This document shows positions 1-58,931 of a stretch of DNA of 58,931 bases, one piece after another (position 1 is the first letter of the stretch; the number at the start of each line of letters is the position of its first letter). Under the pieces are notes generated by a model that was given only the letters and a program-made list of their open reading frames with translations, searched no databases and was not told the origin of the DNA. This DNA is from Candidatus Latescibacterota bacterium. GTDB taxonomy: Bacteria; Latescibacterota; UBA2968. The position numbers and the translations under genes were made by a program. The stretch covers positions 5,146-64,076 of the forward strand of contig JAYODI010000024.1 of assembly GCA_038279365.1 (NCBI GenBank). Reading direction: 5' to 3'.

Positions 1-1
1 T

Positions 2-277
2 TTTGAACGCGATACAGACGGTAAGTCTTATGCCCAAATGGGTGCTGTGTGTGCGATGGTTGGATATTATAAAGAGGCGGCCTTGGTATATGAACGGGCA
101 AGGTCAATGGGATATGAGACGGTTGATGATTTAAACAATATGGGTGTCATCTATCATGCGTTGGGGCAATATGAAGATGCCGCTGGTGTTTTGCAACGTG
201 CCTTACAACTTGATCCACACCATATCGAAGCGCAGCGCAATTTGCAAGTGGTGCTTCAAAAAATGGATATGAACTAA
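2..277 (+). CDS. TPR-repeat protein, C-terminal part (open to the window edge)
   Basis: Frame is open from base 2. TPR-like repeats YKEAALVYERA and LNNMGVIYHALGQYEDAAGVLQRALQLDP. Confidence 0.8.
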   Translation, partial: FERDTDGKSYAQMGAVCAMVGYYKEAALVYERARSMGYETVDDLNNMGVIYHALGQYEDAAGVLQRALQLDPHHIEAQRNLQVVLQKMDMN

Positions 278-310
278 AAAAGTCGCCCACGTGACTTCGT
301 TGGCGACTTT
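276..310. terminator. Probable bidirectional intrinsic terminator
   Basis: Inverted repeat aaagtcgcc/ggcgacttt with an A tract, between convergent genes. Confidence 0.6.
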
Positions 311-333
311 GATCTGCTTGGTGGTCGATGGCG

Positions 334-750
334 TTAGGTGAGTTCGTTTTGAAAGAATTCGATGACTTCACCGTCTGGGCCTTTGCAAAAAGCAATGCGC
401 ACGGGTGTGATGTGCGGTTTACTGGGTATGTCTAAGCTTTTGGGCTCCATGGTGACTTCAGCTCCTGCTGCACGGGCACGTTCTAATGCTGCGTCGCAAT
501 CATTTGTGCGAAGAGCAAAGTGGATAATCGATCCTTCTGGTTTGGGGCCATTTTTGCCATTGGCAAATATTTCCATATAATTACCATCGCCTGCATCGAG
601 CATAATGGCGCGTTTGTCGCCTTCACCCCAAGCAATTTTTTGGGTAAAGCCGAGTGCTTCTGTATAAAATTTAACGGATGCCTCAAAATCATATGCACGA
701 ATGGCCACGTGGTGAAAGCCACCTCCACCAATGGTTTGGTTGGTACCCAT
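334..750 (-). CDS. VOC/glyoxalase-family protein
   Basis: Metal-binding motifs FHHVAIRA, YMEIF, IIHFALRT and GPDGEVIEFF. Confidence 0.9.
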   Translation of the reverse strand: MGTNQTIGGGGFHHVAIRAYDFEASVKFYTEALGFTQKIAWGEGDKRAIMLDAGDGNYMEIFANGKNGPKPEGSIIHFALRTNDCDAALERARAAGAEVTMEPKSLDIPSKPHITPVRIAFCKGPDGEVIEFFQNELT

Positions 751-920
751 TTTTTCTCCTCATTGATTTTGTTGTTTGGTCTTGTCTGGCCTCAAGATAT
801 GTTTCTCTAACAAATCTGCAAGAAGAATATCTGTCTTACGTTGTCAGGGTGGACGTTGTCTACATTTTTGGATATGTTTGCTTAAGGTCGTATTTGGATT
901 TGTTGGTGAATGAGGAGACA

Positions 921-1349
921 ATGATTATGAAACCGGTGGTTGTTTATGATGGAGAATGTCGGTTTTGTACATGGAGCATGAATCGCATCCAAAAGTTAGA
1001 CAAACAAGATCAGTTTGCCTATTTACCACGCCAAGCTCCTGGAATTGAGTCGCGATTTCCGAAGTTAGCCGATTCGGATTTTAACACGGGCATGCGGTTG
1101 ATTGTGACAGATGATGAGATTTATGTGGGCGCAGACGCAGTTTATCAAATATATCGTCGTTTGCCACCTTTCCATTTTGTGGCGTGGGTATATCGTGTGC
1201 CCATTTTGCATTGGGTTTTTCGGGGGGGGTATGCGCTTATTGCCAAATATCGCCATTTGTCTGGGCGTGTGACCTGTGATACCAGTGCGTGCGATTTGTC
1301 ATTTGGCGCGCGTCAGGCTGTGACTGAGGAACAAAATAAAACGGTGTGA
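921..1349 (+). CDS. DCC1-like thiol-disulfide oxidoreductase (DUF393)
   Basis: N-terminal VVYDGECRFC motif and C-terminal Y-x-LIA-x-YRH. SD gaggag precedes ATG 921/927. Confidence 0.85.
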   Translation: MIMKPVVVYDGECRFCTWSMNRIQKLDKQDQFAYLPRQAPGIESRFPKLADSDFNTGMRLIVTDDEIYVGADAVYQIYRRLPPFHFVAWVYRVPILHWVFRGGYALIAKYRHLSGRVTCDTSACDLSFGARQAVTEEQNKTV

Positions 1350-1374
1350 TTGGTGCAAAAAGGATGAAAATAAG

Positions 1375-1409
1375 AAAAAACGCTATCGATGATTCGATGG
1401 CGTTTTTTT
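1375..1409 (+). terminator. Intrinsic terminator
   Basis: aaaaaacgctatcga-tgat-tcgatggcg-ttttttt. Confidence 0.75.
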
Positions 1410-1514
1410 ATGGAATAATTTCGCCTCTTTTGCATCTTATATTTGATAATGAAATTTGTCACAGGTCTTAAGTCGCGGTTTGTTCCCAAAAGCTTTTGAG
1501 ATTTTCTTGCGATT

Positions 1515-1556
1515 TGTGACCTGTGACCTGTGACCTGTGACCTGTGATCTGTGATT
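1515..1556. repeat. Heptamer tandem repeat (TGTGACC)x4 plus 2 degenerate copies
   Basis: tgtgacc at 1515, 1522, 1529 and 1536; tgtgatc at 1543; tgtgatt at 1550. Confidence 0.9.
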
Positions 1557-1562
1557 TTATCT

Positions 1563-3653
1563 ATGAACGAACTTGACGACATTCTCAAAGCCCAAGTGGG
1601 AGATCGTGAGGCATTTGGCCGTATTGTGATGCGCTATCGCGATCTTGTGTATGGCATTTGTTATGGGATGACGGCACAGGGTGTCGATGCCGAAGACTTG
1701 ACACATGAAGCATTTGTTGAAGCATTTTTAAAGTTGCATAGTTTGCGCGAACCCGAGCGTTTTGCTGGGTGGTTGCGCACACTGACATCGAATGTGTGTC
1801 GGATGTGGCATCGGCAAAAAAAACGTGAATATTTGGATGTATGGTCAGATAAATCTTTGGACGATACGTCAAGGAAGATGCCGTTAAATGGTTATTTTTC
1901 AAAGCTGTCCGAACCGCATCGTATGGCACTTGCTTTGCATTATTGGGAAGGGTTGTCATATGAAGAAATGGCGCGGTTTTTATCTATACCCATCGGTACT
2001 GTTATGAGTCGGTTAAGCCGAGCCAAACGAGCACTTAAAGATGTGATGGAACAAAGTGAGGATATGCATATGGTTGATGTGGAAGGACGTGATTTACAGG
2101 TGGAAGTGGATGCTGAAATTGATGTATTGCTTAAGCTTTTTGGTGAAGATGTGGATTCCATGGAGCGATTGAGCATCGTTTTAGAAAATTCACCCGACCG
2201 ATTTAGACAAGTGATTTGTCAAGTGGAAGATGGCGCAACTGTAGAGCAAGTGGGGATGTTGGTACGTCACTTTGGTCAATCTGCTGTTGAGGCAACTTTG
2301 GGATGCTATTTTGATGGTGATGTGCAAGACAAGGCCAAAGCTTTTGCTGTGTTGCAATTTTTGATTCATACTTGGGTTGGAAAAAATCCCGAAAAAACAT
2401 ACACGTTACCGATGGTGCCTGGGGCTTATTTGGTGTTGGATGCGGTTATGCAATCTGCACATTCTGTGGATGCACAAGTCGCGTTGCTGGTGGATCTCTT
2501 GGAATGCGCAGACGGCAGTGTGAGAATGGTTTTTGCGTGTGTATTGCGTGGTTATGAGACGACGGCATTTGATGTTTTGATGACACGTTTTCAAGAAATC
2601 ACAGATGTTGGTATTTGTCACAAGGCTGAGGGTTTTTTGAGTGCTTTACGGTTTTTTGGCAGTCGTTTTTTAAAAGATATTTTGGCTTTTTTGCGCAGTG
2701 AAGACCCTCATACCATTCGGTTGGGGCTTCAGGGTGCTGGGGGGGTAGCGGGTGTGTTGGATAAAGCTTGGGTAGATTCACAATCTGCGCAGGCAAGAAC
2801 GTTGGGCCGGCGTACACAGGGTTTGTTATTTGCCGATCAAATGGATGGAGAAGTTTTAAGCGAAATGACAAATCGCATTTCTGATTTGGTTTCTCATCCC
2901 AAACAAGACATTCGCATTTGGGCCATTGATCTTTTGAAATCTTTGCCCTTGGGTGTTCACTTGGTCAAATTGCGTACTTGTTTGTCTGCTCAAGATCAAG
3001 AGACACAAGTTGCGGCGATGCGTACGCTGGCCGAATTGGGAGATCGCGGGTGTGTTCAAATTTTAATTGACGCAGCTAAAACGCGTGAAGGACTGGTTTT
3101 GCGCAAGACCATTGAGGCCTTGGGGCATTTGCGTGCGCCAGAAGCACAACCGCTTATGGAAGCATTGCTCAATCATACAGATCGTGGTATACAAGAGGCT
3201 GCCATTTTGGGGTTGGGCAATGTGGGCAATGAAGATGCGCGTCGCAAGCTTCGAGAGATGACGGCTTCTTCAGACAAAAAGATTGCGCGATTGGCTGCAC
3301 GTGCGATTTATGGTGGCGATCAATATCGACACAGACCAAAATCATCGGCCCTCACACGTGCTCGTTTGCAAAAGATTCGCGGAGATGCACGGCCAGATCC
3401 AATGCTCCATCGGTCGGTGGTGGCAGCTGTGAGATGTTTACCTGAGGTGCGTGTTTATGAAGAGATTGATTTGACACGTCGCATCGCCAAGGTATGTGGT
3501 GATTATTCGACCACGCGACGCCACCTTGTTTCTGGGCGAGATCGGTTGATGACACGCGATCAGGGGCTTTACACGTTTACCCCATTAGGCGAAGCTGTGT
3601 GGCGTGTGGAACATTTTATTCAAGAACGGTTTTTGAGTTTGGAAAGATATTGA
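1563..3653 (+). CDS. ECF sigma-70 factor fused to HEAT repeats and a C-terminal DUF2087-like domain
   Basis: Sigma region 2 (GDREAFGRIV, DAEDLTHEAF, FAGWL) and region 4 (GLSYEEMARFLSIPIGTVMSRLSRAK). HEAT-like repeats around aa 440-590. C-terminal YEEIDL...DYSTTRRHLV...R..G.Y. Confidence 0.85.
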   Translation: MNELDDILKAQVGDREAFGRIVMRYRDLVYGICYGMTAQGVDAEDLTHEAFVEAFLKLHSLREPERFAGWLRTLTSNVCRMWHRQKKREYLDVWSDKSLDDTSRKMPLNGYFSKLSEPHRMALALHYWEGLSYEEMARFLSIPIGTVMSRLSRAKRALKDVMEQSEDMHMVDVEGRDLQVEVDAEIDVLLKLFGEDVDSMERLSIVLENSPDRFRQVICQVEDGATVEQVGMLVRHFGQSAVEATLGCYFDGDVQDKAKAFAVLQFLIHTWVGKNPEKTYTLPMVPGAYLVLDAVMQSAHSVDAQVALLVDLLECADGSVRMVFACVLRGYETTAFDVLMTRFQEITDVGICHKAEGFLSALRFFGSRFLKDILAFLRSEDPHTIRLGLQGAGGVAGVLDKAWVDSQSAQARTLGRRTQGLLFADQMDGEVLSEMTNRISDLVSHPKQDIRIWAIDLLKSLPLGVHLVKLRTCLSAQDQETQVAAMRTLAELGDRGCVQILIDAAKTREGLVLRKTIEALGHLRAPEAQPLMEALLNHTDRGIQEAAILGLGNVGNEDARRKLREMTASSDKKIARLAARAIYGGDQYRHRPKSSALTRARLQKIRGDARPDPMLHRSVVAAVRCLPEVRVYEEIDLTRRIAKVCGDYSTTRRHLVSGRDRLMTRDQGLYTFTPLGEAVWRVEHFIQERFLSLERY

Positions 3654-3661
3654 GGTGTATC

Positions 3662-4093
3662 ATGGATGAGACGATTACCGTAGAACAATTTAAAAAACGA
3701 TTGGTCGATTTGTTTGTGCGCAGTCGGCAGGAGAATTTGCCCAAGAAGTTTGAAGATCGACACATTTTGCTCAAGAGCATAGTGTTGGCCTATTTGGAAG
3801 TGGGACAAGACTATACAGAACGTGAAATCAATGCGGCCATTCAAGGGTGGATGATGACCATTGGTCGCGATTTGCGTGTGGATGTGTTTACCATTCGGCG
3901 AGAGTTGGTGGACCGTAAATATCTCGGGCGCGATAAGCGCGGTGCGTGTTATGAAGTAATTTTGGACGGTTATGGCTCTTCTCTTTTTGCGCCTGAGGTG
4001 GGTGCGGTCGATGTGATAGCAGTGATTGAAGAAGGTTGTGCAAAGGCCGAGGCACGTAAGCAGGTGTTTATGAAAAAACAAAAAACGGCTTGA
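3662..4093 (+). CDS. DUF2087-family protein
   Basis: LPKK...YTEREIN...DVFTIRRELVDRKYLGRDKRGACY. SD gaggtg precedes ATG 3662. Confidence 0.75.
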   Translation: MDETITVEQFKKRLVDLFVRSRQENLPKKFEDRHILLKSIVLAYLEVGQDYTEREINAAIQGWMMTIGRDLRVDVFTIRRELVDRKYLGRDKRGACYEVILDGYGSSLFAPEVGAVDVIAVIEEGCAKAEARKQVFMKKQKTA

Positions 4094-4118
4094 CACGTCT
4101 TGAGAGAATCTCTAAGTT
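4090..4118 (+). promoter_or_regulatory. Sigma70-type promoter for the trpS leader
   Basis: TTGACA(4090-4095)-17 nt-TAAGTT(4113-4118). Confidence 0.65.
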
Positions 4119-4166
4119 TTGTTTAGTGACTTGTGAATCCAGAGAACGAATTTGGAGATTTTGACG

Positions 4167-4295
4167 ATGATTTCTAGCAGACACCATACAGATGTTGCAA
4201 CGACTTGCGCCGTGCGCAATGTTGTTGTTTTGGGTGTGTCTGCCTCTGTTACGGGTTGGTGGTGGTCTGGTGATATATCTATAGGCCAACCGTAA
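4167..4295 (+). CDS. Trp leader peptide 1 (42 aa, WWW)
   Basis: SD ggag at 4154-4157. Peptide MISSRHHTDVATTCAVRNVVVLGVSASVTGWWWSGDISIGQP*, with TGGx3 at 4257-4265. Confidence 0.8.
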   Translation: MISSRHHTDVATTCAVRNVVVLGVSASVTGWWWSGDISIGQP

Positions 4296-4318
4296 CGGAA
4301 TTGTAAATACCAAAGTTT

Positions 4319-4357
4319 AAAAATCCGCCGTCGGTTGCCCGACGGCGGATTTTTTTT
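4319..4357 (+). terminator. Attenuator terminator 1
   Basis: aaaaatccgccgtcgg-ttgc-ccgacggcggat-ttttttt. The 5' arm and loop can alternatively pair with caaccg...cgga (4287-4299). Confidence 0.9.
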
Positions 4358-4408
4358 GCGATCAATTAAGGCGATGAGATTTTTAAGATACAGGTTTTTG
4401 AGGTGAGT

Positions 4409-4567
4409 ATGATGTTACAAAAATTTTATACAAAACAATTTGCAACAATCAGTCGATGGTGGTGGCAGGTAAAAGGCAAGGTTTGTCCACCACCGGATAT
4501 CAAGCGTTTATTTATGTGGTTTGCACCGCGCGCTACCGGAAGGTGGCGCGCGTTTTTTTATGGTTAA
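4409..4567 (+). CDS. Trp leader peptide 2 (52 aa, WWW plus 2 further W, and PPP)
   Basis: SD gaggtg at 4400-4405, ATG at 4409/4412. Peptide MMLQKFYTKQFATISRWWWQVKGKVCPPPDIKRLFMWFAPRATGRWRAFFYG*, with TGGx3 at 4457-4465. Confidence 0.75.
   Translation: MMLQKFYTKQFATISRWWWQVKGKVCPPPDIKRLFMWFAPRATGRWRAFFYG
4527..4559 (+). terminator. Attenuator terminator 2
   Basis: 11-bp stem cgcgcgctacc-GGAA-ggtggcgcgcg followed by T7. Confidence 0.85.
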
Positions 4568-4661
4568 GCGAAGCTAATTTATTCTGTTCAGACAAGTTCA
4601 TTTTTCAATTTTTGTGGCATCGCAAATTAAAATGGGAGAGATTCCCCAAAGGAGATCCGTT

Positions 4662-5660
4662 ATGAATCGCACCATTGTTTTGACAGGAGATCGTCCTACT
4701 GGGCGTTTGCATTTGGGACATTATGTGGGTTCGTTGAAGAACCGATTTGAAATGCAAGAGGATCATCAATGTTTTTTTATGATTGCCGATTACCAAGCAT
4801 TGACGACTCATCAAGAGCATACACAAGCGTTGGAATCATATGTAAGAGAGATGATATTGGATTATTTGGCGGCGGGTTTTGACCCCGAAAAGAGTGTGTG
4901 TTTTTTGCAATCTCAGGTGCCACAGCTTGCCGAGTTGACAATGATTTTGAGCAACTTGGTTTCTTTGCCCAGATTGTTGCGTAATCCAACCATTAAAGAA
5001 GAAATGGATAAGATGGGTTTAGACGACCGTGCGACATATGGGTTTGTGGGATATCCCGTGTCACAAGTGGCAGATATTTTGTTGTTTCGCCCACGCTATG
5101 TACCTGTTGGCCCCGATCAGCGGCCACATATTGAGTTGGCGCAAGATGTGGCAGAGCGATTTAATCGCTTATATGGCGATGTGTTTCCCATTCCAGAAGG
5201 TGTGTATGGCGAGCGACTGAAGGGCACTGATGGGATGCATAAAATGGGCAAGAGTTATAACAATGCCATTGACTTAACAGATTCTGAGGCGGGTGTTTTA
5301 ATGAAAGTGACGACAATGATGACCGACCCTGGGCGTGTGCGTGTTACAGATTCAGGATGCCCTGAGGTGTGCTCGGCATTTCATTATCGAGAAGTTTTTG
5401 ATGCGAGACAAGCCAATCGGGTTGCTGATGCCTGTCGGGCTGGAGCGATTGGGTGTACAACGTGTAAGGAGGATTTGGCACTGGTTTTAAATGATTTTTT
5501 GGCACCGTTTCGAGAACGTCGTGCTGCGTTTGAACAAAAGCCCAATTTGGTACGCGACATTCTTCATTTAGGATGTTCAAAAGCGCGCATTGAGGGACAA
5601 AGGACTTTGGAGAGGGTGAAAGAAGTGATGGGTTTGCGGTATGAAGGGTTATTGGGGTAA
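4662..5660 (+). CDS. trpS: Tryptophanyl-tRNA synthetase (TrpRS II-like)
   Basis: Motifs TGDRPTGRLHLGH, YPVSQVADI, VPVGPDQ and KMGKS. SD aaggag precedes ATG 4662. Confidence 0.95.
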   Translation: MNRTIVLTGDRPTGRLHLGHYVGSLKNRFEMQEDHQCFFMIADYQALTTHQEHTQALESYVREMILDYLAAGFDPEKSVCFLQSQVPQLAELTMILSNLVSLPRLLRNPTIKEEMDKMGLDDRATYGFVGYPVSQVADILLFRPRYVPVGPDQRPHIELAQDVAERFNRLYGDVFPIPEGVYGERLKGTDGMHKMGKSYNNAIDLTDSEAGVLMKVTTMMTDPGRVRVTDSGCPEVCSAFHYREVFDARQANRVADACRAGAIGCTTCKEDLALVLNDFLAPFRERRAAFEQKPNLVRDILHLGCSKARIEGQRTLERVKEVMGLRYEGLLG

Positions 5661-5727
5661 TGCTTCATCTCGTGCGGGGGCCATTTGAGCGATTTGCTCG
5701 CTGAGACCTCGCACGGGTAGGGCCGAA

Positions 5728-6309
5728 TTATTGTTCAATGCCCAATTCTTCAAATATCTTTTCCCACCGTTCGGGATGGCTTTCATGTGTGTTAAGTGGG
5801 CGAAATTGTGCGCGCAAATAAGATTTGATGGCGGCCAACCGCCAGTCGTCGGTGAGCAAGTAGGCTTTTTTATGACCGAGTTCTTTGATGCGGCGAAGTA
5901 CGACAGCATTTAGGAGATGTCCCAACCCTTTGCCGTGGTGTTCTGGTAGGGCGGCAACCATATGAACAAGACCTGTGTCTGGGCTTACCTTGTCACTTGT
6001 CCAGGCGCAGGTGCTGGCAACGGGGCTGTTTGCATAGGTGATAAAAAAAAGATTTTCAGGTTTGAATCGTTCATTGTGTGTGAGGCGTTCTCTGCATTTT
6101 TCTATGGTCCAATTTTCGCCCACCTGGCCTTCCATGATGCGACACCAAGCGGGTTCATCTCCTTTGCGATAGGTGCGTATGGCATACCCTTCAGGAATAT
6201 GTATGGGGGGCAGATCTTCTAAGTGGTCGCGAATCATTTCCAGTTGAGGACGTGGTGCTGTAGATATTGGGGGGGAGGGCAAAAGGAATGATTTGAGCCA
6301 ATTGAACAT
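5728..6309 (-). CDS. GNAT-family N-acetyltransferase
   Basis: Acetyl-CoA motif VAALPEHHGKGLG and AAIKSYLRAQF. Confidence 0.85.
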   Translation of the reverse strand: MFNWLKSFLLPSPPISTAPRPQLEMIRDHLEDLPPIHIPEGYAIRTYRKGDEPAWCRIMEGQVGENWTIEKCRERLTHNERFKPENLFFITYANSPVASTCAWTSDKVSPDTGLVHMVAALPEHHGKGLGHLLNAVVLRRIKELGHKKAYLLTDDWRLAAIKSYLRAQFRPLNTHESHPERWEKIFEELGIEQ

Positions 6310-6686
6310 AGTATTTTCCCTTAATTGATGCCACGCAAATAAAGTCACGCATTTCAACCATTTGAAATGCACGAAGGCATTGCAAATCCTTTGAATCAAA
6401 ACGTTGTCTACACAAGTTTTGTGGTGTTTGTAAACGCGTGTGTTTTGCCTGATAAACGGGTAGGAGAATGAAGGTCTTTTGCATAATGTATTAGACTGAT
6501 TTTGAATGATGGCCTATAATATTGATGGCTTGTATGTCTGTCAAGAACGAAGACGCGTTTTGTTGTTTGTCGATACCGGGTTGTTAAATGTGTCTTATGG
6601 CAATCTGTATGGAGATGATTTGGGCAATAGATTGTGGGTATTTGCACATGTTTTGTGAATGTCCGTTGTTATTGCCTTACTTTTTC

Positions 6687-6715
6687 TTGACAATTAAAAG
6701 GGCTTGTGATAAATT
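6687..6715 (+). promoter_or_regulatory. Sigma70-type promoter upstream of nqr
   Basis: TTGACA-17 nt-TAAATT, with TG immediately upstream of the -10. Confidence 0.55.
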
Positions 6716-6962
6716 AAGCGCGTTGTGGGCGGTTTTTGCGCTTTTCATTTGCTTATTTTCTAAGACCTTACGTCGTGTATTTCTTTTTTCACGGCTATTA
6801 AACAAAGTTTTGAAAATGAACCCGCTTTTTTTAAATATGCGGTCATTCGTAAATATGTCTTGATGGATGCAACTGTGTTGTGACCCAATGGGGTTGCGCG
6901 GGTTGCTTTTTTTATTGATGTAGCATCCATGCCCAACCCATTGTGAGGTTGATGAGGATCAT

Positions 6963-8312
6963 ATGGGACTGACAAGAATTAAAAAAGGTTTCGATTTGCC
7001 AATTGCTGGCACGCCCAACCAATCTACCATCCACACCAAAAATGTGACGTCTGTTGCCCTTTTGGGTGAAGACTATATTGGTATGCGCCCCACAATGCTG
7101 GTGCAACCTGGCGATAAGGTAAAGTTGGGTGATGTGGTTTTGGTTGATAAAAAGATGGAAGGTGTTAAGTATACAGCACCAGGGTCTGGCGAAGTTGTGG
7201 CCGTCAATCGAGGTGCCAAGCGCGCATTTTTGTCGCTTGTTATACGGCTTGAAGGCAATGACGAAGTAGAATTTGGCGCACATTCAGATGATGCCTTAGC
7301 AAATTTGGATCGCGAGACTGTCAAAACACAGTTGATCGATTCTGGTCAATGGACGGCTTTGCGAGCAAGGCCTTTTAGCAAAGCCGCTGACCCTAAGGGG
7401 GTGCCTCATTCTATTTTTGTTAATGTTATGGATACCAATCCGTTGGCGCCGGCAATGGCCCAAGTGATTGCCGGACAGGAGCAAAATTTCTTAAGAGGGT
7501 TGCAAATCGTCTCAAAGTTAACGGATGGGGTGATTTTTGTTTGTAAAGACCCAGATCTAAAATTGCCTCAAATAGATGTAGATCGGGTTCAGGTTGAAGA
7601 ATTTTCTGGCCCTCACCCTGCGGGTTTGGTGGGCACGCACATTCACTTCTTAGACCCTGTTTCTCGTGGCAAAGTGGTTTGGCATTTGGGTGTACAAGAT
7701 GTGATTGCTTGGGGGCATTTGTTTGCCACAGGGCATATTCTGACAGATCGCATTGTTTCTATTGCCGGGCCTACGGTGAAACATCCCCAGTTGGTGAAAA
7801 CACGATTGGGTGCCTCGTTGACCGATTTGGTAGAGGGTGAATTGGTTGATGTTGAAAACCGAATTGTGAGTGGGTCGGTTTTGTCGGGGCGTAAAAGTGA
7901 CGATGCCCGTTGTTATTTGGGGCGCTATCATCAACAGGTTACGGTTTTAGAAGAAGGTAGAAAACGTGAGCTTTTAGGTTGGTTGGGCCCTATGTTTGAT
8001 GTGGTAACCATTAAAAACCTGGCACTATCTAAGTTGTTTTTTGGTAATAAGTTTAATCTGACGACCAGCACAAATGGCAGTCGGCGCTCCTTGGTTCCTC
8101 ATGGCAATTACGATGAAGTCGTCCCTTTGGATATTTTACCAACGTTCTTAATTCGGGCTTTGGCAACATACGATATTGAGGGTGCGGAAAAACTGGGTAT
8201 CTTAGAACTGGATGAGGAAGATTTGGCACTGTGCACGTTTTCTTGCACGTCCAAAATGGATTTTGGACCTTTGTTGCGTGAGAACCTCACCATTTTTGAA
8301 AAGGAAGGTTAG
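6963..8312 (+). CDS. nqrA: Na+-translocating NADH:quinone reductase subunit A
   Basis: [44 protein letters not shown], and EKEG at the end. Confidence 0.95.
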
Positions 8313-9517
8313 TGAAGCCGCTACGCGATCTTTTAGACAAACAAGGCGAGCAGTTTCATAAAGGTGGAAAGCTCGAACAGCTATATCCTCTTTATGAAGC
8401 TGGTGATACCATTCTCTATACGCCAGGAGAAGTGACACAAGCCGATTCGCATGTGCGCGATGGGATGGATCAAAAGCGCATGATGATTACTGTGGCACTT
8501 GCATTGCAACCCTGCATTTTGATGGCATTGTACAATACAGGCCTGCAAGCCAGTTTGGCCTATCAGGCCCTTGGTGCTGTCACTGCCAATACGTGGCAGG
8601 CTTGGGTTGCGCAATTGTTGGGTGTGTCTTTTATGCCATCTGATGTGATCAGTTGTTTTGTTTTGGGTGCATTATATTTTGTGCCTGTGCAGATTGTTAC
8701 AATTGCTGCTGGTGGTTTGTGTGAGGCCGTTTTTGCCATTTTGCGCAAACACGAAATTAGTGAAGGATTTTTGGTCACGAGTACATTGTTTCCACTCACA
8801 TTGCCCCCGTTGATTCCTTTGTGGCAAGTGGCTGTTGGGATCATTTTTGGCGTGGTGATTGGCAAAGAGATTTTTGGTGGTGTGGGGATGAACTTCTTAA
8901 ATCCTGCACTTACTGGACGTGCATTTTTATACTTTGCTTATCCGGCACAAATTTCAGGTGACGCGGTGTGGGTTGCTGTTGATGGATACAGCCAGGCAAC
9001 GATATTGGCATCTTTTGCCAGCCCTCAGTTGAGCGTAACCTATTCTTGGTTGGATGCTTTTTTAGGTTTTGTACCCGGTTCTATGGGAGAAACGTCGGCC
9101 TTGGCATGTTTGCTTGGTGCGGGTATACTTATTTTAACAAAGGTTGGGTCTTGGCGCATTATGGCAGGTGTGACGGTGGGGATGGTGGGGCTGGCGTGGT
9201 TGTTTAACAGCATCGGCAGCACAACAAACCCCATGTTTAACGTGACACCAAGCTGGCATTTTGTGATCGGTGGGTTTGCATTTGGTACCATATTTATGGC
9301 AACAGACCCCGTGAGTGCGGCTATGACAACGGGTGGAAAGTGGATTTACGGTATTTTGATTGGTGCAATGACGGTGCTTATTCGCGTGGCAAACCCTGCT
9401 TATCCCGAAGGGATTATGTTGGCAATTTTGTTTGGTAATGTGTTTGCACCAATTATCGACCGGGTATTTGTCAATCGCAATATTAAGAGGAGACAGGCCC
9501 GCTATGCAGAAAGATAG
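8312..9517 (+). CDS. nqrB: Na+-NQR subunit B
   Basis: [36 protein letters not shown] and FMATDPVS. Confidence 0.95.
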
Positions 9518-10301
9518 TGTTCAAAGAACGGTTTTGGTTGCCTTGGTTGTGTGTTTGGCTTGTTCAGTGCTTGTTTCTGGCGCCGCTGTGGCATTGAGTT
9601 CTGTGCAAAAAGAGAACAAGCGATTGGATAAAATGAAGAACATTTTGATAGCAGGTGGTTTATATGAACCTGCTCAAGATATTCGATCTGTGTATAAAAA
9701 CAAGGTGACACCTTTGTTAGTCGAGTTGGATACAGGGCGCATAATAGGTGAAGGACAGTATCCCGAAGGTATACAGGCCGAAAACTACGATCTCAAAAAA
9801 GTGGCTTCTGATCCTACATTGGGCCGTTCTGTAGATCCATCTGAAGACATTGCAAAGATTCGGAATCGCCCGAAGTATATTTTTGTATATGAGGTGATCG
9901 AAAACGGCAATTTGCAAAAAGTTATTTTACCTATTTATGGTTATGGTTTGTGGTCTACGCTTTATGGGTTTATTTCATTGGGCAGCGATTTGCAAACGAT
10001 TCAAGGCATTACATATTATGAGCACGGTGAAACACCAGGTTTGGGTGGCGAAGTAGAGAACCCGCGTTGGATGGGGCTTTGGAAGGGTAAAAAGGCTTTT
10101 TATGAATCGGGTGATGTCGCCATTTCTGTCATTAAGGGATCTGTCGATCCCAACAGCCCCCAAGCGCAATATCAGGTAGATGGCTTGTCGGGGGCAACAA
10201 TCACCACACGTGGTGTGCACAATATGCTACACTATTGGTTGGGCGACAATGGATATGGTCGGTTAATAGAGACGTTGAAACAAGGAGGTACCCGTGGCTG
10301 A
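9504..10301 (+). CDS. nqrC: Na+-NQR subunit C
   Basis: [17 protein letters not shown] and the FMN-attachment motif DGLSGATIT. Confidence 0.95.
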
Positions 10302-10968
10302 GGTTATTGAAAAAGAGGAAAAAGCGCCAGAAGCGCCCTCTGCACCGCCACTTGATATTCGAGAGTTGTTGCTCACACCGGTATTTGACAATAACCCTAT
10401 TGGGCGACAGGTGTTGGGTATTTGTTCTGCATTGGCAGTGACTACGGGTATGAAAACGGCTGTGGTCATGTCCTTGGCTGTAACTTTTGTGACTGCGTTT
10501 TCAAATTTGTCGGTTAGTGCCATTCGTAATCTCATTCCTTCGAGTATTCGCATCATTGTCGAAATGACCATTATTGCATCGTTGGTGATTATTGCCGATC
10601 AATTTATTCGCGCATATGCCTATGATATCTCCAAGCAGTTGTCGATTTTTGTGGGGCTGATTATTACGAATTGTATTATCATGGGGCGCGCTGAAGCATA
10701 TGCGCTTAAAAATCCTCCGATACATAGCTTTTTAGATGGCATTGGCAACGGGCTTGGGTACAGCACAGTTTTGATTGCTGTTGGTTTTTTCCGCGAGTTG
10801 TTGGGGGCGGGTAAACTGTTTGGCTATGAAGTATTTTCATTGGTTACAGAAGGTGGTTGGTATGTGCCCAATGGATTGATGTTACTTGCGCCCAGTGCAT
10901 TTTTCTTAATTGGCTTTTTTATCTGGATTGTTCGTGCGTGGAAACCTGAACAAGTTGAAGAGGATTAA
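10294..10968 (+). CDS. nqrD: Na+-NQR subunit D
   Basis: [10 protein letters not shown] and [16 protein letters not shown]. Confidence 0.95.
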
Positions 10969-10971
10969 TTG

Positions 10972-11583
10972 ATGCTTGAACATTATATCAGTTTGTTTGT
11001 AAAGGCCGTTTTTATTGAGAATATGGCCTTGGCGTTTTTCTTAGGCATGTGTACTTATTTGGCCGTGTCCAAAGAGGTGACTACTGCATTTGGTTTGGGC
11101 ATTGCCGTGGTGGTTGTGCAAGGGATTACGGTACCGGTTAATAATCTGATTTATAAAAGTGTGTTGGCTGAAGGGGCCCTTGCATGGGCTGGTTTGCCTG
11201 ATGTCGATTTGACCTTTTTGGGTTTGATTACCTACATCGGTGTGATTGCTGCGATGGTACAAATTTTGGAAATGGCCCTTGATAAATATGTGCCAAGCCT
11301 CTACAATGCTTTGGGTGTGTTTTTGCCACTTATCACCGTAAACTGTGCCATTTTAGGTGGTTCTTTGTTGATGGTAGAACGTGACTTTAATTTCCCTGAA
11401 AGTGTGGTGTTTGGTGTGGGAAGTGGTTTTGGTTGGGCCTTGGCCATTGTGGGATTGGCAGGTGTGCGTGAGAAGATGAAGTATTCCAATGTTCCTGCAC
11501 CCTTGCGTGGTTTGGGCATTACGTTTATGACTGTGGGTTTGATGGCCATGGCATTTATGTTGTTTTCGGGAATCCAGCTTTAA
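10972..11583 (+). CDS. nqrE: Na+-NQR subunit E
   Basis: [24 protein letters not shown] and FSGIQL. Confidence 0.95.
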
Positions 11584-11673
11584 GAAATATAAAGTGCAGT
11601 ATGTGGGGCATAGAACTATATAATTCAGACTATGCCTTTCTCCTCGCTCTTTTGAACGCATAGCGGAGATGAT

Positions 11674-12924
11674 ATGGACGGAGCTAATTTAATTATACTG
11701 GGTGTGGGGATGTTTACCACCATCGTGTTGGTTTTGGTGGCTGTGATTTTGATGGCAAAGTCACAGTTGGTGGCAGCAGGAAATGCCAAAATCATGATTA
11801 ACAATGATCCTGATGCCACAATTTCTGTGCCGATGGGTGGGAAACTGCTAAATACATTGGCTGAAAATAAGCTGTTTGTGTCTTCAGCCTGCGGGGGTGG
11901 TGGAACGTGTGGTCAGTGTAAAGTGCATATTTTAGAAGGTGGGGGAGAAATTTTACCTACCGAGCGGTCGCACATCAATCGGGGTGAAGCCCGTGAAGGG
12001 TGTCGGTTGTCCTGCCAGGTGACGGTAAAGGGCGACATGAAGATCGAAGTGCCAGAGGAAGTCTTTAGCATTAAAAAATGGAAGTGCAAAGTTCGTTCTA
12101 ATTACAATGTGGCAACATTTATTAAAGAACTCGTTTTGGAATTGCCCGAAGGTGAAGATGTGGGTTTCCGTGCGGGAGGGTATATTCAAATAGAGTGCCC
12201 GCCTCATACGGTGGATTACCACGATTTTGATATCAAAGCTGCCGATGGCACTGAACGCTTTAAAGGTACTTGGGATCATTTTAAAGTTTGGGACAATATT
12301 TCTAAGGTTGAAGAGACGGTGGTTCGCGCCTATTCAATGGCCAATTATCCTGAAGAAAAAGGGATTATTATGTTGAATGTGCGTGTGGCATCACCGCCAC
12401 CTCGTACCACGGGCATACCACCTGGTAAAATGTCTTCTTGGATTTTTAATTTAAAACCCGGAGACGAAGTGACCATTTCTGGCCCTTATGGCGAATTTTT
12501 TGCCAAAGATACCAAGGCCGAGATGATCTTTATTGGTGGTGGTGCAGGTATGGCACCGATGCGTTCACATATTTTTGATCAGTTTAAACGCATTGGTACC
12601 GATCGCAAAGTTACCTTCTGGTATGGTGCTCGCAGTTTGAATGAAATGTTTTATGTGGAAGATTTTGATGGCATTGAGAGAGATTTTGATAATTTTAAAT
12701 GGCATGTGGCATTGTCCGACCCACAACCCGAAGACAATTGGGATGGTTTGACAGGGTTTATTCATCAGGTCCTTTATGATGAATACTTGAAAAACCACCC
12801 TGCGCCCGAAGATTGTGAGTATTATATTTGTGGACCTCCCATGATGAATGCTGCCATTATGAAAATGTTAGACGATTTGGGCGTAGAACCCGAAAATATT
12901 TTGTATGATGATTTTGGTGGTTAA
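11674..12924 (+). CDS. nqrF: Na+-NQR subunit F
   Basis: 2Fe-2S motif [26 protein letters not shown] and YDDFGG. Confidence 0.97.
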
Positions 12925-12955
12925 GAGATATTATTGATGGAAGATTGGGCATTAG

Positions 12956-12992
12956 AAAGTGGCGTTTTGGGAAACTGAAACGCCACTTTTTT
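12956..12992 (+). terminator. Intrinsic terminator after nqrF
   Basis: aaagtggcgttt...aaacgccacttt plus a T tract. Confidence 0.7.
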
Positions 12993-13019
12993 ATCTTATG
13001 TCATCAAAGGCGAATAGAT

Positions 13020-14024
13020 ATGCGTTGGCTTTCTTTTTTTTGTATTGTTTTTTTGATTGGGTGTGGTAGGGACGAGGCTCCATTGGTGGTGATTCGTGGC
13101 CAAACAATGGGCACGACATATCAGGTAAAATTACCCGATACAGGCGTAGACCGTTTGAAATTAGATGCGGAAATTCAGGTCTTATTGAAAGAAGTGAATC
13201 GCCAAATGTCTACCTATCAGAAAGATTCGGAGATTACGCAATTTAATCAGTCACAGACAACGGATTGGGTTGGCATTTCGGAAGATTTCGGTTATGTTTT
13301 AGGCGTGGCCAAACAGGTAAGTGAGTGGTCTGATGGTGCATTTGATGTAACGGTGGGACCATTGGTGAATTTATGGGGATTTGGCCCAGAAGCCGTGCCA
13401 GAGCGCATTCCTTCAGATGATGAGATTCTGGCACGTATGGCGACTATCGGATATCAGAAGATCACGCTTCAAGATGATAGAAAAGCTGTGCAAAAACAAC
13501 GTGCTGACATGTATTGTGATTTGTCTGCGGTAGCCAAAGGGTTTGGGGTAGATAAAGTGGCTGTGTATTTAGAAGGATTAGGTGTACAGGCTTACTTTGT
13601 CGAAATTGGTGGTGAGGTACGGGTAAAGGGACGGCATGCAGATGGCAGTCGTTGGCGTGTGGGGATTGCAACCCCCACAGCCGAAGGCGGGTTGCAAAAG
13701 GTGGTTGAAGTCGAAGATTTGGCGATGGCCACTTCGGGAGATTATCACAATTATTTTGAAAAAAATGGCAAGCGGTATTCACATACCATAGATCCACGAA
13801 CGGGAAAACCGATAACCCATCGTTTGGCGTCCGTTTCTGTAATGCATCGTGATTGTGCCTATGCCGATGCGTTGGCCACGGCCATTAATGTGATGGGCCC
13901 CGACAAGGGTTTTGCATTTGCATTAGAACAAAATTTGCCTGTTTTTTTACTGATTAAAAGCGATAACGGGTTTGTGGAAAAAATGAGTCCGGCGTTTGAA
14001 AAGATCTTTTATCATCAGAATTAG
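13020..14024 (+). CDS. apbE: FAD:protein FMN transferase lipoprotein
   Basis: Lipobox LIGC, then TMGTTY, DLSAVAKG, EIGGE, ATSGDY, SHTIDPRTG and ADALATA. Confidence 0.95.
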   Translation: MRWLSFFCIVFLIGCGRDEAPLVVIRGQTMGTTYQVKLPDTGVDRLKLDAEIQVLLKEVNRQMSTYQKDSEITQFNQSQTTDWVGISEDFGYVLGVAKQVSEWSDGAFDVTVGPLVNLWGFGPEAVPERIPSDDEILARMATIGYQKITLQDDRKAVQKQRADMYCDLSAVAKGFGVDKVAVYLEGLGVQAYFVEIGGEVRVKGRHADGSRWRVGIATPTAEGGLQKVVEVEDLAMATSGDYHNYFEKNGKRYSHTIDPRTGKPITHRLASVSVMHRDCAYADALATAINVMGPDKGFAFALEQNLPVFLLIKSDNGFVEKMSPAFEKIFYHQN

Positions 14025-14048
14025 ATATGTGAAAATAAGGGGGCTGTG

Positions 14049-14306
14049 ATGGCGACAGTGTTGATTGCGGTGGCATTTTTAATCGTGGCGTTTGTTTTTA
14101 TGGGGGGCGCATTACATTTTGCAGAGTATAAAAAAAAGCAACAAAGTTGTTGTGGCGATGCGTTAGAACCTCATGAACAAGGAAAAGTTGAAGACAGTGC
14201 GTGTTTTACCTGCCCGCGTCGCAAAGAAAATGAAGATTGTGACGAAGACTTTGAAGCTTGTGAACATGCTACAGAAGGGGCGGGTGCCAATGTGGCTGGT
14301 CGTTAA
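14049..14306 (+). CDS. NqrM-like small Cys-rich membrane protein
   Basis: Single TM helix followed by a Cys-rich tail (SCCG, CFTC, C, C), directly after apbE. Confidence 0.6.
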   Translation: MATVLIAVAFLIVAFVFMGGALHFAEYKKKQQSCCGDALEPHEQGKVEDSACFTCPRRKENEDCDEDFEACEHATEGAGANVAGR

Positions 14307-14574
14307 TCATACGGCACTCCGTTTCGTGTAGGTTTTCAAATTGGTCTTTGTAAACAACGATCCAGACAACCCGATTGATACTAACCTCCGAGTGATTTTC
14401 TCCTCGGAGGTTTTTTTGTTTTTGCAATGTACGTTTGATGCTTATGACGCGTCCACCGTTCTTGTATATTGCCAAACGAATTTGCGTGACAAAACGATGT
14501 TGCCAAACGTAATAATAAAGAAATACTCCAAATGCGAGCATTGTAAATAGAAATGCGAGTATCAATGTTGCCAC
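14269..14574 (-). CDS. Hypothetical small membrane protein
   Basis: N-terminal hydrophobic helix and SD-like aagga. Overlaps the nqrM-like 3' end convergently. Confidence 0.4.
   Translation of the reverse strand: MATLILAFLFTMLAFGVFLYYYVWQHRFVTQIRLAIYKNGGRVISIKRTLQKQKNLRGENHSEVSINRVVWIVVYKDQFENLHETECRMINDQPHWHPPLL
14383..14417 (+). terminator. Intrinsic terminator of the nqr-apbE unit
   Basis: aacctccgag/ctcggaggtt plus a T tract. Confidence 0.7.
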
Positions 14575-14822
14575 AAGTAATCCTTGCTCATGTATGTTGC
14601 TTTGTGTTTATTGCCCATTGGATGATCAATGACTGTTGATTCTTTGATTTCGATGTACTTTATTTGGGTTCATGGTTCTTAATTTGATGCAACAATTGGT
14701 GTTTCAGAATATATCCACGATTTTATGATTTGGCGAGACATAGAATATATTTTACTTGATTTTATTGACATATGGATATAAATATTAGGGTTGTTAAACA
14801 GGATTAATAGGGAGCTTGCACT

Positions 14823-15299
14823 GTGCGACAGATGATGATGATTCTGGTTATGTTGGGCGTTTGGTTGCTTTGGTCGGGGCACTATTCCTTTGATCACACC
14901 TTGGTTTTTGCATTGGGTGTTGGGTCTTGTCTTTTTGTGGTCTATATGGCCACGCGCATGAATATTGTAGACGAAGAAGGCCATCCGATTCACTTGGCGG
15001 TTAAGTTGTTGCTCTATATTCCTTGGTTGGTTTGGGCAATTGTCAAAGCCAATATTGATGTGGCCAAGCGGGTGTTGAGCCCCAGTTTACCGATTAGTCC
15101 CTGTATGGTGCGTATTAAGGCAACGCAAAAAACAGATTTGACACGCGTTATTTATGCCAATTCGATTACGCTGACCCCTGGAACGGTGTCGGTAGATTTG
15201 GTTGGAGATGATATTTTGGTACATGCCCTCACTCGTGAAGCAGCTGAAGATGTACAAAGTGGCGATATGGATCGCCGTGTGACCCATTTGGAGATTTAA
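14823..15299 (+). CDS. mrpE: Mrp antiporter subunit E
   Basis: YANSITLTPGTVS and ILVHAL. Confidence 0.9.
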   Translation: MRQMMMILVMLGVWLLWSGHYSFDHTLVFALGVGSCLFVVYMATRMNIVDEEGHPIHLAVKLLLYIPWLVWAIVKANIDVAKRVLSPSLPISPCMVRIKATQKTDLTRVIYANSITLTPGTVSVDLVGDDILVHALTREAAEDVQSGDMDRRVTHLEI

Positions 15300-15303
15300 T
15301 GTG

Positions 15304-15588
15304 ATGTTTGCTGCGGCCATGATTGGTATTTTGGTTACGATGGTATTGGCATTGACCCGGGCACTTTTGGGGCCAACGGTGTATGATCGTATTTTGGCTT
15401 TGAATATGTTTGGTACCAAAGCGGTATTGTTTATTGCTGTTCTTGGATTTTTGACAGGACGGCCAGAGTTTTTGGATTTGGCTTTGATTTATGTGCTGAT
15501 CAATTTTATTGGTACGTTGGCGGTGCTAAAATTTGTTCAATATGGCAGTTTGGGTGCGACACCACGTGAAGAAGGGAAGATCCAATGA
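15304..15588 (+). CDS. mrpF: Mrp antiporter subunit F
   Basis: GPTVYDRILALN and DLALIY...FIGT. Confidence 0.9.
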   Translation: MFAAAMIGILVTMVLALTRALLGPTVYDRILALNMFGTKAVLFIAVLGFLTGRPEFLDLALIYVLINFIGTLAVLKFVQYGSLGATPREEGKIQ

Positions 15589-15911
15589 CCCTTTCCATTA
15601 TAGATATGTTGAGTTGGGGGTTTCTGGTCATTGGTGCTATTTTTTGCGCCATTGGTGGGTTGGGTTTGTTGCGTTTTCCCGATTTTTATAGCCGTTTGCA
15701 CGGAGCAGGCATCACAGATACATTGGGGGCTGGGCTTGTTTTGACGGGTTTGATGTTGCAAGGTGGGGTGTCGATGGTCACTGTAAAGCTTGTTATCATT
15801 TTGGCGTGTTTGTGGTTGACCAGCCCAACATCTACACATGCATTGGCAAAAGCAGCCCGGTCATCGGGGCTTGAGCCTTTGACGGGGGATGGAGGCCAAG
15901 GCCGTGGTTGA
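15585..15911 (+). CDS. mrpG: Mrp antiporter subunit G
   Basis: GLLRFPDFYSRLH, DTLG and SPTSTHALAKAA. Confidence 0.9.
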   Translation: MTLSIIDMLSWGFLVIGAIFCAIGGLGLLRFPDFYSRLHGAGITDTLGAGLVLTGLMLQGGVSMVTVKLVIILACLWLTSPTSTHALAKAARSSGLEPLTGDGGQGRG

Positions 15912-16443
15912 AATAATTGATATTATTTTACTTGCATTGATGGTGATTGTGGCTGTTGTTGCATCGCGGTTACGCAATCTGTTTATGTCTGTGATGTTAT
16001 TGGGTGTGTTTAGTTTGCTTTCTGCAGCGATGTTTACCCTGCTTGATGCGGTGGATGTTGCATTTACCGAAGCGGCAGTGGGAGCCGGTGTTTCAACGGT
16101 TTTGATGCTGGGCACTTTGGGTTTAACAACGCGTGAAGAGAAGGCGGGGTCTCAAAACAATATATTGGCATTGGTGGTGGTGGTCATTACGGGGGCGGCA
16201 TTGGTATATGGCACATTAGATATGCCACTGTATGGCGATGCCAATGCACCTGTTAATAAACATGTAGCGCCCCATTATATTGAAAAATCAGGTGAAGAGA
16301 TCGGTATGCCAAATATTGTGACATCGGTTTTGGCCAGTTATCGGGGTTATGATACATTGGGTGAAACCACTGTGATTTTTGCTGCAGGTATTGGTGTATT
16401 GACACTCATTGGGCGTGTCAGACGCGAGGAGAATGAGTCATGA
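15904..16443 (+). CDS. Mrp subunit, DUF4040/MrpA C-terminal-like
   Basis: AVDVAFTEAAVGAG and NIVTSVLASYRGYDTLGE. GTG start after SD ggagg. Confidence 0.85.
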   Translation: MVEIIDIILLALMVIVAVVASRLRNLFMSVMLLGVFSLLSAAMFTLLDAVDVAFTEAAVGAGVSTVLMLGTLGLTTREEKAGSQNNILALVVVVITGAALVYGTLDMPLYGDANAPVNKHVAPHYIEKSGEEIGMPNIVTSVLASYRGYDTLGETTVIFAAGIGVLTLIGRVRREENES

Positions 16444-16862
16444 AACATCAAAGTATTCCTCGTGTGATGAGCAAATTTTTTATCCCATTGATTATGTTGT
16501 TTGCATTTTATGTGCAGTTTCATGGTGATTTTGGTCCTGGTGGTGGTTTTCAGGCGGGCGTAATTTTTGCGGCCGCTGTGGTTTTATATGCCTTGATTTT
16601 TGGTTTAGATGAGGCCCAAAAAATTGTGCGCCCAGCCACCGTTGAGGTGTTGGTGGCATTGGGTGTCTTGATTTATGCAGGAACGGGTGTGGTTGCTTTG
16701 TTTTTGGGGGGTGAATTTTTGAATTATAATGTGTTTGACGCCCACCATCCTGCCCATGGCCAGCACTTGGGTATTTTGTTTGTTGAATTTGGTGTGGGCA
16801 TTACTGTAGCCGCAGTGATTATGAGCATCTTTTTTTCGTTTGCTGGGCGGGGGCACAAATAA
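16440..16862 (+). CDS. mrpB: Mrp antiporter subunit B (MnhB)
   Basis: HGDFGPGGGFQAG and VEFGVGITV. Confidence 0.9.
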   Translation: MKHQSIPRVMSKFFIPLIMLFAFYVQFHGDFGPGGGFQAGVIFAAAVVLYALIFGLDEAQKIVRPATVEVLVALGVLIYAGTGVVALFLGGEFLNYNVFDAHHPAHGQHLGILFVEFGVGITVAAVIMSIFFSFAGRGHK

Positions 16863-17212
16863 TGGAACCAGGGCTTTATAACTATTGGGTTGCTATTGTG
16901 CTGATGATGATCGGGCTTTATACCGTGATTGCTCGGAGCAATTTGATCAAAAAGTTGATTGGGCTGAGCATTTTCCAAGTGTCGGTGTTTTATTTATATA
17001 TCAGCATGGGAAAGATCACGGGGGGAACGGCACCCATTTTGGGTGAGGGCATTCAGATCTATTCCAATCCAATTCCTCATGTATTGATTCTAACCGCTAT
17101 TGTGGTGGGCATTGCAACTTCTGCATTGGGTTTGGCCATTGTTGTGCGTATTCAAGAAGTCTACAATACCATTGAAGAGGATGAAATTTTGGAACAGGAT
17201 CGCGCCTTATGA
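16862..17212 (+). CDS. mrpC: Mrp antiporter subunit C
   Basis: NLIKKLIGL and NPIPHVLILTAIVVG. Confidence 0.9.
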   Translation: MEPGLYNYWVAIVLMMIGLYTVIARSNLIKKLIGLSIFQVSVFYLYISMGKITGGTAPILGEGIQIYSNPIPHVLILTAIVVGIATSALGLAIVVRIQEVYNTIEEDEILEQDRAL

Positions 17213-18687
17213 TGGATGCTCATTTGCCCATATTGCAAATTATTGTGCCTTTGGTGGCTGCGCCTATTTGTGTGTTGTTACGGCGTAAGACGATTACTTG
17301 GGCATTTGCAATGTTGGTGACCTTGTTTGCGTTTGGGGTTGCCACGCAGTTGCTGATCAAGGTGTTAAGCGAGGGTGTGGTCTCTTATGCGTTAGGTGGG
17401 TGGGCAGCGCCGATTGGCATTGAATATCGGGTCGATGTGGTCAACGCGTTTGTATTGCTCTTGGTAAGCATTATCGGTGTTGTGGTATTGTTTTATGCCC
17501 CCCCCAGTGTGGCCAATGAAATTTCTAGTGAACGGCATTATTTGTTTTATGCGTCCTATTTGTTGTGCTTAACGGGCTTGTTGGGTATTACCATTACTGG
17601 TGATGCATTTAACGTTTTTGTATTTTTAGAAATTTCATCCTTGTCTTCCTATACGCTTATTGCAATGGGGCGCGATCGACGGGCCTTGGTGGCATCGTAT
17701 CAATACTTGATGTTGGGTGCCATTGGAGCCACATTTATTGTGATTGCAATTGGCCTGATGTATATGATGACGGGCACGTTAAATATGGCTGATTTGGCAG
17801 ATCGCTTACCGGCCATGTTTGATACGCGTACGGCAATGGTTGCATTTGCCTTCTTGACAGTGGGAGTTCTTATTAAGCTGGCACTGTTTCCGCTGCACAT
17901 GTGGTTGCCCAATGCCTATTGTTATGCCCCTTCGGTTGTGACGGCGTTTTTGGCTTCTACGGCAACCAAAGTTATGATTTATGTGTTTTTGCGTTTCACG
18001 TTTACGGTTTGGGGTGCCGAGTTTGTTTTTGAAACGCTCAATCTCGATGCTTTTCTGATACCGTTGGCGCTTCTTGGGATTTATGTGGCATCAATTGCTG
18101 CAATTTATCAGACCAATGTGAAGCGGTTGTTGGCTTATTCGAGTGTGGCTCAAATTGGTTATATGATGTTGGGTGTTGGTTTTGTTTCTGTAACGGGTTT
18201 GACGGGTGGTATTGTTCATATGTTTAATCACGCGCTGATGAAAGGCGCGTTATTTTTGTCCGTTGGGTGTGTGGTACTACGCGTGGGATCTGCCGAGTTG
18301 GCCGATTGGAAAGGGTTGGGGCGGCGCATGCCTATTACGATGGCGGCATTTGTTTTGGGAGGCCTGGGGCTTATTGGTGTGCCACTGACAGCTGGTTTTA
18401 TTAGTAAGTGGTATTTAATTTTGGCGGCCCTTGAAAAGGGGTGGTGGCCTGTGGCGTTGTTGGCACTGGTGAGCTCTTTGTTGGCGGTGATGTATGTGTG
18501 GCGTGTGGTGGAGGTTGCGTATTTTCAAAAACCTGACGGGAACGATGAGGTTAAAGAGGCACCCTTGCAGATGCAAATTTCGATGTGGGTATTAACACTT
18601 TCAACATTGTATTTTGGCATTTCAACAGATTTGACCGCTGGTGTTGCCCAACAAGCGGCTGAATGGCTTTTGGGAGGGACGCCGTGA
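17209..18687 (+). CDS. mrpD: Mrp antiporter subunit D
   Basis: DAFNVFVFLE, KLALFPLHMWLP, KRLLAYSS and NHALMKGALF. Confidence 0.9.
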   Translation: MMDAHLPILQIIVPLVAAPICVLLRRKTITWAFAMLVTLFAFGVATQLLIKVLSEGVVSYALGGWAAPIGIEYRVDVVNAFVLLLVSIIGVVVLFYAPPSVANEISSERHYLFYASYLLCLTGLLGITITGDAFNVFVFLEISSLSSYTLIAMGRDRRALVASYQYLMLGAIGATFIVIAIGLMYMMTGTLNMADLADRLPAMFDTRTAMVAFAFLTVGVLIKLALFPLHMWLPNAYCYAPSVVTAFLASTATKVMIYVFLRFTFTVWGAEFVFETLNLDAFLIPLALLGIYVASIAAIYQTNVKRLLAYSSVAQIGYMMLGVGFVSVTGLTGGIVHMFNHALMKGALFLSVGCVVLRVGSAELADWKGLGRRMPITMAAFVLGGLGLIGVPLTAGFISKWYLILAALEKGWWPVALLALVSSLLAVMYVWRVVEVAYFQKPDGNDEVKEAPLQMQISMWVLTLSTLYFGISTDLTAGVAQQAAEWLLGGTP

Positions 18688-20156
18688 GCACAGAAATGGC
18701 CATTCTTGTTGCCTTGATATTGCCTTTGATTGGCATGGTTTTGGTGGCTCTTACTGGGCGCAATCCAAATTTGCGCGAAACCATGACCTTGCTTATTGCG
18801 GTTGCTACATTTGGTGTGGTGCTGACCATTGTGCCCGATGTGTTGGCCGGTGGACGTCCAGAAGTGGTGGTTGCGACCATTTTACCTGGCTTGGCTTTGG
18901 CATTTAAAGTGGAACCTTTGGGCATGCTGTTTGCCTTGGTGGCTTCTGGGCTGTGGATTGTGACGTCGGTTTATGCGATTGGTTATATGCGCGGTCACCA
19001 CGAAGAAAATCAAACGCGTTTTTTTGCTTTTTTTGCTTTTGCCATTTCTGCTGCATTGGGCGTGGCTTTTGCCCGCAATATGTTTACGCTTTTTATTATG
19101 TATGAAGTGCTTACCTTTTCAACCTATCCGTTGGTGACCCATCATCGCACCGAAGAGGCCAAGCGTGGTGGGCGTATTTATATGGGTATTTTGGTCAGCA
19201 CATCTGTGAGTTTTTTGCTTTTGGCCATGGTTTGGACGTGGCACTTAACGGGCACATTGGAGTTTACAGCAGGTGGCATTTTGTCGGGTCAAGCAAGTGA
19301 TGGTGTGATGATGGTATTGTTGGCGCTTTATGCTTTTGGTACGGGCAAAGCGGCATTGATGCCTTTTCACAAATGGTTGCCTTCGGCAATGGTTGCACCC
19401 ACACCAGTAAGTGCATTGCTTCATGCTGTGGCCGTTGTTAAAGCCGGTGTGTTTACCGTGATGAAAGTGGTTGTGTATGTATTTGGTATAGATGTGCTTT
19501 CACACACAGGCTTAAGTGATTGGTTGGTTTATGTTGCCAGTGGCACCATCTTGATTGCGTCGTTGGTGGCCATGACCAAAGACAACTTGAAGGCGCGGTT
19601 GGCATATTCAACCATTAGCCAATTGTCTTATATTGTGTTGGGTGCTGCTGTGGCCAACGATTTGGGTGTGTTGGGTGGCAGTTTGCATATTGTGACGCAC
19701 GCATTTGGAAAGATTACTTTGTTTTTCTGTGCGGGTGCCATTATGGTGGCTTTGCATAAAACTGAGATCAGTGATATGAAGGGCATTGGACGGCAAATGC
19801 CGTTTACCATGTTTGCATTTTTGATTGGCACATTGAGTATTATAGGATTGCCACCTTTTGCAGGTGCTTGGAGTAAATGGTATTTGGTCTTAGGTGCTAT
19901 GGATGCCCACCATTATGTGGCAGTGGGTGTGTTGTTGTTGAGTTCATTGTTGAATATTTACTATTTGCTGCCTATTGCAATTAATGCATTTTTTGCATCG
20001 CCGCCCCAAGATGATCATCACCACGATGGGTTGCATGAAGCCCCCATTTTGTGTGTGGTTCCCCTTTTATTTACGGCAACGGGTTGTTTGGTTTTGTTTC
20101 TCTATCCCGATCCGGTTATCAACTTGTTGAAATTGATCGGAGGCATTGGGCCATGA
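18684..20156 (+). CDS. Second MrpD/MrpA-like antiporter subunit
   Basis: KAALMPFHKWLPSAMVAPTPVSALLHA and KARLAYSTISQ. Confidence 0.88.
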   Translation: MSTEMAILVALILPLIGMVLVALTGRNPNLRETMTLLIAVATFGVVLTIVPDVLAGGRPEVVVATILPGLALAFKVEPLGMLFALVASGLWIVTSVYAIGYMRGHHEENQTRFFAFFAFAISAALGVAFARNMFTLFIMYEVLTFSTYPLVTHHRTEEAKRGGRIYMGILVSTSVSFLLLAMVWTWHLTGTLEFTAGGILSGQASDGVMMVLLALYAFGTGKAALMPFHKWLPSAMVAPTPVSALLHAVAVVKAGVFTVMKVVVYVFGIDVLSHTGLSDWLVYVASGTILIASLVAMTKDNLKARLAYSTISQLSYIVLGAAVANDLGVLGGSLHIVTHAFGKITLFFCAGAIMVALHKTEISDMKGIGRQMPFTMFAFLIGTLSIIGLPPFAGAWSKWYLVLGAMDAHHYVAVGVLLLSSLLNIYYLLPIAINAFFASPPQDDHHHDGLHEAPILCVVPLLFTATGCLVLFLYPDPVINLLKLIGGIGP

Positions 20157-20446
20157 ACAACGCTCATGACAAACATGAAGTGATAAACGATGAACGTAAG
20201 CATATGTTTGATAATCCGAAAAATGTACAACGATTGATTCGCGGTTTTTTTGTGTGCTGTGTGCTCTTGCTTATTGCCGATTTGCTTTTTCATCGTCATC
20301 TCAGTTTTGCTGAAGGCGTGATGCCCATTGAAGGCTGGTTTGGTTTTTATGCTTTTTATGGTTTTGTAGCTTGTGTGTTGTTGGTGTTGGCGGCCACACA
20401 GATGCGTAAAGTCTTGATGCGGTCGGAGGATTATTACGATGGGTAA
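20153..20446 (+). CDS. Small 2-TM protein inside the mrp operon
   Basis: ATGA overlap with the upstream gene and overlap with the downstream gene. GFYAFYGFVAC...MRSEDYYD. Confidence 0.75.
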   Translation: MNNAHDKHEVINDERKHMFDNPKNVQRLIRGFFVCCVLLLIADLLFHRHLSFAEGVMPIEGWFGFYAFYGFVACVLLVLAATQMRKVLMRSEDYYDG

Positions 20447-22124
20447 TATCCATCCAGCAATTATTTTGTTGGCAGGAAGCGTTTTGTTGGCACTATTGCC
20501 CTCAAAACCACGTCGTGTGGTGGCATTGTTGCTTCCCATTTTAAGCTTTGTCAATTTGTTGGCCATACCCGAAGGCACAATGTGGCAGGTGTCGTGGGGT
20601 GGTTTTGAGTTGACGGTGTTGCGCATCGACCGTTTAAGCTTGCTGTTTGGTTATTTGTTTCACTTGGCTGCATTTATTGCCACCATTTATTCATTACACC
20701 TTGAAGATCGCCTGCAAATTACCACCGGCTTGATGTATGCGGGTTCTGCCATTGGTGCTGTGTTTGCTGGTGATTTGGTGACGCTGTTTATTTTTTGGGA
20801 ATTGTTGGCTGTTACGTCTGTGTTTCAGGTTTGGGCAAGGGGTGGGCAGCGGGCCTTGGATTCGGGCACGCGGTATTTGTTGATGCATATTTCTTCTGGG
20901 CTGTTGTTGTTGGCAGGAACGGCCCTTCATTACTTGCATACCGGTTCTTTGGCATTTGATCACATAGGTCTGGGTTCTTCTTATGCCTGGCTCATTCTTT
21001 TGGCCATAGGCATTAAGTGTGCCTTCCCATTATTTCACACGTGGTTGGTTGATGCCTATCCTGAGGCCACGCCAACAGGTACTGTATTTTTAAGTGCGTT
21101 TACCACCAAAGCGGCCATTTATGCGCTTGCTCGTGGTTTTGCTGGGGAAGAGGTGTTGATTCTTATTGGCGGTGTGATGACGATGTTCCCCATTTTCTTT
21201 GCCGTTATCGAAAATGATCTGCGACGTGTGTTGGGGTATAGCATGATCAATCAAATTGGATTTATGGTTGTTGGGATAGGATTGGGCCCTGGCATGGGTG
21301 TGAATGGTGCTGTGGCCCATGCGTTTAATGATGTGATCTTTAAAGGATTGCTGTTTATGTCGATGGGTGCTGTATTGTATCGCACGGGGAAAATGAATGG
21401 GTCTGAGTTGGGTGGGTTATACAAGTCGATGCCATGGACATGTATGTGTTGTATTATAGGTGCATCGTCGATTTCGGCCTTTCCTTTGTTTAGCGGATTT
21501 GTGAGTAAATCGATGGTGATGCAAGCGGCATCTAATGGTGGCTATATTGTGATTTGGCTGGCATTGCTTTTTGCTTCTGCAGGTGTGTTCCACCACGCGG
21601 GTATTAAAATTCCATTTTTTGCTTTTTACGCCCACGATTCGGGCATTCGATGCAAAGAAGCACCTTTGAATATGCGTGTTGCCATGACCATAGCGGCTGT
21701 GTTGTGTGTGTTTATTGGTTCTTATCCCGCATTTCTTTATGATTTGTTGCCTTATCCTGTCGAATACGAACCGTATACCACGACGCATGTGGTCTTGCAG
21801 TTACAGGTGTTGTTCTTTTCGGCCTTGGCATTTACTGTGTTGAAGCTCACGAATATTTACCCGCCCGAGTTGGCATCAACCAATTTGGATGTCGATTGGG
21901 TGTCACGTCGTTTGTTCCCCAATGTTGTGCGTGGTTTTGTGCGGATCGGTGGGCCAATCAAAGACGGTTTTTTTGAAGGTGGCAAAGCACTGGTTCGCTC
22001 TTGTATTGGTTTGGTTCAATCACAGCACGACACACAAGGTGTTTGGGGTCGTACTTGGCTCACGCAAAACAGCGTGACGATTGTTGTTGTGTTCTTGGCT
22101 GTCTATTTGTTGTTTTATTATTAA
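20439..22124 (+). CDS. Third antiporter-like subunit (MrpA/NuoL-like with C-terminal extension)
   Basis: FIFWE, HTWLVDAYPEAT, RRVLGYS and FKGLLFM. Confidence 0.88.
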   Translation: MGNIHPAIILLAGSVLLALLPSKPRRVVALLLPILSFVNLLAIPEGTMWQVSWGGFELTVLRIDRLSLLFGYLFHLAAFIATIYSLHLEDRLQITTGLMYAGSAIGAVFAGDLVTLFIFWELLAVTSVFQVWARGGQRALDSGTRYLLMHISSGLLLLAGTALHYLHTGSLAFDHIGLGSSYAWLILLAIGIKCAFPLFHTWLVDAYPEATPTGTVFLSAFTTKAAIYALARGFAGEEVLILIGGVMTMFPIFFAVIENDLRRVLGYSMINQIGFMVVGIGLGPGMGVNGAVAHAFNDVIFKGLLFMSMGAVLYRTGKMNGSELGGLYKSMPWTCMCCIIGASSISAFPLFSGFVSKSMVMQAASNGGYIVIWLALLFASAGVFHHAGIKIPFFAFYAHDSGIRCKEAPLNMRVAMTIAAVLCVFIGSYPAFLYDLLPYPVEYEPYTTTHVVLQLQVLFFSALAFTVLKLTNIYPPELASTNLDVDWVSRRLFPNVVRGFVRIGGPIKDGFFEGGKALVRSCIGLVQSQHDTQGVWGRTWLTQNSVTIVVVFLAVYLLFYY

Positions 22125-22146
22125 AAAATACAAGTATCGATACAGG

Positions 22147-22173
22147 AAAAGGCTGCCATTGGTGGCCTTTTTT
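22147..22173 (+). terminator. Intrinsic terminator after mrp
   Basis: aaaaggctgcc-att-ggtggcctttttt. Confidence 0.65.
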
Positions 22174-22225
22174 AATTTAGGGTGTGAAACAAGTTGTCTG
22201 ATTACCTTTCTAACCAAGAAATGGC

Positions 22226-22474
22226 ATGAATAAGCGCAAATCATCGGGAATAGGTGAAGCTTATCGGGTTGCTGGCCCATATTTAACTTTGGGCATCCAA
22301 TTTGCGGCAACACTTCTTATTTGTGTATTTATTGGCAAGTGGGTAGATGGGCGCTATGATACGGCTCCAGCCTTTACGCTGGTGGGGGGGCTTTTGGGGA
22401 TTGCATCGGGTTTTTATCATTTCCTAAAAACGGTCTTGGGGTGGCAGAATAAGCCGGAGGACAAAGAATCGTGA
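22226..22474 (+). CDS. AtpZ/AtpI-family protein
   Basis: Two TM helices and G.W.D..Y.T.P motif, first gene of the atp operon. Confidence 0.8.
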   Translation: MNKRKSSGIGEAYRVAGPYLTLGIQFAATLLICVFIGKWVDGRYDTAPAFTLVGGLLGIASGFYHFLKTVLGWQNKPEDKES

Positions 22475-22875
22475 CGGGGTATGTTGGTTTTGTGAAGCAG
22501 TTGGTTATTGGCACGCTGATTTTTTGGATTTTGGTCGGTTATCCATTGTATGTTTGGGGCGATCAAGAATTGCTCATTGCTTCTGTGGTCAGTTGTCTCA
22601 TTTGTGCTGTAAATGCGCTTGTTGGAGGGGGAATCGCTTGGTGGGCAAGGGGCAAAGATCAGAGGACTTTTTTGAAGGCCGTGTTTGGGGGGATGGGGAT
22701 TCGGGTATTTATTGTAATTGTTTTGTTTTTTAGTGTCGTAAAATTAGCAAAACTTCACGTTTTTAGCTTGACACTGTCGCTGTTTTTGTTTTACATATTG
22801 TTCCAATTTTTAGAGATTCGATTTTTTGCCACACAGTCGTCTGGTGACTCTGTCGAAACCACGGAGCATAAGTAA
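22471..22875 (+). CDS. ATP synthase I-like membrane protein
   Basis: 4-TM protein with GGMGIR, immediately before atpB. Confidence 0.75.
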   Translation: MTGYVGFVKQLVIGTLIFWILVGYPLYVWGDQELLIASVVSCLICAVNALVGGGIAWWARGKDQRTFLKAVFGGMGIRVFIVIVLFFSVVKLAKLHVFSLTLSLFLFYILFQFLEIRFFATQSSGDSVETTEHK

Positions 22876-23681
22876 TGGCCGTTGCAACAGAAGGGCATGA
22901 TGAGGGTGGTAGTGTTGATATCTTGGGCCACATTCTCGATAGTAACGAGCTTCATCTGGGTCCCCTTCATATACATCTTCCACATTTAGAGTTTTGGGGC
23001 ATTGACATGTCTATCACGGTGCATTTGGTGATGATGTGGATTGCTTCTTTGTTTTTGTTGGTGACTTTGGTTTCGTCTACAAAACGGCGAGGTTTGGTTC
23101 CCTCAGGTTTTGCCAATGCTATTGAGGCCATCGTAATTTTTATTCGCGATGACATTGTTGTGCCCAATATGGGTAAAAAGGACGCAAATCGATTTTTGCC
23201 ATTTTTATTGACCGCGTTTTTGTTTATTCTGGCTTGTAATCTTTTGGGTTTAATTCCTTTTGGGGCTACCGCCACTGCAAATATCAATGTGACTGCAACA
23301 CTGGCAGTTTGTTCATTTTTTGCAATGGTTGCCGGGGGCATTCGCAACAACGGTTTCATCGGATATTTTGTTGGTTTAATTCCTCATGGTTTGCCCCTTT
23401 GGTTGATGCCCATTATGATTCCGCTTGAGTTTTTGGGTTTGTTCACCAAGCCATTTGCACTTGCCGTGCGTTTGTTTGCCAATATGACCGCTGGGCATGT
23501 GGTGATTATTTCTCTGTTGAGTTTGATTTTTGTGCTTAAGTCTGTTTGGATTGCGCCAGCATCGGTTTTGTTTGCGTTGGCCATTTATTTATTGGAAATT
23601 TTCGTTGCCTTTGTTCAGGCATATGTATTCACGCTCTTGTCGGCTGTGTTTATCGGTATGGCCATTCATCAAGAGCATTAA
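22875..23681 (+). CDS. atpB: ATP synthase Fo subunit a
   Basis: KPFALAVRLFANMTAGH and VQAYVFTLL. Confidence 0.97.
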   Translation: MAVATEGHDEGGSVDILGHILDSNELHLGPLHIHLPHLEFWGIDMSITVHLVMMWIASLFLLVTLVSSTKRRGLVPSGFANAIEAIVIFIRDDIVVPNMGKKDANRFLPFLLTAFLFILACNLLGLIPFGATATANINVTATLAVCSFFAMVAGGIRNNGFIGYFVGLIPHGLPLWLMPIMIPLEFLGLFTKPFALAVRLFANMTAGHVVIISLLSLIFVLKSVWIAPASVLFALAIYLLEIFVAFVQAYVFTLLSAVFIGMAIHQEH

Positions 23682-23707
23682 TTATTACGTTATCAAGGAG
23701 GCGTGTT

Positions 23708-23944
23708 GTGGAAGGTCTTGCCGCTGAAGCTTATGGTTACCTGTCTGCCGGGATCGGCGCGGGGCTCGTCGCATTGGGCGCTGGCTTAGGTATTGGACGT
23801 ATTGGCCAGGGTGCTGTGGACGGAACGGCACGGCAGCCCGAGGCGACTGGCGATATTCGAACGACAATGATTATCTCAGCAGCGTTGATTGAAGGTGTTG
23901 CGCTGTTTGGTATGGTTATTTGCGTGTTGCTGGTCTTTAAATAA
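23708..23944 (+). CDS. atpE: ATP synthase Fo subunit c
   Basis: GTG start after SD aaggagg. GAGLGIG, ARQPE and LIEGVALF. Confidence 0.95.
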   Translation: MEGLAAEAYGYLSAGIGAGLVALGAGLGIGRIGQGAVDGTARQPEATGDIRTTMIISAALIEGVALFGMVICVLLVFK

Positions 23945-23977
23945 GCTTGTTGAAAAAACAACGCGAAAGGGCGCGTG

Positions 23978-24475
23978 ATGCTACTCGATCCCAATATCGG
24001 ATTGATTATTTGGACATTGGTCACATTTGTGATCTTGTTGTTTGTGTTGGGTAAGTTTGTCTGGGGACCGCTTACGTCGATGTTAGATGAACGCGAAACC
24101 AGCATTCGAGAAGCCTTGGAGCTTGCAGATAAAGCTCGGGCAGAAGCCCAAACCGCAGCAGAAGAAAATAAAAAAGCGTTGGCTGGGGCACAGGCAGAAG
24201 CACAGGCTGCAATTAACAAAGCCCGTGAAGATGCTGAGCGTGTTGCGCGTGAAGTGCATGCACGTGCCGAAGCCGAAGCACAACAGTTGTTGGAACAAGC
24301 CCGTCAAACCATTCAGCAAGAGCGCAATCAGGCTCTCCAAGCTTTGCGTCAGCAAACGGCTGAATTGGTTGTTTTGGCTGCGGGCCAACTCATAGAAGAA
24401 AATTTAGATTCTGATAAAAACCGCAAAATCGTCGATGACTTTATTGCGCGCATACCAAGTGCGCAACAAAATTAA
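23978..24475 (+). CDS. atpF: ATP synthase Fo subunit b
   Basis: N-terminal TM helix, WGPL..MLDERE, then coiled coil. Confidence 0.93.
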   Translation: MLLDPNIGLIIWTLVTFVILLFVLGKFVWGPLTSMLDERETSIREALELADKARAEAQTAAEENKKALAGAQAEAQAAINKAREDAERVAREVHARAEAEAQQLLEQARQTIQQERNQALQALRQQTAELVVLAAGQLIEENLDSDKNRKIVDDFIARIPSAQQN

Positions 24476-24484
24476 AGGTTATCT

Positions 24485-25027
24485 GTGAGCCAATCTACCG
24501 TTTCTGTTCGTTATATCGAAGCACTTATTGATGCTGCGCAAGAGCGCCAAGTTTTAGACCGTGTTGCAGATGATGTGCAAGCACTGTTGGGGCTTTTTCG
24601 CGAATCTCAAGAGCTTGCGACATTTGTTGCAGATCCTATGATGCGTTCGGAGCGGAAGCGAACGGTTTTAAACAGTTTGCTTTCGGGCAAGATTCAAGAG
24701 GTTACACTGAATTTTGTCTTGTTGCTTTGCGACAAACACCGCGAACATGTGATAGAAGAGTTGTTGGCCGATTTTTTATCTGTTTTAGAAGAGCGTCGTG
24801 GTATTCTGACGGCTTATGTTCAGGTTGCCAGTGCGCTTTCTTCTGAACAAGAGAAACAGTTGGCCGATAAGCTTTCGGTTTATTCTGGCAAGCAGGTGCG
24901 TTTGGAAACGACAGTTGATGCAGGTTTGAAAGCTGGGTTTATTGCTCGGTTGGGTGATCAAGTATTTGACGGTACGCTGGCGACACAGCTTAATCGGTTG
25001 CGACAACAGTTGGTTGCTGGCGTCTGA
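24485..25027 (+). CDS. atpH: ATP synthase F1 delta
   Basis: RYIEAL and GFIARLGDQVFDGTL. Confidence 0.92.
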   Translation: MSQSTVSVRYIEALIDAAQERQVLDRVADDVQALLGLFRESQELATFVADPMMRSERKRTVLNSLLSGKIQEVTLNFVLLLCDKHREHVIEELLADFLSVLEERRGILTAYVQVASALSSEQEKQLADKLSVYSGKQVRLETTVDAGLKAGFIARLGDQVFDGTLATQLNRLRQQLVAGV

Positions 25028-25039
25028 AAATTGAGATAA

Positions 25040-26578
<1,539 letters not shown>

Positions 26579-26628
26579 TAATGGATGAGTTGCCTGTTGG
26601 TATTTGCAGGTGGCTTTGAGGAACTGAT

Positions 26629-27471
26629 TTGGCAAATCTAAGACAGCTCAGAACACGCGTTGCAAGCATTAAAAATATTCAACGTGTCACAAACGCCATG
26701 CAATTGGTGGCGGCGGCTCGTATGAGGCGCGCACAGGAAGCCATTACGGCTGCACGACCTTATGCACAGCAATTGGATCGCGTGCTCCAAAGGTTAAGTG
26801 GTAGTGTAGATCCTTCTACTCACCCGCTTTTTGCAGAACGCGGTGGTGATCGCACCACATATGTGGTGGTCACTTCAGATCGCGGTTTGTGTGGTGGGTT
26901 TAATACCAATGTCTGTCGCAAGGGGTTTGGTAGCCTCAAGCCCAACGACAGTGTGGTTGCTGTGGGGCGCAAGTCTCGAAACTTTTTTAACAATCGCAAT
27001 GTGACCGTGGCAAATGTATATGTCGATGTGTTTCGGGAGATGTCGTTTGCACAGGCTGTTACGATTGCCGATGATGTTAAAAATCAGTTTTTGTCTGGTG
27101 CTGTAGATCGTGTGTTTTTGGTTTATAATGAATTTGTTTCGGTCGCAACCCAACAGCCAGTGGTTGAACAATTGTTGCCTATTATACCTAAGGCGGTTGA
27201 AGGGGGGGGCGGTGAAGAGTATTTGTTTGAACCCTCACCGGAAATATTGTTAGATACACTGGTGCCACGTCATGTCAATTTTCAAGTGTGGCGTGCGTTA
27301 TTGGAATCTAATGCAGGTGAACAAGCTTCGCGTATGCGGGCAATGGACAATGCAACGAAAAATGCTGGTGAATTAATTGAAGACTTAACCCGTGAGATGA
27401 ACAAAGAACGTCAGGCTTCAATCACTTTGGAACTGATGGACATCATCGGCGGCGCCGAGGCCGTTGCTTAG
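26629..27471 (+). CDS. atpG: ATP synthase F1 gamma (TTG start)
   Basis: TNAMQLVAAAR, SDRGLCGGFN and RQASITLEL. Confidence 0.96.
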   Translation: MANLRQLRTRVASIKNIQRVTNAMQLVAAARMRRAQEAITAARPYAQQLDRVLQRLSGSVDPSTHPLFAERGGDRTTYVVVTSDRGLCGGFNTNVCRKGFGSLKPNDSVVAVGRKSRNFFNNRNVTVANVYVDVFREMSFAQAVTIADDVKNQFLSGAVDRVFLVYNEFVSVATQQPVVEQLLPIIPKAVEGGGGEEYLFEPSPEILLDTLVPRHVNFQVWRALLESNAGEQASRMRAMDNATKNAGELIEDLTREMNKERQASITLELMDIIGGAEAVA

Positions 27472-27480
27472 ACGCTTTGA

Positions 27481-28887
<1,407 letters not shown>

Positions 28888-28960
28888 GTTGGTAAGACAA
28901 CAGTTTTTTAAAAATATCATTGCATCGAACCATTAAAGTATCCATGTTAAAGGGCTTGAG

Positions 28961-29362
28961 ATGGCAACGTTTCAACTTGATATTGTAACACCTGAAAAAA
29001 CGATTTATTCTGGTGATGTTGAGCAGGTTCAAGCACCTGGTGTTGATGGTGGTTTTGGTGTATTGTCGCGACACCAACCCCTGTTGTCGGCGTTGGCCAT
29101 TGGACAAGTGGCTTTTACGCAAGCCGATGGTGTCGTGCATAAGTTGGCCATTGGTGGTGGTTTTGCCAATGTGTCGCGTGATGGTATGACTGTTTTGGCC
29201 GAAACGGCAGAGATGGCCGAAGAAATTGATATCGAACGTGCTCGAGCCGCACGTGATCGGGCACGCAATCGGTTATCGGGGCGTGGTGATATTGACTTTG
29301 ATCGGGCGCAAGCCGCATTGTCGCGCGCCATTTGGCGTTTACGTGTTTGCGGGGCCGATTGA
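28961..29362 (+). CDS. atpC: ATP synthase F1 epsilon
   Basis: LDIVTPE, GVLSRHQP and IDIERA. Confidence 0.95.
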   Translation: MATFQLDIVTPEKTIYSGDVEQVQAPGVDGGFGVLSRHQPLLSALAIGQVAFTQADGVVHKLAIGGGFANVSRDGMTVLAETAEMAEEIDIERARAARDRARNRLSGRGDIDFDRAQAALSRAIWRLRVCGAD

Positions 29363-29396
29363 TAAAAAAAGTGGTTAGTAAATACCCTTCATAAAC

Positions 29397-29430
29397 AAAA
29401 AGCGTTCACCTTAAGGTGAACGCTTTTTTT
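29397..29430. terminator. Bidirectional terminator between atpC and nadE
   Basis: aaaaagcgttcacc-ttaa-ggtgaacgcttttttt. Confidence 0.85.
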
Positions 29431-29489
29431 CTTGTTGTTGGTATGTAAATCCAGACGGCTTACATTTTTGATATGTCTTATGCAAGCAA

Positions 29490-31220
29490 TTAATATTCGC
29501 GACACCGATTGGTGATGGGCAAGCGCCGATCTCGGCCAAAAGCACGTGGGGTAATTTTGACACCTGGGGGGGCTTGGCGACGTTTGTATTCGTTGATGTC
29601 TACAGCGCGTATGACGCGTCTGACAAGGTCTTTGTCAAAACCTTTGGCAACAATATCTTGTAGGCTTAAATCATCTTCTACATAAGATTTGAGAATGGGG
29701 TCGAGGATGTCATAAGGTGGAAGGCTGTCGGTGTCTTTTTGATTTTCGCGTAACTCTGCGGTGGGGGCGCGTTCGATGATGGAATGCGGTATCACGTTTG
29801 ATAAGCTGTTGCGATATTCGGACAGGTCATACACCAAGGTCTTGTAGATGTCTTTAATGACGGCAAACCCTCCAGCCATGTCGCCATAGAGCGTGGCATA
29901 TCCCATACTCATTTCGCTTTTATTGCCAGGTGCGAGCACCAATGCGCGAAATTTATTGGCCAAAGCCATGAGAATGGTGCCGCGGATACGGGGTTGTATG
30001 TTTTCCTCAGCGGTGTCGGTGGGCAAGTTTTTAAATTCGTCAGACAGCAGGTTGAGGTATTGGTCAAAGATTTCTTGAATGTTTAAAGATAGAATGCGAA
30101 TATCAAGTTCACCCGCCATTTTGAGCGCGTCATTAAACGTACCTTCAGAGGAATACTGTGTGGGCATGGTCACACAAATGACATTTTCTTTACCTAAAGC
30201 ATCGTGTGCAATGGCGGTCACCAGTGCTGAATCGATGCCTCCTGATAACCCAATGAAAACCTTTTCAAAACCATTTTTGCGCACATAGTCGCGTGTACCC
30301 AGAACCAATGCCTCATAAATATTGGGGAGACGTTTTTCTGGACTGGGAAATTCTGGTTTGGGTGCAGGTGGCAATGCGATCTGGATGGGATGAACATTAG
30401 GCAAATGAATATTTTTTAAGTCGGGTAGTCCGCGCTTTTCTTTGCGCCGCCTCGGGTCGTGAAGTCGATTGCGGAATATCGACTCGACATCAATATCTGC
30501 AATGAGCAGATCTTCTTCAAAACGTGGTGATCTGGCAATGACATGACCTTCTTGATCAATGATAAGGCTTCCACCATCAAAGACCAGTTCGTCTTGCCCA
30601 CCAACGAGGTTGCAAAACGCAAGTACTGCACTGTTGTCGGTGGCACGTGTGGCAATCATTTGCTCTCGAAGGAGCTGTTTGCCATCGTAAAATGGTGACG
30701 ATGAAATATTGACAAGTAATTCTGCATCTCCTGCCAGTGCCTGCTGACGAGCAGGCCCTCCGGGATACCAAATGTCTTCACAAATGGTTACGCCAAAGGT
30801 GACGTCATTGAGGGTATAAACATTTGTAGATGTACCCGATTGGAAGTAGCGATCTTCATCAAATACACCATAGTTTGGCAAATAGGTCTTGTGATAAACA
30901 TCGACCAATTGGCCATTGCACACAATGGCGGCCGCATTAAAGTTATCGTCTTGACGATCGACAAACCCAATAATGGCGGCGATGTTGTCCGTGTATTGGA
31001 CAATGTTGTCCAATACACGGCGATTGGCTTGCAAAAAACTGGGTTTAAAAAGCAGATCTTCGGGTGGGTAACCGGTAATGGCAAGTTCTGGAAAAACGAT
31101 TAAATGTACCCCTTGCTCACGCGCCATTTGAATGTGTGCAATAATTTTGTTTTGGTTGTTTTCCAGATCTCCCACTGTAACATTGATTTGAGAGATGGCT
31201 ATGCGGAGTTGACGGGTCAA
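29490..31220 (-). CDS. nadE: Glutamine-dependent NAD+ synthetase
   Basis: Nitrilase domain (FPEL, ICEDIW) plus GLSGGIDS, GYATLYGD and EYKRRQ. TTG start after SD aggagg. Confidence 0.95.
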   Translation of the reverse strand: MTRQLRIAISQINVTVGDLENNQNKIIAHIQMAREQGVHLIVFPELAITGYPPEDLLFKPSFLQANRRVLDNIVQYTDNIAAIIGFVDRQDDNFNAAAIVCNGQLVDVYHKTYLPNYGVFDEDRYFQSGTSTNVYTLNDVTFGVTICEDIWYPGGPARQQALAGDAELLVNISSSPFYDGKQLLREQMIATRATDNSAVLAFCNLVGGQDELVFDGGSLIIDQEGHVIARSPRFEEDLLIADIDVESIFRNRLHDPRRRKEKRGLPDLKNIHLPNVHPIQIALPPAPKPEFPSPEKRLPNIYEALVLGTRDYVRKNGFEKVFIGLSGGIDSALVTAIAHDALGKENVICVTMPTQYSSEGTFNDALKMAGELDIRILSLNIQEIFDQYLNLLSDEFKNLPTDTAEENIQPRIRGTILMALANKFRALVLAPGNKSEMSMGYATLYGDMAGGFAVIKDIYKTLVYDLSEYRNSLSNVIPHSIIERAPTAELRENQKDTDSLPPYDILDPILKSYVEDDLSLQDIVAKGFDKDLVRRVIRAVDINEYKRRQAPPGVKITPRAFGRDRRLPITNRCREY

Positions 31221-31254
31221 AGAACGCCTCCTAAACTTCAAAATCTATTACAAT

Positions 31255-31289
31255 AAAAGGGCTGGAGGTATGGTTCCTCCAGCCCCCTT
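31255..31289 (-). terminator. Intrinsic terminator after the ppiD-like gene
   Basis: gggctggagg/cctccagccc stem, with a T tract on the minus strand. Confidence 0.65.
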
Positions 31290-31330
31290 ATATTGTTTCA
31301 TTAGGCTGATTTTAGATCTGTGATCATAGG

Positions 31331-33154
31331 CTAAAATTCGGAATAGAAGATATGGCGATTGTCTTCAATTTGAGCCTTTTCTCGTAGGTCAGCAAACCAA
31401 GATGCTATAACTTCTTGGCGTTTTTGAGAGATCAGTTGTTGTGACAATGTTTCGCGCTCTTCAGCTAACTTTTCTTCATCTATGGGAGTTTTGTTTAGGA
31501 CTTTAAAGATATAGGCGCCTCGGTCGGTGGTGACAATGTCACTGACTTGTCCGACTGGTAAACGGAAAGCTGCACCAACAAAGGCGTTGCGACTTCCCAC
31601 ACTGGGTATAAAATCGACCCGTGAGAATGATTCGGGTTTTTGCACGGTGAGATTAAAAAATTTGGCGGTTTCTTCAAGTGATTTGCCTGATTTGATATGA
31701 CCCAGTACTTCAACCAATCTATCGGCTGCTACTTTTACTTTTTTGCGTTGTTTGAGTTTGCTAACAATTTGATTTTCAACTTCGTCTACTGGTTGTGGAC
31801 CTTCTGGACGAATTTCACGCAAGCCAAAAACATAAATGCCCTGATCTGTTTCATAAACGGTTGATACATCACCGGGGCTTCCTTCTTGGAAAGTATTTAC
31901 CAGCCCTGATGTTTTGTTGCCTAAGAGCGGGAAAAAGCTACCTGCCGTGATAAAGCCCGTGTCTTGGCTTTGTAAATTGGCTTGGTTTACTGCGGCATCA
32001 AATCCAATTTCTGTTGCCTTGGTTTGAAAATCTTGCGCCACGACCCGTAAACTGTCAAGGGTATCACGCCCTGGCTTGACCTCTATGAGAATGTGTCGTG
32101 CATGTACTTGGAGGCTGTCTGCGGCCCCTCTTTTTTCTTCTACTTTGATAATGTGCCAACCAAATTGTGTTTTTACAGGGTTTGAAATTTGGCCAGGCTC
32201 TAAGGCAAAAGCTGCATCTTCAAAGGGCTTGACCATACGACCACGGCCAAAAAAACCTAAATCGCCACCACGAGGGCCACTGGGACCGTCGGAATAAATA
32301 CGTGCCAGTTCGGCAAAGTCTTCGCCTGATTTGGCTTCTTCAAGCACGCGATTGACTTCTCTTTCGGCGTCTGCTTCATCTCGTGGCATGGGTGTTTTGG
32401 CCAAAGAAACAAATGCGGCACGTATAGCAGATTCTTGATGATAGTCTTTGCGGTTTTTATCGTAATAGGCTTGAATTTCAGCATCGCCAACCAATGCAAG
32501 TGAATCGGGAATGGCTGAGATGTCCATGCCGATATACGCAACGTTGACTTTTTCGTTTCGATCGATGTAGGCTTGGCGTACTTCGGCATCTGTAACCTTG
32601 ACGGATCCGGCAACGCGGGTTTCAAGCTTGCGCGAGAGCAATTGACGACGGGCATTGTCTTCGGCAGCCAAGACAAATTGTTTCATTTGTGGGTCACTGT
32701 ATGTGCCTGGGCTGTCTAAAAATTGGTGATATTTGGCAAGGTCAAAGTTGCCGTCGGTTTGGAAGAATTCTTGGCTTTGAATAAATTCAGCGGGTTGTGT
32801 GCGGTTAAAATGATTCACTTCGTTGTCTGAAACACCAATTTGGTATTTTTCGAGTTGTTGGGCCACCAATGTTTGGCTAATCACGCGCTCCCAAGTTTGG
32901 CCAATGACTTGCCCCAGGTCGGGTTCCTGTTGACCATTGTTTTTGGCTTGTTGAAAATCAAAACGAAGTTCTGCTTCGAAGCGTTGGTGAGAAATTTTTT
33001 CGCCATTTACCAACCCAACGGTGTCGCCAACGGATGCTGCGCCCCGACCGCTTACATCGGCACCCCAGTCGAAGACCATGAGGCCAACAAAAGCGACTGA
33101 GACAATGATCATCATAGCTTTGATAAAAGTGGCACTGCGCATATGAGAAAGCAT
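31331..33154 (-). CDS. PpiD/SurA-like periplasmic chaperone with a parvulin domain
   Basis: N-terminal TM helix, then FAELARIYSDGPSGPRGGDLGFF...FEDAAF...TQFGWHII. Confidence 0.9.
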   Translation of the reverse strand: MLSHMRSATFIKAMMIIVSVAFVGLMVFDWGADVSGRGAASVGDTVGLVNGEKISHQRFEAELRFDFQQAKNNGQQEPDLGQVIGQTWERVISQTLVAQQLEKYQIGVSDNEVNHFNRTQPAEFIQSQEFFQTDGNFDLAKYHQFLDSPGTYSDPQMKQFVLAAEDNARRQLLSRKLETRVAGSVKVTDAEVRQAYIDRNEKVNVAYIGMDISAIPDSLALVGDAEIQAYYDKNRKDYHQESAIRAAFVSLAKTPMPRDEADAEREVNRVLEEAKSGEDFAELARIYSDGPSGPRGGDLGFFGRGRMVKPFEDAAFALEPGQISNPVKTQFGWHIIKVEEKRGAADSLQVHARHILIEVKPGRDTLDSLRVVAQDFQTKATEIGFDAAVNQANLQSQDTGFITAGSFFPLLGNKTSGLVNTFQEGSPGDVSTVYETDQGIYVFGLREIRPEGPQPVDEVENQIVSKLKQRKKVKVAADRLVEVLGHIKSGKSLEETAKFFNLTVQKPESFSRVDFIPSVGSRNAFVGAAFRLPVGQVSDIVTTDRGAYIFKVLNKTPIDEEKLAEERETLSQQLISQKRQEVIASWFADLREKAQIEDNRHIFYSEF

Positions 33155-33340
33155 GGAACCAACTCCTCTAACAATATTGGCAAGGAATCTTAGGCAAAGT
33201 GAGTAATAGCACCCAAAATCTAATGAATTATGAGATCCCAAATTTCAGACTTTTTGAGATCGTATAATCTACCTGAAGTTTGTATTGATGGCAAGCATTT
33301 TTTAAGCTAAGTATTGACAAATACAGTTTTTAGGGGTTGC

Positions 33341-33369
33341 TTGACGAGGGGATGTAAAAGCACTATACT
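33341..33369 (+). promoter_or_regulatory. Sigma70-type promoter
   Basis: TTGACG-17 nt-TATACT. Confidence 0.6.
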
Positions 33370-33558
33370 GAGCAATGAAGCTGTGATAGAACCGTTGGTG
33401 ATTGGCAGTTGGCTTAAATCATCACCCAAGGGTGGGGGTACATGCTGGTGGCGGCAGAGTTTTTCATTTCAAAGAAATATCAAAAGTGTGAGACATTCAT
33501 AAGTTGATTGGGTGCAACGATATTCACGACATGATTTATTTTATGCAAAGGACTGTTT

Positions 33559-35793
33559 ATGAAGTATTTGGCTTTTAATTGTTGGGTTTTGTTACTGAGT
33601 GTGAATATGGCTTGGTGTGAAACCTATCATTGGCCAATGGATGCAGAACCTGCTTTGACTTCTACGTTTGGAGAATATCGAGGAGGGCGTTTACATGCCG
33701 CTATTGATCTAAAAACATGGGGCAAAGAAGGGTTTCCTGTTGTGGCTGTAGAAGAGGGATATGTTTGGCGTGTGCGTACATCGCCTTGGGGCTATGGGCG
33801 TGCGGTTTATGTGCAGTTAAAGGATGGGCGTTTTGCGATATGGGCACACTTGTCTGGTTTTTCAGATGTTATTGAACAATATGTAAAAGAAGAGCAAGAT
33901 CGCCGAGAAACATACAGTGTCAATCTTTATTTTCGCGCCGATCAACTGCCAGTCAAAAAAGGAGATGTTGTTGGATATTCGGGCAGTACGGGCATTGGTG
34001 TGCCACATTTGCACTTTGAGTTGCGCGATGGTGATCATCGCCCGCTCAATCCATTAACCCATGGGTTTGATATTAAAGACACAACCCCCCCAACCATTTC
34101 TGCGATTGGCGTGGTGCCGCTCAATGCACATTCTTTGGTCAATGGCACATCGTATCCGCAGGCTTTTGATGTGGTTTGGCATGGCAAAAAGAAGCAATTT
34201 GTTTGTGCCGATACCCTTGTTGTATCTGGCCAAATTGGGATGGGGATGCGTGTCTATGATCGGGCAGATGCATCGGCTTTAACAAATAAATTGGCACCAT
34301 ATAAGTTGCGATTGTTGGTCAACAAAAAAGAAGCTTTTGCAACGACATTCGATGTTTTTGGATATGGGGTAACCCATCATGGTGAATTGGATCGCAATTT
34401 TATGATGAGCCAGCGCGGGTTGGGACGTTTTCACAATTTGTATCGTGGAGCAGGTAATTATCTGCCTTTTTATGGCTCATATCGGATCGGAGACGGTATT
34501 TTGCATGCCGGGGATACCACAAGTCGTACGGGACTTGTTTTGCCCAAAGGTGTTCATCGGGTAACGGTTATTGCCGAAGATGTGAAGGGCAATACGGCTG
34601 AAGCAGTAGTCATGATGCGCGTGGTGGATATGCCTAAAATTCAGACACTTGATGTGGCGTGGATGGATCAGGCCGTGACAGTTCAGGCACAACTTCAACA
34701 TATTAGACGTGCACGTTTTGCGTTTTCTGAAAATTCTGGAAAAACATGGCAACCTTTAGGTGCTTGGCTGTCTGTTCAAAATGATGTGAAACGCACATTG
34801 AAGCGTGTGCGCCGTGCGATTTATCGGTTGGATGGCGAAGATGGCTTTGGGCAAAAGGTGTTTGTGACGTTTTCTGAACCTGTTCAAGAGTTGCCACAAT
34901 TAGAATGTGTGGCTGAATATTTCCCTACATTTTCGGTGGTAAAAATCCAAGCCAATCGATCCATGTCTCAGTTGCCATTGGCAAGCGTGCACGATGCAAG
35001 TGGGCAAGAGAAAAACATAGAGGTCAGACAAACGGGGCTCATGACCTATGAGGCCGTTGTGGCATTTGATGTGCGTGCTGAAAAAGGTATCGTTTTTGAA
35101 GTGCAAGGTGATGGCAAAACCACATCTGTTGTTTTGAAGCAAACGCCCATTACCCCAAGTGGCGGTGGGGTGCTTGTTTCGGATGATCATATGGCCATTG
35201 TTCGTTTTGAGCGAGATGGTGTATACGAAACCTTGTTTGGGCATGTTGTTGCTGATACTGCGATGGCAGATGCTCGTATGGTGGGTATGGCATATCGCAT
35301 GATGCCAGACGATGTGGCGTTTGAAAAGGCTGAAGTGATCTTAAAGTATCCGCAAGGTGTGGCAGATACCAGCAAGATAGGGCTTTATGCTTGGGATGTT
35401 TCAAAAGGCTGGATATTTGTCGATATTGGGCGTGATACGGATATGTATGCGGTTAATGGTGAAGTGAAACATTTGGGTATTTTTGCGCTTTTGATTGATG
35501 ATGTACCACCAGAAATTTTAGAATTTCACCCTGCTAATCATCACGTGGTGCGCGAAAGGCAGCCCAAAATATGGGCAAAGGTTCGCGATGTGTCTTCTGG
35601 GATTTGGCGAGAAGAAGACTATGAGATGCGAATAGATGGCCAAAAGCTGATTGTTGAATATGATCCAGAGGAAGATATGATGTTTGCGCAACCTCGTATC
35701 CCATTGACCGTTGGTACCCATCAGGTTGAAATGATCGTGCGAGATATTTGTGGCAATGAAACGCGGCAGGTGCACATGGTGGTCGTTGAGTAG
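33559..35793 (+). CDS. Secreted M23-family metallopeptidase with a long C-terminal beta region
   Basis: Signal peptide, then HAAIDL, YGRAVY, GYSGSTG and PHLHFELR. Confidence 0.88.
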   Translation: MKYLAFNCWVLLLSVNMAWCETYHWPMDAEPALTSTFGEYRGGRLHAAIDLKTWGKEGFPVVAVEEGYVWRVRTSPWGYGRAVYVQLKDGRFAIWAHLSGFSDVIEQYVKEEQDRRETYSVNLYFRADQLPVKKGDVVGYSGSTGIGVPHLHFELRDGDHRPLNPLTHGFDIKDTTPPTISAIGVVPLNAHSLVNGTSYPQAFDVVWHGKKKQFVCADTLVVSGQIGMGMRVYDRADASALTNKLAPYKLRLLVNKKEAFATTFDVFGYGVTHHGELDRNFMMSQRGLGRFHNLYRGAGNYLPFYGSYRIGDGILHAGDTTSRTGLVLPKGVHRVTVIAEDVKGNTAEAVVMMRVVDMPKIQTLDVAWMDQAVTVQAQLQHIRRARFAFSENSGKTWQPLGAWLSVQNDVKRTLKRVRRAIYRLDGEDGFGQKVFVTFSEPVQELPQLECVAEYFPTFSVVKIQANRSMSQLPLASVHDASGQEKNIEVRQTGLMTYEAVVAFDVRAEKGIVFEVQGDGKTTSVVLKQTPITPSGGGVLVSDDHMAIVRFERDGVYETLFGHVVADTAMADARMVGMAYRMMPDDVAFEKAEVILKYPQGVADTSKIGLYAWDVSKGWIFVDIGRDTDMYAVNGEVKHLGIFALLIDDVPPEILEFHPANHHVVRERQPKIWAKVRDVSSGIWREEDYEMRIDGQKLIVEYDPEEDMMFAQPRIPLTVGTHQVEMIVRDICGNETRQVHMVVVE

Positions 35794-35865
35794 AAGACGT
35801 GTGGTTGATGAACGCCATTAAATATATGGAATGGTTGGTGCAACTATTGCCCGAGGTTTTGCGGT

Positions 35866-36546
35866 ATGATGATTCCCCTTAAAGATGACAATCCGACATA
35901 CACAGCCCCCGTATTTGTTGTGGCAATTATTTTTGTGAATGTTGTTGTATTTGTATATGCCACATTGTTGGGCGATGTGGGATATCATATGTTTACATCT
36001 CGATTTGGTGCGATCCCATTTGAACTGATACATGCAACAGATGCGATTTCTCCAACACCTATACCGCTCTATTTAACATTAATCACATCTATGTTTATGC
36101 ATGGGGGATGGATGCATTTGGGCGGCAATATGCTTTACCTGTGGATTTTTGGTAACAACATCGAAGATACCTTAGGGCATTTTTATTTTGTTGGGTTTTA
36201 TGTGTTATGCGGCGTGATTGCTACGCTTGCCCATGTTGTTTCTGAGCCCGATAGCATGGTACCTATGGTGGGAGCCAGTGGGGCGATTGCGGGTGTATTG
36301 GGTGCCTATATGGCACTGTTTCCAAATTCGCGTATTTTGGTGTTGTTCTTTTACTTTTTCTTGCGTATTCCTGCACTGATTGTTTTGGGTGTTTGGTTTG
36401 TGGTTCAATTGATGAACGCATCAGATGCTGTGGGTGGCGTGGCGTGGTATGCACATATTGCAGGTTTTGTGATGGGTTATGTGCTGATGCGTCATCGACA
36501 AAAAAAAGCGTATGTGGAAGTGTTCGATTCTTGGGATCGTTCATAA
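35866..36546 (+). CDS. Rhomboid intramembrane serine protease
   Basis: FMHGGWMHLGGNM, GASGAI and AHIAGF. Confidence 0.93.
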   Translation: MMIPLKDDNPTYTAPVFVVAIIFVNVVVFVYATLLGDVGYHMFTSRFGAIPFELIHATDAISPTPIPLYLTLITSMFMHGGWMHLGGNMLYLWIFGNNIEDTLGHFYFVGFYVLCGVIATLAHVVSEPDSMVPMVGASGAIAGVLGAYMALFPNSRILVLFFYFFLRIPALIVLGVWFVVQLMNASDAVGGVAWYAHIAGFVMGYVLMRHRQKKAYVEVFDSWDRS

Positions 36547-36563
36547 ATATGGTGAGAAAAAGC

Positions 36564-36599
36564 AAAAAGGGCGATTCTTAATCAGAATCGCCCTTTTTT
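36564..36599. terminator. Bidirectional terminator
   Basis: aaaaagggcgattct-taatc-agaatcgcccttttt. Confidence 0.85.
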
Positions 36600-36662
36600 A
36601 TGTGGTACTGTTTTTTAAAGATTGCATAACCTGCAGTTAGGATGCGTGATCTGATGTGTCAT

Positions 36663-39035
36663 TTAGGGAACGATGACACTGTCACCTTGTTGAAGTTTTG
36701 CTTTTTCAAGCCGCCATCTTTCGATGACGTTTTTGATTTCTTCTGGGTTTTGAATTTCGGGACCTAATCGCAACAGATTTTCGAGTGAGGCCAATGCCAA
36801 GTCGATTTCACCATCTTCGGCAAATTGAACAGCAAGCTCCCGATAGTGTTGACCTGCATGATGCCACGCTTCGGGTACATCTAAAGCGTGTGGGGGCAGA
36901 CGTCTTTCGAGTTCTGTTAAAACTTTAAATGCTTCTTTGGGCATGTCTAATTGAATATACGCTTGTGTGAGACCTGCAAAAATAACGAGATAATTGCTTA
37001 GCAAGCGTCGGGAAACTGGGTCTTTGTGGATTGTGCTATCGGCAACACCAGTATATCGATAATTCTCCAAAAGATTTTCGGTGGTGCGTTGGGTATCAAA
37101 TTGCCCCATACCGCGTTCTTTCACCAGTTTATAAGCCATGCCTTCCATAGATAAAAAGGGACGTAAACCGGCCATATTGCTGTTGGGTACGGTGACTGCA
37201 AAATAGATTGGGCGCGTCCAATTTAATTTTTGCACAATGCGCCAGATCATCCAAGTTTGGGGTTCAACCACTGAAATGGTTTGGGGGCCGTCACCCAGAA
37301 AGTATTCGGCTTTTGGAATATCTTGAGCTTCAAGTTTGATCCCTGGCAGTTCCATACCTTTGTCTTTGTCCCAGGGTTGGGCAAGCATATTGTTGTCTAT
37401 CCAGGCATCTGATAGATCAAGCGGAATGCCCGCATCGCGTATTTGTTTCACATACCAATTGGTTTTGATGAGGCTGAGATTGACTATGTGGACGTCTGTG
37501 CGAATGCCCTCCACTCCTTGAAGGAACCAAAGTGGATATGTGTCGTTGTCTCCATTGGTAAAGAGGATGGCATTTTCTTCGCAGGTTTGCAATATGTTGT
37601 AGGCATAATCATAGGCCACAAAATCACCCGTGCGGTCATGCACGTGATAGTTTTGATATAGGATGCCTGTTGGAATAAGCAAGAGGATGACGGGCGCGAT
37701 GATGGCAATGGGCTTGATATTTTCTTGTATCCAGGCAACGAGCCCAGCTGCGCCTATGCCCATCCAAATACCAAAAAAGGTGTAGGCACCCACAAAAATA
37801 TATTCGCGTTCTCTGGGTTCTGGGTCGGGCATATTGAGGTAGAATACCAATCCTACACCCATAATGGCAAACATGGAAAAGATAGATGAAAACCGTTGCC
37901 AATCTTTTTTGTAGTGATAAACAGCCCCACCAATACCCAATGCTGTGGTAATCAGGGATGTTTGAATGATTTCGTAATTGCTACTAAAAACATCCACCGC
38001 ACGCCGAAAACTCATGGGGATGCCATCAAAAAAAGGGAATTGTTGTAAAAAGTATTTGATGTGAATATTGAGTTGGTAAGCCCAAGGTTCACCACGGCGT
38101 GGAAAGAGAAAATGGGTGCCGTATTGTTGCCGACTTAAGAAGGCTTTGAAGTTGTCCCAAGTTTCGGGGTCATTCATGTCAATGATGGGATTGAGGCCAG
38201 ATCGCAAATAGAGTGTGATGTAGGTTGAAAAACCGAGCACGCCCAAGAGAATTGCCCAAATCCAGAATTGTGGGTTACGCCAAGCTGGGCGCAAGCTCAA
38301 TAGACCAATAACGATGGCTCCCGTCATGAGTATGGCCGCTAACTGGGGAAGCGCTATAGAAAGGAATGGGTAAAAAATAAGCCCAATTACAATGAGCATT
38401 TGGGTTTTGCGTGGTCGGTCTTCAAGCAAATCTGTAAAGATGAGTATGAGTATACCAGGAACGGTGAGCAAACACTGCAAGTGGACACCGGCTCCCAAAC
38501 CAAAGAGATACGCAATGAAGAGCAAGTTGCGATCACTGTGATGGTCTTTATGGGCATCATCCCAGCGAAGGCCCAACCACACGGCCAAAAGCGTGATGCA
38601 CATAGAAAGGCCATACACTTCGGCTTCAATGGCGTTGTTCCAAAAAGAGAAAGAAAAGGCTGTGGAGAGTGCTGCAACGGCAGCACCTGTAAAGATGGCC
38701 ACTTGGTGCTGGGGATTGGTGCGATCAAACCAATTGTTTAAAAGGCGCACCGTACACAAATAGATGAGCAAAACGGTGGCAATGCCCGAAGCCGCAGAAA
38801 GTAGATTGACGCGAAAGGCAATTTCGCCAAAGGGCAACATTGAAAAAATCCGGCCCAATAGGGTATAGAGTGGGGCACCGGGTGGATGGGGTACGCCAAA
38901 CCTGTAAGATGTGGTAATAAATTCACCACAATCCCAAAAGGCGACGGTGGGTGCAAGTGTAGATAAATACACGATGCTGGTTACGGCTGTCACCAGCGTA
39001 GCAACCAAACGGTTGCGTTGTGCAAAGTCGTTCAT
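36663..39035 (-). CDS. DUF2723/TMEM260-like GT-C membrane glycosyltransferase with a TPR-like tail
   Basis: LAPTVAFWDCGEF, GVPHPPGAP, AEVY and FTNGDNDTYPLW. Confidence 0.85.
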   Translation of the reverse strand: MNDFAQRNRLVATLVTAVTSIVYLSTLAPTVAFWDCGEFITTSYRFGVPHPPGAPLYTLLGRIFSMLPFGEIAFRVNLLSAASGIATVLLIYLCTVRLLNNWFDRTNPQHQVAIFTGAAVAALSTAFSFSFWNNAIEAEVYGLSMCITLLAVWLGLRWDDAHKDHHSDRNLLFIAYLFGLGAGVHLQCLLTVPGILILIFTDLLEDRPRKTQMLIVIGLIFYPFLSIALPQLAAILMTGAIVIGLLSLRPAWRNPQFWIWAILLGVLGFSTYITLYLRSGLNPIIDMNDPETWDNFKAFLSRQQYGTHFLFPRRGEPWAYQLNIHIKYFLQQFPFFDGIPMSFRRAVDVFSSNYEIIQTSLITTALGIGGAVYHYKKDWQRFSSIFSMFAIMGVGLVFYLNMPDPEPREREYIFVGAYTFFGIWMGIGAAGLVAWIQENIKPIAIIAPVILLLIPTGILYQNYHVHDRTGDFVAYDYAYNILQTCEENAILFTNGDNDTYPLWFLQGVEGIRTDVHIVNLSLIKTNWYVKQIRDAGIPLDLSDAWIDNNMLAQPWDKDKGMELPGIKLEAQDIPKAEYFLGDGPQTISVVEPQTWMIWRIVQKLNWTRPIYFAVTVPNSNMAGLRPFLSMEGMAYKLVKERGMGQFDTQRTTENLLENYRYTGVADSTIHKDPVSRRLLSNYLVIFAGLTQAYIQLDMPKEAFKVLTELERRLPPHALDVPEAWHHAGQHYRELAVQFAEDGEIDLALASLENLLRLGPEIQNPEEIKNVIERWRLEKAKLQQGDSVIVP

Positions 39036-40045
39036 TGTGCCCTCAAATAAATGGGGTTGGTATAAATCCAAGGGGAATCTTGTATGCGGGCTTCTATTCT
39101 GTAAACACCTGGTTTTTCTGCCAAAAAGGTGTGATGTTGCGTTTGGTGTTGTGCAATGGTTTGGCCGTTGCAAATGACGTTGAGGGTTGCGTGTTGGGGC
39201 AGGTGAACATCCATTTTTGTGGGCGATTGGAAAAGGGTTTCGTCACCCATCATGAATTGTTCGTCGGCCGTGTGAAACTGAACACCCGCACCAGGCATAA
39301 GACCATCGTATGAGATATAACAATGTCCTTGTTGCAAGGCTTTTAAAATTGCTCCAATGTCTTCTTGTTTGTTTCCTGTGAGTGGGCTTTTGAGGTAAAT
39401 GCGTGTATGTAGGGTTCGAAAGGCATCTTCATATGGAAACACAACAAAAGGCAATAGGGGGTATTTTCGTGCGTGTGCATCAATGCCACCAATGGCAACA
39501 CTGCGTCGTTTTTGGCACAGTTGATCCCATTTTTGTAGGGTTTTTATATCTGGGCCGGTGATATGTCGATGGGGGTATTTGTAGTGATTCCAGAAGCGAT
39601 AATATTTAAAATCTTTGATCCAGTCGAACATATACGACCAGAGTTCTAGCCCTGTGCTGTTGTTGGCTGCCCAGTTTTCCCACGAATGGTTTTTTTCTGT
39701 AAACAATGGGCGATAGGTGCCGTGAGGATGTGCGATAAACGAGAGCCCATTTTGGCGGTGTATGTCATCGAGAATGCCCTGATGATCTTGGCGATGATTG
39801 ACACGCTGTTGGGTGCCTATTGCAAGACAGTGCCCGCGTCTACCCGATACCTCATCACCAATAATGAGCAATGTATTTCCATGCCATCCCTCCCAGCCTT
39901 CTGAACGCGCCCGCAATGAATTGTGGTCGGTTAAGATGAGAAAGTCGAGTTCTGTCTGATGGGCTGCATTCAAAATGGTTGGGATGGAGCCCGACCCGTC
40001 AGAATAGGTAGAATGAACATGAATGACACCACAATATTCAAACAC
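39032..40045 (-). CDS. PHP-domain metallohydrolase
   Basis: HVHSTYSDG, LTDHN, AHP and GGIDAH. Confidence 0.85.
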   Translation of the reverse strand: MFEYCGVIHVHSTYSDGSGSIPTILNAAHQTELDFLILTDHNSLRARSEGWEGWHGNTLLIIGDEVSGRRGHCLAIGTQQRVNHRQDHQGILDDIHRQNGLSFIAHPHGTYRPLFTEKNHSWENWAANNSTGLELWSYMFDWIKDFKYYRFWNHYKYPHRHITGPDIKTLQKWDQLCQKRRSVAIGGIDAHARKYPLLPFVVFPYEDAFRTLHTRIYLKSPLTGNKQEDIGAILKALQQGHCYISYDGLMPGAGVQFHTADEQFMMGDETLFQSPTKMDVHLPQHATLNVICNGQTIAQHQTQHHTFLAEKPGVYRIEARIQDSPWIYTNPIYLRAQ

Positions 40046-40067
40046 AATTTAACCTTTGGTGCATCAT

Positions 40068-40316
40068 TTATCGTTCGAGTTCTTCTGGGCCATAAATGCG
40101 AATGGATTCGTATTGTGTTTCAAACTTGAGATAATACACTTTATTGCCTTTGAGAACCCAAGCATTGGCACCTGCACTGGCAATGGCCACTTCTTCTTTA
40201 TTCTCTTTGTCATCGGCAAAGGCGGTGGCGGGTTCAAATATGGGGCGAACCAAATTGGCCAACAGCAAAATGGCGACGATGCCCATAAGCAGGTTGGTCA
40301 AGCGCGTATTGGACAT
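40068..40316 (-). CDS. Hypothetical exported or membrane-anchored protein
   Basis: Strong SD aggaggt and a hydrophobic N-terminus ending in ATAFA. Confidence 0.65.
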   Translation of the reverse strand: MSNTRLTNLLMGIVAILLLANLVRPIFEPATAFADDKENKEEVAIASAGANAWVLKGNKVYYLKFETQYESIRIYGPEELER

Positions 40317-40538
40317 GGAGACCTCCTGAGGGTGAACGTGAGTGTGTTAAAAATAAGGCTTATAATGTAACGGTTTTAAAAGGGGCAGTCAAGCGCAACA
40401 TCTTGAAAAAAAGGCAGATGGGGAAATGGCAAATATGAAGGGGTAAATGATCCAACCCAATTACCCCATTTGGTGTTCGTATCTGATTTTTTGTGTTGTG
40501 TTTGCCATTTGTCATTTGTTGTTTTGCTGAATTTTTTT

Positions 40539-40580
40539 AAAAAAATAGGCCACAAAGGGAGTTCCCATTTGTGGCCTATT
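40539..40580 (-). terminator. Intrinsic terminator after the sigma gene
   Basis: aataggccacaaa/tttgtggcctatt, with a T tract on the minus strand. Confidence 0.75.
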
Positions 40581-40599
40581 GATCTTTCAGATGCAAAAT

Positions 40600-41457
40600 T
40601 TAAAGCAGATAAGATTTGAGCGGGCGACTGCGCGATGTATGACGCAATCGTCTGAGTGCTTTTTCCTTAATCTGTCGTACTCTTTCGCGGGTGAGGCCAA
40701 AACGCTCGCCAATTTCTTCAAGCGTTAAGGGTTGCTCACGATTGATGCCAAAATATAAGGTAATGACTTCGGCTTCACGTGGTGTGAGCGTGGCCAATGC
40801 CTTTTCAATTTCTCGGCGCAACGAGTCGTCTAAGAGTGTTTCGTCAGGCGGCTGTTGCATGCCGTCTTCCAACACGTCGAGCAGGCTGTTGTCTTCGCCT
40901 TCATTAAATGGGGCGTCGAGTGACAGGTGACGGCTGGAAATTTTGAGTGTGTCCCGGACTTCAAAATCGCTCATATCCAACTCATCGGCGATTTCACTGG
41001 GACTGGGTTCGCGACCGTATTCTTGCTCCAAACCACTGGATGCTTTGCCAATTTTGTGCAAGGCACCTACGCGATTGAGGGGCAATCGTACGATGCGCGA
41101 TTGTTCGGCCAATGCCTGTAAAATGGCTTGCCGAATCCACCACACAGCGTAAGAAATAAATTTAAACCCTTTGGTTTCGTCAAAACGTTTGGCCGCTTTG
41201 ATGAGCCCGAGATTGCCTTCGTTGATCAGGTCACCCATAGATAGGCCCTGATTTTGATACTGTTTGGCGACACTCACTACAAAACGCAGGTTGGCTTTGG
41301 TCAACTTTTCGAGGGCATCATGGTCGCCCTTTTTTATGCGTTTGGCCAGCGCAACTTCCTCTTCTGCAGTAAGCAGGTTTACTTCACCAATTTCTTGAAG
41401 ATATTGATCTAACGACTCATCTTCGCGTGCGTAAGGTCTTTTAGCTAGTCTTGACAC
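40600..41457 (-). CDS. RpoD/SigA-family sigma-70 lacking region 1.1
   Basis: [35 protein letters not shown] and [14 protein letters not shown]. Confidence 0.92.
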
Positions 41458-41715
41458 TCGTCAGCCTCTCCTTGTTCACACTGGGGAGTTTCAGTGCGGG
41501 TGATTTGTGGTTAATCCACAAAAGGATATGGACGAACGGATTATGGGGTTGTTTCAGTTTTACGACGTTGCTGCTTGTGGGGAAGACTACATAATAACCT
41601 CCTGTTCCATGTGCGTCGGCTGAAAAATGCACAGTGGGTAACTTGTATGGATTACTTCATCATTGTTTTGTTATAACACTACCAAAAAATGCACCAAAGA
41701 TGCAACACTGAGCGA

Positions 41716-42057
41716 TTACTCAATATTGCTTTCTGGTGCATCTGGTGTGGTGTTGCTGCCTTGTAAAGCGGCAAATTCATCTTCTTGTTCTTGAAGCTGT
41801 GCCTCAAGATCTTTTATGGTTTGAACATGATCTTTAACTTCGTCATCTTGGCCAACGATGGCGCTGGGATTGTGCTCTAATAAGTTATATACTTGCCCAC
41901 CAAGCTCTGTAAATGTGTCATGAATGGCATGGCGTGTACGCGCAATGTCTAATTTGGCACGACTCAATTTGCCATAATGTTCGGCTTTTTCAGCGGCTGT
42001 GGCTGCACCGTCTCGCAGACTTTTTTTTACTTTTTCCCAAAGTGTTTCTGTTTCCAT
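41716..42057 (-). CDS. Hypothetical coiled-coil protein
   Basis: 113-aa helical ORF 3 nt downstream of the BMC-H gene. Confidence 0.7.
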   Translation of the reverse strand: METETLWEKVKKSLRDGAATAAEKAEHYGKLSRAKLDIARTRHAIHDTFTELGGQVYNLLEHNPSAIVGQDDEVKDHVQTIKDLEAQLQEQEDEFAALQGSNTTPDAPESNIE

Positions 42058-42060
42058 CGT

Positions 42061-42501
42061 TTACTCCGAGTCGTTTTGTGCGCGACGCAATTCTTGTAAG
42101 AGTTGTTCGCGGTTGGCACGAGATATTTCGCGTCCTTGGATAGACAAACCAGGTGTTTCGCGGGCAATTTGACGCAGACGATGAACCGATAGATCTTCTA
42201 AATTTTGTGAAGATGTCTGTAAATGGTTGCCATTGAGATTAAAAAGGCGCACCACATCTTCGTGTGGATTGGGTATGACGTGAGAAGCAACGAGGGTGCC
42301 TACTTGTTGTGCGGCCCGACTTCCTGCTTCAACGGCGGCCTGAACGGCTCCTACATCACCCAGCAAACGAATGGAAATCATACCCCCATCAATTTTTTCT
42401 ATGGCTGCTAATTCAACGGCTGCTGATTTTACGGCAGCATCGGCGGCTTCTGCGACTCCAACAAAACCGATCATTTCTATGAGCCCGAGTGCTGAATTCA
42501 T
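42061..42501 (-). CDS. BMC-H shell protein with a C-terminal helical extension
   Basis: ALGLIEMIG, EAADAAVKSA, GDVGAVQAAVEAG and HVIPNPH, followed by a ~50-aa tail. Confidence 0.9.
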   Translation of the reverse strand: MNSALGLIEMIGFVGVAEAADAAVKSAAVELAAIEKIDGGMISIRLLGDVGAVQAAVEAGSRAAQQVGTLVASHVIPNPHEDVVRLFNLNGNHLQTSSQNLEDLSVHRLRQIARETPGLSIQGREISRANREQLLQELRRAQNDSE

Positions 42502-42838
42502 AGTATCCAATGGGCAAAAGGAAAGCGGTGATCTTTAAAACCCCATGGTTTTTAGATCAACCGCTTATGTCAATAAGTGTTTGGTTCTGTATGCATCAAT
42601 TGTGTAGAACAAGCATTTTGCATATGTGTGTTCATTGCAGGCTGTGCCGATCTACTCGAAAGTCTTGTGAAATGGAAACCTTATGGCATTCAAAAATAAC
42701 AAAAACAAGGTTCGCTGTCACGTTTTTTTTTATATCGAAAAGCATACCTAATGAATCATATATACATGGTTTTAAAGGATTTAATACATGACGCCTCATA
42801 AAGGCACATGATTCATATTTTGTATACTTTAATTGTTC

Positions 42839-44281
42839 TTATTCTAAAAAAGCACGTGTCCAGTGAAAGCGACTGAGGCCCCCTGCGGTGCCAAACCAGA
42901 TGTGATCCTGATCTTGTAAAACTGCTTGTACACGGCCATGGATGAGACCATCGATGGTGTGGTAACGCGTCCATAGATGGCGAGAAATATCGAGCAGAAA
43001 GGCCCCCTGATCAGTTGATACCCACGCATATTTGTCGTTGGCAACAATATTGATGTGGCGGCTTCCTCCAATGTCTGCTAAGGCATATTCTTGCCATGTG
43101 TTATGGCCGATATGATAGCTGAGCAAGGAAGATGGACTTTCTGTTGCGACCCAAAGGGTGCTGTCATGTATGGCTAATGCGCGAATTGGGCGTTTGGTAA
43201 AATTTTGTTCATCGGAAACTGCGCGCCATGTTTTGCTGCCACGTGCACATTTGTATAAACCCACTTCTGTGCCTGCCCAAACTGTGGTTGGCCCCGTGGT
43301 CAGGGCATAAATGGTGGCTTGTTCACTGCCAGAAACCCGGTCGAGTGAGTCATTTCGTGTATTCAAAAGAGCCAACCCGCGCTCTGAACCTATCCATAGG
43401 TTGTGTTTGTCTTTTGTTAAGGCGTAAACTTTTCCCCAATATTCTGTGTCGCGGTATGTGAGCCATCGTTTGGAAGGTTTGTTGTATCGCATCAGGCCAG
43501 CATGGGTTCCAAACCAAACGGTGGTACTGTCTGGTAAAATGGTCATGATTTGAGCATTTTCAAGGCCGATGGTGTTTTTGGCCTCAAAATATTCCCATTC
43601 TTGGGTTTTGCGATGATAGCGTGAAATACCCCGCGCTGGTGATAGATATGTGTCTTCTCCCCCCATCCAAATGGTGTTGCCATCTGTTGCCAAGGCTGTG
43701 ACGTTTTCTTCGATGGGGCCGTAGGTGTTAAAATGCAGTTGACTGTCATTTAGGTTTGCCATGCCTACCCCAAGCCCCCAGGTGGCGATCCAGAGGTTTT
43801 TCCAACTGTCTATAAGGGTTTGGGTAATGGCAAAGTTTTGGCGTGGTCCAATGATGCGGTTTTGGTCTAAATAATAACCAAAAGGGGGCACAATGGATGA
43901 CAGGCGAAACTGCGTGTGGGGTTGAGCGGGCTGATAGGGTGCGGCCCCACCTTGTAAAATTGTTTGTAGCCCTTCTAACCAGCGCCCATTGCCAGCGGGG
44001 GTATCAAACCACAACTCTCTTGAATGGGGATCAAATATGATGCGTTGTACTTGATTATGGGGCAACCCATCGAGTTGGGTAAGTGGAGGGAGCCATTTTT
44101 GAGCAAAACGGTCATAGCGCCGGATACCTCCTGTTGTGGCCACATAAATGACTTCGTTGCTTTCGGCTAAGCCTGTCACATAGTTCATGCTTGGATAGTT
44201 GGTCCAAAGATCACGATCATAACCGGGCACGGCGGTTTGTGTGAAAAGGCAAATAGCAACTGTGACTGCGAGTCTAAACAT
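42839..44281 (-). CDS. Secreted beta-propeller protein (two-component regulator propeller-like)
   Basis: Signal peptide and repeated W.AT..GL and DGL motifs. Confidence 0.75.
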   Translation of the reverse strand: MFRLAVTVAICLFTQTAVPGYDRDLWTNYPSMNYVTGLAESNEVIYVATTGGIRRYDRFAQKWLPPLTQLDGLPHNQVQRIIFDPHSRELWFDTPAGNGRWLEGLQTILQGGAAPYQPAQPHTQFRLSSIVPPFGYYLDQNRIIGPRQNFAITQTLIDSWKNLWIATWGLGVGMANLNDSQLHFNTYGPIEENVTALATDGNTIWMGGEDTYLSPARGISRYHRKTQEWEYFEAKNTIGLENAQIMTILPDSTTVWFGTHAGLMRYNKPSKRWLTYRDTEYWGKVYALTKDKHNLWIGSERGLALLNTRNDSLDRVSGSEQATIYALTTGPTTVWAGTEVGLYKCARGSKTWRAVSDEQNFTKRPIRALAIHDSTLWVATESPSSLLSYHIGHNTWQEYALADIGGSRHINIVANDKYAWVSTDQGAFLLDISRHLWTRYHTIDGLIHGRVQAVLQDQDHIWFGTAGGLSRFHWTRAFLE

Positions 44282-44322
44282 ATAAAACTCATTATAAAAA
44301 AGATGCTCGTCTTAAAGCAAAG

Positions 44323-45516
44323 TTACTGGTTTTTGAGATACTCAACGGTTGCTTGTGCAACAATGCGTTCTTCATCGGTTTTGATGATCAGTATTTTGAC
44401 CGAACTTGCTGGGCGGGAAATGAGGCCTTCTTCGGGTGCATTTTCGTTTAGAGAGGGATCAATGTCCACACCTAAAAAACCAAGCCCTTCACAAATGCGT
44501 TTGCGTACACCAGCGCCTCTTTCTCCGATGCCTCCTGCAAATGCAATGGCATCGAGCCCACCCATGGCGGCGGTAAAAGCACCGATTTCTTTTTTGATGC
44601 CATAACAAAAAGCGTCTAAGGCGAGTCTTGCTCGGTCATGGCCTTGTTCGATTGCCATTTCGAGGTCGCGCACATCACCACTGATGCCTGAAATGCCCAA
44701 CAACCCGCCGTTGGTGGATAAGATGTGGCGAATGTCTTGGGTGCTGAGGTTTTCACGATCCATCATAAATGGAATGATGAATGGGTCTAGGGAGCCGTTG
44801 CGTGTGCTGTTGAGCAACCCTTCTTGTGGTGAAAACCCCATTGTGGTGTCGATGGACTGACCATTTTGGATGGCACACATAGATGCGCTTCCGCCCAAAT
44901 GACAGGAAATGATGCGTAAGTTTTTAGGATCACGATGAAGCAGTTGGGGCACTCTTTGGGCAACATAACGATGGGATGCGCCATGAAAGCCGTATTTGCG
45001 AATGCCATATTTTTCGTACCATTCGTAAGGTATGCCGTAGATGTAGGCATAGTCGGGTATGGTGGTGTGAAATGCTGGTTCAAATAGGCCGATGAGGGGA
45101 AGGTTGGGATAAAGCTTTGCAAAGATGCGAATGGCTTGAATGTAGGGTGGGTTGTGTGCGGGGGCCAAATCGTTGTAGTCGGCCATGCGTTGGAGTATGT
45201 CTTCTGTGAGGCGGTATGTGCCCGATTGACCACGCATGTGAACCGTTTTAAAACCGACGGCACTGAGTTCCGACAGGTCAGATAGCACCCCTGTTTGGGG
45301 ATCGGTAAGGCGCGTGATCACATCGCGAATGGCAGAGGGATAATCGGGTAGTGCTTGGTTTGATACATATTGATGCGGGCCAATATGGTGGGTTACAGGA
45401 GATTGCACATCGCCAATGCGTTCCAAGCGACCTTCGGCAAGCACAGATGCATTGCCCATGTCGAACAGGCGATATTTAAAGGATGTAGAACCGACGTTTG
45501 CGACAAGGATTTTCAT
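44323..45516 (-). CDS. ackA: Acetate/propionate kinase
   Basis: ANVGSTSFK, LAPAHNP, YGFHGASH, HLGGSAS and FAGGIGE. Confidence 0.93.
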   Translation of the reverse strand: MKILVANVGSTSFKYRLFDMGNASVLAEGRLERIGDVQSPVTHHIGPHQYVSNQALPDYPSAIRDVITRLTDPQTGVLSDLSELSAVGFKTVHMRGQSGTYRLTEDILQRMADYNDLAPAHNPPYIQAIRIFAKLYPNLPLIGLFEPAFHTTIPDYAYIYGIPYEWYEKYGIRKYGFHGASHRYVAQRVPQLLHRDPKNLRIISCHLGGSASMCAIQNGQSIDTTMGFSPQEGLLNSTRNGSLDPFIIPFMMDRENLSTQDIRHILSTNGGLLGISGISGDVRDLEMAIEQGHDRARLALDAFCYGIKKEIGAFTAAMGGLDAIAFAGGIGERGAGVRKRICEGLGFLGVDIDPSLNENAPEEGLISRPASSVKILIIKTDEERIVAQATVEYLKNQ

Positions 45517-45593
45517 GAATGGCTCTGTTTGTTGAGTTTAACGGTATGGGTGAACATAATAAAACATGATTGAAGTTTTTGGTTGATGTCAAT

Positions 45594-45629
45594 AAAAAAG
45601 GGAGGCCGTTTTTTCCGGTCTCCCTTTTT
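45594..45629. terminator. Terminator between hicB and ackA
   Basis: aaaaaagggaggccg/cggtctcccttttt. Confidence 0.7.
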
Positions 45630-45646
45630 GTGGTTATTGGTTGTGT

Positions 45647-45868
45647 TTACAAAACTTCTTGCATGGGACGAATGCGCGGTTTGGGTAAGCGTCGTCCCTC
45701 CGATTCAAAATGATGGAGGACATCTGTAATTACTTCGCACAAATCATGATAAACTTGAATGGGATTGTCGCCATGAATACCAGTGATTAAGTCTGGGCAT
45801 TTGCCTATATATGCCTGATCTTCCTCACTCCATTCGACCCATTTGTGATACTGGTCAATTGGCTTCAT
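45647..45868 (-). CDS. HicB-like antitoxin
   Basis: Y...VEWSEEDQAYIGKCPDL..G.HG...LPKP pattern. Confidence 0.75.
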   Translation of the reverse strand: MKPIDQYHKWVEWSEEDQAYIGKCPDLITGIHGDNPIQVYHDLCEVITDVLHHFESEGRRLPKPRIRPMQEVL

Positions 45869-46001
45869 TTTTAATTTCCTCAATTGCTCTTTGAACCTGT
45901 TTTTCTTGGTAGGGTTTGGCATCACTGCCTAATTGCCCGCTTAAGGTTACAGCACCAGAATTTTTTAGATCTTGTATCAGTTCTCGTAACTTTCGAGGCA
46001 T
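45855..46001 (-). pseudogene. HicA-like toxin with an in-frame internal deletion (48 aa)
   Basis: MPRKLRELIQDLKNSGAVTLSGQLGSDAKPYQEKQVQRAIEEIKNEAN*. The GxGSH...HP core is absent. TAATG overlap with the aldolase stop. Confidence 0.65.
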
Positions 46002-46819
46002 TATTTTTTCAATTCGGCTAAAACCCGACGGGTGATTTCTGCGACCAAGTCGTCTGTGGATTGGCTGGGGGATGATGTACTTGATCCGCCAGCACTTTTG
46101 GTGCGCAAAGTTGGAATGCCCCCGTTTGTGGCTGGCGTGGTGCGTGGGGCATCGGGTATGTCACAAGCAGGTTCGGGGCCTCGAAGACCCATGCGGTCGC
46201 GAATGGCGATGAGTTTGGAAACCTGTTCGCTGTTGAGTTCGTTAAAACCGCCGAGTTGTTTGGCCACAAAGAGAATTTTGGCAAAGTGTTCCATGGTTTC
46301 CATTTTGTAATAGGCATTCATCACATCGGTGCCAATGGTGGTGGCGCCATGGTTTTCGAGCAAATAGGCATCATAATCTTTAACGTATTGTTTGATGGGT
46401 TCTGAAATTTCTGGGCCGCCGGGTGTGCCATATCCCACAATGGGAATGGAGCCTAAGGTGATGATTACTTCGGGTAAAACACAGGCCGATAGTGGAATGC
46501 CTGCAACGGCAAAACCAGTTGCAGTGGGTGGGTGGGCGTGAACAACCGCACGCATATCGGGGCGTTCTCGGTAGAGGAAGATGTGCATGCCTATTTCGGA
46601 GGAAGGGCGTTTTTGACCACTGACGAGCTTGCCATCCATATCGACAATGCAAAGGTCTTCTATTTTGAGAAATCCTTTGGACATGCCTGTGGGCGTGGTC
46701 AATATGCGGTCTTCTTCAAACCGGCAAGAAATGTTGCCGTCGTTGGAGGCCACGTAACCTTGGTTGAAAACGCGACGTCCTGCTTCAACGATGTCAATTT
46801 TGGCTTGATGGAGGTTCAT
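46001..46819 (-). CDS. Class II aldolase (FucA-like) with a C-terminal encapsulation peptide
   Basis: NDGNIS, PSSE..MH, VVHAHPP and LLENHGA. Tail DDLVAEITRRVLAEL. Confidence 0.92.
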   Translation of the reverse strand: MNLHQAKIDIVEAGRRVFNQGYVASNDGNISCRFEEDRILTTPTGMSKGFLKIEDLCIVDMDGKLVSGQKRPSSEIGMHIFLYRERPDMRAVVHAHPPTATGFAVAGIPLSACVLPEVIITLGSIPIVGYGTPGGPEISEPIKQYVKDYDAYLLENHGATTIGTDVMNAYYKMETMEHFAKILFVAKQLGGFNELNSEQVSKLIAIRDRMGLRGPEPACDIPDAPRTTPATNGGIPTLRTKSAGGSSTSSPSQSTDDLVAEITRRVLAELKK

Positions 46820-46862
46820 GGGCAGGCCTTTGAAGTAAAATTAAAAATGCAAAATTAAAAAA

Positions 46863-47159
46863 TCATATCGGTTTGGGATGAGCAATTGGGGTGGTGATAT
46901 CTATGTGATCGACGACGCCCACAATGACAGAGCGCACCGCAGGCAATTTGACATTGAGTACAAGTGCGGCAGCAGCACCTTGGCGCAAAACGAGTACGGT
47001 TTCACCTTTGCCTACGCCGACCGAATCGACTGCCACTGCAGATGGCCCATCATCATCACCATTGGGTGTGATGGGTTGCACAATCATCAGTTTTGTTTTG
47101 TTGTAATCGGAGTGCTTGATGGTGGAGACGATGCTACCCAGCACGCGTGCTAAGAACAT
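46863..47159 (-). CDS. BMC-P vertex protein (EutN/CcmL)
   Basis: MFLARVLGSIVSTIK and AVDSVGVGKGE. Confidence 0.9.
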   Translation of the reverse strand: MFLARVLGSIVSTIKHSDYNKTKLMIVQPITPNGDDDGPSAVAVDSVGVGKGETVLVLRQGAAAALVLNVKLPAVRSVIVGVVDHIDITTPIAHPKPI

Positions 47160-47219
47160 GATTAAGGGCTTTCATCGGTCGGCTTTCAGCGGTCAGCTAC
47201 AGCCACATGAAAGCAATTT

Positions 47220-47483
47220 TTAGAGATCGATGCGGTCGGCAATGCCGACAACGGCGGCATCTATGGGGCCATATTTGTTGGGTAAGGCATTGGGTGCTTC
47301 GCGTGAACCGACCCAATAGACGGTTTCGCCGTCGCTGGCATTGACCACATCCACTGCAACAAATGGATCACCTGCATTGTTGCAGTGGTGGTCTAAAGGC
47401 TCTACAACAAGGAGGCGAATGCCTGTGAGCGATGGGTCTTTGCGGGTTGCCCAAATTTTGCCAATGACACGTCCGAGGAACAT
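47220..47483 (-). CDS. BMC-P vertex protein (EutN/CcmL)
   Basis: MFLGRVIGKIWATRK and PIDAAVVGIAD. Confidence 0.9.
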   Translation of the reverse strand: MFLGRVIGKIWATRKDPSLTGIRLLVVEPLDHHCNNAGDPFVAVDVVNASDGETVYWVGSREAPNALPNKYGPIDAAVVGIADRIDL

Positions 47484-47500
47484 TTAGAACACCTTTTTGA

Positions 47501-47532
47501 CAAAAGGCAAAAGGCAAAAGGCAAAAGGCAAA
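47501..47532. repeat. Heptamer tandem repeat (CAAAAGG)x4
   Basis: caaaagg at 47501, 47508, 47515 and 47522. Confidence 0.9.
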
Positions 47533-47539
47533 CGCATCA

Positions 47540-48982
47540 TCATACAATCCGGAAATAGTCGATGAGGGCGCATCGGCGTTGACGGGTGAAGGTGCGAGCA
47601 GATGTACAGCCTTCGCCAGTGGGTGTGGCAATGGAGAAAGATGTGTAGCCCTCTCCGCCTGCGCCCAACCCTGCAGATGATGGGCCATTTTTGACAAAGA
47701 TGGTACATCGGCATAAACGTGCCATTTTGGTCATGTATTCGACATTTTTGGAGTGCATAATGGCGGTGTGGTGATACCCTTGTTCGGCCTGCACGCCCCA
47801 TTCTATGGCGGTGTGTACATCGGGTGTGCGCACAATGGGTAAAAATGGCATCATTTGCTCGTGTTGTACAAAATCGTGACTGGCTTCGACTTCGCCAATA
47901 AGCAGTTCGGTATCGGGTGCAATGTTGAGGCCTATTTGAGCGGCTAAGACGTGTGGGTTGCGACCGACAAGTTCCCGATTGATGGACCAATCGCCCTTGG
48001 CATCGCGAGGGAAGGCCACTTTGGCAAGGGCATCTATTTGGGCACGGTCGAGTTCGACACATTTATTGGACAACAAATTGCGCTTGAGTTCATCGGCGAC
48101 TGACTGGACAACAAAGACTTCTTTTTCGCCGATACATAAAATATTGTTGTCAAATGCTGCGCCTGCTACAATGCTTTTGGCCGCATTTTGAATATCGGCG
48201 GTTTCATCGACCACAACGGGTGGGTTTCCTGGGCCGGCGGCAATGACGCGTTTGGGGGCTTGCATAGCGGCCTTGACCACACCGCCACCTCCTGTCACCA
48301 AAATGAGCGATACTTGGGGGTGTACAAAAAGTGCTTGAGCCGTTTGAATGCTGGGTTCGCGTACTGCGGTGAGCAGATTGGGTGGCCCTCCGGCACCTAC
48401 AATGGCGCGGTTGAGCATTTGCAAACCAATGGCCGAAATGTTTTTTGCACCCGGATGTGGCGCAAAAACGGCGCTGTTCCCTCCTGCGATAAAACTGATG
48501 GCATTGTTGACCATGGTGGGCACGGGATGTGTGGAGGGTGTGACCGCGCCAATAACACCAAAGGGTGCCATTTCAACAACGGTGAGACCATGATCTCCTG
48601 TCCAGGCCACAGGTTGGAGGTCTTCCACACCGGGGGTATGCTGCACGACCACTTCAAATTTGCGGATTTTGTGGGCAACACGCCCCATTCCTGTTTCTTC
48701 AAGGGTTTTTTGTGCAATGCCCTTGGCATGGGCCATTGCTTCGGTGCGAATGGCAGAAATAATGGCTCGACGCTGTTCTAAAGATAGTGCTTCTAAGGCC
48801 CGTTGTGCTTCAGACGCAGCTTGAACGGCATCTTCGAGTGTGTCAAAAAGGCCATGATCTCCTTTGCCCTCATAGCGGGCAGGTGGTGAAATGAGGGCCG
48901 GTGCCGTGTTGTTTTGGTCGGCAACAATGCTTCTGACCACTTGCTCTACGACGGACTGGATTTGGGCTTTGTCGAGATTCAT
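47540..48982 (-). CDS. CoA-acylating aldehyde dehydrogenase (PduP/EutE-like) with an N-terminal encapsulation peptide
   Basis: AGPGNPP, FDNNILCIGEKE, EQMMP and TPTGEG. N-terminus IQSVVEQVVRSI. Confidence 0.93.
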   Translation of the reverse strand: MNLDKAQIQSVVEQVVRSIVADQNNTAPALISPPARYEGKGDHGLFDTLEDAVQAASEAQRALEALSLEQRRAIISAIRTEAMAHAKGIAQKTLEETGMGRVAHKIRKFEVVVQHTPGVEDLQPVAWTGDHGLTVVEMAPFGVIGAVTPSTHPVPTMVNNAISFIAGGNSAVFAPHPGAKNISAIGLQMLNRAIVGAGGPPNLLTAVREPSIQTAQALFVHPQVSLILVTGGGGVVKAAMQAPKRVIAAGPGNPPVVVDETADIQNAAKSIVAGAAFDNNILCIGEKEVFVVQSVADELKRNLLSNKCVELDRAQIDALAKVAFPRDAKGDWSINRELVGRNPHVLAAQIGLNIAPDTELLIGEVEASHDFVQHEQMMPFLPIVRTPDVHTAIEWGVQAEQGYHHTAIMHSKNVEYMTKMARLCRCTIFVKNGPSSAGLGAGGEGYTSFSIATPTGEGCTSARTFTRQRRCALIDYFRIV

Positions 48983-49118
48983 AGAAAATTTTAAGACGGA
49001 AGACACGCTGGCAAACAAAGGTCATGCCCTCTTAATGCGAGGGCGATGGTGTTGCTTGTGTCTCTCGGTTTGGAAAAAAGTGAACATGGGTCGTATATGC
49101 ATTGGCGAACCTGTATAT

Positions 49119-49418
49119 TTAGGTATCGCTTTTTTTATATACGGCTTTGCCTTCGATTTCGGCGGTGTCGATAATGGCAACAATAACCGCATCGACTGGA
49201 CGGTTTTCGGTGGTGCTGGTCATACGCGCAGAACTGCCACTGCAACAGAGCACCACTTCGCCATCTCCTGCGCCAACGGCATCTATGGCCACCACAAAGC
49301 TTTGTTTGGGTTGCATAGATGGCAGGTCTAAGGTTTGTACGATCTGGAGCTTGTATCCGGCCAGACCTTGATCTTTTTGGGTGGCTACAACCGTACCCAC
49401 CACTTTGCCCAATGTCAT
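49119..49418 (-). CDS. BMC-P vertex protein (EutN/CcmL)
   Basis: GKVVGTVVATQK, AIDAVGAGDGE, GSSAR and PVDAVIVAIID. Confidence 0.92.
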   Translation of the reverse strand: MTLGKVVGTVVATQKDQGLAGYKLQIVQTLDLPSMQPKQSFVVAIDAVGAGDGEVVLCCSGSSARMTSTTENRPVDAVIVAIIDTAEIEGKAVYKKSDT

Positions 49419-49434
49419 ATGATTTTAAATGGGT

Positions 49435-49716
49435 TTAGGATGATTTGCCAATGGGCAGTACATCTTCGAGGCTGTTGTGTGGGCGTGGAATGACATGTAC
49501 GGATACGAGTTCACCCACCTTGCCAGCAGCGGCAGCACCGGCTTCGGTGGCGGCTTTAACGGCGGCTACATCGCCACGAACAACAGCGGTGACATACCCG
49601 GCACCAATTTTTTCCCAACTGACAAATTGGACATTGGCCGCTTTGACCATGGCATCGGCTGCTTCAATCATGGCCACGAGGCCTTTTGTTTCGATTAATC
49701 CGAGGGCTTCACCCAT
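49435..49716 (-). CDS. BMC-H shell protein (PduA/EutM-like)
   Basis: [29 protein letters not shown] and HVIPRPH. Confidence 0.95.
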
Positions 49717-49786
49717 CTTTACTTCCTCCTAAAGTTAAAAACACGAATTGACAAATTGACAATTCGACGCATCACGAATCTGTGGT

Positions 49787-50068
49787 TCAGGTTGATTTGT
49801 TAAATATGATTCTGTCTACTTCGGGGTCTAAATTGGGGATAATATGAACCGCAATTATTTTTTCACCCACACGCTCGGCAGCGGCTTGGCCTGCTTCTAT
49901 GGCGGCGGTTACGGCTCCGACATCGCCGCGCACAATGGTGGTGGTGTATCCATTGCCAATGGTTTCATACTTTTCTATGGTCACGGCAGCGGTTTTGGTC
50001 ATGGCATCGGCGGCTTCGGTGGTGCCGATAAAACCGAGTGTTTCGATCATTCCAATAGCGGATGGCAT
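49787..50068 (-). CDS. BMC-H shell protein
   Basis: AIGMIETLG, EAADAMTKTA, RGDVGAV and HIIP. Confidence 0.92.
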   Translation of the reverse strand: MPSAIGMIETLGFIGTTEAADAMTKTAAVTIEKYETIGNGYTTTIVRGDVGAVTAAIEAGQAAAERVGEKIIAVHIIPNLDPEVDRIIFNKST

Positions 50069-50134
50069 ATAAGAACTCAGTTGATGGTAGGGTATATGTG
50101 TCTTGTGTCTTTTGGTCTAAGACTCAAGATGAAT

Positions 50135-50833
50135 TTACTTTAAGATGTAGGCGGTGTTGCCACAGGTGAGGTCTGCGGCATTGGCATCATCTGTGTCGAG
50201 ATGGATTTCGGGTAAATAACTGGCGTCTATCTTGAGGCGCACATTTTCGTAAATGAGACCTTTTTCACCGCCCACACGCACCCGGAGTGATTCTTGACCA
50301 CTGAGACCCATTTCGGTGACATCGGATGGGCGCAAGTGAATGTGTCTGGCTGCGCGTATGGCTCCATTGACGGTGACGGATCCTTTGGGACCAATAAACG
50401 TGACTTGGGATGCACCTTCCAAATCGCCCGAATCGCGCATGGGTGGGTCTACACCAAGATAAATGGCGTCGGTACGGGCCAATTCGACTTGGTTGTAATC
50501 GCGACAGGGGCCTAAAATGCGTACGCGCTCGATGGCCCGCAAACGAGGCCCAACCACAGAAATGAGTTCTTCAGCAGCAAATGCACCAGGTTGGTAAAGT
50601 TCGCGATAGGGTGTGAGGGCATAGCCTTTGCCAAAGAGTATTTCGAGAGCTTCTTGGCTCACGTGTGCATGGCGAGCCGATACACCCACTGGAATGGGAA
50701 TTTCATGGCCATTTTGCCCACGAACGCGACGTACAATTTCTTGCACAATGGGATCGAGATCATCGCCACAGTGACCGTTTGGACAAAGGCCACAATCGGT
50801 GCATGCCGAAGTTGTTTTAAGAATGGGAAGCAT
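50135..50833 (-). CDS. pduL: PduL-type phosphotransacylase
   Basis: GVSARHAH, QVELARTDA, RHIHL and HLDTDDANAA. Confidence 0.92.
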   Translation of the reverse strand: MLPILKTTSACTDCGLCPNGHCGDDLDPIVQEIVRRVRGQNGHEIPIPVGVSARHAHVSQEALEILFGKGYALTPYRELYQPGAFAAEELISVVGPRLRAIERVRILGPCRDYNQVELARTDAIYLGVDPPMRDSGDLEGASQVTFIGPKGSVTVNGAIRAARHIHLRPSDVTEMGLSGQESLRVRVGGEKGLIYENVRLKIDASYLPEIHLDTDDANAADLTCGNTAYILK

Positions 50834-50933
50834 AGAAGCCCTGATCAAATATACCCAAAGAGATTCTCAGTTGGGTCTCAATATATTTAAGATTGACAAA
50901 AATGGGCATTCACTAAGGGGTGTTAAGGAGCGA

Positions 50934-50962
50934 AAAATAGCCGATTGTATGCGGTAAGTCAA
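50934..50962 (-). promoter_or_regulatory. Candidate sigma70 promoter of the BMC operon
   Basis: Minus strand TTGACT-17 nt-TATTTT. Confidence 0.45.
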
Positions 50963-51065
50963 GGTTTTTCAAGGTGGGGCGTACGTGGCGAAAAATGCTA
51001 TGCAGCTTGACATACGGAGAGGTTTCAAGCAAATTCAGGAGGTTTGTCCAATTTCTTGTTTTTGA

Positions 51066-52757
51066 ATGGGTACTATGTCCTTTAAAATAAATACCTCTGT
51101 GAAAAAATCATATTTTATAATTGTGTGCTTGTTCATTTTGGTGGGGAGTAGACATGTTTGGGCCGATGGCTCACCAGATGTACCTGTGGTGCATCCGGTG
51201 TATGCCTTATTGGATCGTTGTGCGGCGCGTGGACAAATTCGGATGCCCAATATGCGTCCTTTGAGCCGAATACAAGTGGCTCAAATGCTTGGTCAAATAC
51301 TGGCACCTGAAAATGAACTCAGTCAAACAGAGCGTCGGTTATTGCATCGGTATGAGAAGGCTTTTGCGTGGGAACTGGAAGCTTTGGGGCGGGATGTAGC
51401 GGGCAAACAATCTTCTGGTGGTATTTTGTGGGCTTGGCGCGATTCGGTTGCCTCCGTGGCGATTTCTCCGTTGTTTCGACAACAAATGATTGCCCATCGC
51501 GGAACGGGTTTTGTTCATGAAACGGTTTCTCAGACCTATGTGGGGGGGATTTTGCGCGGTCAGTTTCATGGTTTGGGATTTCGGTTGCGTCATTATGAAG
51601 CACGTGAATGGAGCACCGCACCTCGGTTGCGCCCCGATGATGTGTTGGCATATCCTGTTGAGTCGGTGCAGTTAAAGGGACAGTCGGTTGATTTTCGAGA
51701 GGGTGTGTTTCAACTGGCTTGGGGAAATGGTTGGTTGCGCTTAGATGCTGGAAAAGGTGCTGTTGATTGGGGCCCTGGAAAAACGGGAAATTTGTTGTTG
51801 GGCAATGATGCCCCCACTTATGGTTTGTTTCGCGTACTAGCCGAATATAAAAATGTGCGTTACACACACCTGGCAGGGTCGCTGCAAGCGCGAGCAGGCT
51901 TGTTTGATACGACGCGCCGTGTGATTGACAATGACCATGTGCGAATTTTTTTGCGAAAGAAACGGTTGGCTGCACATCGTTTGGAAGTGGATTTTTCAAA
52001 TGTCACGGTTGGGATTCACGAGTCTGTTGTCTATGGTGACCGAGGGTTTGAAGCGTTGTATGTGATGCCCGTATCTTTTTTTGTAGCAGTACAAAATCAT
52101 TTGGAAAATCGCGATAATTTGGCAATGGGGATTGATGTTTCTTGGCGACCGCATAACGGGTTTGAACTTTATGCGGCCTGGTTTTTTGACGATTTGGCAA
52201 AGTTGAGTCCCAGTGCATTTTCAAATAAATTTGGTTTACAGGCCGGTTTGTTTTGGGTCGATCCATTTCGCATTCAAGATACCGATATTCGAGCCGAATA
52301 CGTGCGTTTGGAGCCGTTTGTTTATTCGCACAACTTTGATATCAATACCTATGAGCATTACGAAACATTGTTGGGGCATCGCATTGGCCCCAATGCCGAC
52401 TTGTGGCACATCCAGGTCACACGTCGCTTTTTGACCTGGATGACGGTGTCTGTTTTATTTGAGCGTGAACGACAAGGTGAAAATCCTGTGAACGTGGATG
52501 GCTCTGTTGTGAATGTGGGCGGCAATGCCCAATTGGGGCGACGCCCAACCGATTTACCTGTGCGAGATTTTATGGCCGGAGATGTTGAAATCCGTACGCG
52601 TTTGGGCTTACAGATGAATTTTGAACCCATGCGTGATTGGGCCATAAGAGCGGTGTATCGTCGTATTCAAAACCATCATGTGCAGGTTTTGGGTGGCACA
52701 CGGGGCAATACCATAGGGCATGAATGGTTGGCGACTTTGGATGTGAATTTTTACTGA
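51066..52757 (+). CDS. Capsule assembly Wzi-family outer-membrane protein
   Basis: WGPGKTGNLLL, AAHRLE, ESVVYG, LGHRIGPNAD and an aromatic C-terminus. Confidence 0.75.
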   Translation: MGTMSFKINTSVKKSYFIIVCLFILVGSRHVWADGSPDVPVVHPVYALLDRCAARGQIRMPNMRPLSRIQVAQMLGQILAPENELSQTERRLLHRYEKAFAWELEALGRDVAGKQSSGGILWAWRDSVASVAISPLFRQQMIAHRGTGFVHETVSQTYVGGILRGQFHGLGFRLRHYEAREWSTAPRLRPDDVLAYPVESVQLKGQSVDFREGVFQLAWGNGWLRLDAGKGAVDWGPGKTGNLLLGNDAPTYGLFRVLAEYKNVRYTHLAGSLQARAGLFDTTRRVIDNDHVRIFLRKKRLAAHRLEVDFSNVTVGIHESVVYGDRGFEALYVMPVSFFVAVQNHLENRDNLAMGIDVSWRPHNGFELYAAWFFDDLAKLSPSAFSNKFGLQAGLFWVDPFRIQDTDIRAEYVRLEPFVYSHNFDINTYEHYETLLGHRIGPNADLWHIQVTRRFLTWMTVSVLFERERQGENPVNVDGSVVNVGGNAQLGRRPTDLPVRDFMAGDVEIRTRLGLQMNFEPMRDWAIRAVYRRIQNHHVQVLGGTRGNTIGHEWLATLDVNFY

Positions 52758-52764
52758 GAACATT

Positions 52765-53526
52765 ATGAATATTGCCATTGTTGTTCGAAAAATACTTCCT
52801 AAGCAGATTCGCCCCCTACTTCGCAAATTCTATCGGGGGGCGTTGTGTTTTTGGTATTGGGGGCATCGGGTGGTATGCCCTTGTTGTGATCGACAGTTTA
52901 GAAGTTTTCGGCCATATGGTTCACCCAAACGACATCAGGCATTATGCCCTTATTGTGGTGCCTTGGAACGACAGAGATTGCTGTGGCTTTTTTTAAAAAA
53001 CAGAACCCATTTTTTTCAAAAACCTTTGCGTGTTTTACACGTGGCTCCACCAACCGTTTTTTTGCGTCGCTTCCAATTGTTATCACATGATTATTTGCCT
53101 GTTGACTTGAATTCTCCACTTGCGCAAATGAGATTAGATGTGATGCATTTGCCTTTTGATGATGAATCATTTGATGTAATTTTATGCAATCATGTTTTGG
53201 AGCATGTATTGGATGACCGACAGGCCATAAAAGAGTTATATCGCGTGATGAAGTTGGGGGGATGGGCCATATTGCAAGTCCCTGTCGATCTTGAAAGGAA
53301 TGAAACGATTGAAGTGGATGATCCTGCACTGCTTACAGATCAACAACGTATAGCGCTTTTTGGTCAAAGAGATCATGTGAGGCAATATGGTTTGGATTAT
53401 AAAGAGCGGTTGGAACAAGTTGGTTTTTCTGTTGAGGTTGATTTTTATTGGCAAGAACTGGGCAGCACTTTGGTTGCCAAACATGCCTTAATGTGTGAAG
53501 AGCCCGTCTTTTTTTGTCATAAGTAA
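52765..53526 (+). CDS. Class I SAM methyltransferase with an N-terminal Cys cluster
   Basis: CPCC...CPYC, LHVAP, FDVILCNHVLEHV and FGQRDHVR. Confidence 0.85.
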   Translation: MNIAIVVRKILPKQIRPLLRKFYRGALCFWYWGHRVVCPCCDRQFRSFRPYGSPKRHQALCPYCGALERQRLLWLFLKNRTHFFQKPLRVLHVAPPTVFLRRFQLLSHDYLPVDLNSPLAQMRLDVMHLPFDDESFDVILCNHVLEHVLDDRQAIKELYRVMKLGGWAILQVPVDLERNETIEVDDPALLTDQQRIALFGQRDHVRQYGLDYKERLEQVGFSVEVDFYWQELGSTLVAKHALMCEEPVFFCHK

Positions 53527-53583
53527 ATCAGGATATGCGTGCGTGTTTGAAATGTTTGTTGTAAGTCTAAAGGCCAGTGCTAT

Positions 53584-55011
53584 ATGATGATGCGTAGTGA
53601 CATAAACAGCTTAAATAATCGAAACCTGCTTTTGTTAATGCTTGTATGTTTGGCACAAGTCTTACTGATTTCTGTGCCTTTTTATTTTAGTGAATTTTTA
53701 TCTGTTATTTTGATTTTGACGATTATTTCGGTTGTGGGTTTGATCGGCTCTATCACTTTATCTGTGTTATATCTGTGTTTTATTGCTGCTGTTATTCCGA
53801 CCTGGGTGTATGATGAAATATTGTTACTCCCCATGGATTTTAAGTTTTATGAAGGCATATTTGCTTTCATATTGGGTACAAGTGTTGTGATTTGGATGCT
53901 CCAAGGGCGTTTAAACTGGTCATATCGGACACGGTTGGATCGACCTGTTATTGTTTTAATTGGAATGCTCGTTTTTTCAATGGGGCTCGGATTGTTTTAT
54001 GGGCAATCTGTTTCCCAAATGCTAAGAGATGTGAGATACCCATTGTGTTATGGTATGTTTTTTGTGGTGACTTGGTTTTTTGATCATCGAAAATCTCAAA
54101 CCTTTCTTTATATGGTGATTGGGGCGGCGGTTATTGTGGGGATTGAATATTTGATTGAATTTTTGGCTATGGTCAATTTGGCCATTTCGGGTTCTTTTTT
54201 TCGAGTGGCGCGTTTAGAAGGTGTGTTGTTTCCTGTAAGCATATTAAGTGTTGCGGCCATTTTGCTTATGGAACGCAGGCTTTATCGCCGCTTATTGATT
54301 GGTTTGGCCTTGTTGCCCATTGGGCTTGCTTTGTTGTTGACTGTTGGGCGGGGGATGTGGATTGCCCTTTTTGCGGGGCTTGGGGTTTTGAGTTATTTGG
54401 TGTGGGTTGACCCAATGGGGCGTCACAGGCGCTGGGTGCGTTTGACCACGGTGTTATTTATTCCGTTGGTCTTGCTTGTTGTTGCATTTTTTTTCCAAAA
54501 ACAGACGCATTCTGGTGTGGGAGATGTTGCCATCAGGCGTATTACGAGGGTTGCCGAAAATTATGAACAAGACCATTCTATTGTGGGCCGTCTTTTGGTT
54601 TATGGGATTGCTTTAGAAGAAATTCGAAAACGCCCCATTTTGGGCGGGGGGCATGGTGTTGCCATACAGGTTATGTCAACGGAAGAAGCCACGCCGACTT
54701 TGATGACTGTAGGTGGCGTAGACAGTGTGTATTTAACCATTGCAATGCGTATGGGCATTGTGGGTGTGGGTATTTTTTTGTGGGTGTTTTGTGCGGGGTT
54801 GTGGCGTGCTTATCAACTTTTTTTGTATACAAAAGAAGAGCGTGTTAGATTATTTTGTATGGTTTTTATGGCTGTCTATGCTGCTTTATTGGTGTTTGGC
54901 ATTGGGGATGCCACTTTGTTTGTGAATCGTTTGATTTTCATTCATGCCACATTTTTGGGTATTTTGGCAAAGTTGGATATGGAATACCACCCCAAACATC
55001 AAGTTGCTTGA
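53584..55011 (+). CDS. O-antigen ligase/Wzy-like membrane protein
   Basis: Multi-TM protein with TVGRGMWI, a periplasmic R...PILGGGHG loop and DSVYL...GIVG. Confidence 0.75.
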   Translation: MMMRSDINSLNNRNLLLLMLVCLAQVLLISVPFYFSEFLSVILILTIISVVGLIGSITLSVLYLCFIAAVIPTWVYDEILLLPMDFKFYEGIFAFILGTSVVIWMLQGRLNWSYRTRLDRPVIVLIGMLVFSMGLGLFYGQSVSQMLRDVRYPLCYGMFFVVTWFFDHRKSQTFLYMVIGAAVIVGIEYLIEFLAMVNLAISGSFFRVARLEGVLFPVSILSVAAILLMERRLYRRLLIGLALLPIGLALLLTVGRGMWIALFAGLGVLSYLVWVDPMGRHRRWVRLTTVLFIPLVLLVVAFFFQKQTHSGVGDVAIRRITRVAENYEQDHSIVGRLLVYGIALEEIRKRPILGGGHGVAIQVMSTEEATPTLMTVGGVDSVYLTIAMRMGIVGVGIFLWVFCAGLWRAYQLFLYTKEERVRLFCMVFMAVYAALLVFGIGDATLFVNRLIFIHATFLGILAKLDMEYHPKHQVA

Positions 55012-55018
55012 GGTGTTT

Positions 55019-55930
55019 ATGCAGGTAAGTGCGGTTGTTGTGAATTGGAATGCAGGTGAACACTTAATCAGGTGTGTGCGTTCTTTATTGGATCAACAGA
55101 AGGTGGATGTTGATGTGGTGGTGGTTGACAATGCGTCTTCGGATGGTAGTTTGGCAGGGTTGGCCACACTGGGAGAGCGGGTGCGGATTGTACAAACGGG
55201 GGGGAATTTGGGTTTTGGGCGCGGCGTAAACAGAGGTGTGGCGGTTTGCGAAACCCCCTATGTGGTTGTCTTAAATCCCGATGTGGTATTGGAAAAAGAG
55301 GCTTTGTATGGTTTGGGCCATTTTTTAGATGTACACTCTGAGATTGGGATTGTGGGCCCGTGTTTGAAAGATGCCGATGGGCAAATTCATGCATCTTGTG
55401 GTTTTGCGCCTCGGTTGGTGGATGAGATTTGTCGTAAATTCTTATTGCATCTGGTATTTCCATTGTTTAAATTTCGACGTACGCGCCCTGTGGTAGCCAA
55501 AAAAGTAGATTGGGTAACTGGGGCGTGTTTTGCTGTGCGACGCGATGTTTTTACATCTTTGGGTGGTTTGGATGAAGCCATCTTTATGTATTATGAAGAT
55601 GTCGATTTTTGTCTTCGTGTAAAAGCTTTGGGGTGGCAGGTGTGGTATTTGCCCGATGTGATGGGCATGCATGTGGGTGGGGAAAGTTCAAAACAGGCGC
55701 TTACGCGTATGTTGGTGGTCAGTGAAGCGTCTTATGGTTATGTGATTCGCAAACATTTGGGGCGTTGGGCTTCACTATTGGTTTGTTTGCGCCCTATTGA
55801 GATGGTACTGCGCTCGTTGCTGTGGAGTGTGGTTTTTTTGTTGCAACCTAAACGTCGGGTTGAGGCGCGTGCACGTTTGCGGGCCTATTTTATGATTTTG
55901 ACGGGTGGGGTTGCGAAGGAGGCGGTATGA
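55019..55930 (+). CDS. GT2 glycosyltransferase
   Basis: VVDNASSDG, NLGFG, LNPD and FMYYEDVD. Confidence 0.9.
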   Translation: MQVSAVVVNWNAGEHLIRCVRSLLDQQKVDVDVVVVDNASSDGSLAGLATLGERVRIVQTGGNLGFGRGVNRGVAVCETPYVVVLNPDVVLEKEALYGLGHFLDVHSEIGIVGPCLKDADGQIHASCGFAPRLVDEICRKFLLHLVFPLFKFRRTRPVVAKKVDWVTGACFAVRRDVFTSLGGLDEAIFMYYEDVDFCLRVKALGWQVWYLPDVMGMHVGGESSKQALTRMLVVSEASYGYVIRKHLGRWASLLVCLRPIEMVLRSLLWSVVFLLQPKRRVEARARLRAYFMILTGGVAKEAV

Positions 55931-57057
55931 TTCCCATCTTTCGCCCTTGGTTTGGGGAGGAAGAAGTTGAGGCTGTGCGTGAGGTGTTGTTGTCGGGATG
56001 GGTAGGGCCTGGAAAAAAAGTGGAAGAATTTGAGCGACGCTTTGCCGAATTTGTAGATGCCAAATATGCCGTGTCTTTAAATTCGTGTTCTGCGGCTTTG
56101 TTTTTGGCATTTAAAGCGCTCAATGTTGAAGGTGGTGAAGTGTTGACCACACCTTTGACCTTTGTTGCCAGCAATCATGCCATTTTACAAAATGATGCCA
56201 CGCCCGTTTTTTGCGATATAGACCCCGAAACACTCAATATTGACCCCAAAACAATTGAAGCCAATATTACGCCAAAGACCAAAGCCATTTTGGTGGTGCA
56301 CTTTGCTGGGCACCCGTGTGATATGGATGCCATTGGCGCGATAGCCCAAAAGCACGGATTGCCCATTGTGGAAGATGCGGCTCATGCGGTGGGGGCCCGA
56401 TATAAGGGCAGAATGATTGGTGGCATCAGTCATATCACCTGTTTTAGCTTTGATGCACGCAAAAATTTGTCTACATGTGATGGGGGGATGCTGACCACGA
56501 ATGATGAGGAACTGACCAAACGTGTGAAGCGACTGCGTTGGATGGGTATTTCGAAAGGGACATATGATCGCTTTCGAAAAAATGGCTTAGAACGACGTTG
56601 GGAATATGAAATCGACGAAGTTGGATATAAGTGTTACATGAACGACTTGAATGCTGCTATTGGTTTGGCTCAACTCAGTAAGATAGAAGCCGCCAATGCA
56701 CAGCGGCGAGAAATTTTTTTGCAATATGGCCATGCATTTGCTGATTTGGAATGGTTTCAGGCTCCTGTAATTCGAGAGGATGTGCGCAGTGGCATGCATG
56801 CTTATGTGGCGCGGGTTCCTGATCGAGACGGGTTGATTGCACACTTGGCAGATCGAGAAATTGATGCGGGTGTGCATTACAAACCCTGCCATTTATTTAA
56901 TGTGTATGAACCTTATCGTCGTGTATTGCCTGTAACGGATGCGGTGTGGCCACAATTGCTAACCTTGCCATTGTTTCCCAGTATGACCGAAGACAATGTG
57001 CAACAGGTGATAGGTGCCGTGACAGAATTTAAGCCCAATGGATCCGTTGCGTTGTGA
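55927..57057 (+). CDS. DegT/DnrJ/EryC1/StrS sugar aminotransferase
   Basis: VEDAAHA and FSFDARKNLSTCDGG. Confidence 0.92.
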   Translation: MIPIFRPWFGEEEVEAVREVLLSGWVGPGKKVEEFERRFAEFVDAKYAVSLNSCSAALFLAFKALNVEGGEVLTTPLTFVASNHAILQNDATPVFCDIDPETLNIDPKTIEANITPKTKAILVVHFAGHPCDMDAIGAIAQKHGLPIVEDAAHAVGARYKGRMIGGISHITCFSFDARKNLSTCDGGMLTTNDEELTKRVKRLRWMGISKGTYDRFRKNGLERRWEYEIDEVGYKCYMNDLNAAIGLAQLSKIEAANAQRREIFLQYGHAFADLEWFQAPVIREDVRSGMHAYVARVPDRDGLIAHLADREIDAGVHYKPCHLFNVYEPYRRVLPVTDAVWPQLLTLPLFPSMTEDNVQQVIGAVTEFKPNGSVAL

Positions 57058-58655
57058 TTTTTTTAAGCTGGGTTTTGACAGCTGCTCTGTTTTCGGCAGT
57101 GTTTTCAATGTTGGCTCGTTGGTTTGCAAAGCGTACAGAAACATTTGGTAAATCTGATGCACCGGTCTCTACTTATGGCGGTCCAGCTATGCTGGCCGCC
57201 TTTTTTTGTACGTATTTTTTATTTCCAATGGTGTTGCCACTGGGGTTGGTTGTTGGGATTGTGGGCATGGCCTTGGTGGGATTTGTTGATGACCAAAGCC
57301 CATTGTCACCACGCCTTAAGTTGAGTTTAACGGTGTTGGTGGCAGTGGTGGCTGTGGTGTTGGGGACTCGTTTGGATGTTGTTGGGATTGTGTTTGTGGA
57401 TGGTGTTTTGACGGTTATGGGGATGATTTGGTTGTGCCATGCATTTAATGTGTTGGATATGGAAGATGGTTTGTCGGCTGGTGGTGCTGTTATTGCGGCA
57501 TTGGGGTTGTGGTGTATTGGGGGTGGGGATTGGATGTTGTTGGTTGTGGGGGTGTTGTTGGGGTTTTTGGTACATAATGTGTATCCTTCTCGGTTGTATA
57601 TGGGGGATGCGGGCAGCTTAATGTTTGGGTTTTTATTGAGCGCAACGGCCATATTGATTGCCAATGAGCGTGCTGTATCGGGTGGGGTGGGTGCGTTTAT
57701 TATTTTAGGATTGCCTACTTTTGAAGCCGCCTTTATTAGTGTGATGCGTTTTGCTAAAGGGCGACCTATTTCAAAATCCAGTCGAGATCATGTGGCTCAT
57801 CGGTTGGAACAGTGGGGGCGTTCGGTGCCTGTGGCTGTGGGTATGATTTGGGTGGGAGGCGTTGTGTTGGGTGGGTTGGGATATGCTGTTGCGCATCAAA
57901 TGGTAACTTGGTGGTTGGGATTGGTTGTTGGCTTAGTGGGGGCGTTGGCAACAGGGGCTTTTTTGTCACGCGTGGATATGGAAGGCGATGGTGTGGATGG
58001 CCGATTGGCGGGGTTGTTTGAGAAGAATTGGTTGATTCATCGGTTGATGCGACAAACTATGGTGGATGCGGCAAAATATGTCGATGGTCGCCTTTTGGAT
58101 GTGGGATGCGGAGATCGCCCGTATCAAATTATTTTTAGGGATCGGATATCTTCTTATACTGGATTGGAGCAGGGGCGCAATCGATATAAAAATGTTGATG
58201 TTTGGGGCGATGCATTGCGTTTGCCTTTTGCTGATGGTGTTTTTGACACGGTATTGAGCAACCAGGTTTTGGAACATGTGCCCGAACCGCAAATGGCCAT
58301 AACGGAGGCCGCCCGTGTGCTTAATGCTGGTGGACATTTGATTTTAACGGCGCCTCATATTTGGGAATTGCACGAAGTGCCGCACGACTATTTTCGTTTT
58401 ACGCCTTATGGTTTGAGGTATTTGGCGGAAAAAGCAGGATTTGAAATTGTGGCTGTTGCGGCATTGGCAGGGTTTTGGGTGACGGCGGGGGCTCGGTTTT
58501 GTTATTATTTGGCGCGGTTTGATCGGCACGTGTTTAGACCCATTGTTCGTGTGTGGTTTTTGGTGATCCAATTGGGTGCTTTGTTTTTGGATCGATTACA
58601 TTGTGTTGAAAGCGAGGCTTGGAATTTTATTATAATAGCGAAAAAAATACAATAA
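57054..58655 (+). CDS. WecA/MraY-like (Glycos_transf_4) prenyl-phosphate sugar transferase fused to a SAM methyltransferase
   Basis: GFVDD, FNVLDMEDGL and YMGDAGS, then LLDVGCG and FDTVLSNQVLEHV, all in one frame. Confidence 0.85.
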   Translation: MIFLSWVLTAALFSAVFSMLARWFAKRTETFGKSDAPVSTYGGPAMLAAFFCTYFLFPMVLPLGLVVGIVGMALVGFVDDQSPLSPRLKLSLTVLVAVVAVVLGTRLDVVGIVFVDGVLTVMGMIWLCHAFNVLDMEDGLSAGGAVIAALGLWCIGGGDWMLLVVGVLLGFLVHNVYPSRLYMGDAGSLMFGFLLSATAILIANERAVSGGVGAFIILGLPTFEAAFISVMRFAKGRPISKSSRDHVAHRLEQWGRSVPVAVGMIWVGGVVLGGLGYAVAHQMVTWWLGLVVGLVGALATGAFLSRVDMEGDGVDGRLAGLFEKNWLIHRLMRQTMVDAAKYVDGRLLDVGCGDRPYQIIFRDRISSYTGLEQGRNRYKNVDVWGDALRLPFADGVFDTVLSNQVLEHVPEPQMAITEAARVLNAGGHLILTAPHIWELHEVPHDYFRFTPYGLRYLAEKAGFEIVAVAALAGFWVTAGARFCYYLARFDRHVFRPIVRVWFLVIQLGALFLDRLHCVESEAWNFIIIAKKIQ

Positions 58656-58931
58656 AAAATTGTTTTTTAACGGGTTGCTTGATGTTGGTGCCTATTTTAG
58701 AGGCATTTTTGTTTTTATGGTTATATTTTTCCGATATTTAGTAGATGCAAATTCTTGTGGGATGGCAAGAGCCGTAGTGGGCGAAAGCGGGTTGCCTGGA
58801 TCCTATGGTACATGAAATGAATGTTGTTGATGTTAGGCTGAGGGTTCTATAAGACTATATGCTTGTATAACTTGGTTTTTTGTTTCTTATTTTGCGTCTG
58901 TACATAGGTGGGCACTTTTTCGCCTAAGTGC

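Follow-up and report, generated by a model that had tools for sequence, protein, structure and literature searches.

Leader-peptide attenuation is a textbook mechanism that is usually described with one gate per operon, with trpL and pheST of Escherichia coli as its classical examples. In the pyrBI operon of the same organism, the leader ORF spans the attenuator hairpin and UTP is sensed via pausing of the polymerase. The pyr operon of Bacillus subtilis carries three serial, protein-mediated PyrR attenuators with genes between them. For Streptomyces, single attenuators of trpS and leuS have been predicted (PMC1262725). The term 'tandem attenuators' is used for the mgtCBR leader of Salmonella, for which the respective report (PMC3641672) describes (i) two short translated ORFs acting independently, (ii) sensing of ATP and proline by these ORFs, mgtP containing three consecutive Pro codons, and (iii) a comparison with the metE leader implying that two intrinsic terminators do not occur. 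Tandem T-boxes on trp operons are, in a further source (PMC12452182), reported only from Bacillota.

Here, we describe the leader of an accessory tryptophan-tRNA ligase gene (trpS2) located in the window, i.e., a stretch of 58,931 nt from a genome of an uncultured bacterium of the phylum Latescibacterota. Most likely (probability of about 0.7), one promoter (~4090-4118) is followed by two independent ribosome-mediated Trp attenuators in series and then by the accessory trpS. Like trpL, pheST and Streptomyces trpS, the locus combines a putatively translated ORF containing a run of cognate codons with predicted mutually exclusive hairpins and a terminator ahead of an amino-acid or synthetase gene. 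Unlike these, it displays two full modules in series, belongs to the phylum Latescibacterota, and has the stop codon of its second ORF past the terminator; to the Rfam Trp leader there is no sequence relation. As in mgtCBR, one leader contains a pair of short ORFs, either of which is associated with alternative (here predicted) RNA structures of its own; the locus differs in having Trp runs in both ORFs and a strong intrinsic terminator for each. The first-pass annotation of this DNA, which knew of no serial leader-peptide attenuators, has to be qualified in view of the Salmonella report. For leader-peptide attenuators arranged in tandem and responding to the same signal, a literature search retrieved no publication.

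The resemblance to tandem Trp T-boxes lies in serial sensors of one signal (tRNA-Trp status), each with a terminator, preceding tryptophan-related genes and presumably providing tighter and steeper control; T-boxes, however, bind tRNA directly without translation, and the leader contains no detectable T-box. The present leader appears to carry two successive gates for one amino acid, which would make it an equivalent of the tandem Trp T-boxes at the level of translation. As in pyrBI, the second ORF extends through its terminator, and as with the PyrR attenuators, genes are found between modules (in loci L003 and L009 and in family f2); the runs of regulatory codons distinguish the present leader from both. 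Ribosome-mediated attenuation would hereby be extended to the Latescibacterota.

Layout of the leader, module 1 and the target gene

The promoter-like site, both ORFs, the Trp runs and the pairing segments were each retrieved in the sequence at the positions proposed by the first-pass annotation (Table 1). Both terminators fold as it had claimed and are contained in the centroid fold of 4125-4665 (z = -5.37; 0 of 100 shuffles fold as well). Its view that the two modules are unrelated in sequence also holds, since in blastn searches of the genome neither module matched anything but itself.

Table 1. Coordinates of predicted features of the trpS2 leader and flanking genes in the window
Feature	Position	Strand	Basis
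DUF2087 gene, directly upstream of the leader	3659-4093	+	Pfam PF09860, 58.2 bits
Promoter-like site P1	4090-4118	+	TTGACA 4090-4095, 17-nt spacer, TAAGTT 4113-4118; read in sequence
Leader ORF1, 42 aa	4167-4295	+	SD GGAG 4153-4156, 10 nt, ATG 4167; stop 4293-4295
ORF1 Trp-Trp-Trp (TGG TGG TGG)	4257-4265	+	Read in sequence
Module 1 segments 1 and 2	4248-4259 with 4286-4296	+	MFE of 4240-4300 is the predicted hairpin, dG -22.6
Module 1 antiterminator	4287-4299 with 4324-4337	+	Predicted in MFE of 4272-4340, dG -17.5
Intrinsic terminator 1	4319-4357	+	Predicted fold of 4319-4358, dG -27.2 kcal/mol
Leader ORF2, 52 aa	4409-4567	+	SD GAGGTG 4400-4405, ATG 4409/4412; stop 4565-4567
ORF2 Trp-Trp-Trp (TGG TGG TGG), module 2 segment 1	4457-4465	+	Read in sequence
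Module 2 segment 2, CCACCACCGG, coding for Pro-Pro-Pro-Asp	4487-4496	+	Complementarity with W codons and with the terminator 2 top
Intrinsic terminator 2	4527-4559	+	Predicted 11-pair stem, GGAA loop, U tract; 4520-4560 dG -23.7 kcal/mol
Accessory tryptophan-tRNA ligase gene trpS2	4662-5660	+	TIGR00233, 271.8 bits (cut-off 176.75)

P1 was missed by a consensus promoter scan, since its -10 hexamer matches at only three of six positions. A similar arrangement (TTGACA, 17-nt spacer, TAnnnT) occurs at the corresponding alignment position in L003, L011, most loci of group g5 and the metagenomic locus L167 (see below).

Module 1 is a classical attenuator in every sequence feature. The stop codon of ORF1 falls within segment 2, homologues of ORF1 are found in all 23 aligned loci, and TGGTGG is invariant among these (a third TGG in 8/23). 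Pairing of at least 6 of the 10 nt of the 5' arm of the terminator with upstream sequence is predicted in 24/24 loci, and in 23 of them the stability of this antiterminator exceeds that of 75 or more of 100 shuffles. The register differs between groups with the same outcome, i.e., CAACCG:CGGTTG in g1/g4 versus GCTGACGG:CCGTCAGC in g5. Across the 23 aligned loci, 99.2 % of the cells of terminator 1 are paired and two pairs change on both sides. With ample Trp-tRNA, a translating ribosome would reach the ORF1 stop in segment 2, allowing terminator 1 to form; stalling on the Trp codons would instead leave segment 2 available to the 5' terminator arm, and pairing of the two would let RNA polymerase read on.

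The target gene had been annotated as trpS. A trpS gene is indeed present, but a second copy without leader is encoded on contig C184 of the same genome (45 % identity to trpS2), indicating that the copy in the window is an accessory paralogue. The closest solved structure to its product is 2g36_A (E = 3e-82). Among 41 related genomes, 40 contain the other type of trpS. Among the trpS2 orthologues, about 86 residues including the KMGKS motif are missing in 10 of 23 assessable loci, the g5 form being among the internally deleted ones, and the products of these genes may not be working synthetases. Judging from its leader, expression of trpS2 is probably confined to conditions in which charged tRNA-Trp is in short supply, which would mark this accessory TrpRS, internally deleted in many species, as a starvation-induced gene.

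Arrangement of the two modules among relatives

For comparison, 25 distinct loci were used, each lying ahead of a trpS2 orthologue. The arrangement is kept in some twenty species of Latescibacterota, the relatives being close kin and not independent. Module 2 precedes trpS2 in all 25 loci and the terminator of module 1 is present in 24. The modules are adjacent in 22 of these 24 loci, across three genera; the distance from the U-tract of terminator 1 to the ATG of ORF2 is at most 238 nt in 22 loci and amounts to 14 nt in 12. A gap of 14 nt leaves no room for an internal promoter, and module 2 would thus be reached only via read-through of terminator 1. In the window, the consensus scan detected no promoter between the modules, a result of little weight since P1 was missed as well, and a -10-like TAAGAT at 4384-4389 might conceivably serve as an internal start in this genus.

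An intervening gene separates the modules in L003 (Tautomerase_2) and L009 (DUF2087), and module 2 stands alone in L012 and L159, suggesting that each module can work on its own. In family f2 and in L160, another WW leader with its own terminator is followed by the housekeeping-type trpS, module 2 and a second trpS. Both modules may therefore be real Trp attenuators whose adjacency is an evolutionary leftover of operon-internal attenuators that each controlled their own gene, the intervening gene having been lost or moved and no gain in sensitivity having been selected. Such an origin is compatible with the order W-leader, gene, module 2, trpS2 in L009 and L003, with the two-synthetase arrangement of f2 and L160, and with the changing position of DUF2087, which lies upstream of module 1 in the window and between modules 1 and 2 in L009 (in tblastn, the protein encoded in the window is 62 % identical to L009 741-1166, and a C-terminal remnant is found in L003). 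We nevertheless consider it unlikely, since the adjacent form is the common one and recurs in L167, a further metagenome contig retrieved in a scan of metagenomes with the protein (five loci found), which displays the layout of the window, i.e., DUF2087, promoter-like site, module 1, module 2 and trpS2. The tautomerase form in genus g1 looks derived, as the modules are adjacent in both the window and L167. Moreover, an nhmmer profile of module 1 (alignment A2) yielded no match to the leaders of family f2 (L022-L031, E up to 1), and a common origin of module 1 and the f2 leader is therefore not claimed. Whatever the origin, serial terminators must multiply if both work.

With two independent Trp attenuators in series, module 2 would be met only by transcripts that have passed module 1, and trpS2 mRNA would be made only with both gates open. 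Basal expression would be expected to be low and the response to shortage of charged tRNA-Trp to be steeper, the effects of the gates presumably being multiplicative. Whether a response is sharpened by attenuators in series could be tested in a compact, naturally occurring form at this locus.

Alignment of the leaders of relatives, as suggested in the first-pass annotation, revealed conservation of the Trp runs in both ORFs but little covariation, since most paired columns are invariant; the 1:2 helix of module 2 contains no covarying pair.

Module 2 and the open frame through its terminator

The stop codon of ORF2 is located downstream of terminator 2, a point absent from the first-pass annotation. 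The frame is open through terminator 2 in 25/25 loci, ending 6-157 nt or more past the U-tract. Since ORF2 runs through the terminator, module 2 is not classical, and the proposal of two leader-peptide attenuators stands for module 1 in its classical form and for module 2 only as an atypical one. The number of W codons in ORF2 is three in 20 loci and two in the other five. Segment 2, previously placed as CCACCACC at 4487-4494, encodes Pro-Pro-Pro by CCACCACCG, and this tripeptide is retained in 24/25 loci. The spacer between the Trp and Pro runs measures 21, 24 or 27 nt and thus changes in steps of 3 nt only.

Over the 25 loci, 95.5 % of the cells of the 1:2 pairing and 97.5 % of those of the antiterminator are paired, the latter structure being present in the MFE in 21 loci. 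In partial transcripts representing the stalled state, segment 2 is predicted to pair with GGUGG over its full 5 nt in 21/25 loci, compared to a mean of 0.6-2.5 nt in shuffled controls. The energy of the antiterminator is unexceptional, with 5 or fewer of 100 shuffles being equally stable in only one of the 25 loci. This antiterminator involves the loop and the 3' arm of terminator 2 in addition to its 5' arm. A version formed from the 5' arm and the loop only was discarded; it is predicted in 19/25 loci but is no better than shuffles, 14-94 of 100 of which are equally stable when pairing is considered as far as the loop only. Terminator 2 consists of 11 pairs (9 of them G-C) according to the consensus scan, and in the alignment of its 13 columns 87.1 % of the cells are paired, with three pairs changing on both sides.

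From these pairings, a ribosome stalled on the Trp codons of ORF2 would leave CCACCACCGG free for pairing with the terminator 2 loop and the upper parts of its arms, thereby preventing termination, while a ribosome moving on would cover the Pro-Pro-Pro-coding segment 2 and allow terminator 2 to form. As ORF2 has no stop before terminator 2, a closely coupled ribosome could suppress termination even with Trp plentiful.

The direction of the response would be reversed if module 2 operated like pyrBI, i.e., if a ribosome close behind the polymerase blocked the hairpin and stalling at the Trp or Pro run favoured termination; alternatively, ORF2 may mainly serve translational coupling into trpS. 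These possibilities draw on the frame being open through terminator 2 in every locus, on ORF2 reaching or overlapping the trpS start in 10/25 loci (two ATGA overlaps, two in frame), and on the unexceptional energy of the antiterminator. However, the other two frames of this stretch are likewise mostly stop-free (no stop in both in 19/25 loci), so that the open frame may reflect composition and a test based on stops cannot tell whether it is selected. Past the Pro codons, the frame is not conserved, as evident from indels of 2, 4 and 6 nt. Coupling, furthermore, does not call for the complementarity of CCACCACCG to the W codons and the terminator top, which is maintained at the percentages given above, and turning off an extra TrpRS during Trp shortage would make little physiological sense. 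We therefore regard a pyrBI-like or coupling function as quite improbable and favour module 2 as a second Trp attenuator opened by stalling on its Trp codons.

One may speculate that the Pro codons of ORF2 add sensitivity to proline or EF-P. In a more far-reaching and rather doubtful interpretation, module 2 would represent a new design, in which segment 2 (CCACCACCG) doubles as a polyproline brake in place of the leader stop: the non-starved ribosome would be parked on segment 2 long enough for terminator 2 to form, and read-through would respond jointly to Trp-tRNA and to the status of proline or EF-P. Together with module 1, an ultrasensitive switch with two gates would result, controlling an accessory TrpRS with a Cys motif (probably Fe-S) and maintained in three families of Latescibacterota. 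Synonymous variation of the Pro codons does not discriminate here, since RNA pairing and a constraint on the peptide predict the same pattern. An ORF passing through its terminator, with Pro-Pro-Pro on the switching segment, could in any case reveal another form of timing between ribosome and polymerase.

Occurrence of the pattern, RNA families and transcripts

The genome (6.03 Mb) was scanned for ORFs of up to 70 aa with TGGTGG and a terminator-like hairpin within 170 nt. Nine of the 120 matches contain three TGG codons, and perfect 11-pair stems are found only in the two modules of this leader, the remaining seven three-TGG matches having stems of 6-7 pairs. This rarity indicates that the leader pattern is more than chance. 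The trp operon of the same genome (contig C41) is preceded by a short leader ORF with W-Y-W and a terminator, suggesting that the organism uses leader-peptide attenuation elsewhere.

That the leader escapes reading by ribosomes and instead binds a protein or ligand as a riboswitch, T-box or TRAP-like target, with incidental Trp codons, is highly improbable: the strong conservation of module 2 (78 % mean column identity) could make its peptide a by-product, but both ORFs keep an ATG after a purine-rich stretch and in-frame Trp runs across genera while the peptides otherwise diverge, the Trp-to-Pro spacer of ORF2 changes by whole codons, and none of the 11 weak matches obtained by Rfam cmscan of 3500-6000 (E up to 10) reaches the gathering score. 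All 11 matches are driven by the terminators, and neither a Trp leader nor a T-box is among them.

Of the sampled words, 6-10 % occur in five metatranscriptomes. Four of these yielded six short contigs (depth 2-4.5, with DNA carry-over possible), none of which covers 4021-4502. One RNA contig of 151 nt (4503-4653) crosses terminator 2, contigs by their nature not providing 3' ends.

A pattern scan across the phylum matched 30 of 168 genomes, compared to none with the reversed pattern as control; two of the matches, in family f4, look like chance hits within coding sequence. In most of family f1, one position of the scan pattern reads TACC rather than CACC.

Leader elements upstream of trpS2 and their conservation

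Each leader element of the first-pass annotation was borne out by reading the sequence of 3700-5900 and by the ORF list (see table). The stop codon of ORF2, missed in that annotation, is reached only at 4565-4567, so that terminator 2 lies within the ORF2 reading frame. The leader (4125-4665) folds with z = -5.37, none of 100 shuffles being equally stable, and no family reached the threshold score in an Rfam search. A genome-wide scan for short ORFs with TGGTGG and a terminator-like hairpin downstream yielded 120 cases, including nine with three TGG codons; among these nine, perfect 11-pair stems are confined to the two leader ORFs described here. A consensus scan of 3500-6500 retrieved no plus-strand promoter, which carries little weight since it also misses the promoter-like site P1.

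Leader elements between P1 and trpS2
Feature	Position	Strand	Remarks
P1, promoter-like hexamers	TTGACA 4090-4095, TAAGTT 4113-4118	+	spacer 17 nt; sequence reading
ORF1	ATG 4167 to stop 4293-4295	+	42 aa; sequence reading (3700-5900), ORF list
ORF1 Trp run, TGG TGG TGG	4257-4265	+	sequence reading
Terminator 1	4319-4357	+	16-pair hairpin and U-tract, 3' of ORF1
ORF2	ATG 4409/4412, stop 4565-4567	+	sequence reading, ORF list
ORF2 Trp run, TGG TGG TGG	4457-4465	+	sequence reading
ORF2 CCACCACC	4487-4494	+	sequence reading
Terminator 2	4527-4559	+	11-pair hairpin, GGAA cap and U-tract, 3' of ORF2 Trp run

Conservation was assessed with 25 distinct loci carrying a trpS2 orthologue (duplicates removed); these are close kin, i.e., locus counts are not independent. 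The Trp runs of both ORFs are conserved, covariation is sparse. Module 2 is present in 25/25 loci, its ORF containing three (20 loci) or two (5 loci) Trp codons, followed after a spacer of 21, 24 or 27 nt by Pro-Pro-Pro in all loci except L009 (Pro-Gln-Pro; 24/25). The terminator of module 1 is found in 24/25 loci (absent from L012), and ORF1, an invariant TGGTGG, a stop inside segment 2 (the partner of the Trp-codon stretch) and terminator 1 line up in all 23 alignable loci. TTGACA, a 17-nt spacer and TAnnnT are aligned in genera g1 (that of the window), g6 and most of g5. The layout of the window recurs exactly on metagenome contig L167, where protein identity is 87 %.

Across 168 genomes of the phylum, a pattern scan detected module 2 in 30, belonging to families f1 (21, including the window's genome), f2 (6), f3 (1) and f4 (two, both looking chance-like); the reversed-pattern control gave no match. 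Among 80 public loci listed, the 13 with the module 2 pattern are exactly those bearing a trpS2 homologue, all titled Candidatus Latescibacterota or Latescibacteria.

Predicted alternative pairings of the two modules

As modelled, module 1 has the layout of a classical attenuator: 4248-4259 pairs with 4286-4296 (dG -22.6 for 4240-4300), and with a ribosome set on the Trp run 4287-4299 is predicted to pair with 4324-4337 (dG -17.5), tying up the 5' arm of terminator 1. In this stalled-state fold at least 6 of 10 terminator-arm nucleotides are sequestered in 24/24 loci, and in 23/24 the antiterminator surpasses no fewer than 75 of 100 shuffles in stability. Its pairing registers differ between g1/g4 and g5, the same result being reached. 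Pairing is kept at 99.2 % in terminator 1, where two pairs are altered on both sides.

The module 2 core, CCACCACCGG, is complementary both to the Trp codons and to CCGG-AA-GGTGG atop terminator 2. The former pairing persists in 95.5 % of cells and shows no covariation; the latter, together with a short inner helix, in 97.5 % with one compensatory pair. With a ribosome on the Trp run, the minimum free energy fold of 4480-4546 is the module 2 antiterminator (dG -20.8); GGUGG is fully paired with segment 2 in 21/25 loci, at energies no better than those of shuffles. For terminator 2 the paired share is 87.1 %, and three of its pairs are compensatory.

ORF2 lacks a stop ahead of terminator 2 in 25/25 loci; hence, no stop codon parks a finishing ribosome on segment 2. 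The Pro-Pro-Pro codons are segment 2 itself and are proposed to slow ribosomes at this point. Composition alone may account for the open frame through terminator 2, since other frames are likewise stop-free in 19/25 loci. In ten of the 25 loci (L005, L012-L015, L020, L071, L072, L144, L152) ORF2 extends to the start of trpS or overlaps it, by ATGA overlap (two), in another frame (six), or in frame without intervening stop (two).

Serial arrangement of the modules

Between the terminator 1 U-tract and the ORF2 start codon (ATG) there are 14 nt in 12 of 24 loci, and no more than 238 nt in 22 of them (51 nt in the window). A 14-nt gap is too short for a promoter, and in such loci module 2 can therefore be transcribed only by read-through of terminator 1. 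Directly adjacent modules are the commonest arrangement. In two relatives a gene lies between them, encoding DUF2087 in L009 and Tautomerase_2 in L003, a sister species of the same genus (1338-1721, minus strand, inserted between both Trp attenuators); upstream in L003, only the last ~36 codons of a DUF2087 gene remain. Module 2 occurs alone in L012 and L159. In family f2 and L160 the order is another WW leader that has a terminator of its own, a housekeeping-type trpS, module 2 and a second trpS; a module 1 profile search did not detect this f2 leader. Since relatives show split, single and differently paired forms, the modules appear autonomous and combined in several ways, and each can apparently work alone.

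Of family f2, L022, L027, L029, L160 and L164 display a promoter-like site, a WW/WWW leader ORF and a terminator before the housekeeping-type trpS, and the second trpS 3' of their module 2 homologue is more divergent. L025 and L026 retain module 2 or its remnant, the second trpS being missing. Further upstream in the window, 1551-3653 encodes a 700-aa protein with an N-terminal ECF sigma-70 domain (TIGR02937, 76.7 bits) and a long C-terminal region, whose orthologue adjoins module 2 upstream in L012.

The architecture proposed in the first-pass annotation is thus real and conserved in relatives, and a mechanism with two Trp-sensing gates is probable (about 0.72). Each of five metatranscriptomes contains a small share of window sequence; four yielded six short contigs (depth 2-4.5, DNA carry-over possible), one of which (4503-4653) spans terminator 2; 3' ends are not visible in contigs.

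The gene for an indolmycin-resistant auxiliary TrpRS of Streptomyces bears an attenuator. This enzyme is listed in a review (PMC9437257), and single attenuators of the classical type have been predicted upstream of Streptomyces trpS and leuS (PMC1262725). In PMC3641672 the leader of Salmonella mgtCBR, which holds two short ORFs, is presented as a singular case of tandem attenuators and is set by the authors against a leader with two intrinsic terminators; the mgtCBR ORFs sense ATP and proline, whereas both ORFs here bear Trp runs. Tandem T-boxes of trp operons, the most enriched tandem riboswitch case, are described as exclusive to Bacillota (PMC12452182). A full-text search, with most subscription journals outside its coverage, found no published description of same-amino-acid leader-peptide attenuators in series. 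Leader-peptide attenuation itself is known; what appears new here, as read from sequence, is the putative tandem of such attenuators for the same signal, the second being unusually built.

trpS2 and related genes of the same genome

The ORF starting at ATG 4662 encodes a tryptophan-tRNA ligase (TIGR00233, 271.8 bits) with 2g36_A as closest solved structure, followed by the TrpRS II entries 2a4m and 1yi8. A second trpS on contig C184 is 45 % identical, and neither Trp leader nor terminator was found upstream of it. Since 40 of 41 related genomes carry the C184 type and the window type is restricted to part of family f1, the window copy is, on this distribution, evidently accessory. Directly 5' of the housekeeping trpS start (C184 ~21,950-21,990, inside L002), the unit GCCATTT is repeated four times in tandem.

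Four Cys of trpS2 (5400-5480), absent from the housekeeping copy, align with four Cys of 2g36_A, which presumably binds a 4Fe-4S cluster. Ten of 23 assessable loci, those of genus g5 numbered L013-L021 and L072, show an in-frame loss of ~86 residues that takes out the KMGKS loop together with the four-Cys region, both attenuator modules being retained; the shortened product may be inactive or a repurposed TrpRS-like protein.

Contig C41 of this genome carries a trp operon (trpE, G, D, C, F, then trpB, trpA, and a tyrosyl-tRNA synthetase-like gene) with a leader at ~97,980-98,210 (minus strand, inside L038). It comprises a TTGACA-type promoter-like site, a 25-codon ORF (W-Y-W, Y-Y-Y) and a terminator before trpE, from which we infer that leader-peptide attenuation is in use in this organism. 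The tyrosyl-tRNA synthetase-like gene may account for the Tyr run.
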